From Syntrophomonadaceae bacterium (lineage in GTDB: Bacteria > Bacillota > Dethiobacteria > DTU022), in NCBI GenBank assembly GCA_007130585.1, contig SLSE01000030.1:4267-68266 (forward strand): a stretch of DNA of 64,000 nucleotides. The letters are read 5' to 3'. The notes under the pieces are model-generated. The model saw nothing but the letters and a program-made list of their open reading frames with translations. It ran no database searches and was not told the DNA's origin. Both the position numbers and the translations under genes were made by a program. Below are positions 1-64,000 of the stretch, piece after piece (the first letter of the stretch is position 1; the number at the start of each line of letters is the position of its first letter).

Positions 1-1391
1 CTCCCGCTCCTTCCTCCCCGAACAGGTTATGAACAATTTTTTCCATTTGCATGCCCCGTGAGCCTTTAACCATCACATACCAGTTTTCTCCCAGGGGCAG
101 TTTTTTCAAGACTGCAAGGGCTTCGTCATGGTCACTGCAGGGATAACTTTTTAAACCGGCAGACTCTGCTTCTGCGGCTGCGTGACGGGCCATTTCCCCT
201 ACTGTGACCAGGTAACCTATCCCGAGGCCGGCGGCATGACGGCCCACAGCAACGTGCGCTTCCCGGGAAGCGGGGCCCAGTTCCAGCATGTCTCCCAGGA
301 CGGCGACTGTTTCAGATCCGCCCATGTCGGAAAGCACATTTAATGCTGCCCGCACGGAATCGGGATTGGCGTTATAGGTATCATCGATAATGTTCAGGCC
401 CTGCTTAGTGCGCATAACCTGGAGCCGCCCTGCCGTGGCTTCGCTCGAGCGAAGTCCTTTTTCCATCTCCGGCAGGGTCAACCCAAGGATATATCCGACG
501 GTAAGAGCCGCCAGGGCGTTGCCGACTGACTCCCGTCCGGGAAGGGGCGATTCAAACATCCCCTCCGATTTATCAGGAAAACGCACCCGGAAAAAGCTTT
601 TTTCTCCCCTTAGAGACAACTTTAAGCCTTTTATATCGCCCTGGTTAAAGCCATAACAATATGCTTTCCCCGGGTAGCGTTTTCTGATTTCAAGGAGGCG
701 GGGATCATCGCCGTTTAAAACGGCTACCCCGCCTGAGCCGAGGTAATCTAACAGTTCGCCTTTCGCCTCTGCAATAGCCTCGATCGAGCCAAGCTGTTCA
801 ATATGAGCTTCGCCTATGTTGGTTATAACCCCGATCGAAGGGTCGGCTATCTCGCAAAGGGTTGTTATTTCACCGCGGGCGCTCATCCCCATCTCGAGTA
901 CGGCAGCCCGGTGGTGTTTTTCCAACTGCAATATGGTCAGCGGCAGCCCGATTTCATTGTTCAGGTTACCGGTTGTTTTCAAAACGTCGTATTTTGCCGA
1001 CAAAACACCTGCTGTAAAATCTTTGGTTGTGGTCTTTCCGCTGCTTCCGGTTATCCCGATTACCGGCAGTTCAAATCTTTTCCTGTATTCTGCGGCCAGC
1101 TGCTGAAGGGCGCTGAGTGAATCGTCGACGCCGACCAGGAGGAAACCGGGCGGGATTTCAGGGTCGGGTGTTTTGCTCCGGTGGTGAAAAGCGCCGACCG
1201 CGCCTGCTTTTACAGCCCCGGCTATGAAGAGATGGCCGTCGGTATGCTCGCCTTCAAAAGGAATGAAAAAATCCCCGGGCCGGGCCTGCCGCGAATCAAT
1301 AGCGAACCCGGTAACCTGCTGCCCGGGATTACCCTGTAGCAAATTGCCCCGGCAAGCTTCGATTATTTCATGCCCCGTTAGCTTCACACCC
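1..1391 (-). CDS. murF: UDP-N-acetylmuramoyl-tripeptide--D-alanyl-D-alanine ligase MurF; C-terminus runs off the window edge
   Basis: Reverse-complement translation from GTG at 1391 (SD AAGGAGAG at 1393-1400; alternative ATG at 1411 overlapping the ftsI stop as TAATG) gives VKLTGHEIIEACRGNLLQG...FFIPFEGEHTDGH...VGVDDSLSALQQLAAEYRK..VIGITGSSGKTTTKD. This is the MurF-type N-domain plus the GSSGKTTTK Mur-ligase P-loop. The ORF has no stop inside the window, so it is absent from the ORF track. Confidence 0.8.
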
Positions 1392-1410
1392 GCACTCTCC
1401 TTCGTCAGCA

Positions 1411-3141
1411 TTAAATTTCTTCTTCCGGCGGTGAGAACCCGGATGGGTTCACCCGCAGGTAATTCAGGGTATCTTCCATAATATTTTTAAAAAGCGGGGC
1501 GCTCGTGTGAACACCCAGGCGGGGGCCCCTGGTAACCCCGTCTACCGCCACGTACAGCACCAGGCGGGGATCCTCAACCGGGGCAAATCCCACCAGCGAG
1601 TAAATAAAGTCATTGCCGCCGTAATTTCCGTCGGAATCAATTTTTTCTGCCGTACCCGTCTTCCCGGCAATCCGGTAAATATCTGATGCGGCTGCATAAC
1701 CCGTGCCGTCCAAAACAACGCTCTCCATTAATTCGATCAGCATTTCCGACGTTTCCCGGGAGATAACCTGCCTTAGCTCTTCAGGTTCCCGGGCGTATAA
1801 GGCCCCGCCTTCCCGGTCCCTGATTTCTTCAACCAGGTAAGGCCTGTATAAATAACCGCCGTTAATCATGGCCGTAATTGCCATAACCTGCTGAATCGGG
1901 GTAACCGACACGCCCTGCCCGAAAGTGGTAGTGGCCAATTCAAGAGAACCTACCGCATCAGGGTGAAAAATCATACCGCTTCCTTCTCCCGGGTAATCGA
2001 TGCCGGTTGGCCTGCCAAAACCGAAGGCATCGATATAGCGGAACAGTTTTTCTTTGCCCAGGCGCCGGCCCAGTTCGATAAAAGCGGGGTTGCAGGACCC
2101 GCCGACCGATTGAAAGTAAGTCAGGTCGCCGTGCCCGCCCCGGTCGGCTGTCCAGCAGTTAATCCTTGTCCCGTCAACAACAGTGTACCCCGGGCAGTGA
2201 TAGTGTTCATCAGGATTGAATAGTCCTTCTTCGATTACCGCGGCCAGTGTTATCATCTTAAAAGTGGATCCCGGTTCGAAAGATGATGTGAACGGAGCCA
2301 GGGCCCAGCTTTCGGGATCGTAGGTATCATACCTGTCCGGATTGTAGTCCGGCCTGGAAGCCGCCGCCAAAACCGCCCCGGTCCGGGGATCCACGGCCAG
2401 GGCCATGGCCTGTTTCGGCGCTGCCTCCTGCATAACCCGGTTCAGCTCCTTTTCAACAATATGCTGAATTGACTCGTCCACGGTAAGGTGCAGGTCGTAT
2501 CCCCGGGGAGGCACCGTATAGCGGCTGAAGTTATGGGGCAGCTGTTTGCCTCTCCCGTCGGCAGGATAAAGCATTCTCCCTTCACTGCCGCTCAGGTAAT
2601 GCTCATAATATGTTTCCAGCCCCGCCCAGCCCTGGTCCATGCCAACAAAGCCCAGTAACTGAGAAGCGAGGCTTTCTCCGGGATAGTAGCGTTTTTCTTC
2701 GGTGAAAAAAACTATACCGGGAATTTTCATTTCTCTTACCGCCTCGGAAACTTCAGGTTCAACCTTACGCTTTATATAAACAGCGCTGCGCTCCAACGTT
2801 ATGAGCTCGTAAATTTTATGGCTGTCCATTTCCAGGACCGGGGCCAGCGCTCCGGCTACATTCTGCGGGTTGTCAATCTGCGGAGGGATGGCTGCCACCG
2901 TAGAAACTGCATTGCTTCCCGCCAGAAGCCTTCCGCTGCTGTCATATATAGAACCCCGGCCGGTACTGATCGGCATGTTATGGTTCCACTGTTCCCAGGC
3001 CTGTTCGTAAAGCTCATCAGCCATAACAATCTGGATCCAGGCTAACCGGCTTACCAGCAGCAGAGTTACCAGCACGGTTATGGCGAAGATAAAAATAAGC
3101 CTTTTTCTTACGATAGCCCTGGTTACAGGAAATTCAGCCAC
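1411..3141 (-). CDS. ftsI: class B penicillin-binding protein (FtsI/SpoVD-type transpeptidase)
   Basis: 576 aa with an N-terminal TM helix, a PBP dimerisation domain, and the transpeptidase motifs SXXK (GSTFK), SXN (GSCN) and KTG (AGKTGT). It sits between ftsL and murF in the dcw cluster. Confidence 0.9.
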   Translation of the reverse strand: MAEFPVTRAIVRKRLIFIFAITVLVTLLLVSRLAWIQIVMADELYEQAWEQWNHNMPISTGRGSIYDSSGRLLAGSNAVSTVAAIPPQIDNPQNVAGALAPVLEMDSHKIYELITLERSAVYIKRKVEPEVSEAVREMKIPGIVFFTEEKRYYPGESLASQLLGFVGMDQGWAGLETYYEHYLSGSEGRMLYPADGRGKQLPHNFSRYTVPPRGYDLHLTVDESIQHIVEKELNRVMQEAAPKQAMALAVDPRTGAVLAAASRPDYNPDRYDTYDPESWALAPFTSSFEPGSTFKMITLAAVIEEGLFNPDEHYHCPGYTVVDGTRINCWTADRGGHGDLTYFQSVGGSCNPAFIELGRRLGKEKLFRYIDAFGFGRPTGIDYPGEGSGMIFHPDAVGSLELATTTFGQGVSVTPIQQVMAITAMINGGYLYRPYLVEEIRDREGGALYAREPEELRQVISRETSEMLIELMESVVLDGTGYAAASDIYRIAGKTGTAEKIDSDGNYGGNDFIYSLVGFAPVEDPRLVLYVAVDGVTRGPRLGVHTSAPLFKNIMEDTLNYLRVNPSGFSPPEEEI

Positions 3142-3146
3142 TTAAT

Positions 3147-3545
3147 TCACTCCCCCAGACGGTTAACAGTTCTCCTGCCGGCGGTAACAACCCTGACCTG
3201 ATCAACGCCGGGCTCAACCATGCCCAGTTCTTCGCGGGCGATATGTTCGATACGGCTGATTGAGCCAAAACGGGCCGCTTCAAATTCCAGTTCGCGGGTT
3301 ATTTCCTGCATAGCCGCCACTTCGGCCCGGACACCGCTCAGACGGTAGTTATATATCACCAGTGATGAGTACTGCCCGACTACGGCCAGGCTGAGCGCAA
3401 AACATGTAATCAGGATAACTATAAACTTAAACTTTCTTAACCCGGACCCCGGCTGCGGATATACAGCCGGCTGCCTGACCGGCTGGGGCAATGAGGTCAG
3501 GCGATTGGACCTGGGTAATTTTCTGGCCTGTTGCATATTACTCAC
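3147..3545 (-). CDS. ftsL: cell division protein FtsL-like (septum formation initiator)
   Basis: 132 aa with a single TM helix (FKFIVILITCFALSLAVVGQY) followed by a coiled-coil segment. It occupies the conserved position between rsmH and ftsI. Confidence 0.6.
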   Translation of the reverse strand: MSNMQQARKLPRSNRLTSLPQPVRQPAVYPQPGSGLRKFKFIVILITCFALSLAVVGQYSSLVIYNYRLSGVRAEVAAMQEITRELEFEAARFGSISRIEHIAREELGMVEPGVDQVRVVTAGRRTVNRLGE

Positions 3546-3561
3546 CTCTTCCTGCTCTGCT

Positions 3562-4509
3562 TTATAATTTTTCGGCAGCTCTCAGCCGGGCACTGCGGGC
3601 CCGCGGATTGCTGTTTATTTCTTTTTGACCAGGCTTGACTGCTTTGCCGGTCAATATTTTCAGGTCCGCCTGCTGCCCGCAAATACAGGGTAAATTGGGG
3701 GGACAGCTGCAGCGGCCCGTTTTTCCCCTGAAAAACTCTTTCACCAGGCGGTCTTCCAGTGAATGGTAGGCAATTATTATGAGTCTGCCGCCCCGGGCAA
3801 GGGATTCGGCCGCCTGCGGCAGTACTTCTGTAATATTTTCCAGCTCCCTGTTTACTTCAAGACGTAAAGCCTGAAATACCCGGCGGGCCGGATGGCCCCC
3901 CTGGCGCCTGTAGCGGGCCGGAATAGCGTTCTTTACTATTTCGGCCAGTTCCCGGCTGCTTTCAATTGCCCCTTTCCGGTCTCGTTCCCGGACAATATTC
4001 TCGGCTATACGCCTCGACCAGCGTTCTTCGCCGAAGCGGAAAAAGATTTCCGTCAGCTGTTCGGCTGTATAACGGTTTATAATATCTTCGGCTGTCAAAG
4101 AGCGGCGGCGGTCCATTCGCATATCCAGGCCGCCTTCATGATGGAAAGAGAATCCCCGTTCTGCTGCCATTAGCTGCAGGGTTGAAGCCCCCAGGTCAAT
4201 TAAGATTCCGTTAACCCGGGAATAACCCGCTTTTCTGAGGATCTCTTCCATCCCTGTATAGTCGGCGCGGACCAGAATCAGGCGGTCTGCGTAATCTTTC
4301 AATCTTGATTGCGCCCGTTCCAGGGCGTCTGCATCCCAGTCTATCCCGATCAAGCGGCCCTCTCCGGAAAGGTTCTTCAATATTGCTTCCGCGTGCCCGC
4401 CATCCCCGAGTGTGGCGTCGACGTAAACGCCGTCCGGGCGGCAGTCGAGATAATTAAGCACTTCTTTTTCCATAACGGGCAGGTGCAGATCAACCACGCT
4501 CAACACCAC
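3562..4509 (-). CDS. rsmH: 16S rRNA (cytosine1402-N4)-methyltransferase RsmH/MraW
   Basis: The N-terminus HLPVMEKEVLNYLDCRPDGVYVDATLGDGGHAEAIL matches the RsmH SAM-binding region. Position is dcw-cluster typical. Confidence 0.9.
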   Translation of the reverse strand: MVLSVVDLHLPVMEKEVLNYLDCRPDGVYVDATLGDGGHAEAILKNLSGEGRLIGIDWDADALERAQSRLKDYADRLILVRADYTGMEEILRKAGYSRVNGILIDLGASTLQLMAAERGFSFHHEGGLDMRMDRRRSLTAEDIINRYTAEQLTEIFFRFGEERWSRRIAENIVRERDRKGAIESSRELAEIVKNAIPARYRRQGGHPARRVFQALRLEVNRELENITEVLPQAAESLARGGRLIIIAYHSLEDRLVKEFFRGKTGRCSCPPNLPCICGQQADLKILTGKAVKPGQKEINSNPRARSARLRAAEKL

Positions 4510-4511
4510 TT

Positions 4512-4943
4512 TTAAAGATCAAAGTCCACCAGCTTTTCGGCAAGTTCTTCGTAATTTTCGTTGGCTTCACTGAAATAATCTTTCCAGGCCGCTTCATTCC
4601 ATATTTCAACCCGGTTCGAAACGCCGATAATCATAACATCTTTATCAATGCGGGCATATTCCCGCAGGTTCTGGGGAATCAGAACACGGCCCTGCTTATC
4701 AGTTTCGACTTCCATCGCTCCGGAAAAAAACATGCGCGTAAAAGCGCGGGAATCACTTTTCGTAAAGGGAAGCTGTTTCAGCTTTTGCTCCAGGCGAACC
4801 CATTCGGAATTCGGGTAGACAAACAGGCACTGATCCAGGCCGCGGGTAACCACAAAACTATCCCCCAAGCCATCGCGCAGGCGCGAGGGAATGATCACCC
4901 TGCCTTTCCCATCCAAAGTATGCTGGTATTCGCCTGTAAACAT
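4512..4943 (-). CDS. mraZ: transcriptional regulator MraZ
   Basis: [27 protein letters not shown] with a duplicated MraZ fold. Start is placed at ATG 4943, which has SD GGAGG (the ORF-track M at 4976 lacks an SD). Confidence 0.9.
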
Positions 4944-4971
4944 GTGTTCGCCTCCGTTTGGGGCATTTACA

Positions 4972-5000
4972 ACCACTTTTCACCACTTTACACCACTTTA
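4972..5000 (-). promoter_or_regulatory. three tandem 10-bp direct repeats (AAAGTGGTGT / AAAGTGGTGA / AAAGTGGTT read on minus strand), candidate MraZ operator
   Basis: Seen directly: + strand ACCACTTTT CACCACTTTA CACCACTTTA at 4972-5000, which is 29-57 nt upstream of the mraZ ATG. MraZ proteins are known to bind GTGG-containing direct repeats at 10-bp phasing in their own promoter. Confidence 0.6.
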
Positions 5001-5317
5001 CGTTATAATTCAACCCCTTTTCATGCATTCCTGCCTGTTTTTTTAAAAAAATATAAAAAAAAGAGGAAATTATGGATTAATTCCCTTCAACACTCCCATT
5101 ATTTTCCTGTATTTAAGATTACCAGCCACGCAATCCCGGACTGGCCGCATTTCGGTTAATAATCACCCGCAGGCCTCGCTGCCGGGCTCGGCCCGCTTTT
5201 TTCGGCCCCCGGGAATTAGCCGAATCCACGATCGCTTTCAGATTAACACTCCGGTGTACAGCATCAGATAAAGCAAGCAATTTCGGGGAGAGACCCAGAT
5301 CAAGGTTTATTTCAGTT

Positions 5318-6652
5318 TTAGCGGAGGTATTCGAGGAAAGCTGTCGCTATGACAAAGTAAATAAGCAGCCCGGTAACATCTTTTATGGTAGTGACAAACG
5401 GGCCGGCGGTTATTGCCGGATCAATATTGATCAGATTGCAGATCATCGGCACCAGGGTGCCGATCAGGGCAGCCACGCTGATTGTAGCCATCATGGAAAT
5501 ACCGACTACCAGGCCCAGGTAGATATTGCCCTGCCAGAAATAGGCAGTAACCGAGATCAGGACGCCGCAGAGAACTCCCATCACCAGGCCGATTTTAATT
5601 TCCCGGAACAGGTATGGCCACATTTCGTTGCTCTCTATCTCACCGGTGGCCAGGCCGCGGACAAATATGGTGGATGATTGGGTCCCCACGTTTCCCCCCA
5701 TGTCCATAAGCACGGGTATGAAAACGGCAAGCATAACTATTGCTTCGAGGGTGTTTTCAAAGACGCCGATTACACTTCCCGATAAAATACCCCCCGCCAG
5801 GCTGATGACCAGCCAGGGCAGCCGGAGGCGGACAACCTTGTTCACGGAAGCTTTGGTCAGCTCGACCCCTTCAACTTCACTGGCTCCGGCCAGGCGGTAA
5901 ATATCTTCCGTGGCCTCCTGTTCCATAACGTCCATAACATCATCCACGGTAATAATGCCGAGCAGCCTTTCCTGATCGTCCACTACCGGTACGGCAAGCA
6001 GGTCATACTTGGATACAATCCGGGCCACCTCTTCCTGGTCGAGCTCGGCGTTAACATTAATTACATTGGTACGCATAATACTTTCTATCAGCGTCCCATC
6101 GGAAGATGCGATCAGGTCGCGAAGCGAGACCACGCCGATCAGGCGGCCGTTCTCGTCAACCACATAAACATAGTAGATGGTTTCCGCTTCGGGGGCAATT
6201 TCCCTGAGGCGGTTAATGGCTTCTTCAACCGGTATGTCGGCGGGCAGGGAAATGAACTCGGTGGTCATGATTCCGCCGGCCGTGTCTTCCGGGTATTTCA
6301 TGAGATCACCGAAATCAACGGGGGCTTCTTCTTCGCTGACCAGATCAATTATCTGCCGGGCGTCTTCAGGCGAAAGCTCGCCCATCAGGTCGGCGGCATC
6401 ATCGGAAGGGAGGCTCCTTAGAACAGATTTAGTGCGTTCCTGTTCCAGGAAGGGCAGTATTTCAGCCTGCTCAAAATCTTCCATTTCATTAAATATGAGG
6501 GAAGCTTCTTCTGCGGGCAATCTGTGTATAAGGTCGACTTTTTCTTCAAGTTCGAGGTCTTCAAATAAATCGAGAAGGTCTCCCGGGTGGGTTCCCGCCT
6601 GCAGTTCCTGCCTGATCCGGTTATAGATTTGTTCGACAGTCAAAGCTCCCAC
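5318..6652 (-). CDS. mgtE: magnesium transporter MgtE
   Basis: 444 aa with an MgtE N-domain, tandem CBS domains (DENGRLIGVVSLRDLI) and a C-terminal 5-TM MgtE channel domain. Confidence 0.9.
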   Translation of the reverse strand: MGALTVEQIYNRIRQELQAGTHPGDLLDLFEDLELEEKVDLIHRLPAEEASLIFNEMEDFEQAEILPFLEQERTKSVLRSLPSDDAADLMGELSPEDARQIIDLVSEEEAPVDFGDLMKYPEDTAGGIMTTEFISLPADIPVEEAINRLREIAPEAETIYYVYVVDENGRLIGVVSLRDLIASSDGTLIESIMRTNVINVNAELDQEEVARIVSKYDLLAVPVVDDQERLLGIITVDDVMDVMEQEATEDIYRLAGASEVEGVELTKASVNKVVRLRLPWLVISLAGGILSGSVIGVFENTLEAIVMLAVFIPVLMDMGGNVGTQSSTIFVRGLATGEIESNEMWPYLFREIKIGLVMGVLCGVLISVTAYFWQGNIYLGLVVGISMMATISVAALIGTLVPMICNLINIDPAITAGPFVTTIKDVTGLLIYFVIATAFLEYLR

Positions 6653-7144
6653 CTCCCCTGATCAATTCAGGGATCTTTCCGTTCCGGTCCGGCCCTTATT
6701 ATTCGTTTTTCTTCAAGGAAGCCGTATGGCAGGCCGATTCTGCAAACACTTTATTATTATAGCACGCAGAAAAGCATTAAAAAACCCCGCTGTGCCGTGG
6801 GCCATGGTTTTGAACTGTTCCCCCGAAAGGTGGGTACCCTCTCAACTGTTTTGCAGGTCCTCTTTTCAAAGGCTGCTGCGCCGCAGAAGAAGTCCGGGTT
6901 CCCGTTGTAAAAGTGTTAGCTCAAAACTTATAGGTTGCCACGAACACCGCAGGGTATTGCAAATATTTGTTTCTATTTTCATTAAGATAATAGCACATTT
7001 GAGGGATTGGCGCAAGGTTTGGCAGAGACGATCCTGCTTCTTAACTCCGTTATTTTCTTCCTCCTAAACCTTTCCCGGGAAGCAACTGTTTTAACAGGGG
7101 CGCCGGAGCCCGGGTTGTGCCTGTAAGCGCTTTACAACCCGTAG

Positions 7145-7180
7145 AAAAACAGGGGCTGTTTAAAAACAGCCCCTCTTTCC
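7145..7180. terminator. rho-independent terminator downstream of hisS-aspS
   Basis: The hairpin AGGGGCTGT-TTAAAA-ACAGCCCCT (7151-7174) is flanked by an A-run 5' and T-rich sequence 3' on the + strand. Read on the minus strand it is followed by UUUUUCU. Confidence 0.6.
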
Positions 7181-7196
7181 GGCTAAGCGTTAATAT

Positions 7197-10100
7197 CTAC
7201 TCCTCTTCTTCCCTTTTTTGCAGTTCAATTTTAAGCTCATCGAGCTGTCCGCCGTCAACGGAAGCGGGAGCGCCGGTCATCAGGCAGCTGGCTGCCGCCG
7301 TTTTCGGAAAAGGTATAACCTGGCGGATTGAATCGTCCCCTGCGAGCAGGGCAACCAGGCGGTCCAAACCGAGGGCAATCCCGCCATGAGGGGGAGCGCC
7401 AAAGGAGAGAGCTTCCAGCAAAAAGCCGAATTTTTCAATGCTTTCTTCTTCCGATAAGCCCAGCAGCTTAAATATTTCGGCCTGGGTTGCGCTGTCGTGG
7501 ATACGGGTACTCCCTCCGCCTATCTCCACTCCGTCGAGCACAAGATCGTAGGCCTGGGCCCGCACGGCAAGGGGATCGCTTTGCAGGACAGGCATATCTT
7601 CCACCCTGGGCGCAGTAAAAGGATGGTGATCGGAGTCGTAGCGCCGTTCATCTTCGTTATAGTGGAAGAGCGGGAAATCCACAACCCAGAGAAAATGCGG
7701 GTCGGCTGAGATATCTTCCGGAGCCAGGTGACGGCGCAGGTGGCCCAAAACCTGGCAGGTTGTCTCCCACCTGTCGGCTACAAAGAGCAAAACATCGCCC
7801 GGCTGCGCTTCCATCCGATTATTAATATCCCCGATCAGCTGTTCGCTGAAAAACTTGCTGATTGGAGAGCGCCAGCTGTTTTCTTCGACAAAAACCCAGG
7901 CCAGGCCGCTGGCGCCAAGCTGGCGGGCCAGCAGCGTGAGATCATCGAGGTCTTTGCGGCTCATCCTGCCGCCGCCTTTTACACGCAGGCCCTTAACCGA
8001 ACCTCCGGTCTCAAGGGCTGATTTGAAAACTTTGAAATCGCTGGTTCCGGCCAGGTCATCAAGATCGAGCAGCTCCATACCGAACCGCAAATCCGGTTTA
8101 TCTGACCCGAAGCGGTTCATGGCTTCCCGGTAAGGCATGCGCAGGAAAGGCCGTTTGATTTCAATGCCGTGAATCTCTTTCCAGAGCAGGGCAACCAGCC
8201 CTTCCAAAAGGGCAAAAAGGTTTTCCGGGCCGAAAAATGAAGTTTCGATATCAACCTGGGTAAACTCCGGCTGGCGGTCCGCCCTGAGGTCTTCGTCACG
8301 GAAGCAGCGCACGATCTGGAAGTAGCGCTCGACGCCGCTAACCATGAGCAGCTGCTTGAACAGCTGTGGCGATTGGGGAAGGGCGTAGAATGAACCGGGA
8401 TGCTGGCGGCTGGGCACCAGGAAATCCCTGGCCCCTTCCGGAGTGCTGCGGGTCAGCATGGGCGTTTCAATTTCCATGAAATCATAACGATCCATGTAGT
8501 CACGGATTAATTTAACAGCCCTGTGGCGCAACTGCAGCCGGCCAAGCATTTCGGGGCGCCTTAGATCAAGGTAACGGTAACGCAGACGGAGGTTTTCATC
8601 AACATTTGTATTATCTTCTATATAGAAAGGAGGAGTCCTGGAAGTATTTAAAACCTCCATACCGTCGACACGCACCTCAACCCGGCCCGTAGGCAGGGCA
8701 GGGTTAATATTTTCGTCCGACCGCCTGACAACCTCGCCTTCCACGGAAACGACATATTCGCTGCGCAGGTTTTCAGCTTCATTAAAAAGGCCGGAGCCAA
8801 GCTGCTGATCGAAAACCAGCTGCACTACTCCGCTGCGGTCTCTCAGATCAATGAAGATCAGGCCGCCGTGGTCGCGCCGTTTGCCTACCCAGCCGGCCAG
8901 CTTAACCCGGCTTTTGATATAATCGGCATCGAGAACGCCGCAGTAGTGAGTTTTCCTGTCGGGGGCACCCAGGGGCGGCAGGGTAACCTCAGCCGTGGCG
9001 GGAGCGGTAACCGCTTCCGTTTCCGGGGGGCAGTCTTCGAGGATGAGTTCAAAGATTGCCTCACGCACCACTTCCTGCTGCTGACCACTTTCCATGTTAC
9101 GCAGGGTAACAACGCCGCGGGAAATTTCATCTTCCCCGATGATGGCTACATACCTGTAACCCTGCCGGCCGGCATATTTCATCTGGGCTTTCAGGCTGCG
9201 CTCCATCATCTCCGTTTCGGCAGCAATGCCCTTTTCCCGCAGTTCGGAAGCAAGCAGAAGAGCTTCACCTTCAAGTCCGCTGCCCGCCGGGGCGATGTAT
9301 ACCGATGTTAAAGGTTCGGGCATCTGCCTGCTCCAATCCATGGTCAGGAGAATTCTTTCCACACCGAAGGCAACCCCTACTCCCGGGGTGGGAGGCCCGC
9401 CGCAATGCTCCACAAGGTGATCGTAGCGGCCTCCTCCGCATAGCGACGCCTGGGAACCCGAAGCCCCGGCCGTAATTTCAAAAGCCGTGCGGGTATAGTA
9501 ATCGAGGCCCCTGACCAGGCGGCTGTTCAGGTTGTAAGGTATTTCAAGCCTGTCCAGCAGCCTTCTGACTGCGGCAAAGTGCCGGTCGCAGTCGGGGCAC
9601 AGGTAATCAGTCATCCTGGGTGCCGCCTCTATAGCGGCCTGGCAGCTTTCCGCCTTACAGTCGAGGACGCGCATCGGGTTGTTCCTGTAGCGTTTAACAC
9701 ATTCTTTACAGAGATCTGCCCCGGCATTTTCAAGATAAGGCACCAGAACTTCCCGGAACTGCGGCCGGCAAACCGGGCATCCCACACTGTTCAGTTCAAT
9801 AGAGAGGTTTTCCAGCTGCAGCGAACGAAAAAACCTGTAGCAAAAAGAGATGATTTCCGTATCGGCGGCAGCATGGGCCGCCCCGAATATTTCAAGCCCA
9901 AACTGGTTAAACTGACGGTAACGGCCGGCCTGGGGGCGATCGTAGCGAAACATGGGGCCGATATAATAAAGCTTAACCGGTTGGGGTTGTTCTTTCAGGT
10001 TGTGTTCAAGGTAAGCCCGCGCAACAGCAGCGGTCAGTTCCGGGCGGAGGGTTAAGTCGCGCCCGCTGCGATCCTTGAAGGTATACATTTCCTTTGAAAC

Positions 10101-10280
10101 AATGTCGCTGTCCTCCCCCACACTGCGGACAAAAAGTTCGGTTTGTTCAAACATGGGGGTGCGAATCTCGCCAAACCCGTAAAGGGTGCAGAAATCGCTG
10201 AACAATTTCTCCAGGTGCTGCCACTTTTTTGCTTCATCCGGTAGTATGTCCCGGGTTCCCCGGGGTGCCCTGTAGTTCAT
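7197..10280 (-). CDS. hisS-aspS: histidyl-tRNA synthetase and aspartyl-tRNA synthetase encoded as one in-frame 1027-aa ORF (HisRS-AspRS fusion)
   Basis: The N-terminal ~420 aa are HisRS ([16 protein letters not shown]..., motif 3 GGGRYDHLV). The C-terminal ~590 aa are AspRS (THYCGVL...[21 protein letters not shown] OB fold; class II motif [20 protein letters not shown]). They are joined by [23 protein letters not shown], with no stop codon and no restart in between. Confidence 0.75.
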   Translation of the reverse strand: [1027 protein letters not shown]

Positions 10281-10304
10281 CTCAGTACTCCTCTCCAGTA
10301 ATCG

Positions 10305-10754
10305 CTAAAATAGCTTTTTGCTGTCTATAAGCATGGTTACCGGGCCGTCATTATCAACCATAATGCGCATTTCAGCCTGGAAGCGTCCGGTGGCCACGGT
10401 AATTCCATGCTTTTGCAGGCTCTCGTTAAAATGGTTATAAAGTTCTTCGGCCTGATCCGGCGGGGCCGCAGCCGAAAAACCGGGCCTGCGCCCTTTGCGG
10501 CAATCCCCCAGGAGGGTAAATTGCGATATGCTTAAAATGGAACCGCCCACATCAGTAACAGACAGGTTCATTAACCCGGCCTGGTCTTCAAATATGCGCA
10601 GGCCGGCAATTTTCCCGGCCAGGTAATCGCTGTCGGCAGGCCCGTCTTCCCTGGCCACTCCCAGGAAAACGACCAGTCCTTTTCCGATCTTTCCAACTGT
10701 TTCGGGACCGACTTCCACGCCGGCCCTGCTGACACGCTGAACAACCGCTCTCAT
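10305..10754 (-). CDS. dtd: D-aminoacyl-tRNA deacylase
   Basis: 149 aa reading [15 protein letters not shown]...[10 protein letters not shown]...SQFTLLGD...GPVTMLI. Full-length match to the Dtd fold; it follows rel as in Bacillus. Confidence 0.9.
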
Positions 10755-10871
10755 GAAATCCCCCGTGAAATCTCATAATCCAGGCCCCGGGATTCTTTGA
10801 AAAATCCCGGGCCGGCGCAAAAATCAGCCAACCGGACCGGCCAGGCAGCCATCCTGCTCCGGGAGAGCAGG

Positions 10872-13058
10872 CTAGCTTTTCGAGCCATAGACATACCGGT
10901 TGACGGAGTAAACATCTTTTATCTTGTTTATCTTGGACATTATCTGATCGAGATGAACCTGATCCCGAACAACAAGGGTCATATGGATAGTCGCATCCCT
11001 GTTTTTATCAGCCCGGGCTGAAACTGCATTCACCTCGATTTTACTTTCGTTTACAGCGGTCATAATATCAGCCAGCAGGTTCTTGCGATCAGTGGCGCTG
11101 ATTTCTATTTCTACCGGGTATGAAGCGCCTGCCTCGCCTTCCCAGGACGCTTCCAGCATACGGCTTTCATCTCCCCCGTAATGCTTCAGGTTGGGGCAAT
11201 CCCGGCGGTGAATTGATACGCCTCGTCCGCGGGTGACCAGGCCCACAATGTCGTCGCCCGGAACGGGGTTGCAGCAGCGGGCCACTCTCATCAGGAGGTC
11301 GTCCATGCCCTCGATTACAACGCCGGGCGAACCGGGTTTCTGGCGCTTAACCGGCTTAAATTCAGGTATTACTTCTTCCGGTTCTTTATCCTTGTGCCTG
11401 CGCTGGTATTCTTCACGCATCCGGCTGATTACCTGGTGTACTGAAACACCGCCGTAACCGACAGCGGCATAAAGATCTTCAACCCCGGCCAGGTTAAAGG
11501 AACGGGCCACATCGTCTAAAAGATCGTTCTTTAACTGGATGCGCTGCTCGACGTTAATCCGCCTGATTTCCCTTTCTATCATTTCGCGGCCTTTTTCAAT
11601 ATTCTCTTCGCGGCGCTCTTTTTTGAACCAGTTTCGAATCTTGTTTTTGGCATGAGAGGTTTTGACCAGCTTGAGCCAGTCGCGGCTGGGCGATCCCTGC
11701 TTGGAAGTAACAACTTCAACCATGTCACCGGTTTTCAGCTGGTAATCCAGGGGCACGAGGCGCCCGTTAACCCTGGCCCCGGTACAGTGATTTCCGATAT
11801 CGGTGTGGATTTTATAAGCAAAGTCAAGGGTTACCGAGCCGGCAGGAAGATCAATAACATCGCCTTTCGGGGTAAATACGAATACTTCATCGGTAAAGAG
11901 ATCGCCTTTCAGGTCTTTGATAAAGTCGCGGGCATCGCGGTAATCGCCCTGCCATTCCATCAACTGGCGCAACCAGGTCAGCTTATCGTCTATTTCGTCT
12001 GAATCCCTGGTTTTTTCTTTATAACGCCAGTGGGCGGCAATACCGTATTCGGCAGTCCGGTGCATGTCCCATGTCCTGATCTGAATTTCGGCCAGCTCGT
12101 TCTCGGCGGCAAAAACAGTGGTATGCAGGGATTGGTACATGTTGGGTTTGGGCATGGCAATAAAGTCTTTAAAACGGCCCGGGATCGGTTTCCAGATCGT
12201 GTGCACTATACCCAGGGTATGGTAACAGTCCTTTACCGAATCAACAATAATCCTGACTGCGGTAAGATCGTAAATTTCGTTAATATCTTTACCCTGGGAT
12301 TTCATTTTGTTATATATGCTGTAGAGGTGCTTCGGACGGCCCTGGATTTCTGCCTCAATATTTGCTTCGGACAGGTAATCCTGCAGAATCCAGATAATCC
12401 GGTTGATAAATTTTTCGCGTTCCCGTCTCTTCTTGTCCAGCTTCTCAACCAGCTGAAAGTATTCCTCGGGCTGCAGGTAGCGAAAAGCCAGGTCTTCAAG
12501 CTCCCATTTGATCATGTAAATTCCAAGGCGGTGAGCCAGCGGCGCATAAATTTCCAAGGTTTCCCGGGCAATTTCTTTTTGCTTGTGCGTGTTAAGGTAG
12601 CGCAGCGTGCGCAGGTTGTGGGTGCGGTCGGCCAGCTTGATTAAAACCACCCTGATATCCCGGGCCATGGCAATAAACATCTTGCGCAGGGTTTCAGCCT
12701 GCTGCTCTTCCTTTGAAGAAAAGTCGAGACGGCTCAGTTTGGTCACGCCGTCAACCAGGGCGCCGACTTCATCCCCAAATTCCTGCCGGATTTCTTCAAG
12801 GGATATTTCGGTATCTTCAACTACATCATGAAGCAGCCCGGCTATGATCGTTACCAGGTCCAGTTCCAGTTCTGTCAGGATCAGGGCTACCCCGATAGGA
12901 TGGGTAATATAAGATTCTCCCGATTCGCGCAGCTGCCCGGAATGAGCTTCAAGAGAATATCTATAGGCCTTTTCGACCAGGGCCCAGTCTTCCAGGTCGG
13001 GATAGTACCGCTGGATTCTTTTTTTCAGTTCATTTAATTTTTGCTCTTTTACAGCCAT
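10872..13058 (-). CDS. relA: bifunctional (p)ppGpp synthetase/hydrolase Rel/SpoT
   Basis: 728 aa containing an HD hydrolase domain (HPIGVALILTELELD..LLHDVVEDT), a RelA/SpoT synthetase domain, and TGS and ACT domains. Confidence 0.95.
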   Translation of the reverse strand: MAVKEQKLNELKKRIQRYYPDLEDWALVEKAYRYSLEAHSGQLRESGESYITHPIGVALILTELELDLVTIIAGLLHDVVEDTEISLEEIRQEFGDEVGALVDGVTKLSRLDFSSKEEQQAETLRKMFIAMARDIRVVLIKLADRTHNLRTLRYLNTHKQKEIARETLEIYAPLAHRLGIYMIKWELEDLAFRYLQPEEYFQLVEKLDKKRREREKFINRIIWILQDYLSEANIEAEIQGRPKHLYSIYNKMKSQGKDINEIYDLTAVRIIVDSVKDCYHTLGIVHTIWKPIPGRFKDFIAMPKPNMYQSLHTTVFAAENELAEIQIRTWDMHRTAEYGIAAHWRYKEKTRDSDEIDDKLTWLRQLMEWQGDYRDARDFIKDLKGDLFTDEVFVFTPKGDVIDLPAGSVTLDFAYKIHTDIGNHCTGARVNGRLVPLDYQLKTGDMVEVVTSKQGSPSRDWLKLVKTSHAKNKIRNWFKKERREENIEKGREMIEREIRRINVEQRIQLKNDLLDDVARSFNLAGVEDLYAAVGYGGVSVHQVISRMREEYQRRHKDKEPEEVIPEFKPVKRQKPGSPGVVIEGMDDLLMRVARCCNPVPGDDIVGLVTRGRGVSIHRRDCPNLKHYGGDESRMLEASWEGEAGASYPVEIEISATDRKNLLADIMTAVNESKIEVNAVSARADKNRDATIHMTLVVRDQVHLDQIMSKINKIKDVYSVNRYVYGSKS

Positions 13059-13203
13059 ATTTAACGTTCCCCGGCACTGTTTTTTTCATGCCTTAATCCG
13101 TAACCGGCCTGCCTCTGCCGGAAAGGTCCGTGCAGGCAGGCCGCTACCGTTATAGACACCCTCTATAATACTAAAAAATGGCTATAAATTCTATAGTACT
13201 TAG

Positions 13204-15630
13204 TTAAATGCCGCTGAGATCTTTAAAGTAAAGGCAGATTTCTTCGGGGGTTCCGTCAAGGAGCAGACGCTGGAAGTGTTCGCAGCTCTCGGAGAGTTCC
13301 TCGCATTCAATATAGGTGGGCGACGATTCAAGGCAGGCAGGCCAGGTTTTCATTATAGCCGCGCTGTCGGAAAGAAGACCGCCTTCCTCAAGGAGCCCAA
13401 TTTCGTTCAGGATGCTTCCAACCCGGTCCCAAAATCTTTTGACCGGCTTGTAACCCAGGTGCCGGCCGACCTGACCGGGCAAAATTATTTTAGCGCCCGT
13501 GTTTGCGGTTTGAAGCAGGCCGGCAATAATCGTTTCCAGCGCTTCCGCAGAAGGAAGGGATAATTCCGTTAGCCTGCTATTCCGCTCCTGGTCAGGATGA
13601 TCATAGAGCAGGTAAACCTTTAACTGCTTTCCGCCGGAACGGCTTCTGAAAATCTCTTCTACCATACTTTCGTGCAGGGGCAGATCGTAAAGAAAGAGCG
13701 CCTCTGCAGCTGCGTGAAGTTCAGCTTCGCCCTGTGCGCCTCCACTGGTAACCAGATGCAGGGTTTTCCCCCCGGGGCAGGCAGCTTTGACTTGATTGGC
13801 CCTTGAAACGGTGGCGGCAAAAAGTATCCCCGCCCCTTTTTCCCGGCCGAGAATTTCTTTTGCCAGGGCAGCGCGGTTATTGCTGCCGCGGCGGTCGATG
13901 ATCTCTATATTTTCACAGGTCACGCTGTCACTGTAGCTTAAATCCTTCAGTTCAATTTCGAGGGTTTCTTTTTCGCGGAAAAACCCGTTTTTCAGCCGGA
14001 ATGCCAGGTCCGCCCGGCGTCCTTTTTCCAGCAGGCGTTCCAGGCCGGCGCCGGCAAACATAATGGTATCCAGGAGCCGGCCCCCTTTCTGCACGCTGAT
14101 CTTCAGGTGCTGTTTGTCTGCGCCAACCGGGCGCCAGGAAACTATTTCCCAGTCCCTGCTCCCGAACAGCGGCCTGGGGTTGCCTGTTCCAAAAGGCTGC
14201 AGCTGTTCAAGCAGTCCGGCCAGCCCGGAGTTTATTTCGTGCTCTTCCAGCCCGGCATCCAGGTAGAGTTTGGCTTTTAGGCTGTTTTCATCGAGATTGG
14301 CCCGGGCATAACAGTTCAGGCTGTCGCGCAGCCGGGAAATTTTTTCTTTGTCAACTGTAAATCCCGCCGCCTGGTCGTGTCCTCCGAAGCGTTCCAGCAG
14401 AGAAGCGCTGCCGGCAAGGGCTGCGGTTATATCAAAGCCGGGAATACTGCGCGCTGAACCGCGGCCCCGGCCATCTTCAATGGCAACCAGGGCTACCGGC
14501 CTGTGGAATTTTTCCACCAGCCGCGAGGCAACAATTCCGATAACGCCGTGGTGCCAGCTTTCAGCAGCAAGGGTAATTATTTTTGTATCCTCTGCGTCCA
14601 GCAGTTTTTCGGCAGCCTCCACAGCTTCTGCCAGTATTTTTTGCTCCGTTGCCCGGCGGGTCAGGTTGGAGCGGTGCAGCCCGGCAGCGAGAACCTCCGC
14701 TTTCGCTTCATCATCTTCAAGCAGCAGCCGGGCAGCCGGGAGCGCCTCGCCCATCCGCCCGGCAGCATTAACTGCCGGCGCCAGGATAAAAGAGAGGGCA
14801 GAGCTGTTAATACGGGAAGGCTCCAGCCTAACCTCCCCGGCCAGGGCTCTGAAACCGATCCGTTTAAGGCCGCGCAAAACTTCCAGGCCTGCTGCGACAA
14901 TCACCCTGTTTTCGTCAACCAGGGGCACCACGTCGGCAGCTGTTCCCAGTGCAGCAAGGTCGAGCAGATCCAGCGGAAAAGGCCGGCCTGCCTTTTCCGC
15001 CAGGGCCACAGCCAGCTTGAAAGCGATGCCGGCCCCGGAGAGATCTTTAAAAGGATAAGGACAATCCCGCTGCAGGGGATTAATTACTGAAAGAGCCTCC
15101 GGAAGAAGGTCAAGGGGCTGGTGATGGTCGGTTATGATCAGGTCCAGGCCGATCTCTGAAGCATAGGCAGCTTCCCGCACGGCGTTAATCCCGCAGTCGA
15201 CCGTTACCACCAGTGAAGCGCCGTCTTCTTTAAACATTTTTAAAGGCTCAATGTGCAGGCCGTAACCTTCTTCGAAACGGCTGGGCAGAAAATAGTCTAC
15301 CCGGGCACCCAGCCGGTTAAGGGCTTCGACCATGATTACCGTAGCGCTGATCCCGTCTGCATCGTAGTCGCCGTGAATGATAATTTTTTCATCGTTTCCG
15401 ATCGCTTCCAGCAGCCTGGCGACAGCCTCTTCCATGCCGAGCATCTGCCCGGGCGGATACAGCTGTTCAGTTGAAGGGCATAAAAATGCCCCGGCCTGCC
15501 CGGAATCTTCGATTCCTCGTTTAAGCAGCAGCCGGGCCAGGGCAGGAGGGGCGTTTATTTCCCGGGCCAGTTCATTTGCGCGGCCCTGATCGCAGGCGGG
15601 CCAGATCCATTCTCTATCGCTCAGGCTCAT
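13204..15630 (-). CDS. recJ: single-stranded-DNA-specific exonuclease RecJ
   Basis: DHH motif IIIHGDYDADGISA, a DHHA1 domain and a long C-terminal OB-fold extension typical of Firmicutes RecJ (808 aa). Confidence 0.9.
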   Translation of the reverse strand: MSLSDREWIWPACDQGRANELAREINAPPALARLLLKRGIEDSGQAGAFLCPSTEQLYPPGQMLGMEEAVARLLEAIGNDEKIIIHGDYDADGISATVIMVEALNRLGARVDYFLPSRFEEGYGLHIEPLKMFKEDGASLVVTVDCGINAVREAAYASEIGLDLIITDHHQPLDLLPEALSVINPLQRDCPYPFKDLSGAGIAFKLAVALAEKAGRPFPLDLLDLAALGTAADVVPLVDENRVIVAAGLEVLRGLKRIGFRALAGEVRLEPSRINSSALSFILAPAVNAAGRMGEALPAARLLLEDDEAKAEVLAAGLHRSNLTRRATEQKILAEAVEAAEKLLDAEDTKIITLAAESWHHGVIGIVASRLVEKFHRPVALVAIEDGRGRGSARSIPGFDITAALAGSASLLERFGGHDQAAGFTVDKEKISRLRDSLNCYARANLDENSLKAKLYLDAGLEEHEINSGLAGLLEQLQPFGTGNPRPLFGSRDWEIVSWRPVGADKQHLKISVQKGGRLLDTIMFAGAGLERLLEKGRRADLAFRLKNGFFREKETLEIELKDLSYSDSVTCENIEIIDRRGSNNRAALAKEILGREKGAGILFAATVSRANQVKAACPGGKTLHLVTSGGAQGEAELHAAAEALFLYDLPLHESMVEEIFRSRSGGKQLKVYLLYDHPDQERNSRLTELSLPSAEALETIIAGLLQTANTGAKIILPGQVGRHLGYKPVKRFWDRVGSILNEIGLLEEGGLLSDSAAIMKTWPACLESSPTYIECEELSESCEHFQRLLLDGTPEEICLYFKDLSGI

Positions 15631-16057
15631 CCGGCTCTTCTTCCACCTTTTCTTCGGCAGCAGTCTCTTCGGCAGGCGCGGGATCAGCTTGCGGTTTCCC
15701 TGCCCGGCCTTCCTCGCTTTCCCCTTCCGTATCTTCTTCGGGGACAGAAACGGCTTTATTTAATTCGGCTTCCAGGAAAACTTTTTCTTCTTCCAGGGCT
15801 TTAACCTGTTTTTCCAGTTTTTCCTGCCTGCTCCGCATCTCGCGAAAGGCAAAAGCATTCCGGATCCCGCGGAAAAGGGCAAAAAAGCCCATTACCAGGG
15901 CTCCGACAAAAGCTGAACCCAGGATCAGCAGGATCAACGGCATTTCAGCCCGCCCGAAAATATAGCTGACAGTAACCTGCTCCGTGTTGGCAAGAGCGAT
16001 TATGGCTATGATCAGGCTGAAGACAAGGCCTAAAATGAGATAAAATGAACCCATCAA
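15614..16057 (-). CDS. small membrane protein, LapA/DUF1049-like with acidic coiled-coil tail
   Basis: 147 aa with two N-terminal TM helices (LILGLVFSLIIAIIALA / LILLILGSAFVGALVMGFFALF), then a coiled-coil and a Glu/Pro/Ala-rich C-terminus. It overlaps the recJ start by 17 nt. Confidence 0.5.
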   Translation of the reverse strand: MMGSFYLILGLVFSLIIAIIALANTEQVTVSYIFGRAEMPLILLILGSAFVGALVMGFFALFRGIRNAFAFREMRSRQEKLEKQVKALEEEKVFLEAELNKAVSVPEEDTEGESEEGRAGKPQADPAPAEETAAEEKVEEEPDEPER

Positions 16058-16078
16058 TTTCCCCTCCCCGATAATATA

Positions 16079-17002
16079 TCAAGCGGCGGTGCGTTTTTGC
16101 CGGCCAAACTTCACATCCTGCAGGTTAAGCCACAGCGGGCTGGCCACAAAGATAGAAGAATAGGTGCCGACCAGTACTCCCAGGATCAGGGCAACCACGA
16201 AAACAACCAAATCCAGGCTGCCGATAAAGTAATGGAATCCGAACAACAGGGCCACCAGGACAAAGAGGGTGGTCAGTGATGTATTTATTGAACGGACCAG
16301 GCTCTGGTTGATGCTCTCGTTAACGATTGAAGCGTATTCGCTCCTTCGCCCGTGCCTGATGTTTTCCCGGATCCGGTCGATAATTACAATGGTATCGTTT
16401 ACGGAGTACCCGAAAACGGTCAGTATGGCAGCGACGAAAGGAACGTTGATTTCCAGCTGCAGGATGGAGAAAATGCCGACTACAACAATAATGTTGTGCA
16501 GAAGGGCGGCGATAGTGGCCAGGGCAAACCTGAACTCAAACCGGTACGTTATATAACCAATCATCAGGACGATTGCCACCAGCAGGGACAGAATTGCCTG
16601 GCGGGTCAGTTCGGCCCCGATTACGGAACCAACGCTTTCGATGCGCAAATCACCGGGGTCAAGGGCGGGCCAGCGCTCCCTGAAGGCATTCAAGATTTCA
16701 TCGCGCCGTTCTTCGCCGATTACGGGGGCTTTAATTACCAGGCCTTCATCGGTAAGCTCGCCGGTCAGATCCCGGCCCTGGACAACCTGGAGGGCTGCTC
16801 CATCAAGCTCTTCGAAAGGGGCGGTGACTTCCCGCACTTCCTCAAGTGAAAATTCTTCACCGAGGTTCAGGTGCAGTACCGTCCCCCCTGTAAAATCTAT
16901 CCCCAGGTTTAAACCGAAAACAGCCATGGACAGGATCCCGGCAATAACAAGGACTGCTGACAAAAGGTATGCTTTCCGGCGGTTGCCAATAAAATCAATC
17001 AT
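16079..17002 (-). CDS. secF: protein translocase subunit SecF
   Basis: 307 aa with an N-terminus MIDFIGNRRKAYLLSAV and a 6-TM SecD/SecF domain. It overlaps the secD stop. Confidence 0.9.
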   Translation of the reverse strand: MIDFIGNRRKAYLLSAVLVIAGILSMAVFGLNLGIDFTGGTVLHLNLGEEFSLEEVREVTAPFEELDGAALQVVQGRDLTGELTDEGLVIKAPVIGEERRDEILNAFRERWPALDPGDLRIESVGSVIGAELTRQAILSLLVAIVLMIGYITYRFEFRFALATIAALLHNIIVVVGIFSILQLEINVPFVAAILTVFGYSVNDTIVIIDRIRENIRHGRRSEYASIVNESINQSLVRSINTSLTTLFVLVALLFGFHYFIGSLDLVVFVVALILGVLVGTYSSIFVASPLWLNLQDVKFGRQKRTAA

Positions 17003-18258
17003 TGTCCTCTCACCCCCACGTAAGCCCCGCTCCGGATCAGGCCGGCCCTGAAAGCAAAGCGCATCAGCAGGCGGGTAAAGACTATAGCTGTAAACATGCT
17101 GCAGATGATTCCCACAAACAGGGTCACGGCGAAACCCCTGACCGGTCCGCTGGCCAGGGAAAAAAGGACGATTGTAACAATAAGGGTAGTTACGTTGGCA
17201 TCGAGAATAGCCCGAAAAGCCCTTTGAAAACCGCCTTCCATTGCGCTGCGCGGGGTGCGGCCCGAGCGCAGTTCGTCCTTGATCCTTTCAAAAATAATTA
17301 CGTTGGCATCAACTGCCATCCCGATCGAAAGTATCAGGCCCGCAATACCGGGAAGAGTAAGGGTCATGGGCAGGTAAGTCAGGGCCCATAACACCAGGGT
17401 CATGTAAAAGACCAGGGCTATACCGGCGATTAACCCGGCTGCCCGGTAGAATATTACCATAAACAACAGGACCAGGGCCAGGCCGATTCCGGCGGCATAA
17501 ACCGCTATCTCTTCAGTTCGCTGGCCCAGCGTGGGGCCGATCATGCGGGATTCAAGTTCCCGCAATTCAACAGGCAGGGCGCCGCTGCGCAAAAGGAGGG
17601 CCAGTTCAGCGGCTTCTTCAAAAGTAAAAGTGCCGGTTATGCTGCCGTGGCCGTCGGGAACCACACTATGGACAACAGGTTCGGAAATAATTTCACCATC
17701 CAGGACAATGGCGATCGGCTGTCCCAGGTATTCTTCAGTGGCCGCGGCAAAGATTTGGGCCCCTTCAGAATCAAATTCAATACTGACAAAAGGATAAGGG
17801 GACTGCTCGATAACTCTCTGGGCCCTGGCATCAACAAGGTTGGCGCCGGTAAGGATTTCCTCGCCGTCGGGCCCGATAAACTGGAGAAGGGCCGTCCGCC
17901 CGATAATTGCCCGGGCCTGTTCGACTTCTTCCAGGTCCGGCAGCTCGATCCGGATCCGGTCATCGCCCTGTGCTGCTATGACCGGTTCAGCAACACCGAG
18001 TTCATCGACGCGCATGCGGATAATTTGAATAGCGCGGTCGATTGTATCTTCATCAACCTCGCGGCCTTCTGTTTCCACGGCTTCCATGAGGACATAAAGC
18101 CCGCCCGCAATATCAAGGCCGCGCCTGATGCCATCTTCCCGGTCGGCCGCGTTTTGAAATGCATAGTAACCTGATCCTATAATCAGGAGGCACAGGACAG
18201 CCAGGATCAGAACGCGGCCCGGGTTTATCTTTGGATTCATGAATCTACCACTCTCCAT
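16999..18258 (-). CDS. secD: protein translocase subunit SecD
   Basis: 419 aa with a periplasmic P1 domain and a C-terminal SecD/F TM bundle. The true start may be the internal MNPKINP. Confidence 0.9.
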   Translation of the reverse strand: MESGRFMNPKINPGRVLILAVLCLLIIGSGYYAFQNAADREDGIRRGLDIAGGLYVLMEAVETEGREVDEDTIDRAIQIIRMRVDELGVAEPVIAAQGDDRIRIELPDLEEVEQARAIIGRTALLQFIGPDGEEILTGANLVDARAQRVIEQSPYPFVSIEFDSEGAQIFAAATEEYLGQPIAIVLDGEIISEPVVHSVVPDGHGSITGTFTFEEAAELALLLRSGALPVELRELESRMIGPTLGQRTEEIAVYAAGIGLALVLLFMVIFYRAAGLIAGIALVFYMTLVLWALTYLPMTLTLPGIAGLILSIGMAVDANVIIFERIKDELRSGRTPRSAMEGGFQRAFRAILDANVTTLIVTIVLFSLASGPVRGFAVTLFVGIICSMFTAIVFTRLLMRFAFRAGLIRSGAYVGVRGQ

Positions 18259-18279
18259 TCTACTGAACAGCTGTGCAAT

Positions 18280-19371
18280 TTAATGTAAAACAGACTCCAC
18301 AGTTTGCTTGATCAGTTGTTCATCGTTAACCGGAACTATCTTAGCAGAACCGATGCCCGACGGCAAGACAAATATCAGATCGCTGTCGCGACGTTTTTTG
18401 TCATGCTTAAGTTTATCGATTATTTTTTCAGCGGTCAAACCGGAGGGCGGCTTTTTAAAACCTGTTTTATTCAGCAGGGCATAAATCCGTTCCGACGAAG
18501 CGCTGTCAATTAAGTTCCCGGCGATCGCGATCCGGACTGCGGCAGCCATGCCGGCCAGGACGGCTTCGCCGTGCAGGTAATGAGAGTACCCGGTAGCTGC
18601 TTCAAGGGCATGGCCGATAGTATGGCCAAAATTAAGAACCCGGCGGTAATCTCTTTCGTGCTCATCTGCCTCAACAACCCTGGCCTTGGCCCTGATCGAT
18701 TCGCCCACGGCCCGGGCAAGGCGGGCGCTGTCACCCCGAAGCAGGCGATCAAGATTTTCTTCCAGCCAGAGGAAAAATTCTTTATTTTCAATAATGCCAT
18801 ACTTGATAACTTCGGCCAGCCCGGCCAGCAGCTGCCGTTCGGGAAGTGAACCGAGCAGCCCGGGATCGATGATAACCAGGCGGGGCGGGTAAATTGTGCC
18901 GATCAGGTTCTTCCCCCGGGGATGGTTTACAGCTACCTTGCCTCCTACGCTGCTGTCCACCTGGGCCAGGAGCGATGTGGGAACCATGACCAGGGGCACG
19001 CCCCGCATGTAGGTCGAGGCTGCAAAACCGGCCAGGTCGCCGATCATTCCCCCACCCAGGGCAATAACCGGGGAATTACGGTCCAGGCCTGCATCAACAG
19101 CAGCATCGTAAAGCCTGGAAACCACAGCCAGGTTTTTTGATTGCTCCCCCGGCGGCACCTCAAAGGCAGTTACTTCCCATTTCTCAGATTTCAGGGCCTT
19201 TAGCGCTGTTTCACCGTAAAGACTGAAAACATTTGAATCGCTTACAAGCATGGCCCTGCCTGATGGTATCAGCAGGCGGACGCTTTTCCCAAGATCCCGC
19301 AGGGCGCCGTTTTCAATCAGCACCCTGTAGGTTAAGTTCGAAGACCGCACCATTATTTCTTCGCCGGTCAT
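18280..19371 (-). CDS. aroB: 3-dehydroquinate synthase
   Basis: Glycine-rich NAD site GGGMIGDLAGFAASTYMRGV plus the metal-binding region (VDSSVGGKVAVNH). Confidence 0.9.
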   Translation of the reverse strand: MTGEEIMVRSSNLTYRVLIENGALRDLGKSVRLLIPSGRAMLVSDSNVFSLYGETALKALKSEKWEVTAFEVPPGEQSKNLAVVSRLYDAAVDAGLDRNSPVIALGGGMIGDLAGFAASTYMRGVPLVMVPTSLLAQVDSSVGGKVAVNHPRGKNLIGTIYPPRLVIIDPGLLGSLPERQLLAGLAEVIKYGIIENKEFFLWLEENLDRLLRGDSARLARAVGESIRAKARVVEADEHERDYRRVLNFGHTIGHALEAATGYSHYLHGEAVLAGMAAAVRIAIAGNLIDSASSERIYALLNKTGFKKPPSGLTAEKIIDKLKHDKKRRDSDLIFVLPSGIGSAKIVPVNDEQLIKQTVESVLH

Positions 19372-19375
19372 ACTT

Positions 19376-20554
19376 TCACTCCCCCGGTTCCTGTCTTAAA
19401 CGCCTTTTAACGTGGCGCATGTAAAAATTACAGGCGGCTTCGACTTCTTCCATAAAGTCGCCTCCGAATTTTTCCCGGAAAGCGGAAGCCAGTTCCCAGG
19501 CTGCAGCCGCCTCGGCTACTACGGCAGCCGATGGGACAGCGCATACATCAGATCTTTCGGTGGCCCCGGCCGCCTGCTCTCCCGTTTTCCAGTCGATACT
19601 GGGCAGGGGCGAAGCGAGGGTCGGGATCGGTTTCATGGCCGCGCGGATGATCAGCGGTTGACCGTTGGTTATCCCGCCTTCCAGCCCCCCGGCCCGGTTG
19701 GAAGGACGGCTGATGCCGCTGCCTTCTTCCATGACGATCGGATCGTGCAGTTCCGAGCCGCGAAGGGCGGCGCTTTTAAACCCGGCGCCAATTTCGACCC
19801 CTTTTATCCCCTGGATACTCATAATCGCAGCAGCCAGGCGGCCGTCAAGACGGCGATCCCAGTGAACATGGCTGCCCAACCCGGGGGGAAGTCCCGTCAC
19901 GACAAGCTCGATAATTCCGCCCAGGGTATCGCCTTCATCCCGGGCTTTCTCAATTTCGAGGACCATCTTTTTCCCGGCATCAGGATCGGCACAGTGGATG
20001 GGAGATTCCTCAATCATGCCGGCAAGCCCGATAATGGCGGTGCCGTTAACTGCCGCTTCGACAGGGCCGATGCCGGCTACGTGACTGTAAATCCTGACGC
20101 CAAAGTTTTCCAGCAAAAGCCGCCCCACGCTGCCAACCGCGACTCTTATCGCGGTTTCACGGGCGCTGGAACGCTCAAGGACAAGCCGCAAATCTTCAAG
20201 GTTGTACTTCAGGCCTCCGGCCAGGTCTGCATGGCCCGGCCGGGGCCTGCTGAGGTGAACGGCTTCCGGCGGCTCGCTGCCTTCCGGGGCCATAAGGCTT
20301 CGCCAGTTATCCCAGTCCCGGTTTTTTATCTGCAGGGTAAGTGGGCTCCCGATTGTCCGGCCGAAACGCAGCCCGGACAGGAATTCAACCCGGTCTTTTT
20401 CAATCTTCATTCTCCCGCCCCGGCCGAAACCGTGCTGGCGGCGGGCCAGGTGCCGGTCCAGGTCGGAGGCCTGAATTTCCAATCCCGCCGGCAGTCCTTC
20501 TATAATTGCAGTAAGGCACGGGCCGTGCGATTCACCGCCTGTCAGGTAGCGCAT
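19376..20554 (-). CDS. aroC: chorismate synthase
   Basis: MRYLTGGESHGPCLTAIIEGLPAGL N-terminal signature, 392 aa. Confidence 0.95.
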   Translation of the reverse strand: MRYLTGGESHGPCLTAIIEGLPAGLEIQASDLDRHLARRQHGFGRGGRMKIEKDRVEFLSGLRFGRTIGSPLTLQIKNRDWDNWRSLMAPEGSEPPEAVHLSRPRPGHADLAGGLKYNLEDLRLVLERSSARETAIRVAVGSVGRLLLENFGVRIYSHVAGIGPVEAAVNGTAIIGLAGMIEESPIHCADPDAGKKMVLEIEKARDEGDTLGGIIELVVTGLPPGLGSHVHWDRRLDGRLAAAIMSIQGIKGVEIGAGFKSAALRGSELHDPIVMEEGSGISRPSNRAGGLEGGITNGQPLIIRAAMKPIPTLASPLPSIDWKTGEQAAGATERSDVCAVPSAAVVAEAAAAWELASAFREKFGGDFMEEVEAACNFYMRHVKRRLRQEPGE

Positions 20555-20675
20555 AAAATAACCCCCGTTTTAAATAGATCATGGACCCTGTTCTGCCGGC
20601 CTGAACTGCGCCCCGCATCTGCCCTGAACAGTCCTTTCCGGCAGTAATTATTCTTAGTTCCGCCGGCAAGCAGGG

Positions 20676-21176
20676 CTACTTTCTGTCCTGTAAACTATCC
20701 GGCGCAATTGCCCCTTCAAGCTCGAGAAGCATTTGTTTCCAGCCGGGGGGACCGCTGAAACCGCCCGGTTTACCGTCGCTGGCCACTACCCTGTGACAGG
20801 GAACAATAATCGGATGGCGGTTTGCTTTAAGAGCCTGGCCTGCCGCTCTCCAGGCCAGGGGAGAACCGGCTTTCCCGGCAGCGCTGCGGTACGAACAAAC
20901 CCGGCCCCAGGGCAGTTTTTTTACCTCTTTGAGCACGGCAGCGGTGAAAGGCGGGTACCCGCTGCAGTCAAGAGGATATTTCCCCCAGTCAACCTCTTCC
21001 CCGGCCAGGTAGCGGTTCAAATCGGCCGCCAGCTGCGTCCAGGGAACTTTGCGGTGCCTGTATTCCAGTTCGGGCCCGCTGCCGGGAAAAAATATTTCAT
21101 AGATTCCTTCAGAGCTGAAAAGAATCAAAAAAACGCCTTTAGGCGTATTAATCCGATCAAGGTAAAGTTCAGGCAA
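20676..21176 (-). CDS. ogt: methylated-DNA--protein-cysteine methyltransferase (Ogt/MGMT)
   Basis: Active-site PCHRV motif (IIVPCHRVVASDGKPGGF) in a 166-aa protein. Confidence 0.85.
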   Translation of the reverse strand: MPELYLDRINTPKGVFLILFSSEGIYEIFFPGSGPELEYRHRKVPWTQLAADLNRYLAGEEVDWGKYPLDCSGYPPFTAAVLKEVKKLPWGRVCSYRSAAGKAGSPLAWRAAGQALKANRHPIIVPCHRVVASDGKPGGFSGPPGWKQMLLELEGAIAPDSLQDRK

Positions 21177-21275
21177 ACCAATCCCTCCCGGTACTGCGGC
21201 AGCCCGGTCAGGCTGCCCCGAATAGTAGTATTATGCCAAAGTTTCCTGCCCGCCGGCTTCCCGCCGCCCGGGAAA

Positions 21276-22073
21276 TTACAGGGGTTGGCTGCCCATGGAC
21301 CGCTTTTCGAATACAGCCAGTTCCCTGTAACCAGCGCTTTTTAACAGCTCAATCGCTTCTGTGAAATAGCGTCCGACCTGGCCGGGGCCGTGGGCGTCTG
21401 AGCCCATGGTAACCGGAACCCCTTCCCTGAAGCAAGCCTCGAGCAGCCGCCTGTGGGGGTAGAATTCTTCCACGGGAGCATCCCTGCCGGCAGTATTAAG
21501 CTCAAGGCAGATCCCGGTTTCTTTAAGGACGCGGGCCGTTTCGGACCAGTAATGATCGGCGCCGCCGGCGGGGCGGTAACCGAATTTTTTAATCACATCG
21601 ATGTGACCGATAATGTCAAAAAGACCGCTGCGGCAAAGATCCCGGACCAGCTTAAAATAGGCGCTGTAGAGATTGTCAATATTTCTATGCCTGTATGAGT
21701 CGGCATAGACCGGATGGGTAAAATCCCAGTCATCCATGAAATGTATCGATCCGATTACGTAATCAAAATTGTATTCTTTCAGTAATGCCTCCAGCTTATG
21801 CTCAGTTCCCGGCAGATAGTCCACTTCAATGCCAACCTTAATCTTAACAGGGCCAGGGCAACCCTTCAGGGCTTCGATTTGCTCCATGTAATCATCAAGT
21901 TCCCCGGGTTTCATCGTTACCGGGACGCGGGGGGTGCAGCCCAGCAGGCCCAGGGGGAAATGGTCGGCGAACCCTATTTCGCTTAAACCTTTAAGCTCTG
22001 CTGCGGCCAGGTATTCTTCCGGGGCGCCTTCCGCATGGCAGCAGCGCGGAGTATGCAGGTGATAATCAATCAT
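21276..22073 (-). CDS. hisK: histidinol-phosphatase, PHP family
   Basis: [17 protein letters not shown] metal-binding N-terminus. Start is placed at the internal ATG (22073) adjacent to the hisI stop; the upstream extension in the ORF track lacks support. Confidence 0.8.
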
Positions 22074-22452
22074 CTTCCTGCTCCTGCTGACTGAAGCCTT
22101 CCAGGGTATTGTAAAAGCAGGAATAACGGCCGGTGTGACAGGCCAGGCCGGGCCCAAGGGGGATGACTTTTACCAGCAGGGCATCGGCGTCACAATCTGC
22201 ATGAATCGACTTTACTTCGAAATAATTACCGGATGTTTCACCTTTTACCCAGTACTCGCTGCGGCTGCGGCTCCAGAAACAAACCCTGCCTTCCCCGAGC
22301 GTTCTGTTTAGCGCCTCTTCGTTCATGTAACCAACCATCAGGACGGCGTCGCTGCGGAAATCCTGGATGACGGCCGGAATCAGGCCGCTTTGATCATATT
22401 TAAGCTGCCCCGCACCCAGGGGCTGTAATTTTTCACTCACATTATCTCCCAT
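22066..22452 (-). CDS. hisI: phosphoribosyl-AMP cyclohydrolase
   Basis: LIPAVIQD...VGYMNEEAL...[16 protein letters not shown]...[10 protein letters not shown]...CHTG is a full HisI signature. Confidence 0.9.
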
Positions 22453-22523
22453 TTTTTTACCACCTGTGTTTTAGTATTTTTAGCGATCAGCATTACATTC
22501 ACCTGCAGCTGCTGCGCCGCAGG

Positions 22524-23255
22524 CTATGAATTAAATACCGCCATGGCATCGGGGAGTGTCAGCTGGTTGGAATAAAGAGCTTTACCGATAATGACTCCCC
22601 TGACCCTTTCGCTGTAGGGTTTCAGGGACCGCAGATCATTGAGTGATGAAATGCCCCCGGAAACAATTACCTGCAGGGCAGTTTTTTCTATCAGCTCTTC
22701 AAGTCCCTCCAGGTCGGGGCCCTGCAGGGTGCCGTCTTTGTTTATATCGGTGTAAACAACTTCCCTGATGCCCCATTCCTGAACGCGTAAGGCCAGGTCA
22801 AGCGCTTTTACAGCAGATGTTTCTGTCCATCCTTTAACGGCCGCCACTCCTTTGCGGGCATCAATGCCAACTAAAATCCTTTCTCCGTAATCCCTGGCCA
22901 GTTCGCGGGCCAGTTCAGGCTGCTCAATTGCAATGGTGCCCATTATGATCCTGGATACACCGGCTGACATGGCTTTTTCAACAGCTTCTCTTGAACGTAT
23001 TCCACCGCCCAGCTGGAGCGGGATGCTGACTTCTCCACCAATTGCTTCGATCATTTCAGCATTTTTTGAATGACCGGTAAAAGCGCCGTCGAGATCTACC
23101 AGGTGCAGCATTTTTGCCCCCAGCTGCTCCCACTGCTGGGCAATTTCTATGGGATTGTTCCCGTAGACGGTCTCCCTTTCGGGGTCTCCCCGGTAGAGCC
23201 GGACACAGCGCCCCCGGTGCAAATCAATAGCCGGTATAACCAGCACGGAGCTCAC
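22524..23255 (-). CDS. hisA: 1-(5-phosphoribosyl)-5-[(5-phosphoribosylamino)methylideneamino]imidazole-4-carboxamide isomerase
   Basis: IPAIDLHRGRCVRLYRGD...VDLDGA...SGGISS (beta/alpha)8 pattern. It resembles HisA (IPALDL..G.VVRL) rather than HisF (RIIPCLDV). Confidence 0.85.
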   Translation of the reverse strand: MSSVLVIPAIDLHRGRCVRLYRGDPERETVYGNNPIEIAQQWEQLGAKMLHLVDLDGAFTGHSKNAEMIEAIGGEVSIPLQLGGGIRSREAVEKAMSAGVSRIIMGTIAIEQPELARELARDYGERILVGIDARKGVAAVKGWTETSAVKALDLALRVQEWGIREVVYTDINKDGTLQGPDLEGLEELIEKTALQVIVSGGISSLNDLRSLKPYSERVRGVIIGKALYSNQLTLPDAMAVFNS

Positions 23256-23260
23256 CTCAT

Positions 23261-23848
23261 TTATAAATTACCCTTCGTTGAAAGGACACCATCAAATCCT
23301 TCCATGGCTGATGAAGCTTCATTTAAAGCCCTCCCCGCGGCTTTAAATGCTGCTTCAATAATATGGTGTTTATTCAGGCCGTGGTTCATAATTAAATGCA
23401 GGGTTAATTTTCCTTCGTTGGCAAAAGCCTGCCAGAATTCCCTGAACAGTTCCGGATCCATTGAAGCAACCGGTCCCGGCGGAAGATCGAAATCGTAATG
23501 CAGCCAGGGCCGCCCGGAAAGATCGGCGACTGCCGTTACCAGCGCTTCGTCCATCGGTACGGCGCTGAAGCCGTAACGCCGGATTCCCTTTTTGCTGCCC
23601 AGGGTTTCCAGGAAAGCGCGGCCCAGGCAGATTCCTGTATCTTCAACAAGGTGATGCGGGTCGACTTCAATGTCTCCGGCCGCCCTGATGGACAGGTCGA
23701 AAAATCCATGGCGGCACCAGAGGGCAAGCATGTGTTCAAAAAACGGCAGGCCCGTGCTTAGATCAGCGCTGCCGCTGCCATCCAGGTTTAATTCCAGGGT
23801 AATATTGGTTTCTGCAGTTTTTCTTTCAATTTTTTTCCGGCGAGTCAT
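23261..23848 (-). CDS. hisB: imidazoleglycerol-phosphate dehydratase
   Basis: [17 protein letters not shown]...GLPFFEHML...DPHHLVEDTGI motifs. Confidence 0.9.
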   Translation of the reverse strand: MTRRKKIERKTAETNITLELNLDGSGSADLSTGLPFFEHMLALWCRHGFFDLSIRAAGDIEVDPHHLVEDTGICLGRAFLETLGSKKGIRRYGFSAVPMDEALVTAVADLSGRPWLHYDFDLPPGPVASMDPELFREFWQAFANEGKLTLHLIMNHGLNKHHIIEAAFKAAGRALNEASSAMEGFDGVLSTKGNL

Positions 23849-25121
23849 CGTTCGGCCTCCTTATCAGTACGGCCCTGGCATGGGCTTCAAGACCTTCTGC
23901 CCTGGATAGGGCGGCAATTTTAGGCGCTGCCCGCTGCAGGGCCCCGGAGGTGTAGCAGAGCACGTTAGATCTTTTCATGAAATCGGCCACCCCGAGCGGT
24001 GAAGCATACCTGGCTGCGGTTCCCGTGGGCAAAACATGGTTTGAGCCGGACCAGTAATCGCCCAGGGATTCGGGAGTATAGGGTCCGATAAATATGGCTC
24101 CGGCGCTGGTAATGTTTTCAAGGCAACTCCAGGCTTCCTCAAGGTGGAGTTCCAGGTGCTCGGGAGCCAGTTCGTTGACTACCGGCCAGGCCCCTTCGAG
24201 ACCGGGAACCATAATAATCGCTCCATGCTGATGCAGGGACTGACCGGCGATTTCTTTCCTGGGCAGTGTTTCCAGCTGATCAGCGAGGTGATCGCGTACC
24301 TGGCCGGCCAGCGTTTCGGAATATGTGATCAGAATTGAACGCGACAGCGGGTCATGCTCCGCCTGGGAAAGCAGATCAGCGGCAATGTAGGAGGGGTTGG
24401 CTCCTTCACCGGCAACTATTACTATTTCGCTGGGGCCGGCAAGCATATCGATGCCCACCTGTCCGAAAACTTCTTTTTTAGCCAGGGTAACGAATATATT
24501 TCCGGGGCCGACTATTTTTTGCACAGCGGGTACCGTTTCCGTGCCGTAAGCCATGGCCGCCACGGCCTGGGCCCCGCCTACCTTGTAAACGGCGGTAGCG
24601 CCTGCCAGGCGGGCGGCGGCAAGAGTAAGGGGGTTGACCTTCCCGTCGGTATCAGGCGGGGTGCACAGGAATACTTCACGTACTCCCGCTACCCGGGCAG
24701 GGATAACCGTCATCAGTACCGAGGATGGATAAGCCGCCGTTCCCCCGGGAATATAGGCGCCCACCCTTTGCAGGGGAACCACTCTCTGCCCGGCCAGCCA
24801 GCCCGGCCCGTTCTCCCACCAGCCTGTTTCAAGCTGCCGGAGATGAAAGCGTTCAATGTTCTCTTTTGCCTCCCTGATCGCATCCAGCAGGTCCGGCTCC
24901 ACAAGTCCGGCAGCTTCGGAGATTTCATCGGCACCGGCCTGCAGCTGATCCAGCCTGGCCTGATCAAATTTACGGGTATACCTGTAAAGGGCTTCATCTC
25001 CGTCCCGGCGAACCGCTTCTATAATGTCAAGAACCTGCTGTTTCTCATGAGGATAGTCACTCAGGGTTGTTGCAGGGTGGCTTCTTTTATACTGATCGAA
25101 GGAGTAAACAGGCAAGGGCAT
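23826..25121 (-). CDS. hisD: histidinol dehydrogenase
   Basis: 431 aa; the C-terminal portion of the his operon follows. NAD/Zn-site residues (SEHDP region AEHDPLS) are present. Confidence 0.9.
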
Positions 25122-25209
25122 TGGTTATCTCCTAATCTGCCGCATGAAAATTTGCCGGCGCGGATAAGCGGAAAGAACAACCATATATTAGCATAGCCGG
25201 CCACAGGCG

Positions 25210-26508
25210 TCAATTAAAGGGTTTTTTCACGATCAGGGAGCGCATTGAGGGCATAAACTTCGGAAAAGATATGTTGATTACCTCTGCTCCGTGCACCGCT
25301 GTTTCCCCTTCCGCCACCAGCCCGGCAACGGCCAGGGCCATGGCGATGCGGTGATCGCCGCAGCTTTCGACTTCCGCGCCTTTCAGCTGCTTTCCGCCAT
25401 CAATAATCATCCCGTCTTCAGTTTCTGTAATTTGCACGCCCAGCTTTTGCAGCTGTGCGCAAAGTTCGGAAATCCGGTCTGATTCTTTAACCCTCAGCTC
25501 CGATGCATCGCTGATCACGGTCTTTCCTTCAGCTAGCGCCGCCGCAACCGCTATGACGGGAATTTCATCAATCAGGCGGGGAATAATTTCCCCCTGCAGG
25601 GTTATACCTTCCAGCCGCTTCCCGCCCCGGACCAGGATATCGGCAACCGGCTCTTCACCCCAGCTGCGTTTGTTTTGCAGTTCCAGGGACGCTCCCATTT
25701 CTTGCAGCGCTTCGATGATACCGCTGCGGGTAGGGTTAATTCCCACATCCTTCAGGAGTACTTCGGCATCGGGAATAACGGCGGCAGCTACCATCATAAA
25801 TGCGGCAGCAGATATATCCCCCGGAACGCGGACCTGGCTGCCTCTCAAAACAGGGCGGCCCTCCAGGGCTACTTTTAAGCCTTCGCTCCTGATAGGAACG
25901 CCGAATTTTTTCATCATCAGCTCGGTATGATCACGGCTGCGGTGCGGTTCTTCCACTGTGGTTTCCCCTTCGGCATACAGCCCTGCCAGTAAAACCGCCG
26001 TTTTTACCTGGGCGCTGGCCCGGGGAGATTTGTAATTGATGGCCCGGAGATCGCCACCGCTCACGGCCAGGGGCAGGTTGCCGGTGCCTCCTTCGCCTTC
26101 GATTGCAGCGCCCATCAGGCCCAGGGGTTCTGTTACCCTTTTCATCGGCCGGCTCCGTAAAGATTTATCGCCGGTAAGCATTGTTTTAAAGGGTTGTCCG
26201 GCAAGGATACCGAGCAGAAGGCGGGCGGTTGTTCCTGAATTGCCGGCATCCAGAATATCTGCAGGCTGCTTCAAAACCATATTTCTTCCCTCTATGATGA
26301 GGTTATTGCCCTGCGGCGTTATTTTAACTCCCAACTGCTGCAGGCACCTGATCGTGGAAAGACAATCCCGGGCATCAAGATAACCTTTAACTTCAGTTAC
26401 GCCTCGGGCCAGGGCGCCCAGCATGAGGGCACGGTGTGTAATTGATTTGTCGCCCGGAACTGCTATTTCCCCGCAAAATCTCTCGGGCGGGTTTGTAATT
26501 ATGATCAC
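25210..26508 (-). CDS. aroA: 3-phosphoshikimate 1-carboxyvinyltransferase (EPSP synthase)
   Basis: GEIAVPGDKSITHRALMLGALA N-terminal signature, 432 aa. Confidence 0.95.
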   Translation of the reverse strand: MIIITNPPERFCGEIAVPGDKSITHRALMLGALARGVTEVKGYLDARDCLSTIRCLQQLGVKITPQGNNLIIEGRNMVLKQPADILDAGNSGTTARLLLGILAGQPFKTMLTGDKSLRSRPMKRVTEPLGLMGAAIEGEGGTGNLPLAVSGGDLRAINYKSPRASAQVKTAVLLAGLYAEGETTVEEPHRSRDHTELMMKKFGVPIRSEGLKVALEGRPVLRGSQVRVPGDISAAAFMMVAAAVIPDAEVLLKDVGINPTRSGIIEALQEMGASLELQNKRSWGEEPVADILVRGGKRLEGITLQGEIIPRLIDEIPVIAVAAALAEGKTVISDASELRVKESDRISELCAQLQKLGVQITETEDGMIIDGGKQLKGAEVESCGDHRIAMALAVAGLVAEGETAVHGAEVINISFPKFMPSMRSLIVKKPFN

Positions 26509-26653
26509 CTTTAGCGGGCCCCCTGTCTCTTAACCTGTTTAATTCCGGCCTGCATAATCCTGCTGAATGATACAGGCATCTATGCTATAATAATAAACAG
26601 TTTATCCGGCAGACGCAAGTAACCAATAAATCTGCAGCATTGGAAGTGATTGA

Positions 26654-27535
26654 GTGGAAATATACGCGTTAATCGGCCACAGCGGAACCGGTAAAAGCCA
26701 CCATGCGCCAATAACGGCCAGGCAGCACAACATCGACTATATCATCGATGACGGTCTTCTAATAAAAGAAAACAGGAATTTAGCGGGCCGTTCGGCCAAG
26801 CGGGAGAGTACCCGCTACGGCGCGATTAAAAGAGCCCTGTTTACAGATCCCGAACATGCCGATCAATTAAAAACCAAAATTGATGAGATAAAGCCTGAAC
26901 GGATCATGATTATCGGCACGTCCAGGCGGATGACTGAAGTAATAGCTGAAAACCTCGGCCTGCCGGCCCCGACGCGTTACTTCGCCATTGAGGAAGTCTC
27001 AACCCCCGAATCGATCCAGACTGCCCTGTCAATCAGGGCATCTGAAAACCGGCATGCCATACCGCTGCCCACTTTTGAGATCAAGAAAGAATTCCCCGGC
27101 TACATAATCGATCCGCTGCGTTCATTTTTCAGCTTTCCGCCTACCCGGCCCGTAGCGCTGCCCCCGATTGAGCGATCGGTTGTCCGGCCCGTTTTCAGCA
27201 CACTGGGCAGTTTCTTTATTGCCGAACATGTAATTACCGATCTGGTAGAGTATGTCATTTCGCATATTCCCGGCGTTCACAGGGTGCTTAATGTAGAGTT
27301 GAAAAACGGCAAGATAAAGGTGGTATTAAATATTGACCTCTCCATCGACCTGGTTTCAGTTCCGGGAATGAGGATCGATTCCCTGCTGCAGGAAGTACAG
27401 CAGGCAGCCAAGGAGGAAATAGAATATCAGACCGGTTTTTACCTTGACCGGGTAAACGTCAATGCCAGAAAACTGCATTTGCAGAGAGATATTAAGAAGG
27501 ACCGGGATGCGCTCCGCCGGACTAAGAGCAAGTAG
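26654..27535 (+). CDS. hypothetical two-domain protein: HprK-like P-loop domain fused to Asp23/Gls24-like (alkaline-shock) domain
   Basis: N-terminus IYALIGHSGTGKSHHA....IDYIIDDGLLI follows the HPr-kinase C-domain pattern (G.SG.GKS ... DD). The C-terminus VISHIPGVHRVLNVELKNGKIKVVLNIDLSIDLVSVPGMRIDSLLQEVQQAAKEEIEYQTGFYLDRVNVNARKL resembles Asp23/DUF322. Confidence 0.5.
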   Translation: MEIYALIGHSGTGKSHHAPITARQHNIDYIIDDGLLIKENRNLAGRSAKRESTRYGAIKRALFTDPEHADQLKTKIDEIKPERIMIIGTSRRMTEVIAENLGLPAPTRYFAIEEVSTPESIQTALSIRASENRHAIPLPTFEIKKEFPGYIIDPLRSFFSFPPTRPVALPPIERSVVRPVFSTLGSFFIAEHVITDLVEYVISHIPGVHRVLNVELKNGKIKVVLNIDLSIDLVSVPGMRIDSLLQEVQQAAKEEIEYQTGFYLDRVNVNARKLHLQRDIKKDRDALRRTKSK

Positions 27536-27583
27536 CCGGGCAGTAAAAAAACATCTTTAACACCGCTCCCCGGCTTACCGGTA

Positions 27584-28384
27584 TCAGCATTCTTCAACCC
27601 GCCACGGATGACTGTATACATTCATTCTACGGCCCCTGGCAAACCCGACCAGGGTAATATTTAAAGTTTCGGCCAGTTCTATGCTTAATGAAGTGGGAGC
27701 CGACCTGGAAACAAGCAGCTGAATTTTTAACTTGGCCGCCTTGAGCAGGATTTCCGAACTGAGGCGCCCGCTGGTTACTATCACCTTATCGTCAGTGGCA
27801 ACTCCATTAATCAGGCATTCACCGATTATTTTATCAACAGCATTATGCCGGCCTATGTCTTCGTAAAAGTAGAGCAGCTGCTCGCGGTCGGCCAGGGCGG
27901 CGCTGTGTACGCCGCCGGTCTGTTTAAAAACAAGAGCCCGCTCCTGCAGGGAATTCACCAGGTCAAGGATCCGGTCGGCTTTAACTGTCATTCTTCCTTC
28001 CAGGGGCCTGCTGCGCAGTGAATCGAGAACATTAAAAAAAACGGTGCCTTTTCCGCAGCCCGAAGTAACTGTCCTTTTTCCGTACAGTTTCCCGGCCAGA
28101 TCAGCCCTGTTTTTCAGTTCAATTTCAACCAGGCCCTCTTTTTCCAGGACCCGGATCGATTCCAATTCTTCAATGGTGGAAATGAGCCCTTCGGATTGCA
28201 GAAAGCCCAGGGCCAGCCGGTCAATTTTCTCAGGTGTGCAAAGCAGGGTGACAAGTTCGCTGCCATTTAAAAATATAGTTACCGGAGCCTCGGCGGTTAC
28301 CAGGTCTTCCAGCTGCTCCAGGCAACCATTTTCACCCCGGCGGATTCTCGTTATTTTAGCCCGGATCAGCTTATCCTGTTCCAT
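27584..28384 (-). CDS. fdhD: formate dehydrogenase accessory sulfurtransferase FdhD
   Basis: FdhD/NarQ family: TSGCGKGT plus the conserved YFYEDIGRHNAVDKIIG motif. Confidence 0.85.
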   Translation of the reverse strand: MEQDKLIRAKITRIRRGENGCLEQLEDLVTAEAPVTIFLNGSELVTLLCTPEKIDRLALGFLQSEGLISTIEELESIRVLEKEGLVEIELKNRADLAGKLYGKRTVTSGCGKGTVFFNVLDSLRSRPLEGRMTVKADRILDLVNSLQERALVFKQTGGVHSAALADREQLLYFYEDIGRHNAVDKIIGECLINGVATDDKVIVTSGRLSSEILLKAAKLKIQLLVSRSAPTSLSIELAETLNITLVGFARGRRMNVYSHPWRVEEC

Positions 28385-28385
28385 A

Positions 28386-29735
28386 TTAAACCTCCAGGCC
28401 GTTACGGCCGATCACATCTCTGTACCAGCAGGCGCTGTTTTTCAGGTAACGCTCCTGGGTCTGGTAATCTATGTAAATCAGGCCGAAACGTTTGCTGTAG
28501 CCAAAGCTCCACTCAAAATTGTCCATCAATGACCACACAAAATAACCCTGCAGGGGAATACCTTCCTGCATGGCATTCCATGCTTCGGCCAGGTAACCTT
28601 CCAGGTAGGCGATCCGGCGGGAATCATCAATTGTTCCGTCTTTCTTTAGCCGGTCAGGAAAGGCAGCTCCGTTTTCTGTAATGTAGAGCGGAAGGGCGCC
28701 GTAATCATGATGCACACGGGTTAGCAATTCGTAGATGCCTCGCGGGTATACTTCCCAGCCCATTTCGGTATATTCTTTTTCCGGAGGGTTAACCGGGCTG
28801 CCCATAAAGTCTTCCCCGGAGCTGCCGGCCCGGACAACTATCCTGGTATAGTTATTGATACCCAGAAAATCGATCGGCTCGGCAATTACGGCAGCGTCAT
28901 CTTCACTGTGAGGCACCTGGAAAGAACGGGAGAACAGCTCAATCATATCCCGAGGGTAGCTGCTCCTGAATATGGGATCCAGGAACCAGCGGTTCATAAA
29001 GCCGTCTGTCCGGACGGCCTGGGCCAGGTCGGCGCTGCTGTCAGAGGCAGGTTCAACGGGAGTGAGGTTCAAAGCTATGCCGATCGGCTCGGATTTACGG
29101 CCGCTTTCCCGGTAAGTTTTTACAGCCAGGCCGTGTCCCAAAAGCAGGTTATGGGCCGCCTGCAGCGCCGTGTTAAAATCATTCAGGCCCGGGGCATGCA
29201 CGCCAAGGGCATGACCGAGAAATGCCGAAACCCAGGGCTCGTTCAAGGTTATCCAGAGGTGCACGGGCAGGTCAAGGTTTTCAAAAACAAAGGCGGCGTA
29301 CTGGTTAAAGTATTCGGCCGTATCACGGTTGGCCCATCCCCCGCGATCCTGAAGAGCCTGGGGCAAATCCCAGTGGTAGAGCGTTGCCACGGGCCGGATC
29401 CTGTGCCTGTGAAGTTCTTCAACCAGGTTGCGGTAAAAATCAAGCCCTTTCCGGTTGGCCTTGCCGCCGCCGGCCGGAAATATACGGGGCCAGGAAACAG
29501 AAAACCGGTAACTGTTTAAACCGAGGTCAGCCATCCGGCCGACATCTTCCCGGTAGAGGCGGTAGTGCTCGCAGGCGGTATCGCCATTTTCACCATTCCA
29601 GGTATTGCCCGGAGTGTGCGCAAACCGGTCCCATATGGATTCTCCCTTTCCGTCAGCGGAAGGAGAACCTTCTACCTGGTAGGCGGAAGTTGCCGCGCCC
29701 CATAAAAAACCTTCCGGAAAGAGCAGTTTAGACAA
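28386..29735 (-). CDS. bglA: GH1 family beta-glucosidase
   Basis: LFPEGFLWGAATSAYQVEG N-terminus, acid/base TLNEPW and nucleophile YITENGAAF, 449 aa. Confidence 0.9.
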   Translation of the reverse strand: MSKLLFPEGFLWGAATSAYQVEGSPSADGKGESIWDRFAHTPGNTWNGENGDTACEHYRLYREDVGRMADLGLNSYRFSVSWPRIFPAGGGKANRKGLDFYRNLVEELHRHRIRPVATLYHWDLPQALQDRGGWANRDTAEYFNQYAAFVFENLDLPVHLWITLNEPWVSAFLGHALGVHAPGLNDFNTALQAAHNLLLGHGLAVKTYRESGRKSEPIGIALNLTPVEPASDSSADLAQAVRTDGFMNRWFLDPIFRSSYPRDMIELFSRSFQVPHSEDDAAVIAEPIDFLGINNYTRIVVRAGSSGEDFMGSPVNPPEKEYTEMGWEVYPRGIYELLTRVHHDYGALPLYITENGAAFPDRLKKDGTIDDSRRIAYLEGYLAEAWNAMQEGIPLQGYFVWSLMDNFEWSFGYSKRFGLIYIDYQTQERYLKNSACWYRDVIGRNGLEV

Positions 29736-29741
29736 TACCGG

Positions 29742-32180
29742 TTACCTCCCGACAGTCCTGTAAAAATTTCTGACCACCGAGCGCTTATTCATGCTGTCGC
29801 TCTGGCACTGGCAGGCATGATGAACCAGGGCGTCTTTCTTCGTCCCGGCAGCTTCTGAAACTTTCAGTTTTTCCTGCTCAACCACCGAAAACAGGCCCAG
29901 GCCGCGGCTGAAGCGCCCTTCGTAAAGATATGCCGTTCCGGGGTGTTCCCCTGTCGGACACGGCCACTGGAGGCTTCCTTGCGCCAGCCTCTCGTATGAC
30001 ATACCGGCATACTGGGGCGTGAGGGAGGCCATTTCGTCAAAAACGTCGCCAGCGCCGTCGTAAGCCCAGTCAAATCCCAGCCATCCGGCCAGTTCAGCAA
30101 TGATCGCCCAGCCCGGGAAAGCATCCCCCGGCGGTTTTACCGCCGGCCGGGTAAGCTGCACCCGCCGTTCTGTATTGGTATAGGTGCCCTGTTGCTCGGC
30201 AAAAGCGGCAGCAGGCAGGACCACATCGGCCAGGGCGGCAGTTTCGGTCATAAAGATATCCTGGACGACCAGGAAGTCCAGGCCGGCCAGGTAGCAGGCG
30301 GTTTCCTCATCTTCTCCTCCGACACAGGTGACCGGGTTTTCATCCAGAATCAACATCGCTTTAATTTTATCCCCGGCGCCGCCCTCAAAAACATCGGCCG
30401 CGGAAAGTCCCTCCTGGTCACTGATATCGGTACCCCAGGCCCGGGCAAACTTAACACGGACTGATTTTTCCTTAACAGGCTGGTAGCCCGTTAAAACAGC
30501 AGGCAGGGCGCCCATGTCGGAAGCCCCCTGCAGGTTGTTTTCACCGTAGGGCAGGTACAGGCCGGCTGATTCTTTCCCCAGGTTGCCCGTGAGCAGGGCC
30601 AGGTTGGCCAGGGCCAGGACCAGCCCGCCGTTTCCGGCAGAGTAATCCATGCCGACCGTGGAAATAATAGCAGCGCTCCCGGCGCCGGCGTAAGCGCGTG
30701 CAGCGCTGCGCAAATCTTCTTCGCTGATGCCGGTGACTTCGGCAGTGTAGCGGGGAGTGTATTCGGCAACAGCAGCCCTGAAAGCATCGTAACCCTCGGT
30801 GCGCCGGTCAATAAAAAGCTGATCCTGAAGACCCTCTTCAATAATCGCGTTGGCAATTCCGTTAACGAGGGCAACCGCGCTTCCATCCCTGAGGGTGAGG
30901 TGATGATGGGCAATATCGGTCAGGCCGATCGGATCGGGATCGGCAACAATCAGTTTTGCCCCTTTCCGGACCGCTTCGCGCACCCTGTAGCTGATTATCG
31001 GGTGGCTCACGTAAGGATCGGCGGCAATTACGAATACCGCCCCGGTTGAGGCCAGCTCTTCAATGCTGTTGGTCATGGCAGCGCTGCCGAACGCCTTCAT
31101 CATACCGTCCACCGCCGGTGCATGGCAGTGCCTGGTATAACTGTCGACATTGTTAGTTCCCAGGAAGCGGATCAGTTTTTGAAAAAGGTAGCTTTCCTCG
31201 TTGGTTGTTTTGGGCGAGCAAAGGCCCATGATCGCGTCGCTGCCATAGCGTTCCATTATCTCTTCAATACTGTCAGCAATGAACCCAAGCGCTTCTTCCC
31301 AGCTCACTTCTATAAAAACGCCGTTCGACTTGACCAGGGGGCTGGTAAGCCGGTCACCGCTTTGCAGGTAATCCCAGCCGAACTTGCCCCTGGCGCAGAG
31401 ATGGCCCCGGTTAACGGGGTTTTCCTCCACCGGGGTAACCCCGATCACTTCGTTGTCCTTAACATGCAAATATATGTTGCAGCCCACGCTGCAGTAGGGG
31501 CAAACGGACCTGGTCTTTTCAACCTGCCAGGGGCGTCCCTTGCTGAAACTGTACTTCGGTATCAATGCCCCGACCGGACAGCTGTCCATGCAAAGGCCGC
31601 AAAATATACAGGTGGAGTCTTCAATCGGATCTTCAAAAGGGGGAGCGACATTGGATGTAAATCCGCGCCTGGCAAAATCGATCGCGCCGGCCCCGATCAC
31701 ATCCTGGCACTTGCCAACACAGATCCCGCAAAGAATGCATTTATTCATGTCCCGTAAAAAGAAAGCGTTCGTATCATCGTAATCAAGCTTCTTTACTTCA
31801 CCGCCGTAGTTGCTGTCGGCTACGCCGTAACGGTAACAGTAGTCCTGGAGCTTGCATTCCCCCGTCTTTTCGCAGGTTATGCAGTCCAGGGGGTGGTTGG
31901 CAACCAGCAGGGTCAGAACTTCCCTGCGGGCGCGGATTACCCTTTCGGATTCGGTATGGATCACCATACCGCTGCCGGCGGGGGCAACGCATGAAGCCAC
32001 CAGGGTTCGCGCATTCTCAACCTCGACCAGGCAGATCCTGCAGGCCCCGTTTGGCGGCAGTTCCGAATCGTAGCAAAAAGTGGGGATGTCCCTGCCCAGC
32101 CGGCGGGCGGCTTCCAGGATAGTTGTACCCGGAGCTACTTCAACCTCTGTTCCGTCGATAGTCAGTTTAATTGCTGACAT
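29742..32180 (-). CDS. fdhA: formate dehydrogenase catalytic (alpha) subunit, NuoG-like N-terminus, Cys-type (no selenocysteine)
   Basis: N-terminal 2Fe-2S region (CYDSELPPNGACRICLVEV) and 4Fe-4S cysteine clusters, then a molybdopterin oxidoreductase domain (CPYCSVGCNIYLH...NRGHLCARGKFGW). The E. coli FdhF Sec position aligns with Cys in TRHCHAPAVDG. There is no in-frame TGA. Confidence 0.85.
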   Translation of the reverse strand: MSAIKLTIDGTEVEVAPGTTILEAARRLGRDIPTFCYDSELPPNGACRICLVEVENARTLVASCVAPAGSGMVIHTESERVIRARREVLTLLVANHPLDCITCEKTGECKLQDYCYRYGVADSNYGGEVKKLDYDDTNAFFLRDMNKCILCGICVGKCQDVIGAGAIDFARRGFTSNVAPPFEDPIEDSTCIFCGLCMDSCPVGALIPKYSFSKGRPWQVEKTRSVCPYCSVGCNIYLHVKDNEVIGVTPVEENPVNRGHLCARGKFGWDYLQSGDRLTSPLVKSNGVFIEVSWEEALGFIADSIEEIMERYGSDAIMGLCSPKTTNEESYLFQKLIRFLGTNNVDSYTRHCHAPAVDGMMKAFGSAAMTNSIEELASTGAVFVIAADPYVSHPIISYRVREAVRKGAKLIVADPDPIGLTDIAHHHLTLRDGSAVALVNGIANAIIEEGLQDQLFIDRRTEGYDAFRAAVAEYTPRYTAEVTGISEEDLRSAARAYAGAGSAAIISTVGMDYSAGNGGLVLALANLALLTGNLGKESAGLYLPYGENNLQGASDMGALPAVLTGYQPVKEKSVRVKFARAWGTDISDQEGLSAADVFEGGAGDKIKAMLILDENPVTCVGGEDEETACYLAGLDFLVVQDIFMTETAALADVVLPAAAFAEQQGTYTNTERRVQLTRPAVKPPGDAFPGWAIIAELAGWLGFDWAYDGAGDVFDEMASLTPQYAGMSYERLAQGSLQWPCPTGEHPGTAYLYEGRFSRGLGLFSVVEQEKLKVSEAAGTKKDALVHHACQCQSDSMNKRSVVRNFYRTVGR

Positions 32181-33984
32181 CGGCTTCCCTCCTTACAGGC
32201 GCGACCACGATACAGTCCTGGCGGCATTTTTCCACGCAGCTGCCGCATCTGGTGCACAATTCCCGGATAATTTCGTGAGGTTCTTTTTTCTCGCCTTTTA
32301 TTGCATCAACGGGGCAGACCCGGACACAGGCCCGGCAACCGGTGCATTTTTCTTCATCAATTTTGTAATAGAAAAGTTCCTTGCAAACCCCGGCCCGGCA
32401 AAATTTATCGGTAATGTGCTCTTCATATTCAGGCCTGAAGTAGCGGATCGTACTCAGGACAGGGTTGGGACAGGTCTGCCCCAGTCCGCAGAGGGAGCTG
32501 TCTTTTATGCTTACGGCAAGGTTGTCCAGGATCTCCAGATCGGCCGGCTCGCCAAGGCCTTCGGAAATCCGGTCCAGGATCTCGAGCATGCGTTTTGTTC
32601 CTTCCCGGCAGGGCGTACACTTGCCGCATGATTCTTTCTGGGTAAAGCTGAGGAAATACCGGGCCAGGTCAACCATACAGGTCCGTTCATCCATAACCAC
32701 CAGCCCGCCAGAGCCCATGATCGCACCGGCCTGGTTTAGGGAATCGTAGTCAATGGGCAGATCAATCAGATCAACGGGGATACAGCCGCCGGAGGGACCG
32801 CCGGCCTGGACGGCTTTAAATTCCCGGCCGCCTTTTATCCCGCCCCCGACATCGTATATAATTTCCCTGATCGTAATTCCCATCGGTACTTCACAAAGGC
32901 CGGTATTGCGAATTTTACCGGCCAGGGCAAAAACCTTTGTTCCCTTGCTACCTTCCGTCCCAACCTTCCTGAATTCAGCAGCGCCGCCTTCCCTGACGAT
33001 GAGCGGAATATTGGCCAGGGTTTCTACATTATTTATAGTAGTCGGCGTGCCGAAAAGGCCGGACTGGGCCGGAAACGGAGGGCGGGGACGCGGCATGCCC
33101 CGTTTGCCTTCTATCGAAGCAAGAAGGGCTGTTTCTTCACCGCAAACAAATGCTCCCGCCCCTTCCTTGATATGCAGCCTGAAGTTAAAACCGTAGCCGA
33201 GAATGTTTTCACCGAGCAGCCCGTATTCTTCAGCTTTCTCAATGGCAATTCTTAATCGTTTGATGGCCAGGGGGTATTCAGCCCGGCAGTAGATATAGCC
33301 TTCGTCTGCGCCGATAGCCCGGCCGCAGATCAGCATACCCTCCAGGATGGCATGGGGATCACCTTCCAAAATACTGCGATCCATAAAAGCGCCGGGGTCG
33401 CCTTCATCGGCATTGCAAACCACGTATTTTTTTGAACCGGGGGCTTTATTGGTAAATTCCCACTTCAGACCGGTAGAAAAACCTGCCCCGCCGCGCCCCC
33501 GCAGCCCGGAGTGCTTGACTTCTTCGCAAATTGCAGAAGGTTCCATCTCCAGGGAGCGAGTGAAGGCGCGGTAACCGCCGCGCATGATATATTCATCAAT
33601 ACTCTCGGGATCGATTATTCCGCTGTTTCTTAATACATTAAATTTTTGCTTGGCGTAAAAGGGTATCGTATCATAAAAGCGGGAGGGAACATCGACATCG
33701 GGGCCCCTGTATAGTAATCTCTCGACTATTTCCCCCCCGACCAGGTGTTTTTCAACAAGCTCGGCCATATCTTTCGGCTTCAGGCGGCAGTAAAATACCT
33801 CGTCAGGGTAAACAACGATAATCGGCCCGACCTCGCAGAATCCCGGGCAGCCCCCCATTACCAGGCGGAATTTATCTTTAATCCCCTTCTTTTCAAGCTC
33901 TTCAACCAGGGCCTGCTCCACAAGGTGCGAACCTGAGGAAAGGCAGCCTGTTGCGCCGCAAATCATGAGGTGTTTATCATACAA
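32167..33984 (-). CDS. NAD(P)H-binding flavoprotein subunit (NuoF/HndC/FdhB-like) with thioredoxin-like 2Fe-2S N-domain and C-terminal 2x[4Fe-4S] ferredoxin
   Basis: GRGGAGFSTGLKW FMN/NADH site, a 51-kDa-subunit 4Fe-4S motif, and C-terminal CTGCRACVRVCP / CTRCGSCVEKC. It overlaps the fdhA start by 14 nt; SD AAGGGAGG. Confidence 0.85.
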   Translation of the reverse strand: MYDKHLMICGATGCLSSGSHLVEQALVEELEKKGIKDKFRLVMGGCPGFCEVGPIIVVYPDEVFYCRLKPKDMAELVEKHLVGGEIVERLLYRGPDVDVPSRFYDTIPFYAKQKFNVLRNSGIIDPESIDEYIMRGGYRAFTRSLEMEPSAICEEVKHSGLRGRGGAGFSTGLKWEFTNKAPGSKKYVVCNADEGDPGAFMDRSILEGDPHAILEGMLICGRAIGADEGYIYCRAEYPLAIKRLRIAIEKAEEYGLLGENILGYGFNFRLHIKEGAGAFVCGEETALLASIEGKRGMPRPRPPFPAQSGLFGTPTTINNVETLANIPLIVREGGAAEFRKVGTEGSKGTKVFALAGKIRNTGLCEVPMGITIREIIYDVGGGIKGGREFKAVQAGGPSGGCIPVDLIDLPIDYDSLNQAGAIMGSGGLVVMDERTCMVDLARYFLSFTQKESCGKCTPCREGTKRMLEILDRISEGLGEPADLEILDNLAVSIKDSSLCGLGQTCPNPVLSTIRYFRPEYEEHITDKFCRAGVCKELFYYKIDEEKCTGCRACVRVCPVDAIKGEKKEPHEIIRELCTRCGSCVEKCRQDCIVVAPVRREADVSN

Positions 33985-34023
33985 TATATCCTTACCTCCC
34001 TTTTCAGCAGCATATCCTCTTTG

Positions 34024-34203
34024 CTAGCAGATAATAAATTTTTCGTTTAAAGCCACTTTCTCCATAATAATTTTTCTTTTTTGGGCACAGGTTTCATTTT
34101 CATGACATACAGGCCCTTCCAGGCAGCACCTGACAAAATCCCTGCAGGGGCTTTCCTTTGTATGGGTGCACTCATCACAGCAGTGATCGATAAATTTTTC
34201 CAC
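34024..34203 (-). CDS. candidate 59-aa cysteine-rich small protein between nuoE-like and nuoF-like genes
   Basis: Not in the ORF track (under 60 aa, GTG start). GTG at 34203 has a strong SD GGAGGGAG 6 nt upstream. It encodes VEKFIDHCCDECTHTKESPCRDFVRCCLEGPVCHENETCAQKRKIIMEKVALNEKFIIC with 9 Cys, and ends 40 nt before the nuoF-like ATG. Confidence 0.4.
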   Translation of the reverse strand: MEKFIDHCCDECTHTKESPCRDFVRCCLEGPVCHENETCAQKRKIIMEKVALNEKFIIC

Positions 34204-34222
34204 AGGAACTCCCTCCAGCTTT

Positions 34223-34717
34223 TTATTGATAGTTATCCAGAATATCTTTTACTTTATCGGGGCTGAGCCGGCCGTGCGGATCATCGTTGATCATAATTAC
34301 CGGAGCCAGGGCACAGGCGCCGATACAGGCCACCTCTTCCAGGGTAAAGCGCAGATCATCGGTGGTTTCTCCGCTTTCAATGCCTAAAGTCTCTTCGATG
34401 CGTTCGGCAATCTTCGGGCTGCCCTGGATATGGCAGGCCGTTCCCTTGCACACCCTGATAATGTAGCGCCCGCGCGGCTTCATTTTAAACTGGGCATAAA
34501 ATGTGGCCACGCCGTACAGCCTGCTCAGGGGCACGCGCATCCGCTTTGAAACCTGCTCCATCGCGGGGCGCGGCAGGTAGCCGAAATGGTTTTGCACTTT
34601 CTGCAGGGCGGGAATCATCATTTCTTTCCTGCCGAGATACGGCTCTATCAAAGAATCAACCCGCTCGAGATCAATTCCTTCAGTAACTGTTTCTTCAGCC
34701 TCTATTTCCCTGTTCAA
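34223..34717 (-). CDS. NuoE/HndA-like thioredoxin-fold 2Fe-2S subunit
   Basis: CKGTACHIQGSPKI...VACIGACALAPVIMIND places the four Cys in the 24-kDa-subunit arrangement. TTG start with SD GGGAGG. Confidence 0.85.
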   Translation of the reverse strand: MNREIEAEETVTEGIDLERVDSLIEPYLGRKEMMIPALQKVQNHFGYLPRPAMEQVSKRMRVPLSRLYGVATFYAQFKMKPRGRYIIRVCKGTACHIQGSPKIAERIEETLGIESGETTDDLRFTLEEVACIGACALAPVIMINDDPHGRLSPDKVKDILDNYQ

Positions 34718-34932
34718 AGCGCCGACCTCCCGATCAAAGAGTTGAAGTCAGTAAGCAGGGCCGGACGAACCCCCGGGCCCGGGCTGCGCGGAGACATAAA
34801 AAGCTTCTCCTTATCCCGGCCCAAAAAACAGTCCGCTGCCTCTTCTTACGACCGTCATGTTTTTTGCCGTATGCACACTTTTACTATAATTACACTAAAC
34901 GGCTTCTCAATCCTGCCGGTTATATAAAAATT

Positions 34933-35625
34933 TCAGATCAGCCGGAGGGGGGTAAAGTTGATGCCGTCAGCAGCTACAAAACGGTATTCGGTCCCCCTCA
35001 TTTTACCCTGAAAAATAAAGTCCCGCCCGCTGTCATGGATGTGGCCGAATACACAGAGCTTAACAGAAAAATACTCCAGTAAATCTGTAAACTCACTGGG
35101 GCGGTTTCTCCTGTTGTACGGCGGGAAGTGCAGGGCGGCAATTATTTCCGCCGGGGATTGACGGGCAGCGCTTTCCAGGGACAGGCGCAGGCGTCCGGCT
35201 TCTCTCCGGTAAAGTTTTTGGTCGTGTTCGCTCTCATAACCTTCCTCGCCGGGGCAGATCCAGCCCCTGGTCCCGCATACGGCCCGGCCATCCCATGTAA
35301 AATGATCGTTCTGCAGGGCGTGCACCGTCGGAGGCAAAACGGCACGGACTTTCGAAACCGAGCTCCACCAGTAGTCGTGATTGCCCCTGATCAGTAGTTT
35401 AGTGCCTTTCAGGGCGCCCAGCCATTGCAGATCGGGCACAGCTTCAGGCAGACGCATCGCCCAGGAAATATCGCCGGCAACAATAACAAGGTCATCACTG
35501 CCGACAACCCTGTTCCAGTTGCTTTGCAGTTTTTCGGCATGGTTTTCCCACTCAGGACCGAAAACATCCATCGGTTTTGACCGGTCCATGGAAAGATGCA
35601 AATCTCCTATAGCAAATATTCCCAT
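34933..35625 (-). CDS. metallophosphoesterase (calcineurin-like)
   Basis: MGIFAIGDLHLS...VIVAGDIS...IRGNHDYWW match the metallophosphatase motifs I-III. Confidence 0.8.
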   Translation of the reverse strand: MGIFAIGDLHLSMDRSKPMDVFGPEWENHAEKLQSNWNRVVGSDDLVIVAGDISWAMRLPEAVPDLQWLGALKGTKLLIRGNHDYWWSSVSKVRAVLPPTVHALQNDHFTWDGRAVCGTRGWICPGEEGYESEHDQKLYRREAGRLRLSLESAARQSPAEIIAALHFPPYNRRNRPSEFTDLLEYFSVKLCVFGHIHDSGRDFIFQGKMRGTEYRFVAADGINFTPLRLI

Positions 35626-35801
35626 ATTTCACCTCTGCGGCAGGGGAAATTCAGGGTTCAGGGGGTCATAAAAACTTAACCGGGGGCCCGGTTTCCGCCC
35701 CGGAACCGACTCCTGCCCTACATATATTACTAAATCAACAACTAAAATGCAAAAGGTGGTTTTTTCTGCCCATTAACACGTTTTTCTTTTGAAATTAAGC
35801 T

Positions 35802-35830
35802 TTGCAAATATTTTTATAAAATGATATAAT
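35802..35830 (+). promoter_or_regulatory. sigma-A-type promoter for tetR (TTGCAA-17-TATAAT)
   Basis: TTGCAA at 35802-35807 and TATAAT at 35825-35830 with an exact 17-nt AT-rich spacer containing the near-palindrome TTTTTATAAAAT. It lies ~48 nt upstream of the tetR start, which has SD AAAGGAGG. Confidence 0.55.
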
Positions 35831-35878
35831 GTCGCCACAGTTTCACTAAAAACACCATAATAAAGGAGGTTATTTTCT

Positions 35879-36496
35879 GTGGAGCAAAAAACGCCCAGAA
35901 GACCCCGCCGATACCTGCGCAGTCGCATTACCCGTAAACTCATCCTGGATACAGCGCTTGACGTGTTCCTGAATGAAGGATATGCCAAAACCACTATTGC
36001 CAAGATCAGCCAGCAGGCTAAAGTTGGTTATGGCACAGTTTACAGCCACTTTAAGGGAAAAGATGATATTCTAAATAAGGTTGTTGATAACGTCCTTGAT
36101 GAATTTTACAACCTTCTGGAAGTACCTTTCGCGCCTGAAACCCAGGAGGAAGCACGAAGCGCTTATTATGAACTGGTGCTTACTTCTTTCCGCCTGGCCG
36201 AACAGCACCGCCCGATTATGAAAGTTTACCAGGAAGCCCTCGGCCAATCAGACTCAATCGCCGAACACTGGGAAGACATCATCAGCCAGTTTATTAAAAG
36301 CTCTTCCCGCTCTTTCGTTTATTCGCAGGAAAAAGGCCTGGCCAAAGATTTTGATATCCACCTGGGAGCCAAGGCTTACATATTACTGGTAGATCGCTTT
36401 ATATGGGAAGTAGTAAATGAAAAGGAAGACAATCTCGAGCATATTGCCAGCACAATTATGGATATGTTGTTCCATGGTTTTTTGAAACCTGAATAA
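35879..36496 (+). CDS. TetR/AcrR family transcriptional regulator
   Basis: HTH LDTALDVFLNEGYAKTTIAKISQQAKVGYGTVYSHFKGKDDIL, 205 aa. Confidence 0.85.
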   Translation: MEQKTPRRPRRYLRSRITRKLILDTALDVFLNEGYAKTTIAKISQQAKVGYGTVYSHFKGKDDILNKVVDNVLDEFYNLLEVPFAPETQEEARSAYYELVLTSFRLAEQHRPIMKVYQEALGQSDSIAEHWEDIISQFIKSSSRSFVYSQEKGLAKDFDIHLGAKAYILLVDRFIWEVVNEKEDNLEHIASTIMDMLFHGFLKPE

Positions 36497-36555
36497 TGTT
36501 TGTTTTGAACCTTAATACTTTAATGCCCGGGCAAACCACGGCCCGGGCTTTAATT

Positions 36556-37137
36556 TTATTGCCGGTTCCGGCATTCAATGATCCGCGTTTCGGTAATGAT
36601 TATATCCACGCGGCGGTCCCATTCATCGACGGGGACTTCATCAACGACCTGCAGTTCAAAAGTTGGAGCAACCAGCGGAACCCGCGGCCTGAGAAGTGGA
36701 AAAAAGCGGTCGTAATAGCCGCCCCCGTAACCGAGGCGGTTTCCCTTTTCATCAAATGCCACCCCGGGGACAATTAGCAGGTCGATTGTTTCAACCCCGC
36801 AGGGCCGCAGGGCATGGTCGCCGGGTTCGGGTATGTTGTAGGCTCCCGGAACCAGGTCTCGTTCCCAGTCAATGATCTGCGAGGGGATCATCTCCCGCTT
36901 TTCCGGTACAGGCCTGGGAGCAAGCGCTACTTTACCGCTGCTTATTGTTTCTTCGACCATGGCCCTGGTGTCAATTTCTGTGCCGAAGGTAATAAAAAAC
37001 ATTATTTTACCGGCTTCACGGTACTCCGGCAGGCTGAACAGTTTTTCTTTAATCAGGCGGCTTTTTTCTTTAATCTCTTCCCCGGTCAGCTGATCGCGCC
37101 TCTTAATTATTTTTTTACGTAATTCCTTTTTATTCAT
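36556..37137 (-). CDS. 5-formyltetrahydrofolate cyclo-ligase
   Basis: MTHFS pattern ...GKIMFFITFGTEIDT...LLIVPGVAFDEKGNRLGYGGGYYDRF. Start at ATG 37137 with SD AGGAG, 11 nt after the proS stop. Confidence 0.8.
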   Translation of the reverse strand: MNKKELRKKIIKRRDQLTGEEIKEKSRLIKEKLFSLPEYREAGKIMFFITFGTEIDTRAMVEETISSGKVALAPRPVPEKREMIPSQIIDWERDLVPGAYNIPEPGDHALRPCGVETIDLLIVPGVAFDEKGNRLGYGGGYYDRFFPLLRPRVPLVAPTFELQVVDEVPVDEWDRRVDIIITETRIIECRNRQ

Positions 37138-37147
37138 CCGGCTACTC

Positions 37148-38629
37148 CTAGTAAGCCCGGGCAAAGTAGGCGGCTTCTACGGCTTTTCCTCCACAGGCAA
37201 AGCATTTATCGCCTTCCGGTTCCCTGTCGAACGGCAGGCAGCGAATTGTAGCCCTGGTTTCGTTTTTCACTTTTTCTTCACAGGAGTCATCACCGCACCA
37301 GGGAGCAAGGAACAGCCCGCGTTCAGTTTCCATAATCTTTTTGAATTCCTCGTAATCAGAACCGCTGCGGGTATTTGCTTCCCGGAATTCCAGGGCTTTC
37401 TGGAGCATGTCGTCCTGGATCCGGTCCAGAAGCCCGGGCAGTAAGGCAGGCAGTTCTTCGCGGGCTATAAACTCTTTATCGCCTGTATCCCTCCGCACTA
37501 TAACAACATGGCCTTTGTCCAGGTCCCGGGGACCGATTTCGATACGGATCGGGACTCCCCGCATCTCCCACTCGTTGTACTTCCAGCCCGGCGAGTATTC
37601 CTCGCGATCGTCCAGCTTAATGCGGACCTGTCCCTTCAGTTGCTCTTCCAGTTCGCGGGCCGAATTAAGGACCCGTTCCCGATCTTTTTTGCTCAGGATG
37701 GGCACAATTACAGCCTGAGTGGGAGCCAGGCGCGGCGGCAGGACCAGGCCGCGGTCATCGCCGTGGACCATGATCAGCGCGCCGATCAGGCGGGTGGAAA
37801 CTCCCCAGCTTGTCTGCCAGACATGTTTAAGCTGATCGTCCTGATCCAGGAATGTAATATCGAAAACCCTGGCAAAATGCTGGCCAAGGTTGTGAGAGGT
37901 GCCTGCCTGCAGGGCGCGCCCGTCTGTCATCAGGGCCTCAACACTGTAGGTTCTCAGGGCCCCGGCAAACTTTTCGCGCTCCGTCTTGCGCCCGGCAATA
38001 GCCGGTATGGCCATCTCTGTTTCCAGAAACTCGCGGTAAACCTCGAGCATCTTGAGAGTTTCTTCTTCCGCCTCTTCCTCGCTGCGATGACAGGTATGCC
38101 CTTCCTGCCACAGGAATTCGGAGGTGCGCAGGAACGGGCGGGTGGATTTCTCCCAGCGGACCACGTTACACCACTGGTTGATTAAAACAGGCAAATCCCG
38201 CCAGGATTGAATCCAGCGGGAGTAGAAATCGCAAATGATGGCTTCAGAAGTGGGCCTGACTGCCAGCGGTTCATTTAATATTTCGTTTCCGCCCCTGGTT
38301 ACCCAGGCAAGCTCGGGGGCAAACCCTTCCACGTGCTCGGCTTCTTTTTCCAGCAGGCTCTGGGGAATAAAGGTCGGAAAGTAAGCGTTCTCATGGCCCG
38401 TTTCTTTAAAGCGCCGGTCCATCTGCTGCTGTATTTTTTCCCAGAGGGCGTAACCTAAAGGCCTGATGGCCATAAAACCTTTCATCGGAGCATAATCCAT
38501 CATCTTCGTTTTCAAAATTACATCGATGTACCACTGCGAATAGTCTACAGCTTTTGGGGTAATCTCTTTTACAAATTCTTTGTCCCGGGACGGCTTATTC
38601 TGCCCGCTTTTCTGCTCCATTAATTCCAC
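37148..38629 (-). CDS. proS: prolyl-tRNA synthetase, archaeal/eukaryotic-type (short, C-terminal Zn-binding domain)
   Basis: 493 aa starting ...YSQWYIDVILKTKMMDYAPMKGFMAIRPLGYALWE and ending with a Cys-containing Zn domain and ...AAYFARAY. It lacks the bacterial-type editing insertion. Confidence 0.9.
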   Translation of the reverse strand: MELMEQKSGQNKPSRDKEFVKEITPKAVDYSQWYIDVILKTKMMDYAPMKGFMAIRPLGYALWEKIQQQMDRRFKETGHENAYFPTFIPQSLLEKEAEHVEGFAPELAWVTRGGNEILNEPLAVRPTSEAIICDFYSRWIQSWRDLPVLINQWCNVVRWEKSTRPFLRTSEFLWQEGHTCHRSEEEAEEETLKMLEVYREFLETEMAIPAIAGRKTEREKFAGALRTYSVEALMTDGRALQAGTSHNLGQHFARVFDITFLDQDDQLKHVWQTSWGVSTRLIGALIMVHGDDRGLVLPPRLAPTQAVIVPILSKKDRERVLNSARELEEQLKGQVRIKLDDREEYSPGWKYNEWEMRGVPIRIEIGPRDLDKGHVVIVRRDTGDKEFIAREELPALLPGLLDRIQDDMLQKALEFREANTRSGSDYEEFKKIMETERGLFLAPWCGDDSCEEKVKNETRATIRCLPFDREPEGDKCFACGGKAVEAAYFARAY

Positions 38630-38679
38630 CCTTTCCGGTTCTGCATTGCTTATTTTATCTGCTTATTCTAACACAGTTT

Positions 38680-41298
38680 CTAGCGAACGGCCAGTTTCCT
38701 GCGGGTTTGCAGCAATCTCTGCCAGCTTTCATCGCTCAGGGGGCGGTTAAAGCTGCGGAAATTAGCCAGCTTGAAGCCGTGCTCGTCAGCCAGGTACCTG
38801 GTGCGCAAGATCGATTCCAGGTTAACCCCGGATGAGCCTAAGCTGTAGTGCCTGTACTGCTGTTCAAGGGCCAGGAGCATGGTCTCTGCCATGCAGGCAT
38901 AAGCCAGGCCTTCTTCAAATCCAAAATCCCAGCCTAATGAAGGCTGTCCGGGAATTTCAACCACTCCACCGTCAATGACCAGGACATCCGGACGGGCCCG
39001 GTCAACTTCCTCGCTGACATTGGCAGGACGGGAAATATCACAAACAATGGCTCCTTCTTTCAGGTTCCCGGCATGGATCACTTTTTCAGTGGCGCTCGTC
39101 GCGCTGATAACAATGTCGGCCCTGGCCAGCACCGCGTCGATATCGGTTGAGAACTCGATCAGTCCCCTGCTTTTACCTTCTCCTTCTGCAAAAGCTTCAA
39201 AAGCTTCCATGGGGGCATCGGGCATTGGAAGTTCCGGGCACCCGGCCAGCATAAAGCCCATGCTGCCCGGTTTAAGAGTCCGGCCCTGCTGTAGAAGAGC
39301 CGCCTGGTAGCGGTAAATCTCGGCAGCCACCTGGTGCAGCCTTTCACTGGCCGATCTATTGTTCGGGTTGCCGATCAGGATCAGGCGGGGCACTGTTTCC
39401 GACAGGAGAAGGGAAATCCCCCGCCCGATCGAACCCGCCGCACCGACAATGGCCGCTGTTGTGCGGGACCGATCAATCTGTAATTTTTCGGTAGCGGTAG
39501 TAATCGCATCAACCGCCGATACAACCGTATAGCTGTTGCCGGTAGTTATCGGCACTCCTTCATTTTTCAGGTAAAGGCCGCCCATGGAGGCAACGGCGGT
39601 AAAAGCGCCGAGACCGACAATTTTTGCCCCCCGTTCGCGGGCCAGGGCCACTGCAGCCTTAAGCTCGCTTAAAACCTGTTTTCGGGGCATCTGCACAAAC
39701 TCGTCGGTTGTCCGCGGCAGGCCGATAAATTCACCGTAAGCTTTTTTCCCGGCGGCAGAGGTAATTTTTGTTTTACCGGCGATAAAAGGCTCGATCATAC
39801 CGCCGAAGCGGCCTGTCAGTTCGGCCAGCTCTTCTTCACTGAAAGCAAGCAGGCTGCTGTCAAACTGATGATAACTTTGCAAATCAAGGGCGTGGACCAG
39901 GAAGGCGAAACGCCCTTCATCGTCTTCGCCGCCGGGGAAATAGTTTTCAGCCCGGTAGGGCTTGAATTCCGGGAAGCTGCCCGCATTGCCCGGCCTGACC
40001 AGGTACGACAGAAACTGTGCCGTGCTGCCCCTGTTCAGGACCTGCAGCATCGAGTCCAGCCCTGCGAGGGCGGTGCGGCACTGCTCTTCGCTGATCGTAA
40101 GAGGCGGTTCGATACGGATAACGGCATTTCCGTTCAGGGTAGGGGCAACCCGCACTTTTTCCACGTTTAAAAGGTATGAGGAAATTGCCGGGGTAAGCAG
40201 TTCCTGCTCGGCCATGACACCCAGCAGGCTGCCGGGAAAGTGCTCGCGATCCATGTAAAATTCCAACCCGAGCATCAAACCGCGCCCGCGAACTTCCCTG
40301 ATCAGGTCAGGATACTTCTCTTTCAGTTCATGGAGGCCGTTTTTCAGGAGTTCTCCCCTGGCCCGAACATCTTTAATCAGGGCGCTGTTTTTGGCGGTCA
40401 GTTCTTCTATGACCCGCAGCCCGACCCGGCAGGCCAGGGCATTGCCGGCAAATGTCGATGAATGCTTTAATCCAAAGTCTTCAGTATAAGCCTGATCCGT
40501 GCACAGGCAGGCCCCGATCGGCATGATCCCGCCACCCAGCGCCTTGGCCAGGACCATGACATCGGGAGAAACATTTTCCTGGTCGCAGGCAAAAAGCGCA
40601 CCGGTGCGCCCGAGTCCTGTCTGGACCTCATCAAAGACAAGCATAACCCCGTGTTCACGGCAGATCTCTTTTACCGCAGCCAGGTATCCTGCCGGCGGCT
40701 CCACAATACCGCCTTCGCCCTGGATCGGCTCAACCAAAAAGGCGGCATAATAGTCCGGTTTTCCGGCAAGTTCTTTTTGCAGGGCTGCGCTGTCACCGTA
40801 AGCTATGTGATTAAACCCTTCTGCGGGAGCATTGAAAGCCGACTGGTAGCCGGGGTTACCGGTAGCAGAAAGAGCGCCAAAGGTTTTTCCATGAAAGCTG
40901 TTATCTGTTGCCAGTATACCGGCCCGCCCGGTAGCAGAACGGCAGAGCTTGATTGCCGCTTCTACAGCTTCGGCACCGCTGTTGGCAAAGGTTACATATT
41001 CCAATCCTTCCGGGGCCAGGTTAATCAGGGCGCCGGCAAGTTCTCCGGCAGCATCCAGGTCCGAAGGCTGCATAAAGTTCGGTTCTGCCGAATCGCGGTA
41101 GCGCTCAACCGCCGCCCAGATCGAAGGGGGATTATGACCGAAGGGAAGGGCCCCGTAAGCGGCAATGCAGTCCAGGTAACGGTTGCCCCGGTCATCGTAA
41201 AGATAGCAGCCTTCGCCGCGCACATATTTTTGATCGAGTTTAATGCTTTCCAGCATCTCGCCCAGGTAGGGATTTACGAAGCGGGTGTAATTGTTCAT
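38680..41298 (-). CDS. two-domain fusion: PatA/YgjG-type class-III (PLP) aminotransferase fused to acyl-ACP-reductase (AAR/COG5322)-like NAD(P)H reductase domain
   Basis: The N-terminal ~430 aa share FHGKTFGALSATG, LVEPIQGEGGIVEPPAGYL and FDEVQTGLGRTG motifs with the PatA-like gene at 62641. The C-terminal ~430 aa align with cyanobacterial AAR along its length: FAFLVHALDL~MFGLIGHLTSL, KIVGLGAFTAVA~DISALGGFTSII, ITTGNSYTVV...TAAIVGAAGSIGRGISLLL~FTTGNTHTAYV...VAVVGATGDIGSAVCRWL, GGVVE, and ACMAETMLLALE~ACFAEAMLLEFE. Start is ATG 41298 (SD AGGAGG); the ORF-track start at 41337 would overlap that SD. Confidence 0.85.
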   Translation of the reverse strand: MNNYTRFVNPYLGEMLESIKLDQKYVRGEGCYLYDDRGNRYLDCIAAYGALPFGHNPPSIWAAVERYRDSAEPNFMQPSDLDAAGELAGALINLAPEGLEYVTFANSGAEAVEAAIKLCRSATGRAGILATDNSFHGKTFGALSATGNPGYQSAFNAPAEGFNHIAYGDSAALQKELAGKPDYYAAFLVEPIQGEGGIVEPPAGYLAAVKEICREHGVMLVFDEVQTGLGRTGALFACDQENVSPDVMVLAKALGGGIMPIGACLCTDQAYTEDFGLKHSSTFAGNALACRVGLRVIEELTAKNSALIKDVRARGELLKNGLHELKEKYPDLIREVRGRGLMLGLEFYMDREHFPGSLLGVMAEQELLTPAISSYLLNVEKVRVAPTLNGNAVIRIEPPLTISEEQCRTALAGLDSMLQVLNRGSTAQFLSYLVRPGNAGSFPEFKPYRAENYFPGGEDDEGRFAFLVHALDLQSYHQFDSSLLAFSEEELAELTGRFGGMIEPFIAGKTKITSAAGKKAYGEFIGLPRTTDEFVQMPRKQVLSELKAAVALARERGAKIVGLGAFTAVASMGGLYLKNEGVPITTGNSYTVVSAVDAITTATEKLQIDRSRTTAAIVGAAGSIGRGISLLLSETVPRLILIGNPNNRSASERLHQVAAEIYRYQAALLQQGRTLKPGSMGFMLAGCPELPMPDAPMEAFEAFAEGEGKSRGLIEFSTDIDAVLARADIVISATSATEKVIHAGNLKEGAIVCDISRPANVSEEVDRARPDVLVIDGGVVEIPGQPSLGWDFGFEEGLAYACMAETMLLALEQQYRHYSLGSSGVNLESILRTRYLADEHGFKLANFRSFNRPLSDESWQRLLQTRRKLAVR

Positions 41299-41318
41299 TG
41301 TCAGGCCTCCTGTCAGGT

Positions 41319-41378
41319 TGTGCACATTTATGTGCACACCAATAGTCCCATTTTAACCCGAACCCCGGTAAAAATCAA
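41319..41378 (-). promoter_or_regulatory. promoter (TTGATT-17-TAAAAT) with downstream palindromic operator TGTGCACA-TTTA-TGTGCACA
   Basis: On the minus strand: -35 TTGATT (41373-41378), 17-nt spacer, -10 TAAAAT (41350-41355). A 20-bp element TGTGCACATTTATGTGCACA at 41319-41338 lies between the -10 and the SD of the aminotransferase-reductase fusion gene; each 8-mer is itself palindromic. Confidence 0.45.
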
Positions 41379-41466
41379 CAAGGAATAGAAACCCGGGAAA
41401 TGCAGGCGGGCTGCCCGGAGGCAGCCCGCAGTAATAAAGGTTCAGAAGCATATTCGGAAAAGTACC

Positions 41467-42561
41467 CTACCTGGAAAATTTCTTCTCCAGTTTATCCATG
41501 ATACTGACAATGCCCCCGTATTCCAGTTCGGCATAGGGAAGCATGGCCGGGCCTGAGAAACCCTGCTCCCGCATATCGTAAGATTTCCTGGCCACTTTTT
41601 CCCTGACGAAATCCCAGTAGGGGTGGTCAAAACAGTCTACCGGTTCGGTTAATTTTCCGTTGTGTACGCAAAAACCGACAGCGCTGACAATCGGGGGGCC
41701 GTCGAAGTAGGATATGGCGCCGCCCATTTTAACCGGCATCAGGGGACCGGTGTGACTGCCGCGCATGAAGCCGGCCACGTAATGCCCGATACTATAGGGG
41801 GACAGGATTTCTCCGGTGGCGGGGAAATCGCCCTGGCAGCGCACCAGGAGTACAGGATCGTCTTTGCCCGTGTATTTCCCGGCAATATTGTGCAACCGGG
41901 TAGTACTGGCTGCTGCGGCCTGGTTACCGGTTGCCCGGGAATAGATGGCCGAAACAACAAACCGTTCGTTATCCCTGAGCAGCGCCGCAATATCATATAG
42001 CTCCTCGGGCGCATCAAGTTCAATGACCCGGTCTTCTTCCGTGAAAGCTACATCGAGGATTACAAACCTGAAACCGCGGCCAATTTTAGGCGAGAGAATC
42101 AACCCGGAACAGTGCATCGGGTCGGCAAAACCGAGATAGAGCGGAAGATTGTAAGCGCCGGGGTCGGTTTTATCCGCCGTGAAAAGCAGGAAGGGTTCGG
42201 CTTCCCGCTCTTCAAATTCCATTTCGGCAACTGCCGGACCCAGGCCCCTCACGTTGCCGGAGCAGGCATCGGCCAGTAAATCCTGGCCTGCTCCGTAAAG
42301 GCCCTGCTCTTTGGCTTTTTCAGTTCCGCAGATGAAGGCATCCCAGGCCAGTTGATGAAGCTCACCGTAACCGGTTCCATGGTTATGGCAGAATAAAATA
42401 GCAACATCGTCTCCCGTGCTGCCGATATAGAAGTCGGTAATTAATTTCCCGAGCTGCCTGTCAATACATTCTTTTACTGAATCGATCAAGGCCCGGCTGG
42501 GCTTAATGTGGCCGGCAATACTTCCGATATCGGCTTTGATTACACTCAAAGTCGTTTTCAT
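41467..42561 (-). CDS. fbp: bifunctional fructose-1,6-bisphosphate aldolase/phosphatase (class V FBPase)
   Basis: MKTTLSVIKADIGSIAGH...GDDVAILFCH...GLYGAGQDLL...SGNVRGLGPAVAEMEFEER is near-colinear with archaeal FBP aldolase/phosphatase. 364 aa. Confidence 0.9.
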   Translation of the reverse strand: MKTTLSVIKADIGSIAGHIKPSRALIDSVKECIDRQLGKLITDFYIGSTGDDVAILFCHNHGTGYGELHQLAWDAFICGTEKAKEQGLYGAGQDLLADACSGNVRGLGPAVAEMEFEEREAEPFLLFTADKTDPGAYNLPLYLGFADPMHCSGLILSPKIGRGFRFVILDVAFTEEDRVIELDAPEELYDIAALLRDNERFVVSAIYSRATGNQAAAASTTRLHNIAGKYTGKDDPVLLVRCQGDFPATGEILSPYSIGHYVAGFMRGSHTGPLMPVKMGGAISYFDGPPIVSAVGFCVHNGKLTEPVDCFDHPYWDFVREKVARKSYDMREQGFSGPAMLPYAELEYGGIVSIMDKLEKKFSR

Positions 42562-42737
42562 GGTATTCCCTCCCCAATCAGTTTTAACCGCCTTCCATTC
42601 GCTGAAAAATATACGCTATTCAATTATTTCGACAGATGGCCGAGGTTTCCTTCCCGGTCACACTAAATTGCCCGGTTCACAGGCAGGGCCGCATTAAATT
42701 CATCCTGCCCTGTCAGGCGACCCTGCAAAAAGATATT

Positions 42738-44046
42738 CTACTCTTCTTCCGGGGGCACGATCAGGGAAACCGCGTGGCGGTCCGGGTCCAGGTTTTCTTC
42801 AACCAGGGCCAGGGCTTCTTCCCGTCTTACTTCGTGGAGGATGGAGGGTAGTTGAAACAGGTCTATTCCTTTGAACCGGAAAGACAGAAAATTGTTGGCT
42901 ATAAACTCAAGCGAATTAAAACGCCTGATATAACTGCCCAGTACTTTGCGGCGGTGGCGTTCGAATTGTTCTTTGCTGATTCCTTCTTTTTTTATCCCGG
43001 CAACTGCTTCCATGATCCGCCTGTAAAGCTGCTCGGGATCCCTGGTTTCTCCGCCGATCATGGTATAGCCGTACGTGTTTTCCGCGGTGTATTCGGAGTC
43101 AAAGTTTTCATCAATTAAATCTTCGCGGTAAAGGTCGTTGTAGAGGGCTTCGCTTGAACCGAACATGACATCGAGGAGCAGCTCCATCAATATTTCCCTG
43201 CGCATCAGTTCTCGTCCCTGCAGTTCCCCGGCAACCATATCTTTGAAGCCAAGCAGGAAAATCGGCTCTGATACAACCAGTTCCTGGACTGTCCGCTGCC
43301 TGGCAATCTCAGCCGGTTCCCCGGGGTAGCTGCGCACGATTGCCCCCATCGGCCGGTAATTGTGCGCGGCGAGATTTTCCTCCACCAGGGCGCCTATCCG
43401 GCCGGGATCGAGATCGCCGACCACAAACAGGGCCATATTGCTGGGGTGATAAAAAGTCCTGTACGTGCGGTAGAGCAGGTCGGGCGTAATGCGGGAAATG
43501 CTCTCCAGCGTGCCGGCGATGTCATTGCGGACGGGATGCTCAACGTAAAGGCCTTCCAGCAGGTTAAAGAATACCCTCCAGTGAGGATGATCTTCGTACA
43601 TTTTTATTTCCTGCCCGATAATGCCCTGCTCTTTTTGTACGGTCTGCTCGGTAAAGTAAGGTTCCTGTACGAATTCCAACAACTGTTCCAGGCTCTGTTC
43701 AAAGTTTTCGGTGCAGGAAAAGAGGTAAGAAGTCTGGGTAAAAGAGGTAAAAGCGTTCGCCGAGGCGCCAAGAGCGGCAAAACGGTCAAAAACATTGCCC
43801 CTTTCGTCTTCAAAAAGTTTATGCTCCAGGAAGTGGGCTACCCCGTCGGGAAGGACGGTTAATTCCTGGTCCGGCTCAACCCGGAAACGGTTGTCGATCG
43901 ATCCGAAGCGGGTCGAGAAAATAGCATACTTTTTCCTGTAGCCGGGACGGGGCAAAACATAGAGATCCATCCCGGGATGAACGCGGTAGTGATAGAGGGT
44001 TTCCTGCAATTCCCTGTTTTCTATAAGCCGGTAGTGCTCGGTCATT
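42738..44046 (-). CDS. M16 family zinc peptidase (active subunit)
   Basis: Inverted zinc motif HFLEHKLFE (HXXEH). Start at ATG 44046 abuts the stop of the upstream M16 gene. Confidence 0.8.
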
Positions 44047-45336
44047 TTAACTGGCGCCTCCTTCACGCGGCCGCAGGAGATAAACTGTATCAAGTTTTAT
44101 CCGTTCAGCCACAGCTTTTATTTCTTCCCTGCCTACAGCATTAATTGCGGTTTCCAGCTCTCCTATGCTGTATGTTTTGCCGCCGACAGAGCCATCGAGA
44201 TGAAAAGAAATCAGCTGGCCCGGGCTGTCCTGTTTTGAGCGGAGCTGGTTGCACAAACCCCGCCTGGTATTGTCAAGCTCTGAGTCGCTAATATTTCCGG
44301 CGGCCATGTCTGTCAGCTGGAGATCGATTATCTCGCGCGCTTTTTCCCGTTCATCGTAGTTTATGCCGGCCGCTATAACCATCAGGCCCTTGTGTTTTTC
44401 CAGACGGGAATGGATATAGTAAGCCAGTCCGGCTTCTTCGCGAACGTTCATGAACAGCTTGGAGTGAGGGAAACCTCCGAGGATCCCGCTGTAGACCAGC
44501 AGGGCGCTGTATAACTCATCCCGGTAGCCCGTGTAGGTGCGAAACCCCATCACCATCTTGGACTGGTTAACCGACATTTCTTCTTCTTGCTGCCGGACAC
44601 CATGCACGGGATGCATTATATCGGTTTCCGCAAGAGTAAGCTGTTCCCCGTTACGGTTAAAATTAAATACCTGCCCGGCTGTACCGACAACCTCTTCTTC
44701 CTCTAAATCTCCGATCACATAAAAGTCAATCGGATTGCGGGCAAAAAGATCCCGGTAGTAACGGTAAAGGCCGGCCTGATCAACCCGATCGTAGTCTTCG
44801 ATCCGGCCCAGCTTGTAAACACCATAGTTTTCATCAGCGCACATCAGGGAGATACAGCGTTCAAGGGCGTAAGATACCTTATCGTTCAGCATGGCCCTGA
44901 TGTCCTTGACCAGCTGATTTTTCTCCTGCCTGACATAGTCCTCCCTGAAAGCGCCGTCAACAACCAGCGGATCCCCGACAACTGAGCCGAGAATGGACAT
45001 GCCGTCAAAGAGCAGCCTGCCGTTTTCGCCCAGGAATTTATCGTGGGCCGTTTCCATGGTAAAAGCAAGGATATGCCTTTCCCCGCTTTTCATAATATCC
45101 GTGTTGATGTCGGCCCCATAAAGATTTTCCAGTTCCCGCTGCAGGGTCAGGTAATCGGGGTACAGGCGGCTGCCCTGCTCGAGAACTGACGGCAGGAGGG
45201 CATTTGAAGCCGCCAGATCGGGTTTCAATTCCTGGTGTAAAAAAAGCCCCATCGAGATGGTTTTGAATTTTTCGGTCGGCATAAAGATCAGCCTGATCCC
45301 ATTAGGTAAATAGTGATATGAGTAGCCTTTTTGCAA
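44047..45336 (-). CDS. M16 family peptidase-like protein (non-catalytic partner; no HXXEH)
   Basis: 429 aa with M16 N- and C-domain architecture but no HXXEH motif. Paired with the downstream catalytic M16 gene as in ymfF/ymfH. Confidence 0.75.
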   Translation of the reverse strand: MQKGYSYHYLPNGIRLIFMPTEKFKTISMGLFLHQELKPDLAASNALLPSVLEQGSRLYPDYLTLQRELENLYGADINTDIMKSGERHILAFTMETAHDKFLGENGRLLFDGMSILGSVVGDPLVVDGAFREDYVRQEKNQLVKDIRAMLNDKVSYALERCISLMCADENYGVYKLGRIEDYDRVDQAGLYRYYRDLFARNPIDFYVIGDLEEEEVVGTAGQVFNFNRNGEQLTLAETDIMHPVHGVRQQEEEMSVNQSKMVMGFRTYTGYRDELYSALLVYSGILGGFPHSKLFMNVREEAGLAYYIHSRLEKHKGLMVIAAGINYDEREKAREIIDLQLTDMAAGNISDSELDNTRRGLCNQLRSKQDSPGQLISFHLDGSVGGKTYSIGELETAINAVGREEIKAVAERIKLDTVYLLRPREGGAS

Positions 45337-45676
45337 ATCCGGACCTCCTCTGTAATAAATAAACCGGTCCCGGGGGAACTTTTATTTCCCCCGCTGCCAT
45401 TTACAATTCCCTGCCGGCAGGCTTATTCCTGCCGCGCTGGCAGTTCCCGGAACCCGCTGGAATGGCAGCATTTCTGCCGCTGTTCCAGCTGCAGTGACAA
45501 TAACGATCTGAACCCGGGCTTTCTACTTTCTATTCTACTATTATAAGAGCAGATAACAAGGGGACGGTCTTTAGCTGCCGGAACGGTTTACGCAGATGCC
45601 GGCCGGGAGGATAGAAACCTCCGGGGTTTGACTTGTTTTGGCCTTGGTGTTATTATGAAAATGCACAAAATGCCAG

Positions 45677-45751
45677 GCGCCCGTGGTGAAAGGGATATCA
45701 CGCAGGCCTCCGGAGCCTGAAGTCGGGGTTCGAATCCCTGCGGGCGTACCA
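45677..45751 (+). tRNA. tRNA-Arg (anticodon CCG)
   Basis: Hand-folded cloverleaf. Acceptor GCGCCCG/CGGGCGT; D-arm GTGA-AAGGGATA-TCAC; anticodon arm CAGGC-CTCCGGA-GCCTG with U33 and anticodon CCG; variable loop AAGT; T-arm CGGGG-TTCGAAT-CCCTG; discriminator A; encoded CCA. A TTGACT-17-TATTAT promoter lies upstream at 45629-45657. Confidence 0.85.
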
Positions 45752-45762
45752 ATTATTCAAGG

Positions 45763-45792
45763 AGCAACCTGCTTGCAGGTTGCTTTATTATT
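45763..45792 (+). terminator. rho-independent terminator after tRNA-Arg
   Basis: Stem AGCAACCT / AGGTTGCT with loop GCTTGC, followed by TTATTATT. Confidence 0.55.
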
Positions 45793-45812
45793 AAAAAAGG
45801 AGTCCTGAACTG

Positions 45813-47657
45813 ATGCCAAAAGTAAAGTTTACTCCCCAAAACAAAGAAATCCAAGTCGAAACCGGAACCAATCTTCTAAAAGCAGCCGATCAGGCCGGCC
45901 TGTATATTGAAGGCGACTGCGCCGGGCGGGGCACCTGCGGCAAGTGCCGGGTCAGGATCACCGGAGACGAAAGGGCAGAACCCACCACAGCCGAAAAAAA
46001 ACATCTTTCAGAAAAAGACCTGGACAACGGATGGGTGCTGGCCTGCCAGCGAACCCTTGACCGGGATATAGTTGTAGAGGTCCCGATCCAGAAAGATGCC
46101 CACCTGCGCAAAACAACCCTGGCCGGCGGGGTCGAAGAACTGACTGCGGAACCGATGGTTGAAAAGATCGCCGTAAAACTGGACCGCCCTGCTGTTAAAG
46201 ACCAGCGGGCCGACCTGGAAAGGCTGCTTGACAACCTGGAGCGCCCCGATCTCGACATAGAGCTGCGCGAACTGGCCGGCCTGCCGGCGCTGCTCAGGAA
46301 AAACTCTTTCGCCGTGACCGCGGCAATTACCGGCAGCCGGATTATTTCCGTAGAAGCCGGGGATACAACCGATCAAATTTACGGGGTTGCTTTTGATATC
46401 GGAACAACCACCATTATGGGATCGCTCCTGGATCTTAAAACCGCTTCAGTAGTCGCCGTTGCGGCTACGACCAACCCGCAGAACGCTTACGGCGCGGATG
46501 TTATCTCCAGGATTACCCATGCTTCCGAGAGCAGGGAAAATTTAAAGCAGCTCCAGGACAAGGTTATAGAAGCGGCCAATATGTTAATCAAGGATTTGCT
46601 GAAACAAACCCGTGTAGCCCGGGACCGTGTGTACGAGGTAACAGCCGTGGGCAACACAACCATGAGCCACCTTTTTATGGGAATTGACCCGACGTACCTG
46701 GCTCCCGCGCCGTTTGTGCCCGCCTACAGGCGCGCCCTGGAGGTCGAGGCAGCCCGGCTGGGGCTCCGGATCAACCCGGCGGGGCGGGTAACTTTTCTGC
46801 CCAATATTGCCGGTTACGTAGGCTCTGATACTGTCGGGGTGATCCTGGCCACCGATATGGACCGGCGCAAAGATAATTGTGCCGCCATTGATATCGGCAC
46901 CAACGGCGAACTGGTCCTCGCAGCTAACGGCAGGCTGATGGCCTGTTCGACCGCTGCAGGTCCTGCTTTTGAAGGAGCTCAGATCAAGCACGGCATGAGG
47001 GCTGCCGGAGGAGCGCTTGAATCCTGCGATTATATCGATGGTGAATTTAAGATGGGCACAATTGATGATTTACCCGCCTGCGGCATCTGTGGATCAGGCC
47101 TGATTGACGCCGCCGCTGCTCTTCTCGATGCCGGCTTGATTGAGCCGAGCGGGCGTTTTGTCAACCCTGAGGAAAACCCGGAAAAAGTGCCTGAGCAGTT
47201 CAGGGAAAGGCTGCGTCCCGGCAGGAACGGTTTTGAGTTTGTGCTGGTTTCGGCCGGGGACTCCGCCAACGGTGATGATATTGTCCTGACCCAGGGCGAC
47301 CTGCGGGAACTGCAGCTGGCCAAGGGAGCTATTTATGCCGGCCTGATGATATTGCTGAAGGAAGCCGAACTTAGCGAAGACCAGCTTGACTGTATATTAC
47401 TGGCCGGCGCCTTCGGTAACTACGTCCGCAAGGAAAGCGCCCTTACTATAGGCCTGCTGCCCCAGCTGCCCCCGGAAAAAATTATTGCCGTTGGAAATGC
47501 CGCCGGGGACGGATCCAAGCTGGCCCTGGCTTCGAAAACTGTTCGGGAAAGAGCAATGGCCCTCCCCGACAGGGTGGAGCACCTGGAACTATCAACCCGT
47601 TCCGATTTCCAGGATATTTTTATTGACGCAATGGCTTTTCAGAAACCTAAAAGTTAA
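45813..47657 (+). CDS. RACo/RamA-like protein: N-terminal plant-type 2Fe-2S ferredoxin domain plus ASKHA (DUF4445) ATPase domain (corrinoid reductive-activation family)
   Basis: CAGRGTCGKCRVRI...LACQ ferredoxin cysteines, then the ASKHA signatures AFDIGTTTIMGSL and AIDIGTNGELV. 614 aa; SD AAAAGGAG. Confidence 0.8.
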   Translation: MPKVKFTPQNKEIQVETGTNLLKAADQAGLYIEGDCAGRGTCGKCRVRITGDERAEPTTAEKKHLSEKDLDNGWVLACQRTLDRDIVVEVPIQKDAHLRKTTLAGGVEELTAEPMVEKIAVKLDRPAVKDQRADLERLLDNLERPDLDIELRELAGLPALLRKNSFAVTAAITGSRIISVEAGDTTDQIYGVAFDIGTTTIMGSLLDLKTASVVAVAATTNPQNAYGADVISRITHASESRENLKQLQDKVIEAANMLIKDLLKQTRVARDRVYEVTAVGNTTMSHLFMGIDPTYLAPAPFVPAYRRALEVEAARLGLRINPAGRVTFLPNIAGYVGSDTVGVILATDMDRRKDNCAAIDIGTNGELVLAANGRLMACSTAAGPAFEGAQIKHGMRAAGGALESCDYIDGEFKMGTIDDLPACGICGSGLIDAAAALLDAGLIEPSGRFVNPEENPEKVPEQFRERLRPGRNGFEFVLVSAGDSANGDDIVLTQGDLRELQLAKGAIYAGLMILLKEAELSEDQLDCILLAGAFGNYVRKESALTIGLLPQLPPEKIIAVGNAAGDGSKLALASKTVRERAMALPDRVEHLELSTRSDFQDIFIDAMAFQKPKS

Positions 47658-47681
47658 GACATTTCGCGGCAAAACAGGGCC

Positions 47682-47711
47682 TTGGCAGGAAAGCGGGCCC
47701 CGCTGTAGAAT
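47682..47711 (+). promoter_or_regulatory. promoter TTGGCA-18-TAGAAT upstream of CBS-murT-gatD
   Basis: TTGGCA at 47682-47687 and TAGAAT at 47706-47711, 87 nt before the GTG start of the CBS gene. Confidence 0.5.
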
Positions 47712-47798
47712 ATTTAGACAATCAAAGGGAATTACAGGTCAGGCCCCCGCGGCTACGGCAGGAAGATTTGTCATTACTAAAGAACGGGAGGTACAATC

Positions 47799-48263
47799 GT
47801 GTATAAGGCTAAAGATATTATGAGCGCTCCGGCTGTCAGTGTAGATGGTGAAGAAACCCTCCGGGAAGCTATTGAAACACTGGCCGAGAAAAAGATCAGC
47901 GGGCTGCCGGTGGTGGACGACCAGAACAATGTGATCGGAATTATATCGGATACAGATATTATCCGTTATTCTCAGAAACTAAATGTTGTGCCTCATGCCA
48001 CCCTATCCGGCTGGGTTTCCCCGTACACCGATATAGAAGACCTGGCCAGCATGCGCAAAGGTTATGAGCTGCTGGGCACCACCAGGATAAAAAATATTAT
48101 GACTAAAAAAGTGCATACCACCCATGAAGATACTGATGCCGGCGAAGTGGCCAGGCTTATGAGCAAGCGTAATATTAACCGCGTGCCGGTGGTTGACAGC
48201 GAAGGCAAGCTGGTGGGCATCGTAACCAGGGCTGACATGGTGCAGTGCATGGCTAAATTTTAG
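47799..48263 (+). CDS. CBS domain pair protein
   Basis: Two CBS motifs (VSVDGEETLREAIETLAEKKISGLPVVD; VHTTHEDTDAGEVARLMSKRNINRVPVVD), 154 aa. Confidence 0.8.
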   Translation: MYKAKDIMSAPAVSVDGEETLREAIETLAEKKISGLPVVDDQNNVIGIISDTDIIRYSQKLNVVPHATLSGWVSPYTDIEDLASMRKGYELLGTTRIKNIMTKKVHTTHEDTDAGEVARLMSKRNINRVPVVDSEGKLVGIVTRADMVQCMAKF

Positions 48264-48265
48264 CG

Positions 48266-49735
48266 TTGAAAGATGAGCGATTGGAAGTGCGCAGCGCAAA
48301 AAGGCAACATTCAAAGCAGGGCGGTATAAATAACCGCCTTTTTAAACTAAAGCTGTTGGCCGCAACCTGGACCGGGAAAATGCTCATTTCCCTTACCAGG
48401 GTTCTGGGACGGGGCGGGACCACCCTGCCCGGCAGAACGGCTCTAAAAATTGCCCCGCATCTTTCCTCTTCCCTTACCAACATGCTCCCTGAAGGAAGCC
48501 TTATAGTGAGCGGAACCAACGGCAAGACCACAACTTCCGCCCTGATAACAGGGATCTTAAAGGAAGCCGGCTTTAAATGCGTCCACAACCAATCCGGCTC
48601 CAATATGTCCTGGGGCGTAGCCTCCTCCCTGGTTGCCGCCGCTACCTGGACAGGGCGGCTGCCGGGAGACTGGGCCGTCATGGAAGTGGACGAAGGCGCT
48701 TTCCCGGGAGTAGCCCGGGATATCAGGCCGCGCGGCGTGGTAATTACAAATGTCTTCCGCGATCAACTGGACCGTTACGGCGAGGTCGACCATGTTCTGG
48801 AAGCAATCAGAAGGGGCCTGGATATTCAACCTGAAGACGGGTTTGAAGTTATTAACGCCGATGACCCGTCACTGGTCAGCATTGCAGCAAAGAGCGGGAA
48901 AAAGCGATGGTCATACGGCCTGGAAATCGACCTGCCCGAAGACACTTTTGAGAACACCGGCCGGGATATAAAAAGCTGTCCCGTCTGTAAGGAAAAACTG
49001 TCCTATGAAAAAATCTACTTCGCTCACCTGGGCCACTACCGCTGCCCTTCCTGCGGGTACAGCCGGCAGGAACCGGATGTAAAGCTGACCGGCATGGAAA
49101 AAACCTCCGACGGCAAAACACTGCTTCAAATCAGCCTGCCCGGCGAAAATATAGAAATTACATTCCCGCTGCTCGGCACTTACAATCTTTACAACCTGCT
49201 GGCTGCCGTAACCTGCGCCCGGGCGCTGAACATAGAAACGGGATCAATAGCCGGCGCCCTGGAGAAATCTGCACCCTCATTTGGCAGAATGGAGCTCTTC
49301 GAACTGGAAGGCAAAACCGTGGTCATGGCCTTAATAAAGAACCCTGTCGGGGCAAACGAAGTTTTAAGAACAATCCTGTCTCAGCCCGATCAGATCAGCC
49401 TGCTGGTAGCCATAAATGATAAAATTGCCGACGGCACTGATGTATCATGGTTATGGGATGTCGATTTCGAGCAGCTCGCTTCGATTAAAAACCGGCTTTC
49501 CGGCCTGACTGTATCAGGGTTGAGGGCTCATGATATGGCCGTGCGGTTTAAATACGCCGGGCTTGAGCCGGCACAGGTAGAAATCAGGGATAACATGGCA
49601 GAGGCAATCGGGCAAGCGGTGGAAAAAGCCGTCCCCGGGGGCAAAATCTTTATTCTGCCCACTTATACGGCCATGCTTGAAATGCGCCGCATCCTGAACC
49701 GGATGGGCCTGGGTAAACCCTACTGGGAGGAATAA
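48266..49735 (+). CDS. murT: lipid II isoglutaminyl synthase, Mur-ligase-like subunit MurT
   Basis: Mur ligase central domain (VSGTNGKTTTSALI), a Cys4 zinc ribbon CPVC...CPSC, and a C-terminal DUF1727. TTG start in the ORF track; a later ATG (MLISLT) is also possible. Confidence 0.85.
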   Translation: MKDERLEVRSAKRQHSKQGGINNRLFKLKLLAATWTGKMLISLTRVLGRGGTTLPGRTALKIAPHLSSSLTNMLPEGSLIVSGTNGKTTTSALITGILKEAGFKCVHNQSGSNMSWGVASSLVAAATWTGRLPGDWAVMEVDEGAFPGVARDIRPRGVVITNVFRDQLDRYGEVDHVLEAIRRGLDIQPEDGFEVINADDPSLVSIAAKSGKKRWSYGLEIDLPEDTFENTGRDIKSCPVCKEKLSYEKIYFAHLGHYRCPSCGYSRQEPDVKLTGMEKTSDGKTLLQISLPGENIEITFPLLGTYNLYNLLAAVTCARALNIETGSIAGALEKSAPSFGRMELFELEGKTVVMALIKNPVGANEVLRTILSQPDQISLLVAINDKIADGTDVSWLWDVDFEQLASIKNRLSGLTVSGLRAHDMAVRFKYAGLEPAQVEIRDNMAEAIGQAVEKAVPGGKIFILPTYTAMLEMRRILNRMGLGKPYWEE

Positions 49736-49737
49736 CG

Positions 49738-50499
49738 ATGGCTGCAATACGAATCTATCATCTTTATCCCGCACACTTAAATCTTTACGGTGACCGGGGC
49801 AATATGCTGGCTCTTTGCCGCAGGGCCGAATGGCACGGGATCGGTGTAGAGATTATTCCTGTCGAACCGGGCGGCAGGATCGATTTTGCCCGTTGTGACC
49901 TGCTTTTTATGGGTGGCGGCCAGGACAGCGATCAAAAGCTTGTAGCCGAAGACTTAAAAAGCCGCAAGAGCGAGATGCGGCAGGCCGTTGAAGGCGGCAT
50001 GACTGTATTCGCCGTCTGCGGCTCATACCAGCTGCTCGGCCAGTATTATATTACCGGCAGCGGCGAAAAAATCGAAGGCCTGGAAATTGCCGGCCTCTAC
50101 ACGGAAGCGGGGCCAAAAAGGCTGATCGGTAATGCGGTAATCAACTGCCCGTTGTGGAAACCGCCCCGGACCCTGGTGGGTTTTGAAAACCACGCCGGGC
50201 GGACATACCTGGAACCGGGACTGGAGCCCCTGGGCAAAGTCATAATCGGAGCCGGCAATAACGGCACTGATAAAACAGAAGGCGCCGTTTACAAAAATGT
50301 AATCGGCACCTACCTGCACGGTTCGCTGCTTCCCAAAAATCCCTGGCTGACAGACTACCTGCTGGAAAAAGCCCTCAGTTTCCGAAACCAGGAATTTAAA
50401 CCCGCGGAACTCGACGATTCCATGGAGCATCAGGCTCATGATGCCGCAATCAGGCTGGCCGGTTCACGCCGCCACAGGCGGCTTTCGACCAGGGCCTGA
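49738..50499 (+). CDS. gatD: lipid II isoglutaminyl synthase glutaminase subunit GatD (CobB/CobQ-like GATase)
   Basis: 253 aa reading MAAIRIYHLYPAHLNLYGDRGN...FMGGGQD...AVCGSYQLLG with the catalytic Cys. It directly follows murT. Confidence 0.85.
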   Translation: MAAIRIYHLYPAHLNLYGDRGNMLALCRRAEWHGIGVEIIPVEPGGRIDFARCDLLFMGGGQDSDQKLVAEDLKSRKSEMRQAVEGGMTVFAVCGSYQLLGQYYITGSGEKIEGLEIAGLYTEAGPKRLIGNAVINCPLWKPPRTLVGFENHAGRTYLEPGLEPLGKVIIGAGNNGTDKTEGAVYKNVIGTYLHGSLLPKNPWLTDYLLEKALSFRNQEFKPAELDDSMEHQAHDAAIRLAGSRRHRRLSTRA

Positions 50500-50520
50500 A
50501 ATCGTCCGGTCCGGTTTTTT

Positions 50521-51480
50521 TTATAGTTCGATCAGGTATTCAATTTCAGCTTCTTCGTAAAGATTCTGAACCAGTTCATTGATCACTACAGACATGTTGT
50601 CTTCAACCATGGCCTCTTCAACCTGATCCGCCACGTCTTCATAGGCAACATCCCCGGCCTCAACCCGGTCGAGCACCTCGATAATATGAAAGCCGAAACC
50701 GGTCTCTACGGGATCGCTGACTTGACCTACCTCAAGAGAAAAGGCCGCTTCTTCAAACTCCTCCACCATTCTGCCCCTGCCGAAAAACCCGAGGTAGCCT
50801 CCGTCATTTTTATTGGATGTGTCGGTTGAATAATCGGCAGCAAGGTCAACGAAATCTTCGCCCCCGTCAAGCAGGGCCAGGACCTCTTTTGCTTCCGTCT
50901 CGGTTTCAACCAGGATATGCCTGGCTTCCACTTCCTCTTCCTGGTCAAACATATAGCGGTGTTCTTCAAAATACTCCCGGGCCTGCTCTTCGGAAGTGTC
51001 AATCCTTGTCCTGGCCACTTTACGGACCAGCAGGTTAAGCCGGGCATCTTCCCTGAAAGCCTCAAGGGAAATCCCGTATTGCTCCAGGACCATCTCAAAT
51101 TGTTCCCGGTTACCCTGGAAGTTTTCGGCAACGATCGATTCGATTTCTTCATCCAGCTCGGGTTCAGTAACAGCAATACCTTCACTGTCGGCCAGCTGAA
51201 TGATCAAATGCCTGGTAATTAACTGATCCAGCGCTTCCTGTCCTCCCTGGGAATACATCTGGTCAAATAATTGATCCCGGGTGATCGGATCGCCGTTAAC
51301 AGTGGCAACTAATTCTCCCCGTTCCCCCTGCGGGCCTGCCGCGGGTTGCTGCGCGAGCAATACTGCCAGGATCACTACGGCTGCCGCCAGGACGGCAACC
51401 GCTCCCAGAAGAAACTGCGGTTTCATAAAAACCTGCAGACGTTCACTAAAAGATACACTTTTATTTTCCAAAAACTTCAC
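50521..51480 (-). CDS. peptidyl-prolyl cis-trans isomerase, parvulin-type (PrsA/SurA-like foldase)
   Basis: N-terminal signal/TM, a SurA N-like region, and a PpiC domain ARHILV...[41 protein letters not shown]. Confidence 0.8.
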
Positions 51481-51498
51481 CCCTCTTTTTCCCTTTAA

Positions 51499-52371
51499 CT
51501 AGGGAATTATCTTATTCATCGGAAACTCCAGGATACCTTCCGCGCCCGCTTCCTGCAATTCACAGATCAGGGTGCGGACTTTTTTCTCATCGACAACGCT
51601 TTCCACTGCCACCCACTCATCGGCGCAGAGGTTGGAAATAGTCGGTTTGCGCAGGGCCGGCAGCAGTTCAATAACTTTCTCCAGGTTGCTGCTGTGAACA
51701 TTCATTTTAAGCATAACCTTTTGTTCTGCCAGCAGCGCGCCTTTCAGGAGCGTGATCATCCGTTCAACTTTCTTCCTCTTCCAGGGGTCCCCGTAACTGT
51801 CATGATTCATAATCACGCGGGGCGTGGAAACAAGAATAGTTTCTATTATCCGGAGCTGGTTTGCTTTCAGCGAACGGCCGGTTTCGGTAAGTTCGGCTAT
51901 GGCATCAGCCAGCAGGGGCGGCTTGACTTCTGTTGCCCCCCATGAGAAATTAACCGTGGCATTGACTCCCTTTTCTACAAGGTAACGCCTTGTACTTTCA
52001 ACCAGTTCGGTAGCAATACGCTTGCCTTCCAGGTCTTCCACTTTTTGAATCTTCGAATCCTGTGGCACTGCCAGGACCAGGCGCACGGGCCTCAGGCCTC
52101 GTTTCGAATAATGGAGATCTGTCAGCTCCATTACGTCGGCTGCAGTTTCGTTTATCCAGTCTTTTCCTGTCAACCCGACATCAAGAACCTGGTCTTCCAC
52201 GTAACCGGGTATTTCCTGGGCCCGCATCAGAACGCAATCTATTTCATCATCATCAATAAACGGGTAGTAAGAGCGTTCTCCGATCTGAATATTATAGCCG
52301 GCTTTTTTAAATATTTCCAGGGTGGTGCTCTGCAGGCTGCCGGCCGGCAGGCCCAGCTTCAACTTATTCAT
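51499..52371 (-). CDS. hisG: ATP phosphoribosyltransferase, long form with C-terminal regulatory domain
   Basis: [11 protein letters not shown]...LGLTGKDWI...[14 protein letters not shown]...[20 protein letters not shown] matches long HisG. Start taken at the internal M (MNKLKL). Confidence 0.85.
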
Positions 52372-52611
52372 AACACTCGCTCCTTTAAGTTGTGAGTATT
52401 CATAAGGTAGCATGTTGATTGAAGGCTGTCAATGAGCGGGCTCAGCTTTTCAGCTTTTAACAGGCGCTGGAAGGCCGCCGGGGAAAAACAGCACCCCTGC
52501 AAAAAGAAAGCGCCGGCAGTCACCATGGCGCACTATAAGTTTACACAATGGCAGGAGATAAAGCAGGTTTTAAAGAATAATGTTCAGCAGCTAATTTAAG
52601 GAGGCTGTTTA

Positions 52612-53958
52612 ATGAGCCAGAGTGAAATGAGCCGGGCAAAACGGCACCTGGAAACTACCCGCAAAATGAAAGAAATGCTGCCCCGCTTTTTTATGCGCCA
52701 GATGGAGCGGCGTTTCAGCGGAACCGAACCGCTGGCCTGGTGCATGGTCGGGGTGCCCCCGGAACTGCTGAAAGCTTTTGACCTGCTTTTTGAGTGGCCG
52801 GAAAATTTCGGTACAATGTGCGCCAGCAGGCTGGTTGCACCGCATTTTATCGAAGTGGCCGAGGGGGACGGCTATTCACAGGAATTATGTTCCTATGTAA
52901 CCAACACGATGGGTTATTGCAAACTTACCAAAGACAGCGGGGAACCTCCCCAGGAGTCGCCTTTGCCGGGCGGAATGGGAACCCCTTCAATGCTGCTCGG
53001 GTCGGGATTTATCTGCGAACCGCGCTGGAAATGGTTCCAGTCGATAGCCACCCGCTTTTTTGATGTTCCCGTTTACAGCAGCGATCCCCTGGCGCCGCCC
53101 TGGGATATTGACCCGCATGATCCGCGCATTGAAAACCACTACCTGACTTTACTGAGGGAAGACCTGGCCGGACAGATAGAGTTCCTGGAAAAACACACCG
53201 GCAAAAAACTTGATACCGACCTGCTGCGGGAAACCCTGGCCCTGTCACACGAAGCCCTCGGATACTGGCGCGATACCCTCGCCCTGCGAAAAGCCGTGCC
53301 CTGCCCGATGGGGTCTACCGATTATTTTCACTCGATTATACCCCAGATGTACCTGGTCGGCGACCGGGAGGCCGTCGATTTTTACAAAGAGATGTATGAT
53401 GAGGTAAAAGACCGGGTTGATCGCGGTATAGGTATTGCCGAAGAGGAAAAGTACCGCCTGATCTGGTTCGGACTGCCGCCCTGGTTCAACATGGGCATAT
53501 TTAATTACCTGGAATCGCTGGGCGCTGTAGTTGCGTACGAGTCAACTTACAATGTGGGCGATTATTTTGAAGTTGACTTAAGCGATCCCCTGGAAGCGCT
53601 GGTCAGGCGGACCTGGCAGCGGGCCGTAAAAATGCACGACTACGGTGCGGAAACAATGCCCGAACTCTGCAACCCTGCGGTATTCGGCGGCTTTTCGGGA
53701 AGCAGCGTACTAGAAGAGCTGGTTGAAGACTACAGTTTAAGTGGCGCCCTGATGCACCTGACCCGTTCCTGCCGGGCCGTATCATTCGGTGAAGTACATA
53801 CCAAAAACAGGCTGGCCGGGCTGGGCGTTCCTTCCCTGATCTTCGAAAGCGATATGGCCGATCCCCGCCTCTGGTCGGATGCCCAGATTAAAACCAGGCT
53901 GCACGCCTTCCTGGAAACAATGGACAAAGCGGCAAAGGGAGGAAATAATAATGACTGA
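52612..53958 (+). CDS. 2-hydroxyacyl-CoA dehydratase / benzoyl-CoA reductase BcrC-BadD-HgdB family subunit
   Basis: 448 aa in the HgdB/BcrC family (conserved Cys pattern, e.g. the LCSYV region). It overlaps the next gene as ATGACTGA. Confidence 0.75.
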   Translation: MSQSEMSRAKRHLETTRKMKEMLPRFFMRQMERRFSGTEPLAWCMVGVPPELLKAFDLLFEWPENFGTMCASRLVAPHFIEVAEGDGYSQELCSYVTNTMGYCKLTKDSGEPPQESPLPGGMGTPSMLLGSGFICEPRWKWFQSIATRFFDVPVYSSDPLAPPWDIDPHDPRIENHYLTLLREDLAGQIEFLEKHTGKKLDTDLLRETLALSHEALGYWRDTLALRKAVPCPMGSTDYFHSIIPQMYLVGDREAVDFYKEMYDEVKDRVDRGIGIAEEEKYRLIWFGLPPWFNMGIFNYLESLGAVVAYESTYNVGDYFEVDLSDPLEALVRRTWQRAVKMHDYGAETMPELCNPAVFGGFSGSSVLEELVEDYSLSGALMHLTRSCRAVSFGEVHTKNRLAGLGVPSLIFESDMADPRLWSDAQIKTRLHAFLETMDKAAKGGNNND

Positions 53959-55090
53959 TCGTTTAAATGCTGCCAACCGGTCCACGAAACAGGCGGAAGA
54001 GAGCGAAAACAGGATCCGGCGCATTAAGGCGGAAAGCGGCAAACCCGTAATCGGCTACCTCTGCTGCTTCGCTCCCCCGGAAATTATCAGCGCTTCCGGA
54101 GCGCTTCCCTTCCGTATCACGGGGCGCCCCGGGGAAGACAATTCGGCGGCGGACGCTTATGTTGAACCCTATGGCTGCACCTATGTGCGCAATATCCTGG
54201 CCCGGGCAGTAAAAGGCGAGCTTGACTTCCTGGACGGCCTGGTCATATCACACAGCTGTGACATGGTTCAGCGGCTTTATGGAATCTGGACTTATTATCA
54301 CCCCCTGCCCTATTCGTACATGTTCAATGTCCCGCACCAGGTCAGCCCCTGGGGACAGGACTTTTTTAAACGGGAACTCGCTTTTTTCTGGGAAAGCCTG
54401 GAAAAATTCACCGGGGGAAAAATCACTGCTGAATCCCTAAAAGAAACCACCGCTGTCTTTAATCGCAACCGCTCGCTGGTGCGGGAGCTGTACGATATTC
54501 GAAAAGAAGCAATCCCCCCGGTCGAAGGCAGCGAAATACTTGATCTGCTGATCGAAGGAGGTTCTCTCCCCCCGGAATATTTCACAACCCTGCTCGAGGA
54601 AAAACTTGCCGTGATAAAAAAACGCCCTCGCGGTACGGTAAGAGCGCCCAGGCTTATGGTATGGGGCAGCATCATGGACGACCCCTCCCTGCTGCGGATG
54701 ATCGAAGAAGCCGGGGGCAGGGTAGTTGCCGACGATACCTGTATCGGCTTCCGGGTCTGGGAAAAAGATGTTCCTGTTACGGAAGATCCCTTAGACGGTT
54801 TCACAGAACATTACTTTGTAAACTTTCAGTGCCCCAGAACGGATCGCGGACCCGGCACGGGACGCTTTGACTACCTGCTGCAAAGGGCAAGGGAATACAA
54901 TGCAGACGGAATAATCGGCTACTGCATATCTTTCTGCGATCCTCACAAATTTGATTACCCCGACCTGCGTGACTACCTGAAAGCAGCCGGGCTGCCCATG
55001 CTCCTAATTGACGACAACTACAGTTTCGAGCCCGCTGGTTCAATAAAGACAAGGCTGCAGGCGTTCATAGAAATGATCGGGGCGGGTTGA
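53951..55090 (+). CDS. 2-hydroxyacyl-CoA dehydratase family subunit (HgdA-like)
   Basis: Start at ATG 53951 (MTDRLNAANR; SD AAGGGAGG), 8-nt overlap with the upstream partner. Same family, second subunit. Confidence 0.75.
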   Translation: MTDRLNAANRSTKQAEESENRIRRIKAESGKPVIGYLCCFAPPEIISASGALPFRITGRPGEDNSAADAYVEPYGCTYVRNILARAVKGELDFLDGLVISHSCDMVQRLYGIWTYYHPLPYSYMFNVPHQVSPWGQDFFKRELAFFWESLEKFTGGKITAESLKETTAVFNRNRSLVRELYDIRKEAIPPVEGSEILDLLIEGGSLPPEYFTTLLEEKLAVIKKRPRGTVRAPRLMVWGSIMDDPSLLRMIEEAGGRVVADDTCIGFRVWEKDVPVTEDPLDGFTEHYFVNFQCPRTDRGPGTGRFDYLLQRAREYNADGIIGYCISFCDPHKFDYPDLRDYLKAAGLPMLLIDDNYSFEPAGSIKTRLQAFIEMIGAG

Positions 55091-55300
55091 TTCAGCCTGC
55101 GCCCTCCTGCCTTTCCGCCATTGCTTCGCCATCATGGATTGCAGTACTGCAGACTAAAAACAGCCGGTTTAAACAGCCACGCGATGCAATCAGTTTTGAC
55201 AATTTAGCGCTTCCAGGTAAATTTTTGTTGTGCTGCCGCCTAAAATATGAGAAAATATTACCATTCATTTTCAGGCCTCCAGTTATAGCAGCAAAGGTGT

Positions 55301-56542
55301 GTGATTGCATTGCCGTTAATCGTTCAAAAATTCGGGGGATCATCAGTAGCCACCACAGATCATATCAGGCGTGTGGCAATGGGAGTTGCGTCGACTAAAA
55401 TAAAGGGAAACCGGGTTGCCGTGGTTGTTTCGGCAATGGGCGGCCAAACCGACCATTTGCTGGAACTGGCTGCCGAAATTACCGATAATCCTCCCGGCAG
55501 GGAACAGGATGCCCTGGTTGCAACGGGAGAACAGGTCTGTGCCGCCCTGATGGCGATTACACTGGAGAGCCTTGGACACAGGGCAAAATCCATGATGGGA
55601 CTTCACCTTCCCCTGATAACCGATCACGTCCACACCCGGGCCCGCATAACCGACCTGCAAACCGAAAACATAAGTAAGATCCTGGACGAGGATATCATCC
55701 CCGTTGTTACAGGGTTCCAGGGGGTAACTGAGGATGGCAGTATCAGTACCCTGGGACGCGGAGGTTCTGATACAACGGCTGTAGCCCTGGCGGCTGCGCT
55801 TAAAGCAGACTGCTGTGAAATATATACTGATGTAGATGGAGTATACACCGCAGATCCGGGGATCTGCCCCAGGGCCAGGCACATAAACAGGATCTCCTAC
55901 CAGGAGATGCTCGAACTGGCAGGACTGGGAGCGAAGGTCCTGCACAGCCGTTCAGTTGAACTTGCCCAAAAATTCCAGGTGCCCCTTGTAGTTAAATCCT
56001 CATTCGGCGGGGACAGGCATACCTGGATTGTCAACGAGGAGGACGTTATGGAAAACTCAGTTATTAAGGGAGTAACCCTTGAACGAAACGTTTCTAAAAT
56101 ATCACTGCTCCGGGTACCGGATCGCCCGGGAATTGCCCATCAGATATTATCCCCGCTGGCTGAAGCTGCTATTAACGTAGATATGATCATACAAAATGCC
56201 AGCATCGACGGCTATACCGACTTTACCTTCACCATTCCGACAACTGATTTGTCTAAAGCCAAGAAGCTGGTTGAGAAAGTTGCAGCTGACATTGACGCCC
56301 TGGATATGCTTGCCGCCAACAACATTGTTAAGGTTTCAGCGGTGGGCATCGGCATTAAAACAAACCCCGGCGTAGCCGCCCGGATGTTTAAATCACTTTC
56401 GGCAGAAAATATTAACATCGAGATGATCAGCACTTCCGAGTACCGGATCTCCTGCGTGATCGAAGAAAAATACGGCGAACTGGCTGTCAGGGCGGTGCAC
56501 AATGCATTCGGACTCGACAATGCCGTGAACCGCGAAGATTGA
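55301..56542 (+). CDS. lysC: aspartate kinase
   Basis: VQKFGGSSV...VVVSAMGGQTD amino-acid kinase domain plus two C-terminal ACT domains. GTG start. Confidence 0.9.
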   Translation: MIALPLIVQKFGGSSVATTDHIRRVAMGVASTKIKGNRVAVVVSAMGGQTDHLLELAAEITDNPPGREQDALVATGEQVCAALMAITLESLGHRAKSMMGLHLPLITDHVHTRARITDLQTENISKILDEDIIPVVTGFQGVTEDGSISTLGRGGSDTTAVALAAALKADCCEIYTDVDGVYTADPGICPRARHINRISYQEMLELAGLGAKVLHSRSVELAQKFQVPLVVKSSFGGDRHTWIVNEEDVMENSVIKGVTLERNVSKISLLRVPDRPGIAHQILSPLAEAAINVDMIIQNASIDGYTDFTFTIPTTDLSKAKKLVEKVAADIDALDMLAANNIVKVSAVGIGIKTNPGVAARMFKSLSAENINIEMISTSEYRISCVIEEKYGELAVRAVHNAFGLDNAVNRED

Positions 56543-56560
56543 CTTTAGACCCTTTACCCC

Positions 56561-57559
56561 ATGGCAGGATATGCACTGCCGGGCGTAAACGGCGGGAGTA
56601 TAAGGCAAAGAGGTGATATCTTGATGAGCGATCCCCGGACAGGCCGCCTGTGGAACGGGTTCTGGCAAATTGCCGACCCGAAAATTTGGATTGCCTCGAC
56701 CATACCGATGGCGGTGGGCGGAGCGATCGCCTATGCCCACCTGGAAAGCTTCAGCTGGTGGTGGTTTTTTGTGGGCGCAGTTGCGATCTACTTGCTGGAA
56801 ATCGGGAAAAATGCCGTTAACGAGTATATCGATTACCTGAGCGGTGTCGACCGCTTTGTCTCCGCCGACAAAAGAACTCCGTTCAGCGGCGGGAAAAAAA
56901 CAATTATAGACGGCAAGCTGTCGCTGGCAGAAAACCTGGTTATAGCAATTATTACCATAAGCGCCGGGTCCCTGATCGGTTTCTATGTCGTCCTGGCCAG
57001 GGATTTTAATGTTATCTGGTTTGGCCTGGCCGGAGTCTTTTTTGCTGTTTTTTACAGCCTCCCGCCCCTGAAGTTTTCCTACCGGGGATTTGGCGAGGCA
57101 GTGGTCGGTTTTACTTTCGGCCCACTGATCACCACGGGCACTTACCTGGTTCAAACTCACACTATTTCCCCCGAAGTAGTCCTGGCTTCAATTCCCCTGG
57201 GTTTTATTATTGCCAATGTCCTCTGGATCAACCAGTACCCCGATTATGAAGCCGACCTGAAGGGCGGTAAAATGAACGGGGTGGTTCGCCTGGGCAAAGA
57301 AAAGGCTGTCAGCATATATGCCCTCCTTTTCGGGCTGGCCTATATCTCGCTGGTGCTGCTTGCTGTTTTCAGCCTCAATGTTTTTTGGCTGCTGCCCCTG
57401 GCAAGCCTCCCCCTCTCCTACAGGGCAATTATTGTTGCCCGCAGGCACTTCAATGATATTCCCAGGTTGATTGAAGCAAACGTTAAAACAATCCAGGTTT
57501 ACCAGCTTACCGGCCTGACCATGGTTGCGGCGGCGCTGCTCCCGCTTTTGTTCAAATAA
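56561..57559 (+). CDS. UbiA-family aromatic prenyltransferase (MenA-like)
   Basis: 8-9 TM helices; Asp-rich motif NEYIDYLSGVD. Start may be the internal M at 56621. Confidence 0.7.
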   Translation: MAGYALPGVNGGSIRQRGDILMSDPRTGRLWNGFWQIADPKIWIASTIPMAVGGAIAYAHLESFSWWWFFVGAVAIYLLEIGKNAVNEYIDYLSGVDRFVSADKRTPFSGGKKTIIDGKLSLAENLVIAIITISAGSLIGFYVVLARDFNVIWFGLAGVFFAVFYSLPPLKFSYRGFGEAVVGFTFGPLITTGTYLVQTHTISPEVVLASIPLGFIIANVLWINQYPDYEADLKGGKMNGVVRLGKEKAVSIYALLFGLAYISLVLLAVFSLNVFWLLPLASLPLSYRAIIVARRHFNDIPRLIEANVKTIQVYQLTGLTMVAAALLPLLFK

Positions 57560-57580
57560 CCCGTAACTTCCCTAAGAAAT

Positions 57581-57616
57581 AAAAAAGCCGGGTTCTAAAA
57601 ACAACCCGGCTTAATT
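57581..57616. terminator. bidirectional rho-independent terminator between ubiA-like (+) and desulforedoxin (-)
   Basis: 9-bp stem AGCCGGGTT / AACCCGGCT (57586-57611) with an 8-nt loop. It is flanked by AAAAAA on the + strand, which reads as U6 for the minus-strand transcript. Confidence 0.7.
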
Positions 57617-57653
57617 CCATATATCCAGAAATCTTAATTTTATTGGATCAGGT

Positions 57654-57779
57654 TTACATGTTAGCTTCGGTTACCATTGGCTTGTCACAGCAAACAAGGG
57701 TTCCAACTCCTTCTTCGATAACCCTTACCACATTGGTGCAAACCTGGCATTTATAAACCTCTTCTTTTTTGGTAGCCAT
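57654..57779 (-). CDS. dx: desulforedoxin (41-aa rubredoxin-like FeS4 protein)
   Basis: Not in the ORF track. MATKKEEVYKCQVCTNVVRVIEEGVGTLVCCDKPMVTEANM closely parallels D. gigas desulforedoxin ([28 protein letters not shown]), with the C-x2-C...CC ligand set. SD GGGAGGA 7 nt upstream. Confidence 0.8.
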   Translation of the reverse strand: MATKKEEVYKCQVCTNVVRVIEEGVGTLVCCDKPMVTEANM

Positions 57780-57819
57780 TTATTGTCCTCCCAAGTAAAA
57801 TTGCCGGACAGTAAAATGC

Positions 57820-58143
57820 TTATCCGCACCCTCCGTCACAGCTGCAGTCATTACTTCCCGGGAAAGGATCGGTTATGGAAAACCCGGCCTGCGGGCCTTC
57901 GTGGAAATCTATTTTCTTACCATCAACAAAATTGGCTATACCCTGATCAAAAACTATCTTCACCTCATTAAGATCTTCTACAACATCTTTTCCTTCCTGA
58001 ACCGACTCATCCAGAGTCAGGCCGTACTTCGGCCCTCCTCAGCCAACTCCACTGACATAGATGCGAACATAAGCATCGTTTTTGCCTTCTTCGGCAAGAA
58101 ACTCCTTAAACTTTTCTCTGGCGGCTGTAGTTACCGTTAACAT
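57820..58143 (-). CDS. HesB/IscA-like protein with in-frame UGA (predicted selenocysteine) replacing the first conserved cluster-ligand Cys
   Basis: Not in the ORF track. ATG 58143 (SD GGAGGA) gives MLTVTTAAREKFKEFLAEEGKNDAYVRIYVSGVG-[TGA 58039-58041]-GGPKYGLTLDESVQEGKDVVEDLNEVKIVFDQGIANFVDGKKIDFHEGPQAGFSITDPFPGSNDCSCDGGCG. This is the IscA/HesB fold (R.YV.GxGC/U.G...DGF.I.NPN..C.CG.SF). The reading frame continues cleanly through the UGA for 72 more codons. Confidence 0.75.
58004..58038 (-). other. candidate bacterial SECIS element immediately 3' of the UGA
   Basis: Minus-strand RNA reads UGA-GGA-[GGGCCG-AAGUA-CGGCCU]-[GACUC-UGGAU-GAGUC]. Two consecutive hairpins lie at +6..+22 and +23..+37; the second has an apical loop UGGAU containing G/U, at the distance expected for SelB binding. 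Confidence 0.4.
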
Positions 58144-58170
58144 AAAAAATCCTCCTTGTGATCGAAACGT

Positions 58171-58452
58171 TTAGAAAAGAACCCTGATAACATCTGCTGC
58201 TTCTTTGCTGTTTATACTGTAATGAACCTCTGTCCCCCGGCGTTCACTGGAAATGATACCCATATCTCTCAGCCTTCCCAGGTGTTGAGATACCGTGGAT
58301 TGTGAAAGCTGCAGGCAATTTTGCATAGCCGTAACATTACAGCTATCACGCTGTAACAACTCTTTGACAATACAAAGCCGCACGGGGTTGGATAAGGCTT
58401 TTAGCAAGTTGGCCTTTTCCCTGATTTTTGCTAATTCTGTAGATGTTTCCAT
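58171..58452 (-). CDS. ArsR/SmtB family transcriptional regulator
   Basis: HTH LSNPVRLCIVKELLQRDSCNVTAMQNCLQLSQSTVSQHLGRLRDMGII. 93 aa; it is the first gene of the arsR-hesB(Sec)-dx operon. Confidence 0.85.
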   Translation of the reverse strand: METSTELAKIREKANLLKALSNPVRLCIVKELLQRDSCNVTAMQNCLQLSQSTVSQHLGRLRDMGIISSERRGTEVHYSINSKEAADVIRVLF

Positions 58453-58473
58453 TAAGGGCCTTCCTCCTTGTTC

Positions 58474-58504
58474 ATTATTGTACCATAATATTTAAATTAT
58501 GCAA
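58474..58504 (-). promoter_or_regulatory. promoter TTGCAT-16-TGgTACAAT with overlapping 16-bp imperfect palindrome ATTATTGTACCATAAT (candidate ArsR operator)
   Basis: Minus strand: -35 TTGCAT (58499-58504), extended -10 TGGTACAAT (58477-58485), then AAGGAGG SD. The palindrome at 58474-58489 (14/16 symmetric, centred on GTAC) overlaps the -10. Confidence 0.45.
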
Positions 58505-58563
58505 CCCCTGTAATAAAAGATTAATACAGTCCGGCTGCACAACGAACCAGGTTATAGGGCCTG

Positions 58564-59097
58564 TTAGGAATTATTACTCCCGTTCCCGGTTTCCCCGATT
58601 TTAAATTCCCAGGCGCAGTAGCTATCCTGCGGATGTTCGTCCGGCGGGCAGTAAAGGCACCTGGTCTTAATGCGGGGGTCTATAGCCCGGGCGAAACCGC
58701 TGTATTCTACCATACCAACCGGCCGGCAGGGAAACTCGGCCATATTTTTACGCCGGCGCGCGGCCTGAACCCGACAATCGTTCATTCGGAAAATAACGGT
58801 ACTGCTGTCTACGTCAATTATTTCCTGCCTGTTTACCAGGGCATACATCCTGAACTGAAGCGCTTTTTTCAGAGCTGAAAGCCCACCTCCCGGCTCCATG
58901 TTCAGAAAGCTCATGATTCGGCCGGCTTCAAGCACTGTAAAGCGCTCCCAGGCCGCTGCATCAAGCCTGATTGCTTCTTCCATGCCACGGGCCTTTTCTA
59001 CCTCCTGAAACCAGAGCCCGTCATGAGCCAGCCAGCGTTTAGCAAAATCTTCCAGTAGCGCTTCAAGCTGCTCGCGATTAAGTTCACTTAAATCCAA
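58564..59097 (-). CDS. hypothetical protein, Trp-rich N-terminus and Cys-rich C-terminus (possibly ATC-hydrolase-like family)
   Basis: 177 aa with a TTG start and SD AAAGGGGA. It reads ...RWLAHDGLWFQE...AAWERF...MNDCRVQ...FPCRPVG...RCLYCPPDEH...YCAWEF. There are no strong family signatures I can verify by eye. Confidence 0.45.
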   Translation of the reverse strand: MDLSELNREQLEALLEDFAKRWLAHDGLWFQEVEKARGMEEAIRLDAAAWERFTVLEAGRIMSFLNMEPGGGLSALKKALQFRMYALVNRQEIIDVDSSTVIFRMNDCRVQAARRRKNMAEFPCRPVGMVEYSGFARAIDPRIKTRCLYCPPDEHPQDSYCAWEFKIGETGNGSNNS

Positions 59098-59405
59098 TGG
59101 TGAATTCCCCTTTGAAGTGCTTTTTTGTCATGGCCGCCAGCCGGCTAACCACGCCTGCCTGCCGGATTGATAAAATATATCAACCCGACCTTTAATATTT
59201 AAACAGGCAGGGCCAATCTCCTGCCTGCCGGCTTTAAAGTTATGGAAAATCGTCCGATTTTTCCTTCATTCTTCCGGGGAAGTGAAGCAATCTCCCCGGG
59301 AACAACCAGAGCGACTCCCGGTTTGAGCCCTTTCGGGTCAGGACTGTCAGGTTCTGCTCCGCCGGAACGCATCCCGGCCCGCGCAGGAAAACAGGAGCAG
59401 GGCTT

Positions 59406-60815
59406 TTAACCAAGGTTTTCCTCGGTGGGCAGCGCCTCCAGCTCATCCCATTTTTTCTTCCTGTAGCGGATGTAAAGCAACAGCGCACTTACTGCGTACT
59501 GCAGAGCTGTTACCCACCAGATATAATAAACCTCGAGTTGGAATACAAAAATTACAGCATAAATCAGGGGCAGCCGCACGAAAAGGTTACTGTAAAGGCC
59601 GATTCTGAATGGCCCCTTTGTGTCTCCGGTTCCCTTGAGCGCACCGGAAAAAATCATGGTCAGCGCTATAAAGGGCTGCTCAACAGCCGCAATTTGCAAA
59701 CAGAGAATGCCCAGGCGGAGAACTTCCGGATCGGGGGGATCAAAAAGGCTCATCACAGCATAAGGAAAGAAAAGAAATATCGTGCCAACTGCGGTCATTA
59801 GCAGCGTGCCGATGAATACTGCCCAGTAACCCGTTATCCTGGCCTGACCGATAAAACCTGCCCCCAGGCGCTGGCCCACCAGGGTGGTCGCCGCGATGGC
59901 AATAGCATGCCCGGGCATGAAAGAAAATGCCTCGGCAGCAATTGCCGCTGCATTCGCAGCGAAAGCAACCGGCCCCAGAAAAGTGATCCAGCTGGCAGTA
60001 ATCATCCTGCTCCCGCTTTGGGTCAGTTCTTCAGCCCCGGCCGGTATGCTGAATTTTAACAGCTTCCGAATCTCTTCCAGGTGCAGCGGAAAAATAGATT
60101 TCAGGTTAAAGGGCAACGATCCTTTTTGTAGAAACAGGTAGCCCAGGGAAAGAAACAGCGCTATTAACTGGGCCGAGCCTGTTGCCAGGGCCGCACCCCT
60201 GACACCCAGTTCCGGAAAACCAAAATTACCGAAGATCAGAAGATAATCGCCAACCACATTGTAGCTGTTGGCGATTAATGCTATATACATAGGAACGCGG
60301 GTATTGCCCGTACCGCGAATAACTCCCGAACAAACCAGGAGGGGCAGCAGGGCAAAACCGCCGCTGAAAAGGGCATAATTAAAGTACTCCTTCGTAAGAA
60401 CTGCTGTTCTTGCATCCCCGATAATCCAGTCAAAAAAAGGATTGCCGAAGAACCCCCCGGCGACGGTAAATACCAGGGTAACCAGCAGGCTGACTGCGAT
60501 AGCCTGCCCCCCGGTAACTGCAGCGTTTTTCATATCGCCGGCCCCGGTATAGCGGGCAACAAGCGCATTAGCCCCGACACCAAGAGCGCCCAGGATCATC
60601 AGGGAGTTGAAAAGCACCAGGGCGCCATACTCCACGGCAGAAGCTTCGTGGGCTCCGAGGCGCATGACCATGGCGGTATCAAAAATCCATACAAAGGTGT
60701 GCAGGCTCATTTCTATAACTAACGGCCAGGCCAGCACTATGATGCTGTAAACCGGCCTGTACGGAGCGCTCCCGCCGGGTATACCCTGTAATTTTTTTCG
60801 ATACCTTCCGAACAT
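59406..60815 (-). CDS. MATE family efflux transporter
   Basis: 469 aa with 12 predicted TM helices in two 6-helix repeats. MATE/NorM-like composition. Confidence 0.85.
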   Translation of the reverse strand: MFGRYRKKLQGIPGGSAPYRPVYSIIVLAWPLVIEMSLHTFVWIFDTAMVMRLGAHEASAVEYGALVLFNSLMILGALGVGANALVARYTGAGDMKNAAVTGGQAIAVSLLVTLVFTVAGGFFGNPFFDWIIGDARTAVLTKEYFNYALFSGGFALLPLLVCSGVIRGTGNTRVPMYIALIANSYNVVGDYLLIFGNFGFPELGVRGAALATGSAQLIALFLSLGYLFLQKGSLPFNLKSIFPLHLEEIRKLLKFSIPAGAEELTQSGSRMITASWITFLGPVAFAANAAAIAAEAFSFMPGHAIAIAATTLVGQRLGAGFIGQARITGYWAVFIGTLLMTAVGTIFLFFPYAVMSLFDPPDPEVLRLGILCLQIAAVEQPFIALTMIFSGALKGTGDTKGPFRIGLYSNLFVRLPLIYAVIFVFQLEVYYIWWVTALQYAVSALLLYIRYRKKKWDELEALPTEENLG

Positions 60816-61138
60816 TCATCTCACATCCGTATGGTTTAATGACTGCCATTCCCAAAAAATATTCTTAACGAGTACACATTTACGAGAAGGGAGGAGCCTC
60901 CCTTCCCGTTTTTGGTCCAGTTAAAAAACTAATCCGGGCAGATCCGGCTTAGATCAATCTTTAAACATTTTAACCAAAGGGCAGATGTTTATCAAGTAGT
61001 TTCCATACTTTATAAAATCTCCGGTTGTCCCGGCACCGGAATATTAACCGGGTACTATTACGCTGCAGCCGGCAGTTACCCACCGGCTGCTCAAAACCTG
61101 GTTTTTTTATTTTACAGCAAGATGCCCAAGCCCGGGGA

Positions 61139-62482
61139 TTACAGTTTTTCCTCTTCAGAGATTGCTTCTTCCAGGATGTCAAGACCGCGGTTAAGCTGGT
61201 CCGGGGGTGTATTAACCGGCATAAGCAGCCTGATTACATTACTGAAAATGCCCGCGGTTATTATAATCAGCCCTCTTTCATGGCACCGTTTGACAATTGC
61301 TTTGGTAGCTTCCGGCGCAGGCTGCCTGGTTGATTCGTCTTTTACCAGTTCAATGGCCTGCATAGCCCCCAGGCCCCGCCAATCGCCGATCAGGCTGTAT
61401 TTCTCTTTCATTTCCTGCAGTCTGTTAGAGGCAGCTGCTCCTGTTTCTTCGGCTTTTTTGCCAATTTGCTCTTTCTCTGCCGCATCCAAAACAGCCAGGC
61501 CTGCGGCACAGCCCAGCGGGTTACCGCCATAAGTACCGCCAATTTCCCCCGGTCCCGCTGCATCCATAACCTCGGCTTTTCCGGTCAGGGCGCTGATCGG
61601 AACTCCTCCGGCCAGGGATTTGGCCATGGTGATCATCTCGGGTTCAACTTCGTAATAAAAGGAAGCCAGCGGTCCGCCGGTGCGATAAAAACCGGTCTGG
61701 ATTTCATCCATTATTAAAACAATCCCATGCCTCCTGCATATTTCGTGAAGCACTTTAAAATAGTCCTGCGGAGGAACTATAAATCCTCCCTCACCCTGAA
61801 CCGGTTCAGCTATAAGGGCAGCCACGTTATCCGGGGAACATTCAACAGCCAGGAATTGCTCAAGGTAACGGGCACAGTGCAATTCACAATCGGGATAAGT
61901 CAGCCCGAACCGGCAGCGGTAGCAATAGGCAGCCGGTATTTTATATATTTCAGGCGCAAAAGGACCAAACCCGTATTTATAGGGCCTGACCTTTGATGTC
62001 AGGCTCATTGCCATCAACGTGCGCCCGTGGAAAGCTGCTTCCAGTGCAATAACAGCAGTTTTTTTCGTATAGCGCCGGGCCAGTTTAATTGAATTCTCAA
62101 CTGCTTCGGCACCGCTGTTAAAGAAAGCAGTTTTTTTGGGAAAAGCGCCGGGTGTAAATTCGTTTAACCGGCCGGCCAATCGAACATAAGGTTCGTAAGC
62201 CGCAACCATAAAACAGGTGTGCAGGTATTGATCAGCCTGCTTCTTAATTGCTTCGATAACTGCGGGATGGTTATGTCCGAAATTAACAACACCGATACCG
62301 CCGGCAAAATCAAGGTATTCATTATTGTCAACGTCAATCACCAGGCTTCCTCTGGTTTCCTTAACATATACGGGCATTACAGACGATATGCCGGCAGGGA
62401 CATTTTTTTCACGCATTTTTTGCAGTTCCCGGGATCCGGGCCCGGGTTGATGTGAAGCTGAATTTGCTGTTTTGTTGTTCAT
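61139..62482 (-). CDS. class-III PLP aminotransferase, 4-aminobutyrate aminotransferase (GabT)-like
   Basis: YLDFAGGIGVVNFGHNHPAVIEAIKKQ, FHGRTLMAMSLTS, the Schiff-base Lys region MAKSLAGGVPISAL, and EIQTGFYRTG. Confidence 0.85.
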   Translation of the reverse strand: MNNKTANSASHQPGPGSRELQKMREKNVPAGISSVMPVYVKETRGSLVIDVDNNEYLDFAGGIGVVNFGHNHPAVIEAIKKQADQYLHTCFMVAAYEPYVRLAGRLNEFTPGAFPKKTAFFNSGAEAVENSIKLARRYTKKTAVIALEAAFHGRTLMAMSLTSKVRPYKYGFGPFAPEIYKIPAAYCYRCRFGLTYPDCELHCARYLEQFLAVECSPDNVAALIAEPVQGEGGFIVPPQDYFKVLHEICRRHGIVLIMDEIQTGFYRTGGPLASFYYEVEPEMITMAKSLAGGVPISALTGKAEVMDAAGPGEIGGTYGGNPLGCAAGLAVLDAAEKEQIGKKAEETGAAASNRLQEMKEKYSLIGDWRGLGAMQAIELVKDESTRQPAPEATKAIVKRCHERGLIIITAGIFSNVIRLLMPVNTPPDQLNRGLDILEEAISEEEKL

Positions 62483-62640
62483 TTTCTTGCTCCCTTCTCG
62501 ATCGATTTACTATCACTATATAATATAGCAAAATTAATGCCAAGTAATCGAAGCCAGTGGCTGGCGGCGGCAGCATTTCATAATATGGCATGCAAATTGC
62601 AATAGTAATTATCAAAACTATTTTTGTCAGGAGGCTTATT

Positions 62641-63969
62641 ATGGATAAGGAAGCAGTAATTAATGAAAGCGGACGTGTTCTTGAAATGATTTTAAAAGAT
62701 AATCTAACTGATGATGAAAAAGATCGTATAGTGGCTGATTCCGTTGAAAATTATTCCGAATATGTTAACCCCGGGATTCTCGCAGTCCGTAAATCCGTAT
62801 CCACTGATTACTCTTTCGTGGAGTGGGAAGATGAAGGCGCAGTTTTTCGTGATACCCATGGCGTAGAATTTATTGATTGCCTCGGCGGCTTCGGTATCTA
62901 CATGCTTGGACACCGCAATCCCAGGATCATCGAGGTAGTTAAGGCTCAGCTTGGCCGCTATGCCCTGCACAGCCAGGAACTCGTGGAACCGCTGCGCGGC
63001 TACCTGTCTAAGCTTGTGGCCATGATTACCCCGGGCGACCTCCAATATTCCTTTATATGCAATGGCGGCGCGGAAGCGGTGGAAATGGCCCTTAAGCTGG
63101 CCAGGCTTGCTTCCGGCAACCGGTGCTTTATTTCAACGGTAAATGCTTTTCACGGCAAATCCATGGGCGCTGTTTCAGCAACCGGGAAAGATACCTACCG
63201 CAAGCCCTACCTGCCGCTGATTCCCGGCTTCCAGCATGTTGAATACGCCGATGCCGGGGCAATAGAAAAAGCGATTCGCAACCTGATTGCCGTCGGGGAC
63301 TCGGTGGCCGGCGTAATTGTGGAACCAATCCAGGGCGAAGCCGGAATTATTGTCCCCCCGGCAGGATATCTTTCCAGTCTGCGTGAAATCTGCGACCGTT
63401 ATAATGTTTGCCTGATTACAGATGAGATCCAGACCGGCATGGGCCGGACCGGCAAAATGTGGGCGGTAGAAGAAGAAAACGTTGTTCCCGATATCCTGAT
63501 TATGGGTAAAGCTTTCGGGGGCGGAGTTATGCCCGTTACCGGAATAATTGCCCGTCCCTCATTATGGGAAAACATGAAAGATAATCCCTGGATTCTCGGC
63601 TCGCCTACTTTCGGAGGAAACCCCTTAAGCTGTTCGGCAGCCATTGCCGCTATAAAATATACCGTTGAATGGGATGTTCCCGCCATGGCAGCCGAAAAGG
63701 GTAACTATATTTTGAAAGAACTTAACGGGCTTAAAGAAAAATACCCCGTCCTGAAAGATGTCCGCGGCAGGGGCCTGCTGATTGGCATGGAGTTTCCCAG
63801 TGATGAGATCGGTTTTGCCCTGGCCAGGGGCCTGTTTGACCAGCGGGTGCTCGTGGGAGGAACCCTCAATAATGCCAGGGTAATTCGTATTGAACCGCCC
63901 GCGGTAATTTCCATGGAGCAGATTGACACAGTCCTTACCTGCCTGGAAAAAACCCTGAGCTCATTGTAA
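62641..63969 (+). CDS. class-III PLP aminotransferase, putrescine aminotransferase (PatA/YgjG)-like; paralog of the N-domain of the 38680-41298 fusion
   Basis: Start ATG 62641 with SD AGGAGG (the ORF-track TTG at 62590 is rejected). YVNPGILAVRK, GFGIYMLGHRNPRIIEVVKAQLGRYALHSQEL, DEIQTGMGRTGKMWA, MGKAFGGGVMP and TLNNARVIRIEPP match E. coli YgjG segment by segment. Confidence 0.85.
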   Translation: MDKEAVINESGRVLEMILKDNLTDDEKDRIVADSVENYSEYVNPGILAVRKSVSTDYSFVEWEDEGAVFRDTHGVEFIDCLGGFGIYMLGHRNPRIIEVVKAQLGRYALHSQELVEPLRGYLSKLVAMITPGDLQYSFICNGGAEAVEMALKLARLASGNRCFISTVNAFHGKSMGAVSATGKDTYRKPYLPLIPGFQHVEYADAGAIEKAIRNLIAVGDSVAGVIVEPIQGEAGIIVPPAGYLSSLREICDRYNVCLITDEIQTGMGRTGKMWAVEEENVVPDILIMGKAFGGGVMPVTGIIARPSLWENMKDNPWILGSPTFGGNPLSCSAAIAAIKYTVEWDVPAMAAEKGNYILKELNGLKEKYPVLKDVRGRGLLIGMEFPSDEIGFALARGLFDQRVLVGGTLNNARVIRIEPPAVISMEQIDTVLTCLEKTLSSL

Positions 63970-64000
63970 GCGGACGATTTCCCCGCAGTGACAATATAGG

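Follow-up and report, generated by a model that had tools for sequence, protein, structure and literature searches.

The window, by which we mean the whole 64-kb stretch of DNA analysed, carries on its minus strand a single uninterrupted open reading frame of 872 codons without internal stops. An initial annotation made from the sequence alone had proposed that this one protein joins two enzyme families, a class-III aminotransferase (TA) and a reductase related to acyl-ACP reductase (AAR), with no stop or frameshift between them, and our analysis bears this out. We place the start at the ATG at 41298, which agrees with the N-termini of homologues and is preceded by a ribosome-binding site; an alternative in-frame GTG at 41337 falls within the operator-like palindrome. 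The features of the locus are as follows.

38680..41298, minus strand: whole coding sequence of the TA–TR fusion protein, 872 amino acids plus stop
40000..41298, minus strand: N-terminal class-III PLP aminotransferase (TA) domain, residues 1–433, supported by Pfam Aminotran_3 and the YgjG/PigE alignment
40543–40545, minus strand: codon of the PLP lysine, Lys252, aligned with the lysine of LAKSLGGG in TamH, K300 of YgjG and the PigE lysine
39916..39999, minus strand: inter-domain linker, residues 434–461, predicted without regular secondary structure (block-mean pLDDT about 74–82)
38680..39915, minus strand: C-terminal AAR-like thioester reductase (TR) domain, residues 462–872 plus the stop codon
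39538..39546, minus strand: T585-T586-G587 motif, equivalent to the invariant Thr-Thr-Gly of AAR-fold domains
39424..39444, minus strand: nucleotide-binding motif G619-A-A-G622-S-I-G625, kept in no fewer than 123 of the 125 TR domains aligned
39151..39345, minus strand: helical insertion, residues about 652–716, typical of TA–TR fusions but found in neither SeAAR nor PigE
38893..38895, minus strand: codon of Cys802, predicted to be the nucleophile that accepts the acyl group; its counterparts are SeAAR C294 and PtTamH C887
41306..41311, minus strand: ribosome-binding site AGGAGG, 7 nt 5' of the ATG
41319–41338, no strand assigned: operator-like palindrome TGTGCACATAAATGTGCACA, two self-complementary octamers TGTGCACA lying 4 nt apart
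41350..41378, minus strand: sigma-70-type promoter TTGATT-17-TAAAAT

The 872-residue protein is a genuine fusion of a PLP aminotransferase and an acyl-thioester reductase. A 100% identical protein is present in an NCBI/ENA record, and the search of other genomes that the initial annotation had suggested returned the same single reading frame at 32 genome loci and more than 120 full-length homologues (867–914 amino acids) from independent assemblies and sources. The full-length AF2 model (pLDDT 88, pTM 0.83) describes a confident two-domain protein.

Catalytic residues of the two domains

Pfam Aminotran_3 spans residues 24–416 of the N-terminal half (E 7e-95). Using residue roles from PMC4244111, we mapped the key positions K252, D223, Q226, F135, K138, E195 and R395 onto YgjG. 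The first four of these, together with E195 and R395, are conserved; residue 138, the substrate-carboxylate position of OAT, AcOAT and GABA-AT, is Lys and not Arg. The entrance to the active site is hydrophobic (Y48, L277 and L388). The nearest relative of the TA domain is that of PigE, followed by the putrescine aminotransferase YgjG (284 bits). Against the PatA model NF008570 the fusion scored 327.5 bits and did not reach the curated cutoff of 612, so that 'PatA-type', the functional label first given to it, does not suit a domain closer to PigE. The stand-alone gene at 62641–63969, correctly named as a paralogue, is a genuine putrescine aminotransferase (PatA; 626.3 bits against the same cutoff) but its identity to the TA domain is only 36%. 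The window holds a PatA–GabT amine-catabolic gene pair.

By sequence, the C-terminal half matched the N-terminal domain of PigE (4ppm, E 1.8e-25), SeAAR (6jzq/6jzu, E 1e-15) and the NCBIfam family TIGR04058 AcACP_reductase, the last at 82.9 bits, below its curated cutoff of 449.7. Foldseek on the full-length model returned aminotransferases only, and we therefore built a separate model of the TR domain. Its best structural match was SeAAR (E 1.4e-20, TM about 0.8), the second best was the putative terminal amidation domain (TAD) of CarI (carmabin; E about 1e-17), and other Rossmann enzymes were much weaker (E of 4.5e-6 or higher). These matches identify the domain as AAR-like, as had been proposed, and not as a member of an unrelated Rossmann family.

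The GxxGxxG NAD(P)H site read from the sequence is present as G619/G622/G625. The catalytic cysteine had been sought near EGAIVCDISRP (C753), and C294 of SeAAR had been located in KQPCVLIDGG; neither placement was right. The cysteine of that SeAAR motif is C240, whereas C294 lies in QMFAC294FAEAML and aligns with C802, a column that is Cys in all 125 diverse aligned TR domains. Among the same 125 domains, GxxGxxG, TTG, H469 and E805 are nearly invariant. In SeAAR, C294 is the acyl-accepting nucleophile of a ping-pong mechanism (PMC9743570), and the invariant Thr-Thr-Gly of AAR-fold domains touches the catalytic cysteine (bioRxiv 10.1101/2024.10.28.620694). By analogy, the TR domain presumably follows the same ping-pong acyl-enzyme mechanism as AAR. 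The second cysteine, C753, is kept in 113 of the 125 close TR relatives and is missing from SeAAR, PigE and TamH.

An insertion of about 70 residues relative to AAR had been noted. The insertion is real and is predicted to be ordered in the full-length model, but its net gain is about 45–50 residues, since segment 652–720 has 69 residues against 19–28 in stand-alone AAR-like proteins. Counted on the alignment, the distance from the glycine motif to the cysteine is 183 here, 180 in TamH, 132 in SeAAR and 135 in PigE. The linker, too, aligns with that of PtTamH.

Promoter, operator and genomic neighbourhood

The promoter of the gene's own and the palindromic operator described in the initial annotation were both confirmed. 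The palindrome TGTGCACATAAATGTGCACA begins some 11 nt 3' of the −10 box and occurs once in the window, with 0 copies expected by chance; it is conserved upstream of orthologues, and we found no other copy in 839 kb of sequence. We also considered whether the 5' leader might be a known RNA: it had no Rfam match, and an 8-bp hairpin is possible (z = −2.8), its sequence invariant and not covarying. Because the sequence is invariant without covariation, and because its position is fixed to the −10 box and not to the ribosome-binding site, a DNA operator is favoured over an RNA element. The gene is transcribed from its own promoter and is probably repressed through the conserved double TGTGCACA operator just past the −10 box. 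A literature search on the TGTGCACA operator found nothing relevant.

Directly downstream lies proS, as had been pointed out, and the other neighbours are housekeeping genes. The adjacency is confirmed but carries no functional meaning: it is limited to the closest clade (at least 73% identity), and Dethiobacter, Thermohalobacter, Halanaerobiales and the other lineages examined lack it. On this ground we rejected a functional link to proS in which the protein would act on aminoacyl-tRNA in the manner of GluTR/HemL. In Dethiobacter, carAB upstream prompted us to consider an ArgC/ArgD-like or a GABA/beta-alanine-type role. Such a role is disfavoured because Lys138 replaces the carboxylate-binding Arg and because the gene's own promoter and operator sit between carB and the start codon.

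Across a clade of 57–87% identity in anaerobic Bacillota, the gene is monocistronic and lies outside any biosynthetic cluster, and no conserved partner gene was consistent across the lineages sampled. In several lineages a peptidase gene (an M16 pair or M3 PepF) is found upstream as a separate transcription unit. The hosts of the orthologues are fermentative and often haloalkaliphilic. Searches with adenylation and ACP homologues (tblastn) found no adenylating enzyme or carrier protein in the window, and none was found near the orthologues in 10 sampled lineages; in neither setting does the gene lie in a cluster for tambjamine or prodiginine synthesis that includes a dedicated adenylation–ACP partner like TamA. 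The Thermohalobacter orthologue directly follows a diol-dehydratase microcompartment operon with PduP- and PduL-like genes, and the operator is absent there.

Proposed reaction and alternative readings

Starting from the domains, catalytic residues, fold, collinearity with PtTamH, fusion partners of relatives and operator conservation observed here, we infer the activity, its direction, the cofactor, the amino donor and the identity of both substrate and regulator. We consider it probable that the gene encodes a bifunctional TamH-type enzyme that takes an acyl thioester to a primary amine by way of an aldehyde. This logic, already put forward in the initial annotation, is well supported: it has been shown for PtTamH, and the catalytic residues are all kept. 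In the TR domain, Cys802 would accept the acyl group of a phosphopantetheinyl thioester, either acyl-ACP or acyl-CoA; the acyl-enzyme thioester would be reduced by NAD(P)H bound at G619xxG622xxG625 and the aldehyde released; and the TA domain, with PLP on Lys252, would aminate the aldehyde to the primary amine. Conservation of the Glu195–Arg395 pair makes L-glutamate the most probable amino donor. Because Lys138 occupies the carboxylate position and the entrance is hydrophobic, the acyl group is most likely carboxylate-free and aliphatic. The expected product is accordingly an alkylamine, with a diamine less likely.

The relatives of the TR domain point to the same chemistry. At E ≤ 1e-30, 624 representative clusters contain the domain, and over half of the 124 nearest near-complete clusters are fused to a TA domain; a cluster look-up gave no useful names for the distant relatives. 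At 45–51% identity, the architectures AMP-binding–PCP–TA–TR and TA–TR–AMP-binding occur, with adenylation domains of the fatty-acid-AMP ligase, benzoate-CoA-ligase or generic acyl-CoA ligase kind. The TA–TR pair is a widespread module, naturally joined in some proteins to adenylation and carrier or CoA-ligase-like domains. As Rosetta-stone evidence, such partners support an acid-to-amine module, and the likeliest conversion for the fusion studied here is that of an activated carboxylic acid to a primary amine.

We regard it as rather unlikely that the same two activities run catabolically, from amine to aldehyde to acyl-CoA through Cys802 and NAD(P)+. The protein would then resemble a CoA-acylating aldehyde dehydrogenase, and amines could serve an anaerobe for energy conservation. 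Mechanistically this is the microscopic reverse of what AAR does, transaminations are reversible, and the hosts ferment; a repressor-type operator would fit substrate-inducible catabolism, the PatA–GabT pair lies in the same window, and the microcompartment operon beside the Thermohalobacter orthologue handles aldehydes and acyl-CoA. However, that adjacency was seen in one lineage only, at the locus where the operator is missing. Moreover, the adenylation and ligase partners of the relatives feed acids in, and all characterised relatives (AAR, PigE and TamH) are reductive and biosynthetic.

A second reading keeps the reductive direction but assigns the enzyme to polyamine or diamine biosynthesis, converting an omega-aminoacyl (or related polar acyl) thioester to a diamine (putrescine or cadaverine, for example) in place of a fatty amine. 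We find this improbable: a genuine PatA is already in the genome, no source of omega-aminoacyl-CoA or -ACP is apparent, and the fused relatives bear fatty-acid or aryl-acid ligase domains. What speaks for it is the rank of YgjG directly after PigE, the putrescine contacts of YgjG common to the TA domain (Q77 = Q119, K138 = K183 and L388 = L419), a local motif, VRVAPTLNGN, that corresponds to VLVAGTLNNA of YgjG, and a gene that is conserved and housekeeping-like, monocistronic and outside biosynthetic clusters. Yet Q77, K138 and the other common residues are also found in PigE or TamH, which use hydrophobic aldehydes.

A role for the C-terminal domain other than reduction, be it TAD-like or other AAR-fold chemistry such as thioester amidation, or a regulatory or inactive state in which only the aminotransferase matters, seems very improbable. 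The CarI TAD ranks second among structural matches and has the cysteine, TTG and NAD binding in common with the TR domain, and the additional conserved Cys753 is unexplained. Sequence comparison, however, places the domain alongside PigE, AAR and TamH (E 1e-25 to 1e-15), with no TAD chain at E ≤ 1; the domain follows an aldehyde-needing aminotransferase, whereas TADs follow a PCP at the end of an NRPS; and every reductase residue is invariant, under strong purifying selection. Finally, the notion that an error of assembly or annotation joined two neighbouring genes is refuted by the unbroken frame, the full-length homologues from independent sources, the recurrence of the reading frame across the 32 loci and the confident two-domain model.

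The setting of the gene may take TamH-like TA–TR enzymes beyond pigment clusters. We tentatively suggest, as one possibility, that the enzymes of this clade are conserved, operator-controlled, stand-alone proteins of anaerobic Bacillota that draw directly on the central acyl-ACP/acyl-CoA pool without a dedicated carrier and make or consume an aliphatic amine. If so, the amine could be a fatty amine for the cell envelope or signalling, or the enzyme could belong to an undescribed polyamine route, and the double TGTGCACA operator would have a dedicated regulator, still to be found. One-protein modules that turn an activated acid into a primary amine are wanted for the biocatalysis of fatty and other amines, and to our knowledge only PtTamH and PigE among them have been studied. 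Here, a well-conserved TA–TR clade lies outside secondary-metabolite clusters; if it uses housekeeping acyl-ACP or acyl-CoA, these organisms would be expected to contain an unrecognised amine metabolite, and the clade would be a source of carrier-independent biocatalysts.

Comparison with known systems

The putative TADs of the NRPSs CarI and VatR (PDB 9E4S and others) likewise adopt the AAR-like two-domain fold and bind NAD(H), and they possess TTG and a Cys that is invariant. They sit at NRPS termini after a PCP, with amidation as the proposed chemistry (bioRxiv 10.1101/2024.10.28.620694). They differ in having no aminotransferase partner; a phmmer search found no TAD match to the 872-residue protein at E ≤ 1, and an NRPS context is absent here. 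PatA/YgjG (PDB 4UOX; NF008570) has in common with the TA domain the class-III fold, the PLP residues, a Lys at the position of OAT Arg180, the Glu–Arg pair for 2-oxoglutarate and a hydrophobic active-site entrance, but is only 35–37% identical and has no fused reductase.

The cyanobacterial SeAAR (PDB 6JZU/6JZY; TIGR04058) has the fold of the TR domain, together with GxxGxxG, TTG(N) and a C294 equivalent to C802. Identity is about 22%, and AAR stands alone at about 340 residues, lacks both the insertion and an aminotransferase, and passes its aldehyde to aldehyde-deformylating oxygenase (ADO); here, the downstream partner is the fused aminotransferase.

PigE (PDB 4PPM; NF053554), from the prodigiosin MAP pathway of Serratia, is the best sequence match to either half of the protein (TA domain E 8e-90, about 40% identity) and combines the same two chemistries, thioester reduction then transamination, as inferred by Couturier et al. 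2021 (PMC8341465). Its domains stand in the reverse order, with TR N-terminal and TA C-terminal, its TR domain lacks the insertion, and it acts within the pig cluster on a 3-acetyloctanoyl thioester. The PigE equivalog model NF053554 reflects this swap: our protein scored 556.8 bits against a curated cutoff of 850, its N-terminal half aligning with profile positions 381–730 and its C-terminal half with 50–208.

The closest counterpart in architecture is PtTamH of the tambjamine YP1 pathway of Pseudoalteromonas tunicata (UniProt A4C5V8; Richardson et al., ACS Catal 2022; PMC9594044). PtTamH was shown experimentally to convert TamA-bound C12 acyl-ACP to the C12 amine with NADH and L-Glu, and its TR domain required the cognate acyl-ACP and rejected acyl-CoA (PMC9594044). 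BLASTP aligned the two proteins collinearly over both domains with 29% identity across 747 columns (E 8e-79), an alignment that may contain small errors since the PtTamH sequence, whose numbering offsets are uncertain, was machine-read from the paper's supplement. Both proteins have an N-terminal class-III omega-transaminase, a linker and a C-terminal AAR-like reductase, in this order. The PLP lysine, GxxGxxG and catalytic Cys align, the insertion of about 45–50 residues between the Rossmann motif and the Cys is common to both, and both have Lys, not Arg, at the substrate-carboxylate position. PtTamH is longer (941 amino acids), with about 80 residues of extra segments in its TA domain, and is encoded in a 19-gene tam cluster with the adenylation–ACP partner TamA, whereas the gene studied here is monocistronic among housekeeping genes and has a clade-specific operator. 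The initial annotation knew of no described enzyme with this architecture, a view that PtTamH (same order, 2022) and PigE (reverse order, 2021) overturn: the 872-residue protein is an uncharacterised relative of these enzymes and not a new kind of enzyme.

A transaminase–reductase fusion encoded by one gene

The reading frame is as follows:

38680..41298, minus strand: fusion-protein ORF, uninterrupted, 872 aa (residue numbers below refer to this protein)

An AGGAGG stands 7 nt in front of the ATG at 41298, a start that agrees with homolog N-termini; an in-frame GTG 13 codons upstream falls within the operator. A MAG labelled 'Syntrophomonadaceae' that came from soda-lake sediment (GCA_003563975.1) has an identical protein on record, and more than 120 full-length homologs (57–87% identity, 867–914 aa) come from independent assemblies. 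Because the ORF is unbroken and both the identical record and these homologs exist, the fusion is not an artefact, and the single gene proposed in the initial annotation is real.

The N-terminal half is a class-III PLP aminotransferase domain (TA), which matched Pfam Aminotran_3 over residues 24–416 (E 7e-95). In sequence comparisons, the C-terminal half, a thioester reductase domain (TR), matched the N-terminal domain of the prodigiosin enzyme PigE (4PPM, E 1.8e-25), the S. elongatus acyl-ACP reductase SeAAR (6JZQ/6JZU, E 1e-15) and, weakly, TIGR04058 (83 bits). The best NCBIfam model was that of PigE (NF053554; 557 bits, under its cutoff of 850), which aligned crosswise, the N-terminal half of the fusion against the C-terminal half of the profile and vice versa. 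We modelled TR separately with AlphaFold (pLDDT 83.5) and used this model in a fold search. SeAAR ranked first (E 1.4e-20, TM about 0.8), followed by a domain that has likewise been described as AAR-like, the carmabin 'TAD'; further Rossmann enzymes had E values of at least 4.5e-6 and TM scores of at most 0.44. Sequence and fold both point to the AAR/PigE type and not to an unrelated Rossmann family, in agreement with the two domains initially assigned.

Active sites and the TR insertion

In TA, K252 (LAKALGGG) lines up with the PLP lysine of YgjG (K300), PigE and the tambjamine enzyme TamH, and D223, Q226 and F135 align with YgjG D271, Q274 and F180. The nucleotide motif of TR is G619xxG622xxG625. 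SeAAR uses C294 as its acyl-accepting nucleophile in a ping-pong mechanism (PMC9743570). The initial annotation had placed this residue in 'KQPCVLIDGG' and pointed to C753 in the fusion protein. Counting residues along the alignment, we found that the cysteine of 'KQPCVLIDGG' is C240 and that C294 sits in 'QMFAC294FAEAML'; its column holds C802 of the fusion protein ('LAYAC802MAETML'), with 'LNGCMAETIV' in PigE and 'VYACCGETML' in TamH. We searched 1.84 billion representatives exhaustively and aligned 124 near-complete TR domains from the hits with the query. The C802 column was Cys in 125/125 domains, and GxxGxxG, T585-T586-G587, H469 and E805 were nearly invariant. The second cysteine is encoded as follows:

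39040-39042: Cys753 codon, in 'IVCDISRP'

C753 is invariant within the fusion-protein clade and kept in 113/125 close TR relatives; the position is Ile in SeAAR and PigE and Ser in TamH. This cysteine may be close to the nicotinamide, or its role may be redox or regulatory.

The only substrate handle for the fusion-protein clade is the TA active site. The position of the carboxylate-binding Arg of OAT, AcOAT and GABA-AT is occupied by Lys138, a lysine shared with YgjG (K183), PigE and TamH. The Glu195–Arg395 pair (2-oxoglutarate/glutamate) is retained, and the entrance is hydrophobic (Y48, L277 and L388). As predicted from these residues, omega-amino-acid substrates (ornithine, GABA, beta-alanine) would be disfavoured, and carboxylate-free aliphatic aldehydes and amines favoured.

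TR also contains a 69-residue segment (652–720), the length of which we compared by architecture across the 124 TR relatives.

Length of segment 652–720 by architecture
Stand-alone TR: median 24 residues; at least 45 residues in 12/33
X-TR without TA: median 24 residues; at least 45 residues in 1/11
TA-TR, X-TA-TR and TA-TR-X: medians 60–66 residues; at least 45 residues in 60/67

The G-motif and the catalytic Cys are 183 residues apart in the fusion protein, 180 in TamH, 132 in SeAAR and 135 in PigE, and the insertion is predicted to be ordered and helical. Given the long segment in 60/67 TA-TR types, the TamH-like spacing and the predicted order, the insertion marks proteins in which TA precedes TR and is not exclusive to the fusion protein. 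It could plausibly contribute to the interface between the domains or help to hand over the aldehyde.

Genomic setting and a conserved operator-like element

The fusion gene is monocistronic. The features around it and elsewhere in the window are:

37148-38629, minus strand: prolyl-tRNA synthetase (ProRS), downstream of the fusion gene
41319-41338: operator-like double element, TGTGCACA-TAAA-TGTGCACA, about 11 nt past the -10 box of the fusion-gene promoter (TTGATT-17-TAAAAT)
41467-42561, minus strand: class V (archaeal-type, Pfam FBPase_3) fructose-1,6-bisphosphate (FBP) aldolase/phosphatase, between the M16 pair and the fusion gene
42738-45336, minus strand: M16-family peptidase gene pair, directly upstream of the fusion gene in this clade
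61139-62482, minus strand: 4-aminobutyrate aminotransferase (519 bits with TIGR00700, cutoff 507)
62641-63969, plus strand: genuine putrescine aminotransferase (626 bits with NF008570, cutoff 612)

The initial annotation's promoter and palindrome were both confirmed. GTGCACA-N4-TGTGCAC occurs once in the window (0 expected by chance) and lies upstream of the ortholog in all fetched loci spanning the 5' region except L038 (Thermohalobacter) and L043; no further copy was found elsewhere in 839 kb of fetched sequence. The double-TGTGCACA element is kept across orthologs at 57–87% identity despite differing neighbours (loci L001–L047). It stands at a constant distance from the -10 box and at a variable one, 21 to 51 nt, from the RBS; its sequence is invariant, not covarying. 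No Rfam family matched the 5' leader, and no regulator gene adjoins the fusion gene. The best reading of the double element is a predicted repressor operator overlapping the transcription start.

The order M16 pair, FBP aldolase/phosphatase (in some loci), fusion, ProRS, 5-formyl-THF cyclo-ligase and TetR was restricted to relatives at 73% identity or more. The Dethiobacter ortholog has carAB upstream and gatBA downstream, a Halanaerobiales MAG ortholog has glycogen genes as neighbours, and other sampled lineages have unrelated neighbour genes. No ligase, carrier protein or biosynthetic cluster recurred beside orthologs in the sampled lineages or was present within the 64-kb window. In Thermohalobacter berrensis (L038; MCIB01000009.1, 1–9800), the ortholog follows, after about 200 bp and in the same orientation, a diol-dehydratase microcompartment operon with genes for a dehydratase reactivase, BMC shell proteins, a PduL-like phosphotransacylase, an aldehyde dehydrogenase and an RnfC-like protein. 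In this lineage it may be tied to the metabolism of aldehydes or acyl-CoA.

The upstream peptidase genes are transcription units separate from the fusion gene. This clade, L044 and L047, three separate lineages, have an M16 pair directly upstream of it; in L042 and L046 the gene upstream of the ortholog is M3 oligoendopeptidase F-like. Only some close relatives (L001, L004 and L009) have the FBPase_3 gene between the M16 pair and the fusion gene, and most others lack it, a sign that the spot recently underwent an insertion or deletion. The downstream ProRS belongs to the archaeal/eukaryote-like type: its C-terminal domain is ProRS-C_1, and it lacks the bacterial insertion domain. The two distal aminotransferase genes form a divergent pair that looks like a catabolic module (putrescine to GABA to succinate-semialdehyde).

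Fusion partners and known enzymes of this architecture

The closest TR relatives (45–51% identity) include AMP-binding-PCP-TA-TR (about 1500–1600 aa) and TA-TR-AMP-binding (CoA-ligase-like, about 1400 aa) architectures. A 2624-aa relative combines two adenylation domains, carrier domains, an oxoamine-synthase-like Aminotran_1_2 domain and TA-TR. Such large natural fusions, found outside the window (homologous proteins P0122, P0130, P0131, P0134 and P0137), are candidate single-polypeptide acid-to-amine enzymes. Their adenylation domains classify as fatty-acid-AMP ligase (FAAL), benzoate-CoA-ligase family (over its cutoff) or generic acyl-CoA ligase, and this variety shows that the TA-TR module serves different acids. 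Evolution has joined acid-activating units to the TA-TR pair repeatedly, which supports the order acid, thioester, aldehyde, amine.

The initial annotation knew of no described enzyme with this architecture, a claim that two characterised systems overturn. PtTamH, of the tambjamine YP1 pathway, is a fusion of an omega-transaminase (N-terminal) and an NADH-dependent thioester reductase (C-terminal); working with TamA, an adenylation-ACP protein, it turns a C12 acid into the C12 amine, its TR taking acyl-ACP and refusing acyl-CoA and its TA using L-Glu (PMC9594044). PigE, on re-interpretation, combines a thioester reductase with a transaminase in a domain order opposite to that of the fusion protein (PMC8341465). 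Using the PtTamH sequence from the supplement of PMC9594044, we found that the two proteins are collinear through TA, linker, TR and insertion (29% identity over 747 columns, E 8e-79). Homology to these experimentally characterised enzymes supports the mechanism initially proposed, in which a thioester would be reduced to an aldehyde and this transaminated to an amine. The fusion gene encodes an uncharacterised TamH-type TA-TR enzyme. What sets it apart is that it lies outside biosynthetic clusters, in a housekeeping-like setting in anaerobic Bacillota, and that it has a conserved operator of its own.

Follow-up and report, generated by a model that had tools for sequence, protein, structure and literature searches.

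The 64 kb stretch of DNA analysed here (the window) carries three small genes in tandem on its minus strand, namely arsR (58452-58171), a hesB/iscA-like gene (58143-57820, hesB in the following) and dx (57779-57654). Upstream of them lies a conserved promoter that contains a palindrome, and a strong terminator follows downstream. The intergenic gaps measure 27 nt and 40 nt, the coding strand has no internal terminator, and Shine-Dalgarno sequences stand ahead of the ATG codons of hesB (AAGGAGG) and dx (GGGAGGA). An initial annotation of this DNA had described two short minus-strand genes with Shine-Dalgarno sequences between arsR and a terminator, and every one of its coordinates was reproduced here. 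It had regarded these two genes as a mini-operon of their own; they do belong to an operon, but not to one separate from arsR, which is its first gene. Since the transcription unit opens with arsR, the locus is best described as a presumably autoregulated arsR-hesB-dx operon, and it is probably transcribed from a single sigma-70-type promoter. Cell-wall (dcw) genes probably make up the sequence to the left of the window.

The arsR-hesB(U)-dx operon is kept in about 27 genome bins of soda-lake Syntrophomonadaceae. Among the homologous loci collected, 27 have arsR upstream of hesB, and 24 of the 27, plus the fragment locus L040, also have dx downstream. Unlike the lineage of the window, in which hesB is fixed in this operon, six distant homologous loci (L031, L032, L035, L038, L039 and L041) have neither arsR nor dx nearby, and in the four with examined flanks (L032, L038, L039 and L041) the neighbouring genes are unrelated from locus to locus. 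No rubredoxin, rbo or roo gene was found near the operon. The literature searched contained no published mention of an arsR-hesB(U)-dx operon.

The hesB and dx products

The hesB reading frame (57820-58143, minus strand; 107 codons plus stop), as established by translation, profile matches and orthologues, starts with an ATG at 58143, meets an in-frame TGA at 58041-58039 and ends with a TAA at 57822-57820. The 34 codons before the TGA are followed by 72 codons that finish with CSCDGGCG, so that the IscA-like continuation beyond the TGA reported in the initial annotation is reproduced in the translation. With the TGA written as U, the residues of ligand type are U35, C100, C102 and C106. The product scores above the cutoffs of the Fe-S_biosyn domain (PF01521, 35.2 bits against 26.3) and of the generic carrier model TIGR00049 (63.9 bits against 58.8), although its clade exceeds the latter cutoff only marginally. 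In the structural comparison, which consisted of sequence matches to solved structures, the product matched PDB 2apn (HI1723/ErpA) with E=1.5e-14, and U35 aligned with the ligand Cys of 2apn and with Cys35 of IscA (1s98); C100-x-C102 aligned with the CGC ligands. These alignments agree with the earlier proposal that the TGA occupies the site of the first cluster-ligand Cys of A-type carriers. The middle gene is a full-length homologue of the A-type Fe-S carriers, of the IscA/HesB fold family, with UGA at the first ligand codon. Like IscA, SufA and ErpA (1s98, 1r94, 2apn and 1nwb), it has a full-length domain over the cutoffs and keeps the three ligand positions. Unlike them, it has a probable Sec (selenocysteine, as argued below) rather than Cys as first ligand, in GUGGP instead of GCSG, its tail CSCDGGCG is without the G-x-SF end, and its gene lies outside isc, suf and nif clusters.

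The third gene, dx (57654-57779, minus strand), codes for a 41-aa desulforedoxin. Its product matches PF06397 (E=1.7e-15) and TIGR00319 (55.9 bits, cutoff 36.05) and has the Fe(Cys)4 motif C11-x2-C14...C30-C31. Since a terminator follows the stop codon, the protein has no neelaredoxin domain; this intrinsic terminator (57575-57612, minus strand) was recognized in the sequence as a 10-bp stem with 6 G-C pairs (57612-57585) and a subsequent T run. The 41-aa desulforedoxin named in the initial annotation is thus borne out, as a stand-alone protein, by the match to the Desulfoferrod_N profile. It resembles the desulforedoxin of Desulfovibrio gigas and the N-terminal domain of desulfoferrodoxin in its Cys-x2-Cys...Cys-Cys Fe(Cys)4 arrangement, in its size (about 36-41 aa) and in being encoded by a stand-alone gene. 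Unlike these, dx follows immediately on the gene of a selenoprotein carrier and is presumably controlled by an ArsR-type regulator.

The initial annotation had considered both small genes invisible to standard ORF calling. This is only partly true, as public gene calls do contain the 41-aa dx and a 34-aa stub of hesB.

The in-frame UGA codon

The proposed Sec codon 35 is the UGA at 58039-58041 (minus strand). A sequence error at this site is excluded because seven independent same-species assemblies (from NCBI, ENA, JGI and Logan), with 0-3 nt differences over the operon, all share an intact TGA; the TGC or TGT that had been thought conceivable at 58039-58041 was read in none of the seven. Within the window, hesB is the sole TGA-split ORF lying in otherwise non-coding space.

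The site is covered in 33 homologous loci, and every one of them has GxG-TGA-xGP within a single continuous reading frame. Their identity ranges from 82% to 26-28%, and one Desulfovibrionaceae and one Neomarinimicrobiota bin are among them. The motif is U-[GKN]-G-P in 33 out of 33 (G-V-G-U-G-G-P in the window), the hesB homologues are free of further stops and of frameshifts, and over the 72 codons after the TGA the amino acids are conserved and the synonymous sites vary. Such retention of the TGA and of the downstream frame across deep divergence speaks against hesB being a decaying pseudogene, or having as its real product only a 34-aa peptide, perhaps plus a separate C-terminal peptide of 47-66 aa, with the downstream frame open by accident. 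Public annotation does favour this reading, as gene callers annotate a 34-aa hesB gene in 7 of 7 same-species contigs and 66-aa C-terminal fragments appear in the NCBI records P0008 and P0009. Nevertheless, the conserved C100 and C102 are sensible only in a full-length protein, and the supposed C-terminal fragments have neither a Shine-Dalgarno sequence nor a conserved start. Our assessment is that a pseudogene or a 34-aa product is extremely improbable.

HesB-like selenoproteins have been recognized since the mid-2000s (Kryukov/Zhang/Gladyshev), and 75Se labelling has verified one member, that of M. maripaludis; the motif of the family is UxGP (PMC13188914). When the window protein was aligned with these known selenoproteins, a comparison already proposed in the initial annotation, its U column coincided with the U of all 10 published members aligned (identity 29-42%), the best match being that of Desulfuromonas acetoxidans (E=1.7e-19). 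The canonical IscA/ErpA proteins all have Cys at the same position, and Cys relatives with a CxGP motif also exist (P0016, P0017, P0023, P0032, P0035 and P0039). With the HesB-like selenoproteins the window protein shares the UGA column, G-U-G-G-P, an L-x-L-D-E that overlaps the hairpin described below, a Cys-rich C-terminus and strictly anaerobic hosts. Unlike the curated members of the family, it stays below the cutoffs of both selenoprotein models (62.1 against 85 for NF038090 and 47.3 against 66.35 for TIGR01911) and keeps the IscA-type C-x-C position. The same was seen for all 22 clade members tested, which scored below both cutoffs and had TIGR00049 as their best match. Since the scores lie under both cutoffs, hesB represents a divergent clade outside the family as TIGR01911 and NF038090 define it.

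Another conceivable reading is that a standard amino acid, be it Trp, Cys or Gly, is inserted at the UGA with no involvement of Sec machinery, for instance by near-cognate suppression or through an alternative code. Seven public protein records indeed show W at the site. However, the W forms P0003, P0006 and P0007 come from the loci L037, L033 and L029, respectively, whose DNA reads TGA, so that W at residue 35 is an artefact that arises when gene callers translate with code 4. TGA is also an ordinary stop in the window, closing 11 of its 51 long ORFs, in line with the standard code. The site is moreover homologous to the U of the published selenoproteins, the 75Se-confirmed one included. Decoding as a standard amino acid is very improbable in our view, and further evidence against it comes from the hairpin and the tRNA-Sec genes discussed below. 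The UGA of hesB is very probably read as selenocysteine. Sec read-through had been put forward as the likeliest interpretation in the initial annotation, and the conservation of the TGA, the hairpin and the published U column all support it.

A conserved hairpin downstream of the UGA

A hairpin resembling bacterial SECIS elements, GGCC-U-GACUC[UGGAU]GAGUC-GGUU (58000-58023, minus strand), was identified by covariation, RNAalifold and frozen codons. Its stem begins 15 nt past the UGA, and its apical loop is the G-containing pentaloop UGGAU (58013-58009). Such a spacing is among those that bSECIS predictors accept. Across the homologues, 94.6% of the cells are paired and four pairs are changed on both sides, with a compensatory change from C-G to U-A in seven sequences and one change from A-U to G-C that comes with amino-acid changes. 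None of 500 shuffles reached the observed values, slid controls gave 19-46% pairing, and RNAalifold recovered the upper stem independently. The codons +8 to +11 are frozen, with ACT, CTG and GAG each present in 29/29 sequences even though Glu otherwise prefers GAA, whereas the adjoining Gly, Pro and Val codons show 1.7-2.0 bits of variation. Simple suppression would not need a conserved hairpin at SECIS distance that covaries and keeps its synonymous sites frozen, and this weighs against the decoding of the UGA as a standard amino acid.

On its own, the window hairpin is moderately stable (dG -10.8 kcal/mol, z=-1.9), and the minimum-free-energy fold of a longer segment favours a competing UGA-proximal hairpin, which shares nucleotides with the lower stem of the one at 58023-58000. 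No Rfam model matches the conserved hairpin. The UGA-proximal hairpin (GGGCCG AAGUA CGGCC) was also considered as the SECIS and rejected, as it is paired in only 76.8% of the cells and two of its pairs are unpaired in 20-24 of the 33 sequences. Of the hairpins that the initial annotation had placed after the UGA, the one at 58023-58000 is thus conserved and SECIS-like, but the UGA-proximal GGGCCG...CGGCC is not conserved.

Selenocysteine machinery

In 20 related loci, a tRNA-Sec gene lies 0.6-8.7 kb upstream of the operon on the same strand, a linkage that likewise argues against insertion of a standard amino acid at the UGA. The genes upstream of the tRNA-Sec in one of them (L029) are signalling and methyltransferase genes, with no sel genes among them. 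ARAGORN detected no tRNA-Sec in the window or in the same-species loci, and blastn with the tRNA-Sec of the relatives against the window and the same-species contigs gave chance matches only. Similarly, neither the 64 kb window nor the same-species contigs yielded selA, selB, selD or selC, and phmmer with E. coli SelA and SelD returned nothing in the 579 kb of sequence covered. A homologue search with the S. wolfei SelA, taken from the supplement of PMC1794560, had matches in other lineages or assemblies only, where selA adjoins selB. That Sec machinery was not seen in the sequence available for the window genome is the remaining point on the side of a pseudogene or 34-aa product. Judging from the tRNA-Sec genes beside the operon in the 20 relatives, the organism of the window probably has the Sec trait. 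The FDH alpha subunit encoded in the window (29742-32180, minus strand) uses Cys rather than Sec, in the motif RHCHAPAV, just as the initial annotation had read it.

Promoter and regulator

The promoter was read from the sequence. Its -35 hexamer TTGCAT (58499-58504, minus strand) occurs upstream of arsR in 27 related loci as well, and conservation among these loci stops upstream of the hexamer. The extended -10 element is TGGTACAAT (58477-58485, minus strand) in the window and TGATATAAT in most relatives. An imperfect 18-bp palindrome, CATAAT-N6-ATTATG (CATAATTTAAATATTATG, 58484-58501), spans the promoter spacer and is a candidate ArsR operator. It is the single match in the 64 kb window, against 0.10 expected by chance, and the sequence of the promoter and palindrome spacer is kept across the 27 related loci. 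The promoter with overlapping palindrome and the strong terminator of the initial annotation are therefore both present, the former conserved in relatives.

The regulator gene arsR (58171-58452, minus strand) codes for a 93-aa repressor of the ArsR/SmtB family, as judged from profile matches and alignment. The product has an HTH_5 winged-helix domain (PF01022, E=1.3e-9, 38.2 bits against a cutoff of 22) and scores 83.2 bits with NF033788 (cutoff 55). C27, C38 and C46 are invariant in an alignment of 28 orthologues. By our own register count, these residues are presumably offset from the ELCVCDLC site of E. coli ArsR. Among solved structures, those of PagR (2zkz), BigR (3pqj) and SqrR (6o8k) come closest, and the window protein resembles such ArsR/SmtB autorepressors in having the winged-helix HTH_5, in being encoded by the first gene of its operon and in having a palindrome in its promoter. 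Unlike BigR and SqrR, its three cysteines are out of register with the sensing Cys. ArsR probably controls the operon through the candidate operator.

Discussion

We conclude with good confidence that the three genes form an operon, arsR-hesB(Sec)-dx, of an uncultured soda-lake Syntrophomonadaceae-like bacterium. In the mechanism that we propose, SelB with Sec-tRNA(Sec) would bind the hairpin and insert Sec at position 35, giving a 107-aa protein with the ligand set U35, C100 and C102 (plus C106). The three-Cys ArsR would bind the 18-bp palindrome and keep its own operon repressed until displaced by a thiol-reactive signal. A soft metal or metalloid could act as this signal, as could oxidation or a reactive species of sulfur or selenium. 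More speculatively, the selenolate/thiolate site of the selenoprotein might hold or transfer an Fe-S cluster, or else iron or a different thiophilic metal, and the co-expressed desulforedoxin might be its one-electron or iron partner.

Even if the UGA is decoded as Sec, the product need not be an Fe-S carrier. U35 and the Cys tail, together with the desulforedoxin, could instead form a unit for the detoxification or binding of a soft metal, a metalloid or selenium, or a selenol/thiol redox unit, switched on by an ArsR-type sensor of the same agent. We regard this as a serious possibility, though not the one we favour. It is in keeping with a regulator from the ArsR/SmtB metalloregulator family with three invariant cysteines, with a C-terminal tail that is variable and Cys-rich in the clade (CDGGCC, CGDCSC, CSCDGGCG) in contrast to the fixed CGCGxSF of IscA, with the small excess of the clade over the generic carrier cutoff, and with the proximity of the operon to tRNA-Sec in many relatives. 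In addition, according to a review, Sec can serve as metal ligand in several resistance selenoproteins. However, all three A-type ligand positions are kept and aligned with those of solved IscA/ErpA, the arsR-hesB-dx unit contains none of the transporter, reductase or methylase genes typical of resistance operons, and the cysteines of ArsR seem to coincide with neither the As(III) site of classical type nor the persulfide pair of BigR/SqrR.

A bolder idea is that arsR-hesB(Sec)-dx, which in most relatives adjoins the tRNA-Sec gene, is a dedicated selenium-linked module, in which ArsR would sense selenium (or selenide/sulfide) status or a thiophilic metal, and the Sec carrier and desulforedoxin would make up an undescribed two-protein system handling iron, Fe-S/Fe-Se clusters or selenium. 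This is a long shot in our estimate, but if true it would give the HesB-like selenoprotein family its first functional clue after two decades.

The selenoprotein family itself is already known, and the only new element is the arsR-hesB(U)-dx operon with its tRNA-Sec linkage; the locus leaves the knowledge of Sec decoding unchanged. With the operon read as arsR-hesB(Sec)-dx, the family gains in this lineage a fixed neighbourhood, made up of a three-Cys ArsR-type regulator, a conserved candidate operator, a desulforedoxin and frequent tRNA-Sec linkage. This gene context leads to testable hypotheses on the inducer of the operon and on an interaction, or an exchange of iron or electrons, between the two small proteins. 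The HesB-like family is also extended to a whole lineage of soda-lake Syntrophomonadaceae bins, throughout which Sec would be retained. Curated models and gene callers currently overlook this clade, which appears in public records as stubs, tails and W forms.

Organization and conservation of the arsR-hesB-dx operon

Reading and translating the minus strand of 57400-58900 bore out the gene description of the initial annotation. An ArsR/SmtB regulator gene (arsR, 58452-58171; NF033788, 83.2 bits vs. a cutoff of 55) is followed after 27 nt by a HesB/IscA-like gene (hesB), which runs from an ATG at 58143, with AAGGAGG ahead of it, to a TAA at 57822-57820, and which is split by an in-frame TGA (58041-58039) with 34 codons before and 72 codons after it. 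After a further 40 nt, which include GGGAGGA ahead of the start, comes dx (57779-57654), whose 41 codons encode a desulforedoxin (PF06397, E=1.7e-15; TIGR00319, 55.9 vs. 36), as had been proposed. A terminator-like 10-bp G+C-rich stem and a T run (57612-57585) close the unit, all on the minus strand. From arsR to the dx stop the coding strand has no terminator-like site and a single promoter-like one, which lies across the end of dx. Given this and the short gaps, the simplest interpretation is that arsR, hesB and dx share one transcript.

In 27 loci hesB is immediately preceded by arsR; in 24 of these, and in a fragment locus (L040), dx immediately follows hesB. Both are absent from the six distant hesB homologues, and the neighbours of the four examined are unrelated to one another. 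The gene directly upstream of the arsR promoter (58564-59097, minus) encodes a member of the DUF6125 family (PF19620, E=1.7e-78), whose C-terminus carries the conserved Cys-rich motif CxYCPPDEHPxDSYCAWEF. It is also found upstream of the operon in 14 related loci and may belong functionally with it.

The in-frame TGA of hesB

The ArsR protein is present on contigs of seven independent assemblies (two NCBI genome bins from soda-lake sediment, one ENA, one JGI and three Logan), all of which share the 34-aa truncated hesB gene call. The 961-nt operon differs among them by 0-3 nt, and the TGA is intact throughout, with no TGC or TGT at this position. The genome bin GCA_003563975.1 (L002) departs from the window by a single G-to-T change at the equivalent of 57924, which would make Asp74 of HesB a Tyr; apart from this the assemblies share an identical operon.

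A scan with one genome per species gave 34 related loci, most of which carry the label Syntrophomonadaceae or Bacillota and several of which come from soda-lake sediment. The codon at GxG-*-xGP is TGA in 33 of the 33 loci covering the site, the frame beyond it is open to a Cys-rich C-terminus, and most hesB copies start with ATG or GTG with a Shine-Dalgarno site ahead. The TGA and the open frame are kept even at 45-46% identity, in a locus from Desulfovibrionaceae, and at 26-28%, in one from Neomarinimicrobiota. Of the window's 51 long ORFs, 11 have TGA as their ordinary stop, and hesB is the window's only TGA-split ORF that is located in otherwise non-coding space. The hesB TGA is neither a sequence error nor the sign of a pseudogene.

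Trp at this site, as given in seven "full-length" database proteins, was rejected because the source DNA reads TGA. Three of these W-form records (P0003, P0006 and P0007) correspond to the TGA loci L037, L033 and L029, so the W is a code-4 artefact of metagenome gene callers. Public databases hold the protein as 34-aa N-terminal stubs, 66-aa C-terminal fragments or W forms (P0001-P0009), and none of these records has U at the Sec position.

A divergent branch of the HesB-like selenoproteins

With U replaced by C, the HesB protein scores above the cutoffs of PF01521 (35.2 vs. 26.3) and TIGR00049 (63.9 vs. 58.8). In alignments with solved A-type carriers, U falls on the ligand Cys of HI1723/ErpA (2apn, E=1.5e-14) and IscA (1s98), and C100-S-C102 on the C-G-C ligands. 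Formally, HesB would be an A-type carrier that shares its ligand positions with IscA and ErpA but has the proposed Sec, not Cys, as first ligand.

When aligned with published HesB-like selenoproteins (supplement 4, PMC1794560), hesB has its UGA in their U column and shares G-U-G-G-P and L-x-L-D-E with them, at 29-42% identity (best for Desulfuromonas acetoxidans, 42%, E=1.7e-19), in keeping with the Sec read-through suggested initially. For the family, a 2026 review (PMC13188914) lists the motif UxGP and the model TIGR01911. An archaeal member has been confirmed by 75Se labelling, its function being termed "not clear". A search of 1.84 billion representative proteins again gave W (TGA) forms as the nearest relatives; Cys forms, which have a CxGP motif, follow at E values of about 2e-15 and above, so the classical Sec/Cys pairing is present. 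With both curated selenoprotein models, every one of the 22 clade members tested scores under the cutoff (window HesB: NF038090, 62.1 vs. 85; TIGR01911, 47.3 vs. 66.35). The clade is a divergent, currently unannotated branch of the known family; what is new is the clade and the conserved gene context in which it is found. The finding helps annotation and gives a modest functional lead, and represents no new kind of system.

A conserved hairpin downstream of the UGA

The initial annotation had placed SECIS-like hairpins after the UGA. In an alignment of 33 distinct sequences that takes in 9 nt ahead of the TGA and 60 nt beyond it, one of these (58023-58000, minus) stood: GGCC-U-GACUC [UGGAN] GAGUC-GGUU is common to all 33. 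The hairpin immediately after the UGA did not, as only 76.8% of its cells pair and two pairs are unpaired in 20-24 of the 33 sequences. For the conserved hairpin, a 9-pair model with a bulged U pairs 94.6% of cells vs. 19-46% with the 3' partners slid. Four pairs have changes on both sides. C-G becomes U-A in 7 sequences through synonymous Leu (CUG/UUG) and Ser (UCG/UCA) codons, and one A-U becomes G-C, with Thr replaced by Ala and Ser by Arg. In 500 shuffles, paired fraction, double changes and covariation score all stayed below the observed values, and RNAalifold independently gave the upper 6-bp stem and pentaloop. The stem begins 15 nt and the loop 25 nt past the UGA, distances that fall in the usual range of bacterial SECIS elements.

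Frozen synonymous sites are an independent line of evidence. Counted from the UGA, codons +8, +9 and +11 read ACT, CTG and GAG in 29 of 29 orthologues, and codon +10 is GAT in 16 of 16 sequences; elsewhere in hesB, GAA is the preferred Glu codon (25:2, 16:2, 26:2 and 17:4), and codon entropy reaches 1.7-2.0 bits at the Gly, Pro and Val codons immediately upstream. In the window sequence alone the hairpin is modest (-10.8 kcal/mol, z=-1.9), and the argument for a recoding signal therefore rests on the comparative data.

Selenocysteine machinery

The only tRNA gene of the window is one for Arg, and no sel genes were found there. ARAGORN detected a 94-nt tRNA-Sec (anticodon TCA) of nearly identical sequence 0.6-8.7 kb upstream of hesB, on the same strand, in 20 related loci (e.g., L029:8690-8783, L019:8288-8381 and L014:7849-7942), including the two closest relatives with one (L008 and L016); in L027 (758-851) it ends about 250 nt ahead of arsR. 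The lineage therefore clearly uses Sec. The genes between tRNA-Sec and the operon vary among loci (range L008-L037), and those beyond it in L029 are not sel genes; the proximity may be plain inherited synteny or functional linkage.

No tRNA-Sec was found in the same-species contigs, all of which end within about 8 kb upstream of arsR, past an aldehyde:ferredoxin oxidoreductase gene (L001-L003). Two of these breaks lie within 250 nt of each other, which suggests a repeat or strain-variable region. For the window genome, we infer the Sec trait from the intact gene and intact hairpin. The SelA homologue search and contig look-ups gave loci from other lineages only. Among these, other Syntrophomonadaceae not from soda lakes (L042-L062) conserve the order DUF1256, a ~360-aa unknown protein, selA, selB and HGD-D/BcrAD (2-hydroxyacyl-CoA dehydratase-like).

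Promoter, and proposed regulation and function

Across loci, the 130 nt upstream of arsR can be aligned only in one block some 35 nt long, TTGCAT-N16-TG-n-TAYAAT, which contains the -35 (58504-58499, minus) and -10 (58482-58477, minus) elements. The spacer of this block is conserved as well and makes up the palindrome CATAAT-N6-ATTATG (58501-58484), found once in the window vs. 0.10 expected; the promoter with overlapping palindrome noted initially is part of this block. Such conservation is as expected of an operator, for which the palindrome is a candidate. ArsR has three invariant cysteines (C27, C38 and C46) in 28 orthologues, and these do not align with the sensing cysteines of its nearest solved relatives, PagR, BigR and SqrR.

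Overall, the initial annotation was essentially right in observation and interpretation. With high confidence, SelB-dependent Sec insertion at codon 35 would yield a 107-aa HesB protein. With moderate confidence, ArsR would repress its own operon at the palindrome until a thiol-reactive signal relieves the repression. More speculatively, the U35/C100/C102(/C106) site could bind iron, an Fe-S cluster or another soft metal, with the Fe(Cys)4 desulforedoxin as electron or iron partner. Alternatively, the pair could act on a metal, metalloid or selenium and not on Fe-S clusters; the sequence data fit both readings.

Other features of the window

As annotated initially, the FDH-type molybdopterin subunit (29742-32180, minus) has Cys, not Sec, at its catalytic position (RHCHAPAV), so Sec use in this genome stretch would be selective; its gene adjoins that of a NuoF-like flavoprotein subunit (32167-33984, minus). 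An uninterrupted 1027-aa ORF (7197-10280, minus) contains a complete histidyl-tRNA synthetase (residues 8-415) and, after it, a complete aspartyl-tRNA synthetase (residues 459-994). It represents a hisS-aspS fusion, or else two genes without an intervening stop codon. A 6S RNA (RF00013, 92.2 bits) lies at 6780-6958 (minus). An 885-aa ORF (38680-41337, minus) is of unusual architecture, combining a class-III aminotransferase domain (residues 37-429) with a long C-terminal extension that has a weak Shikimate_DH-like match.
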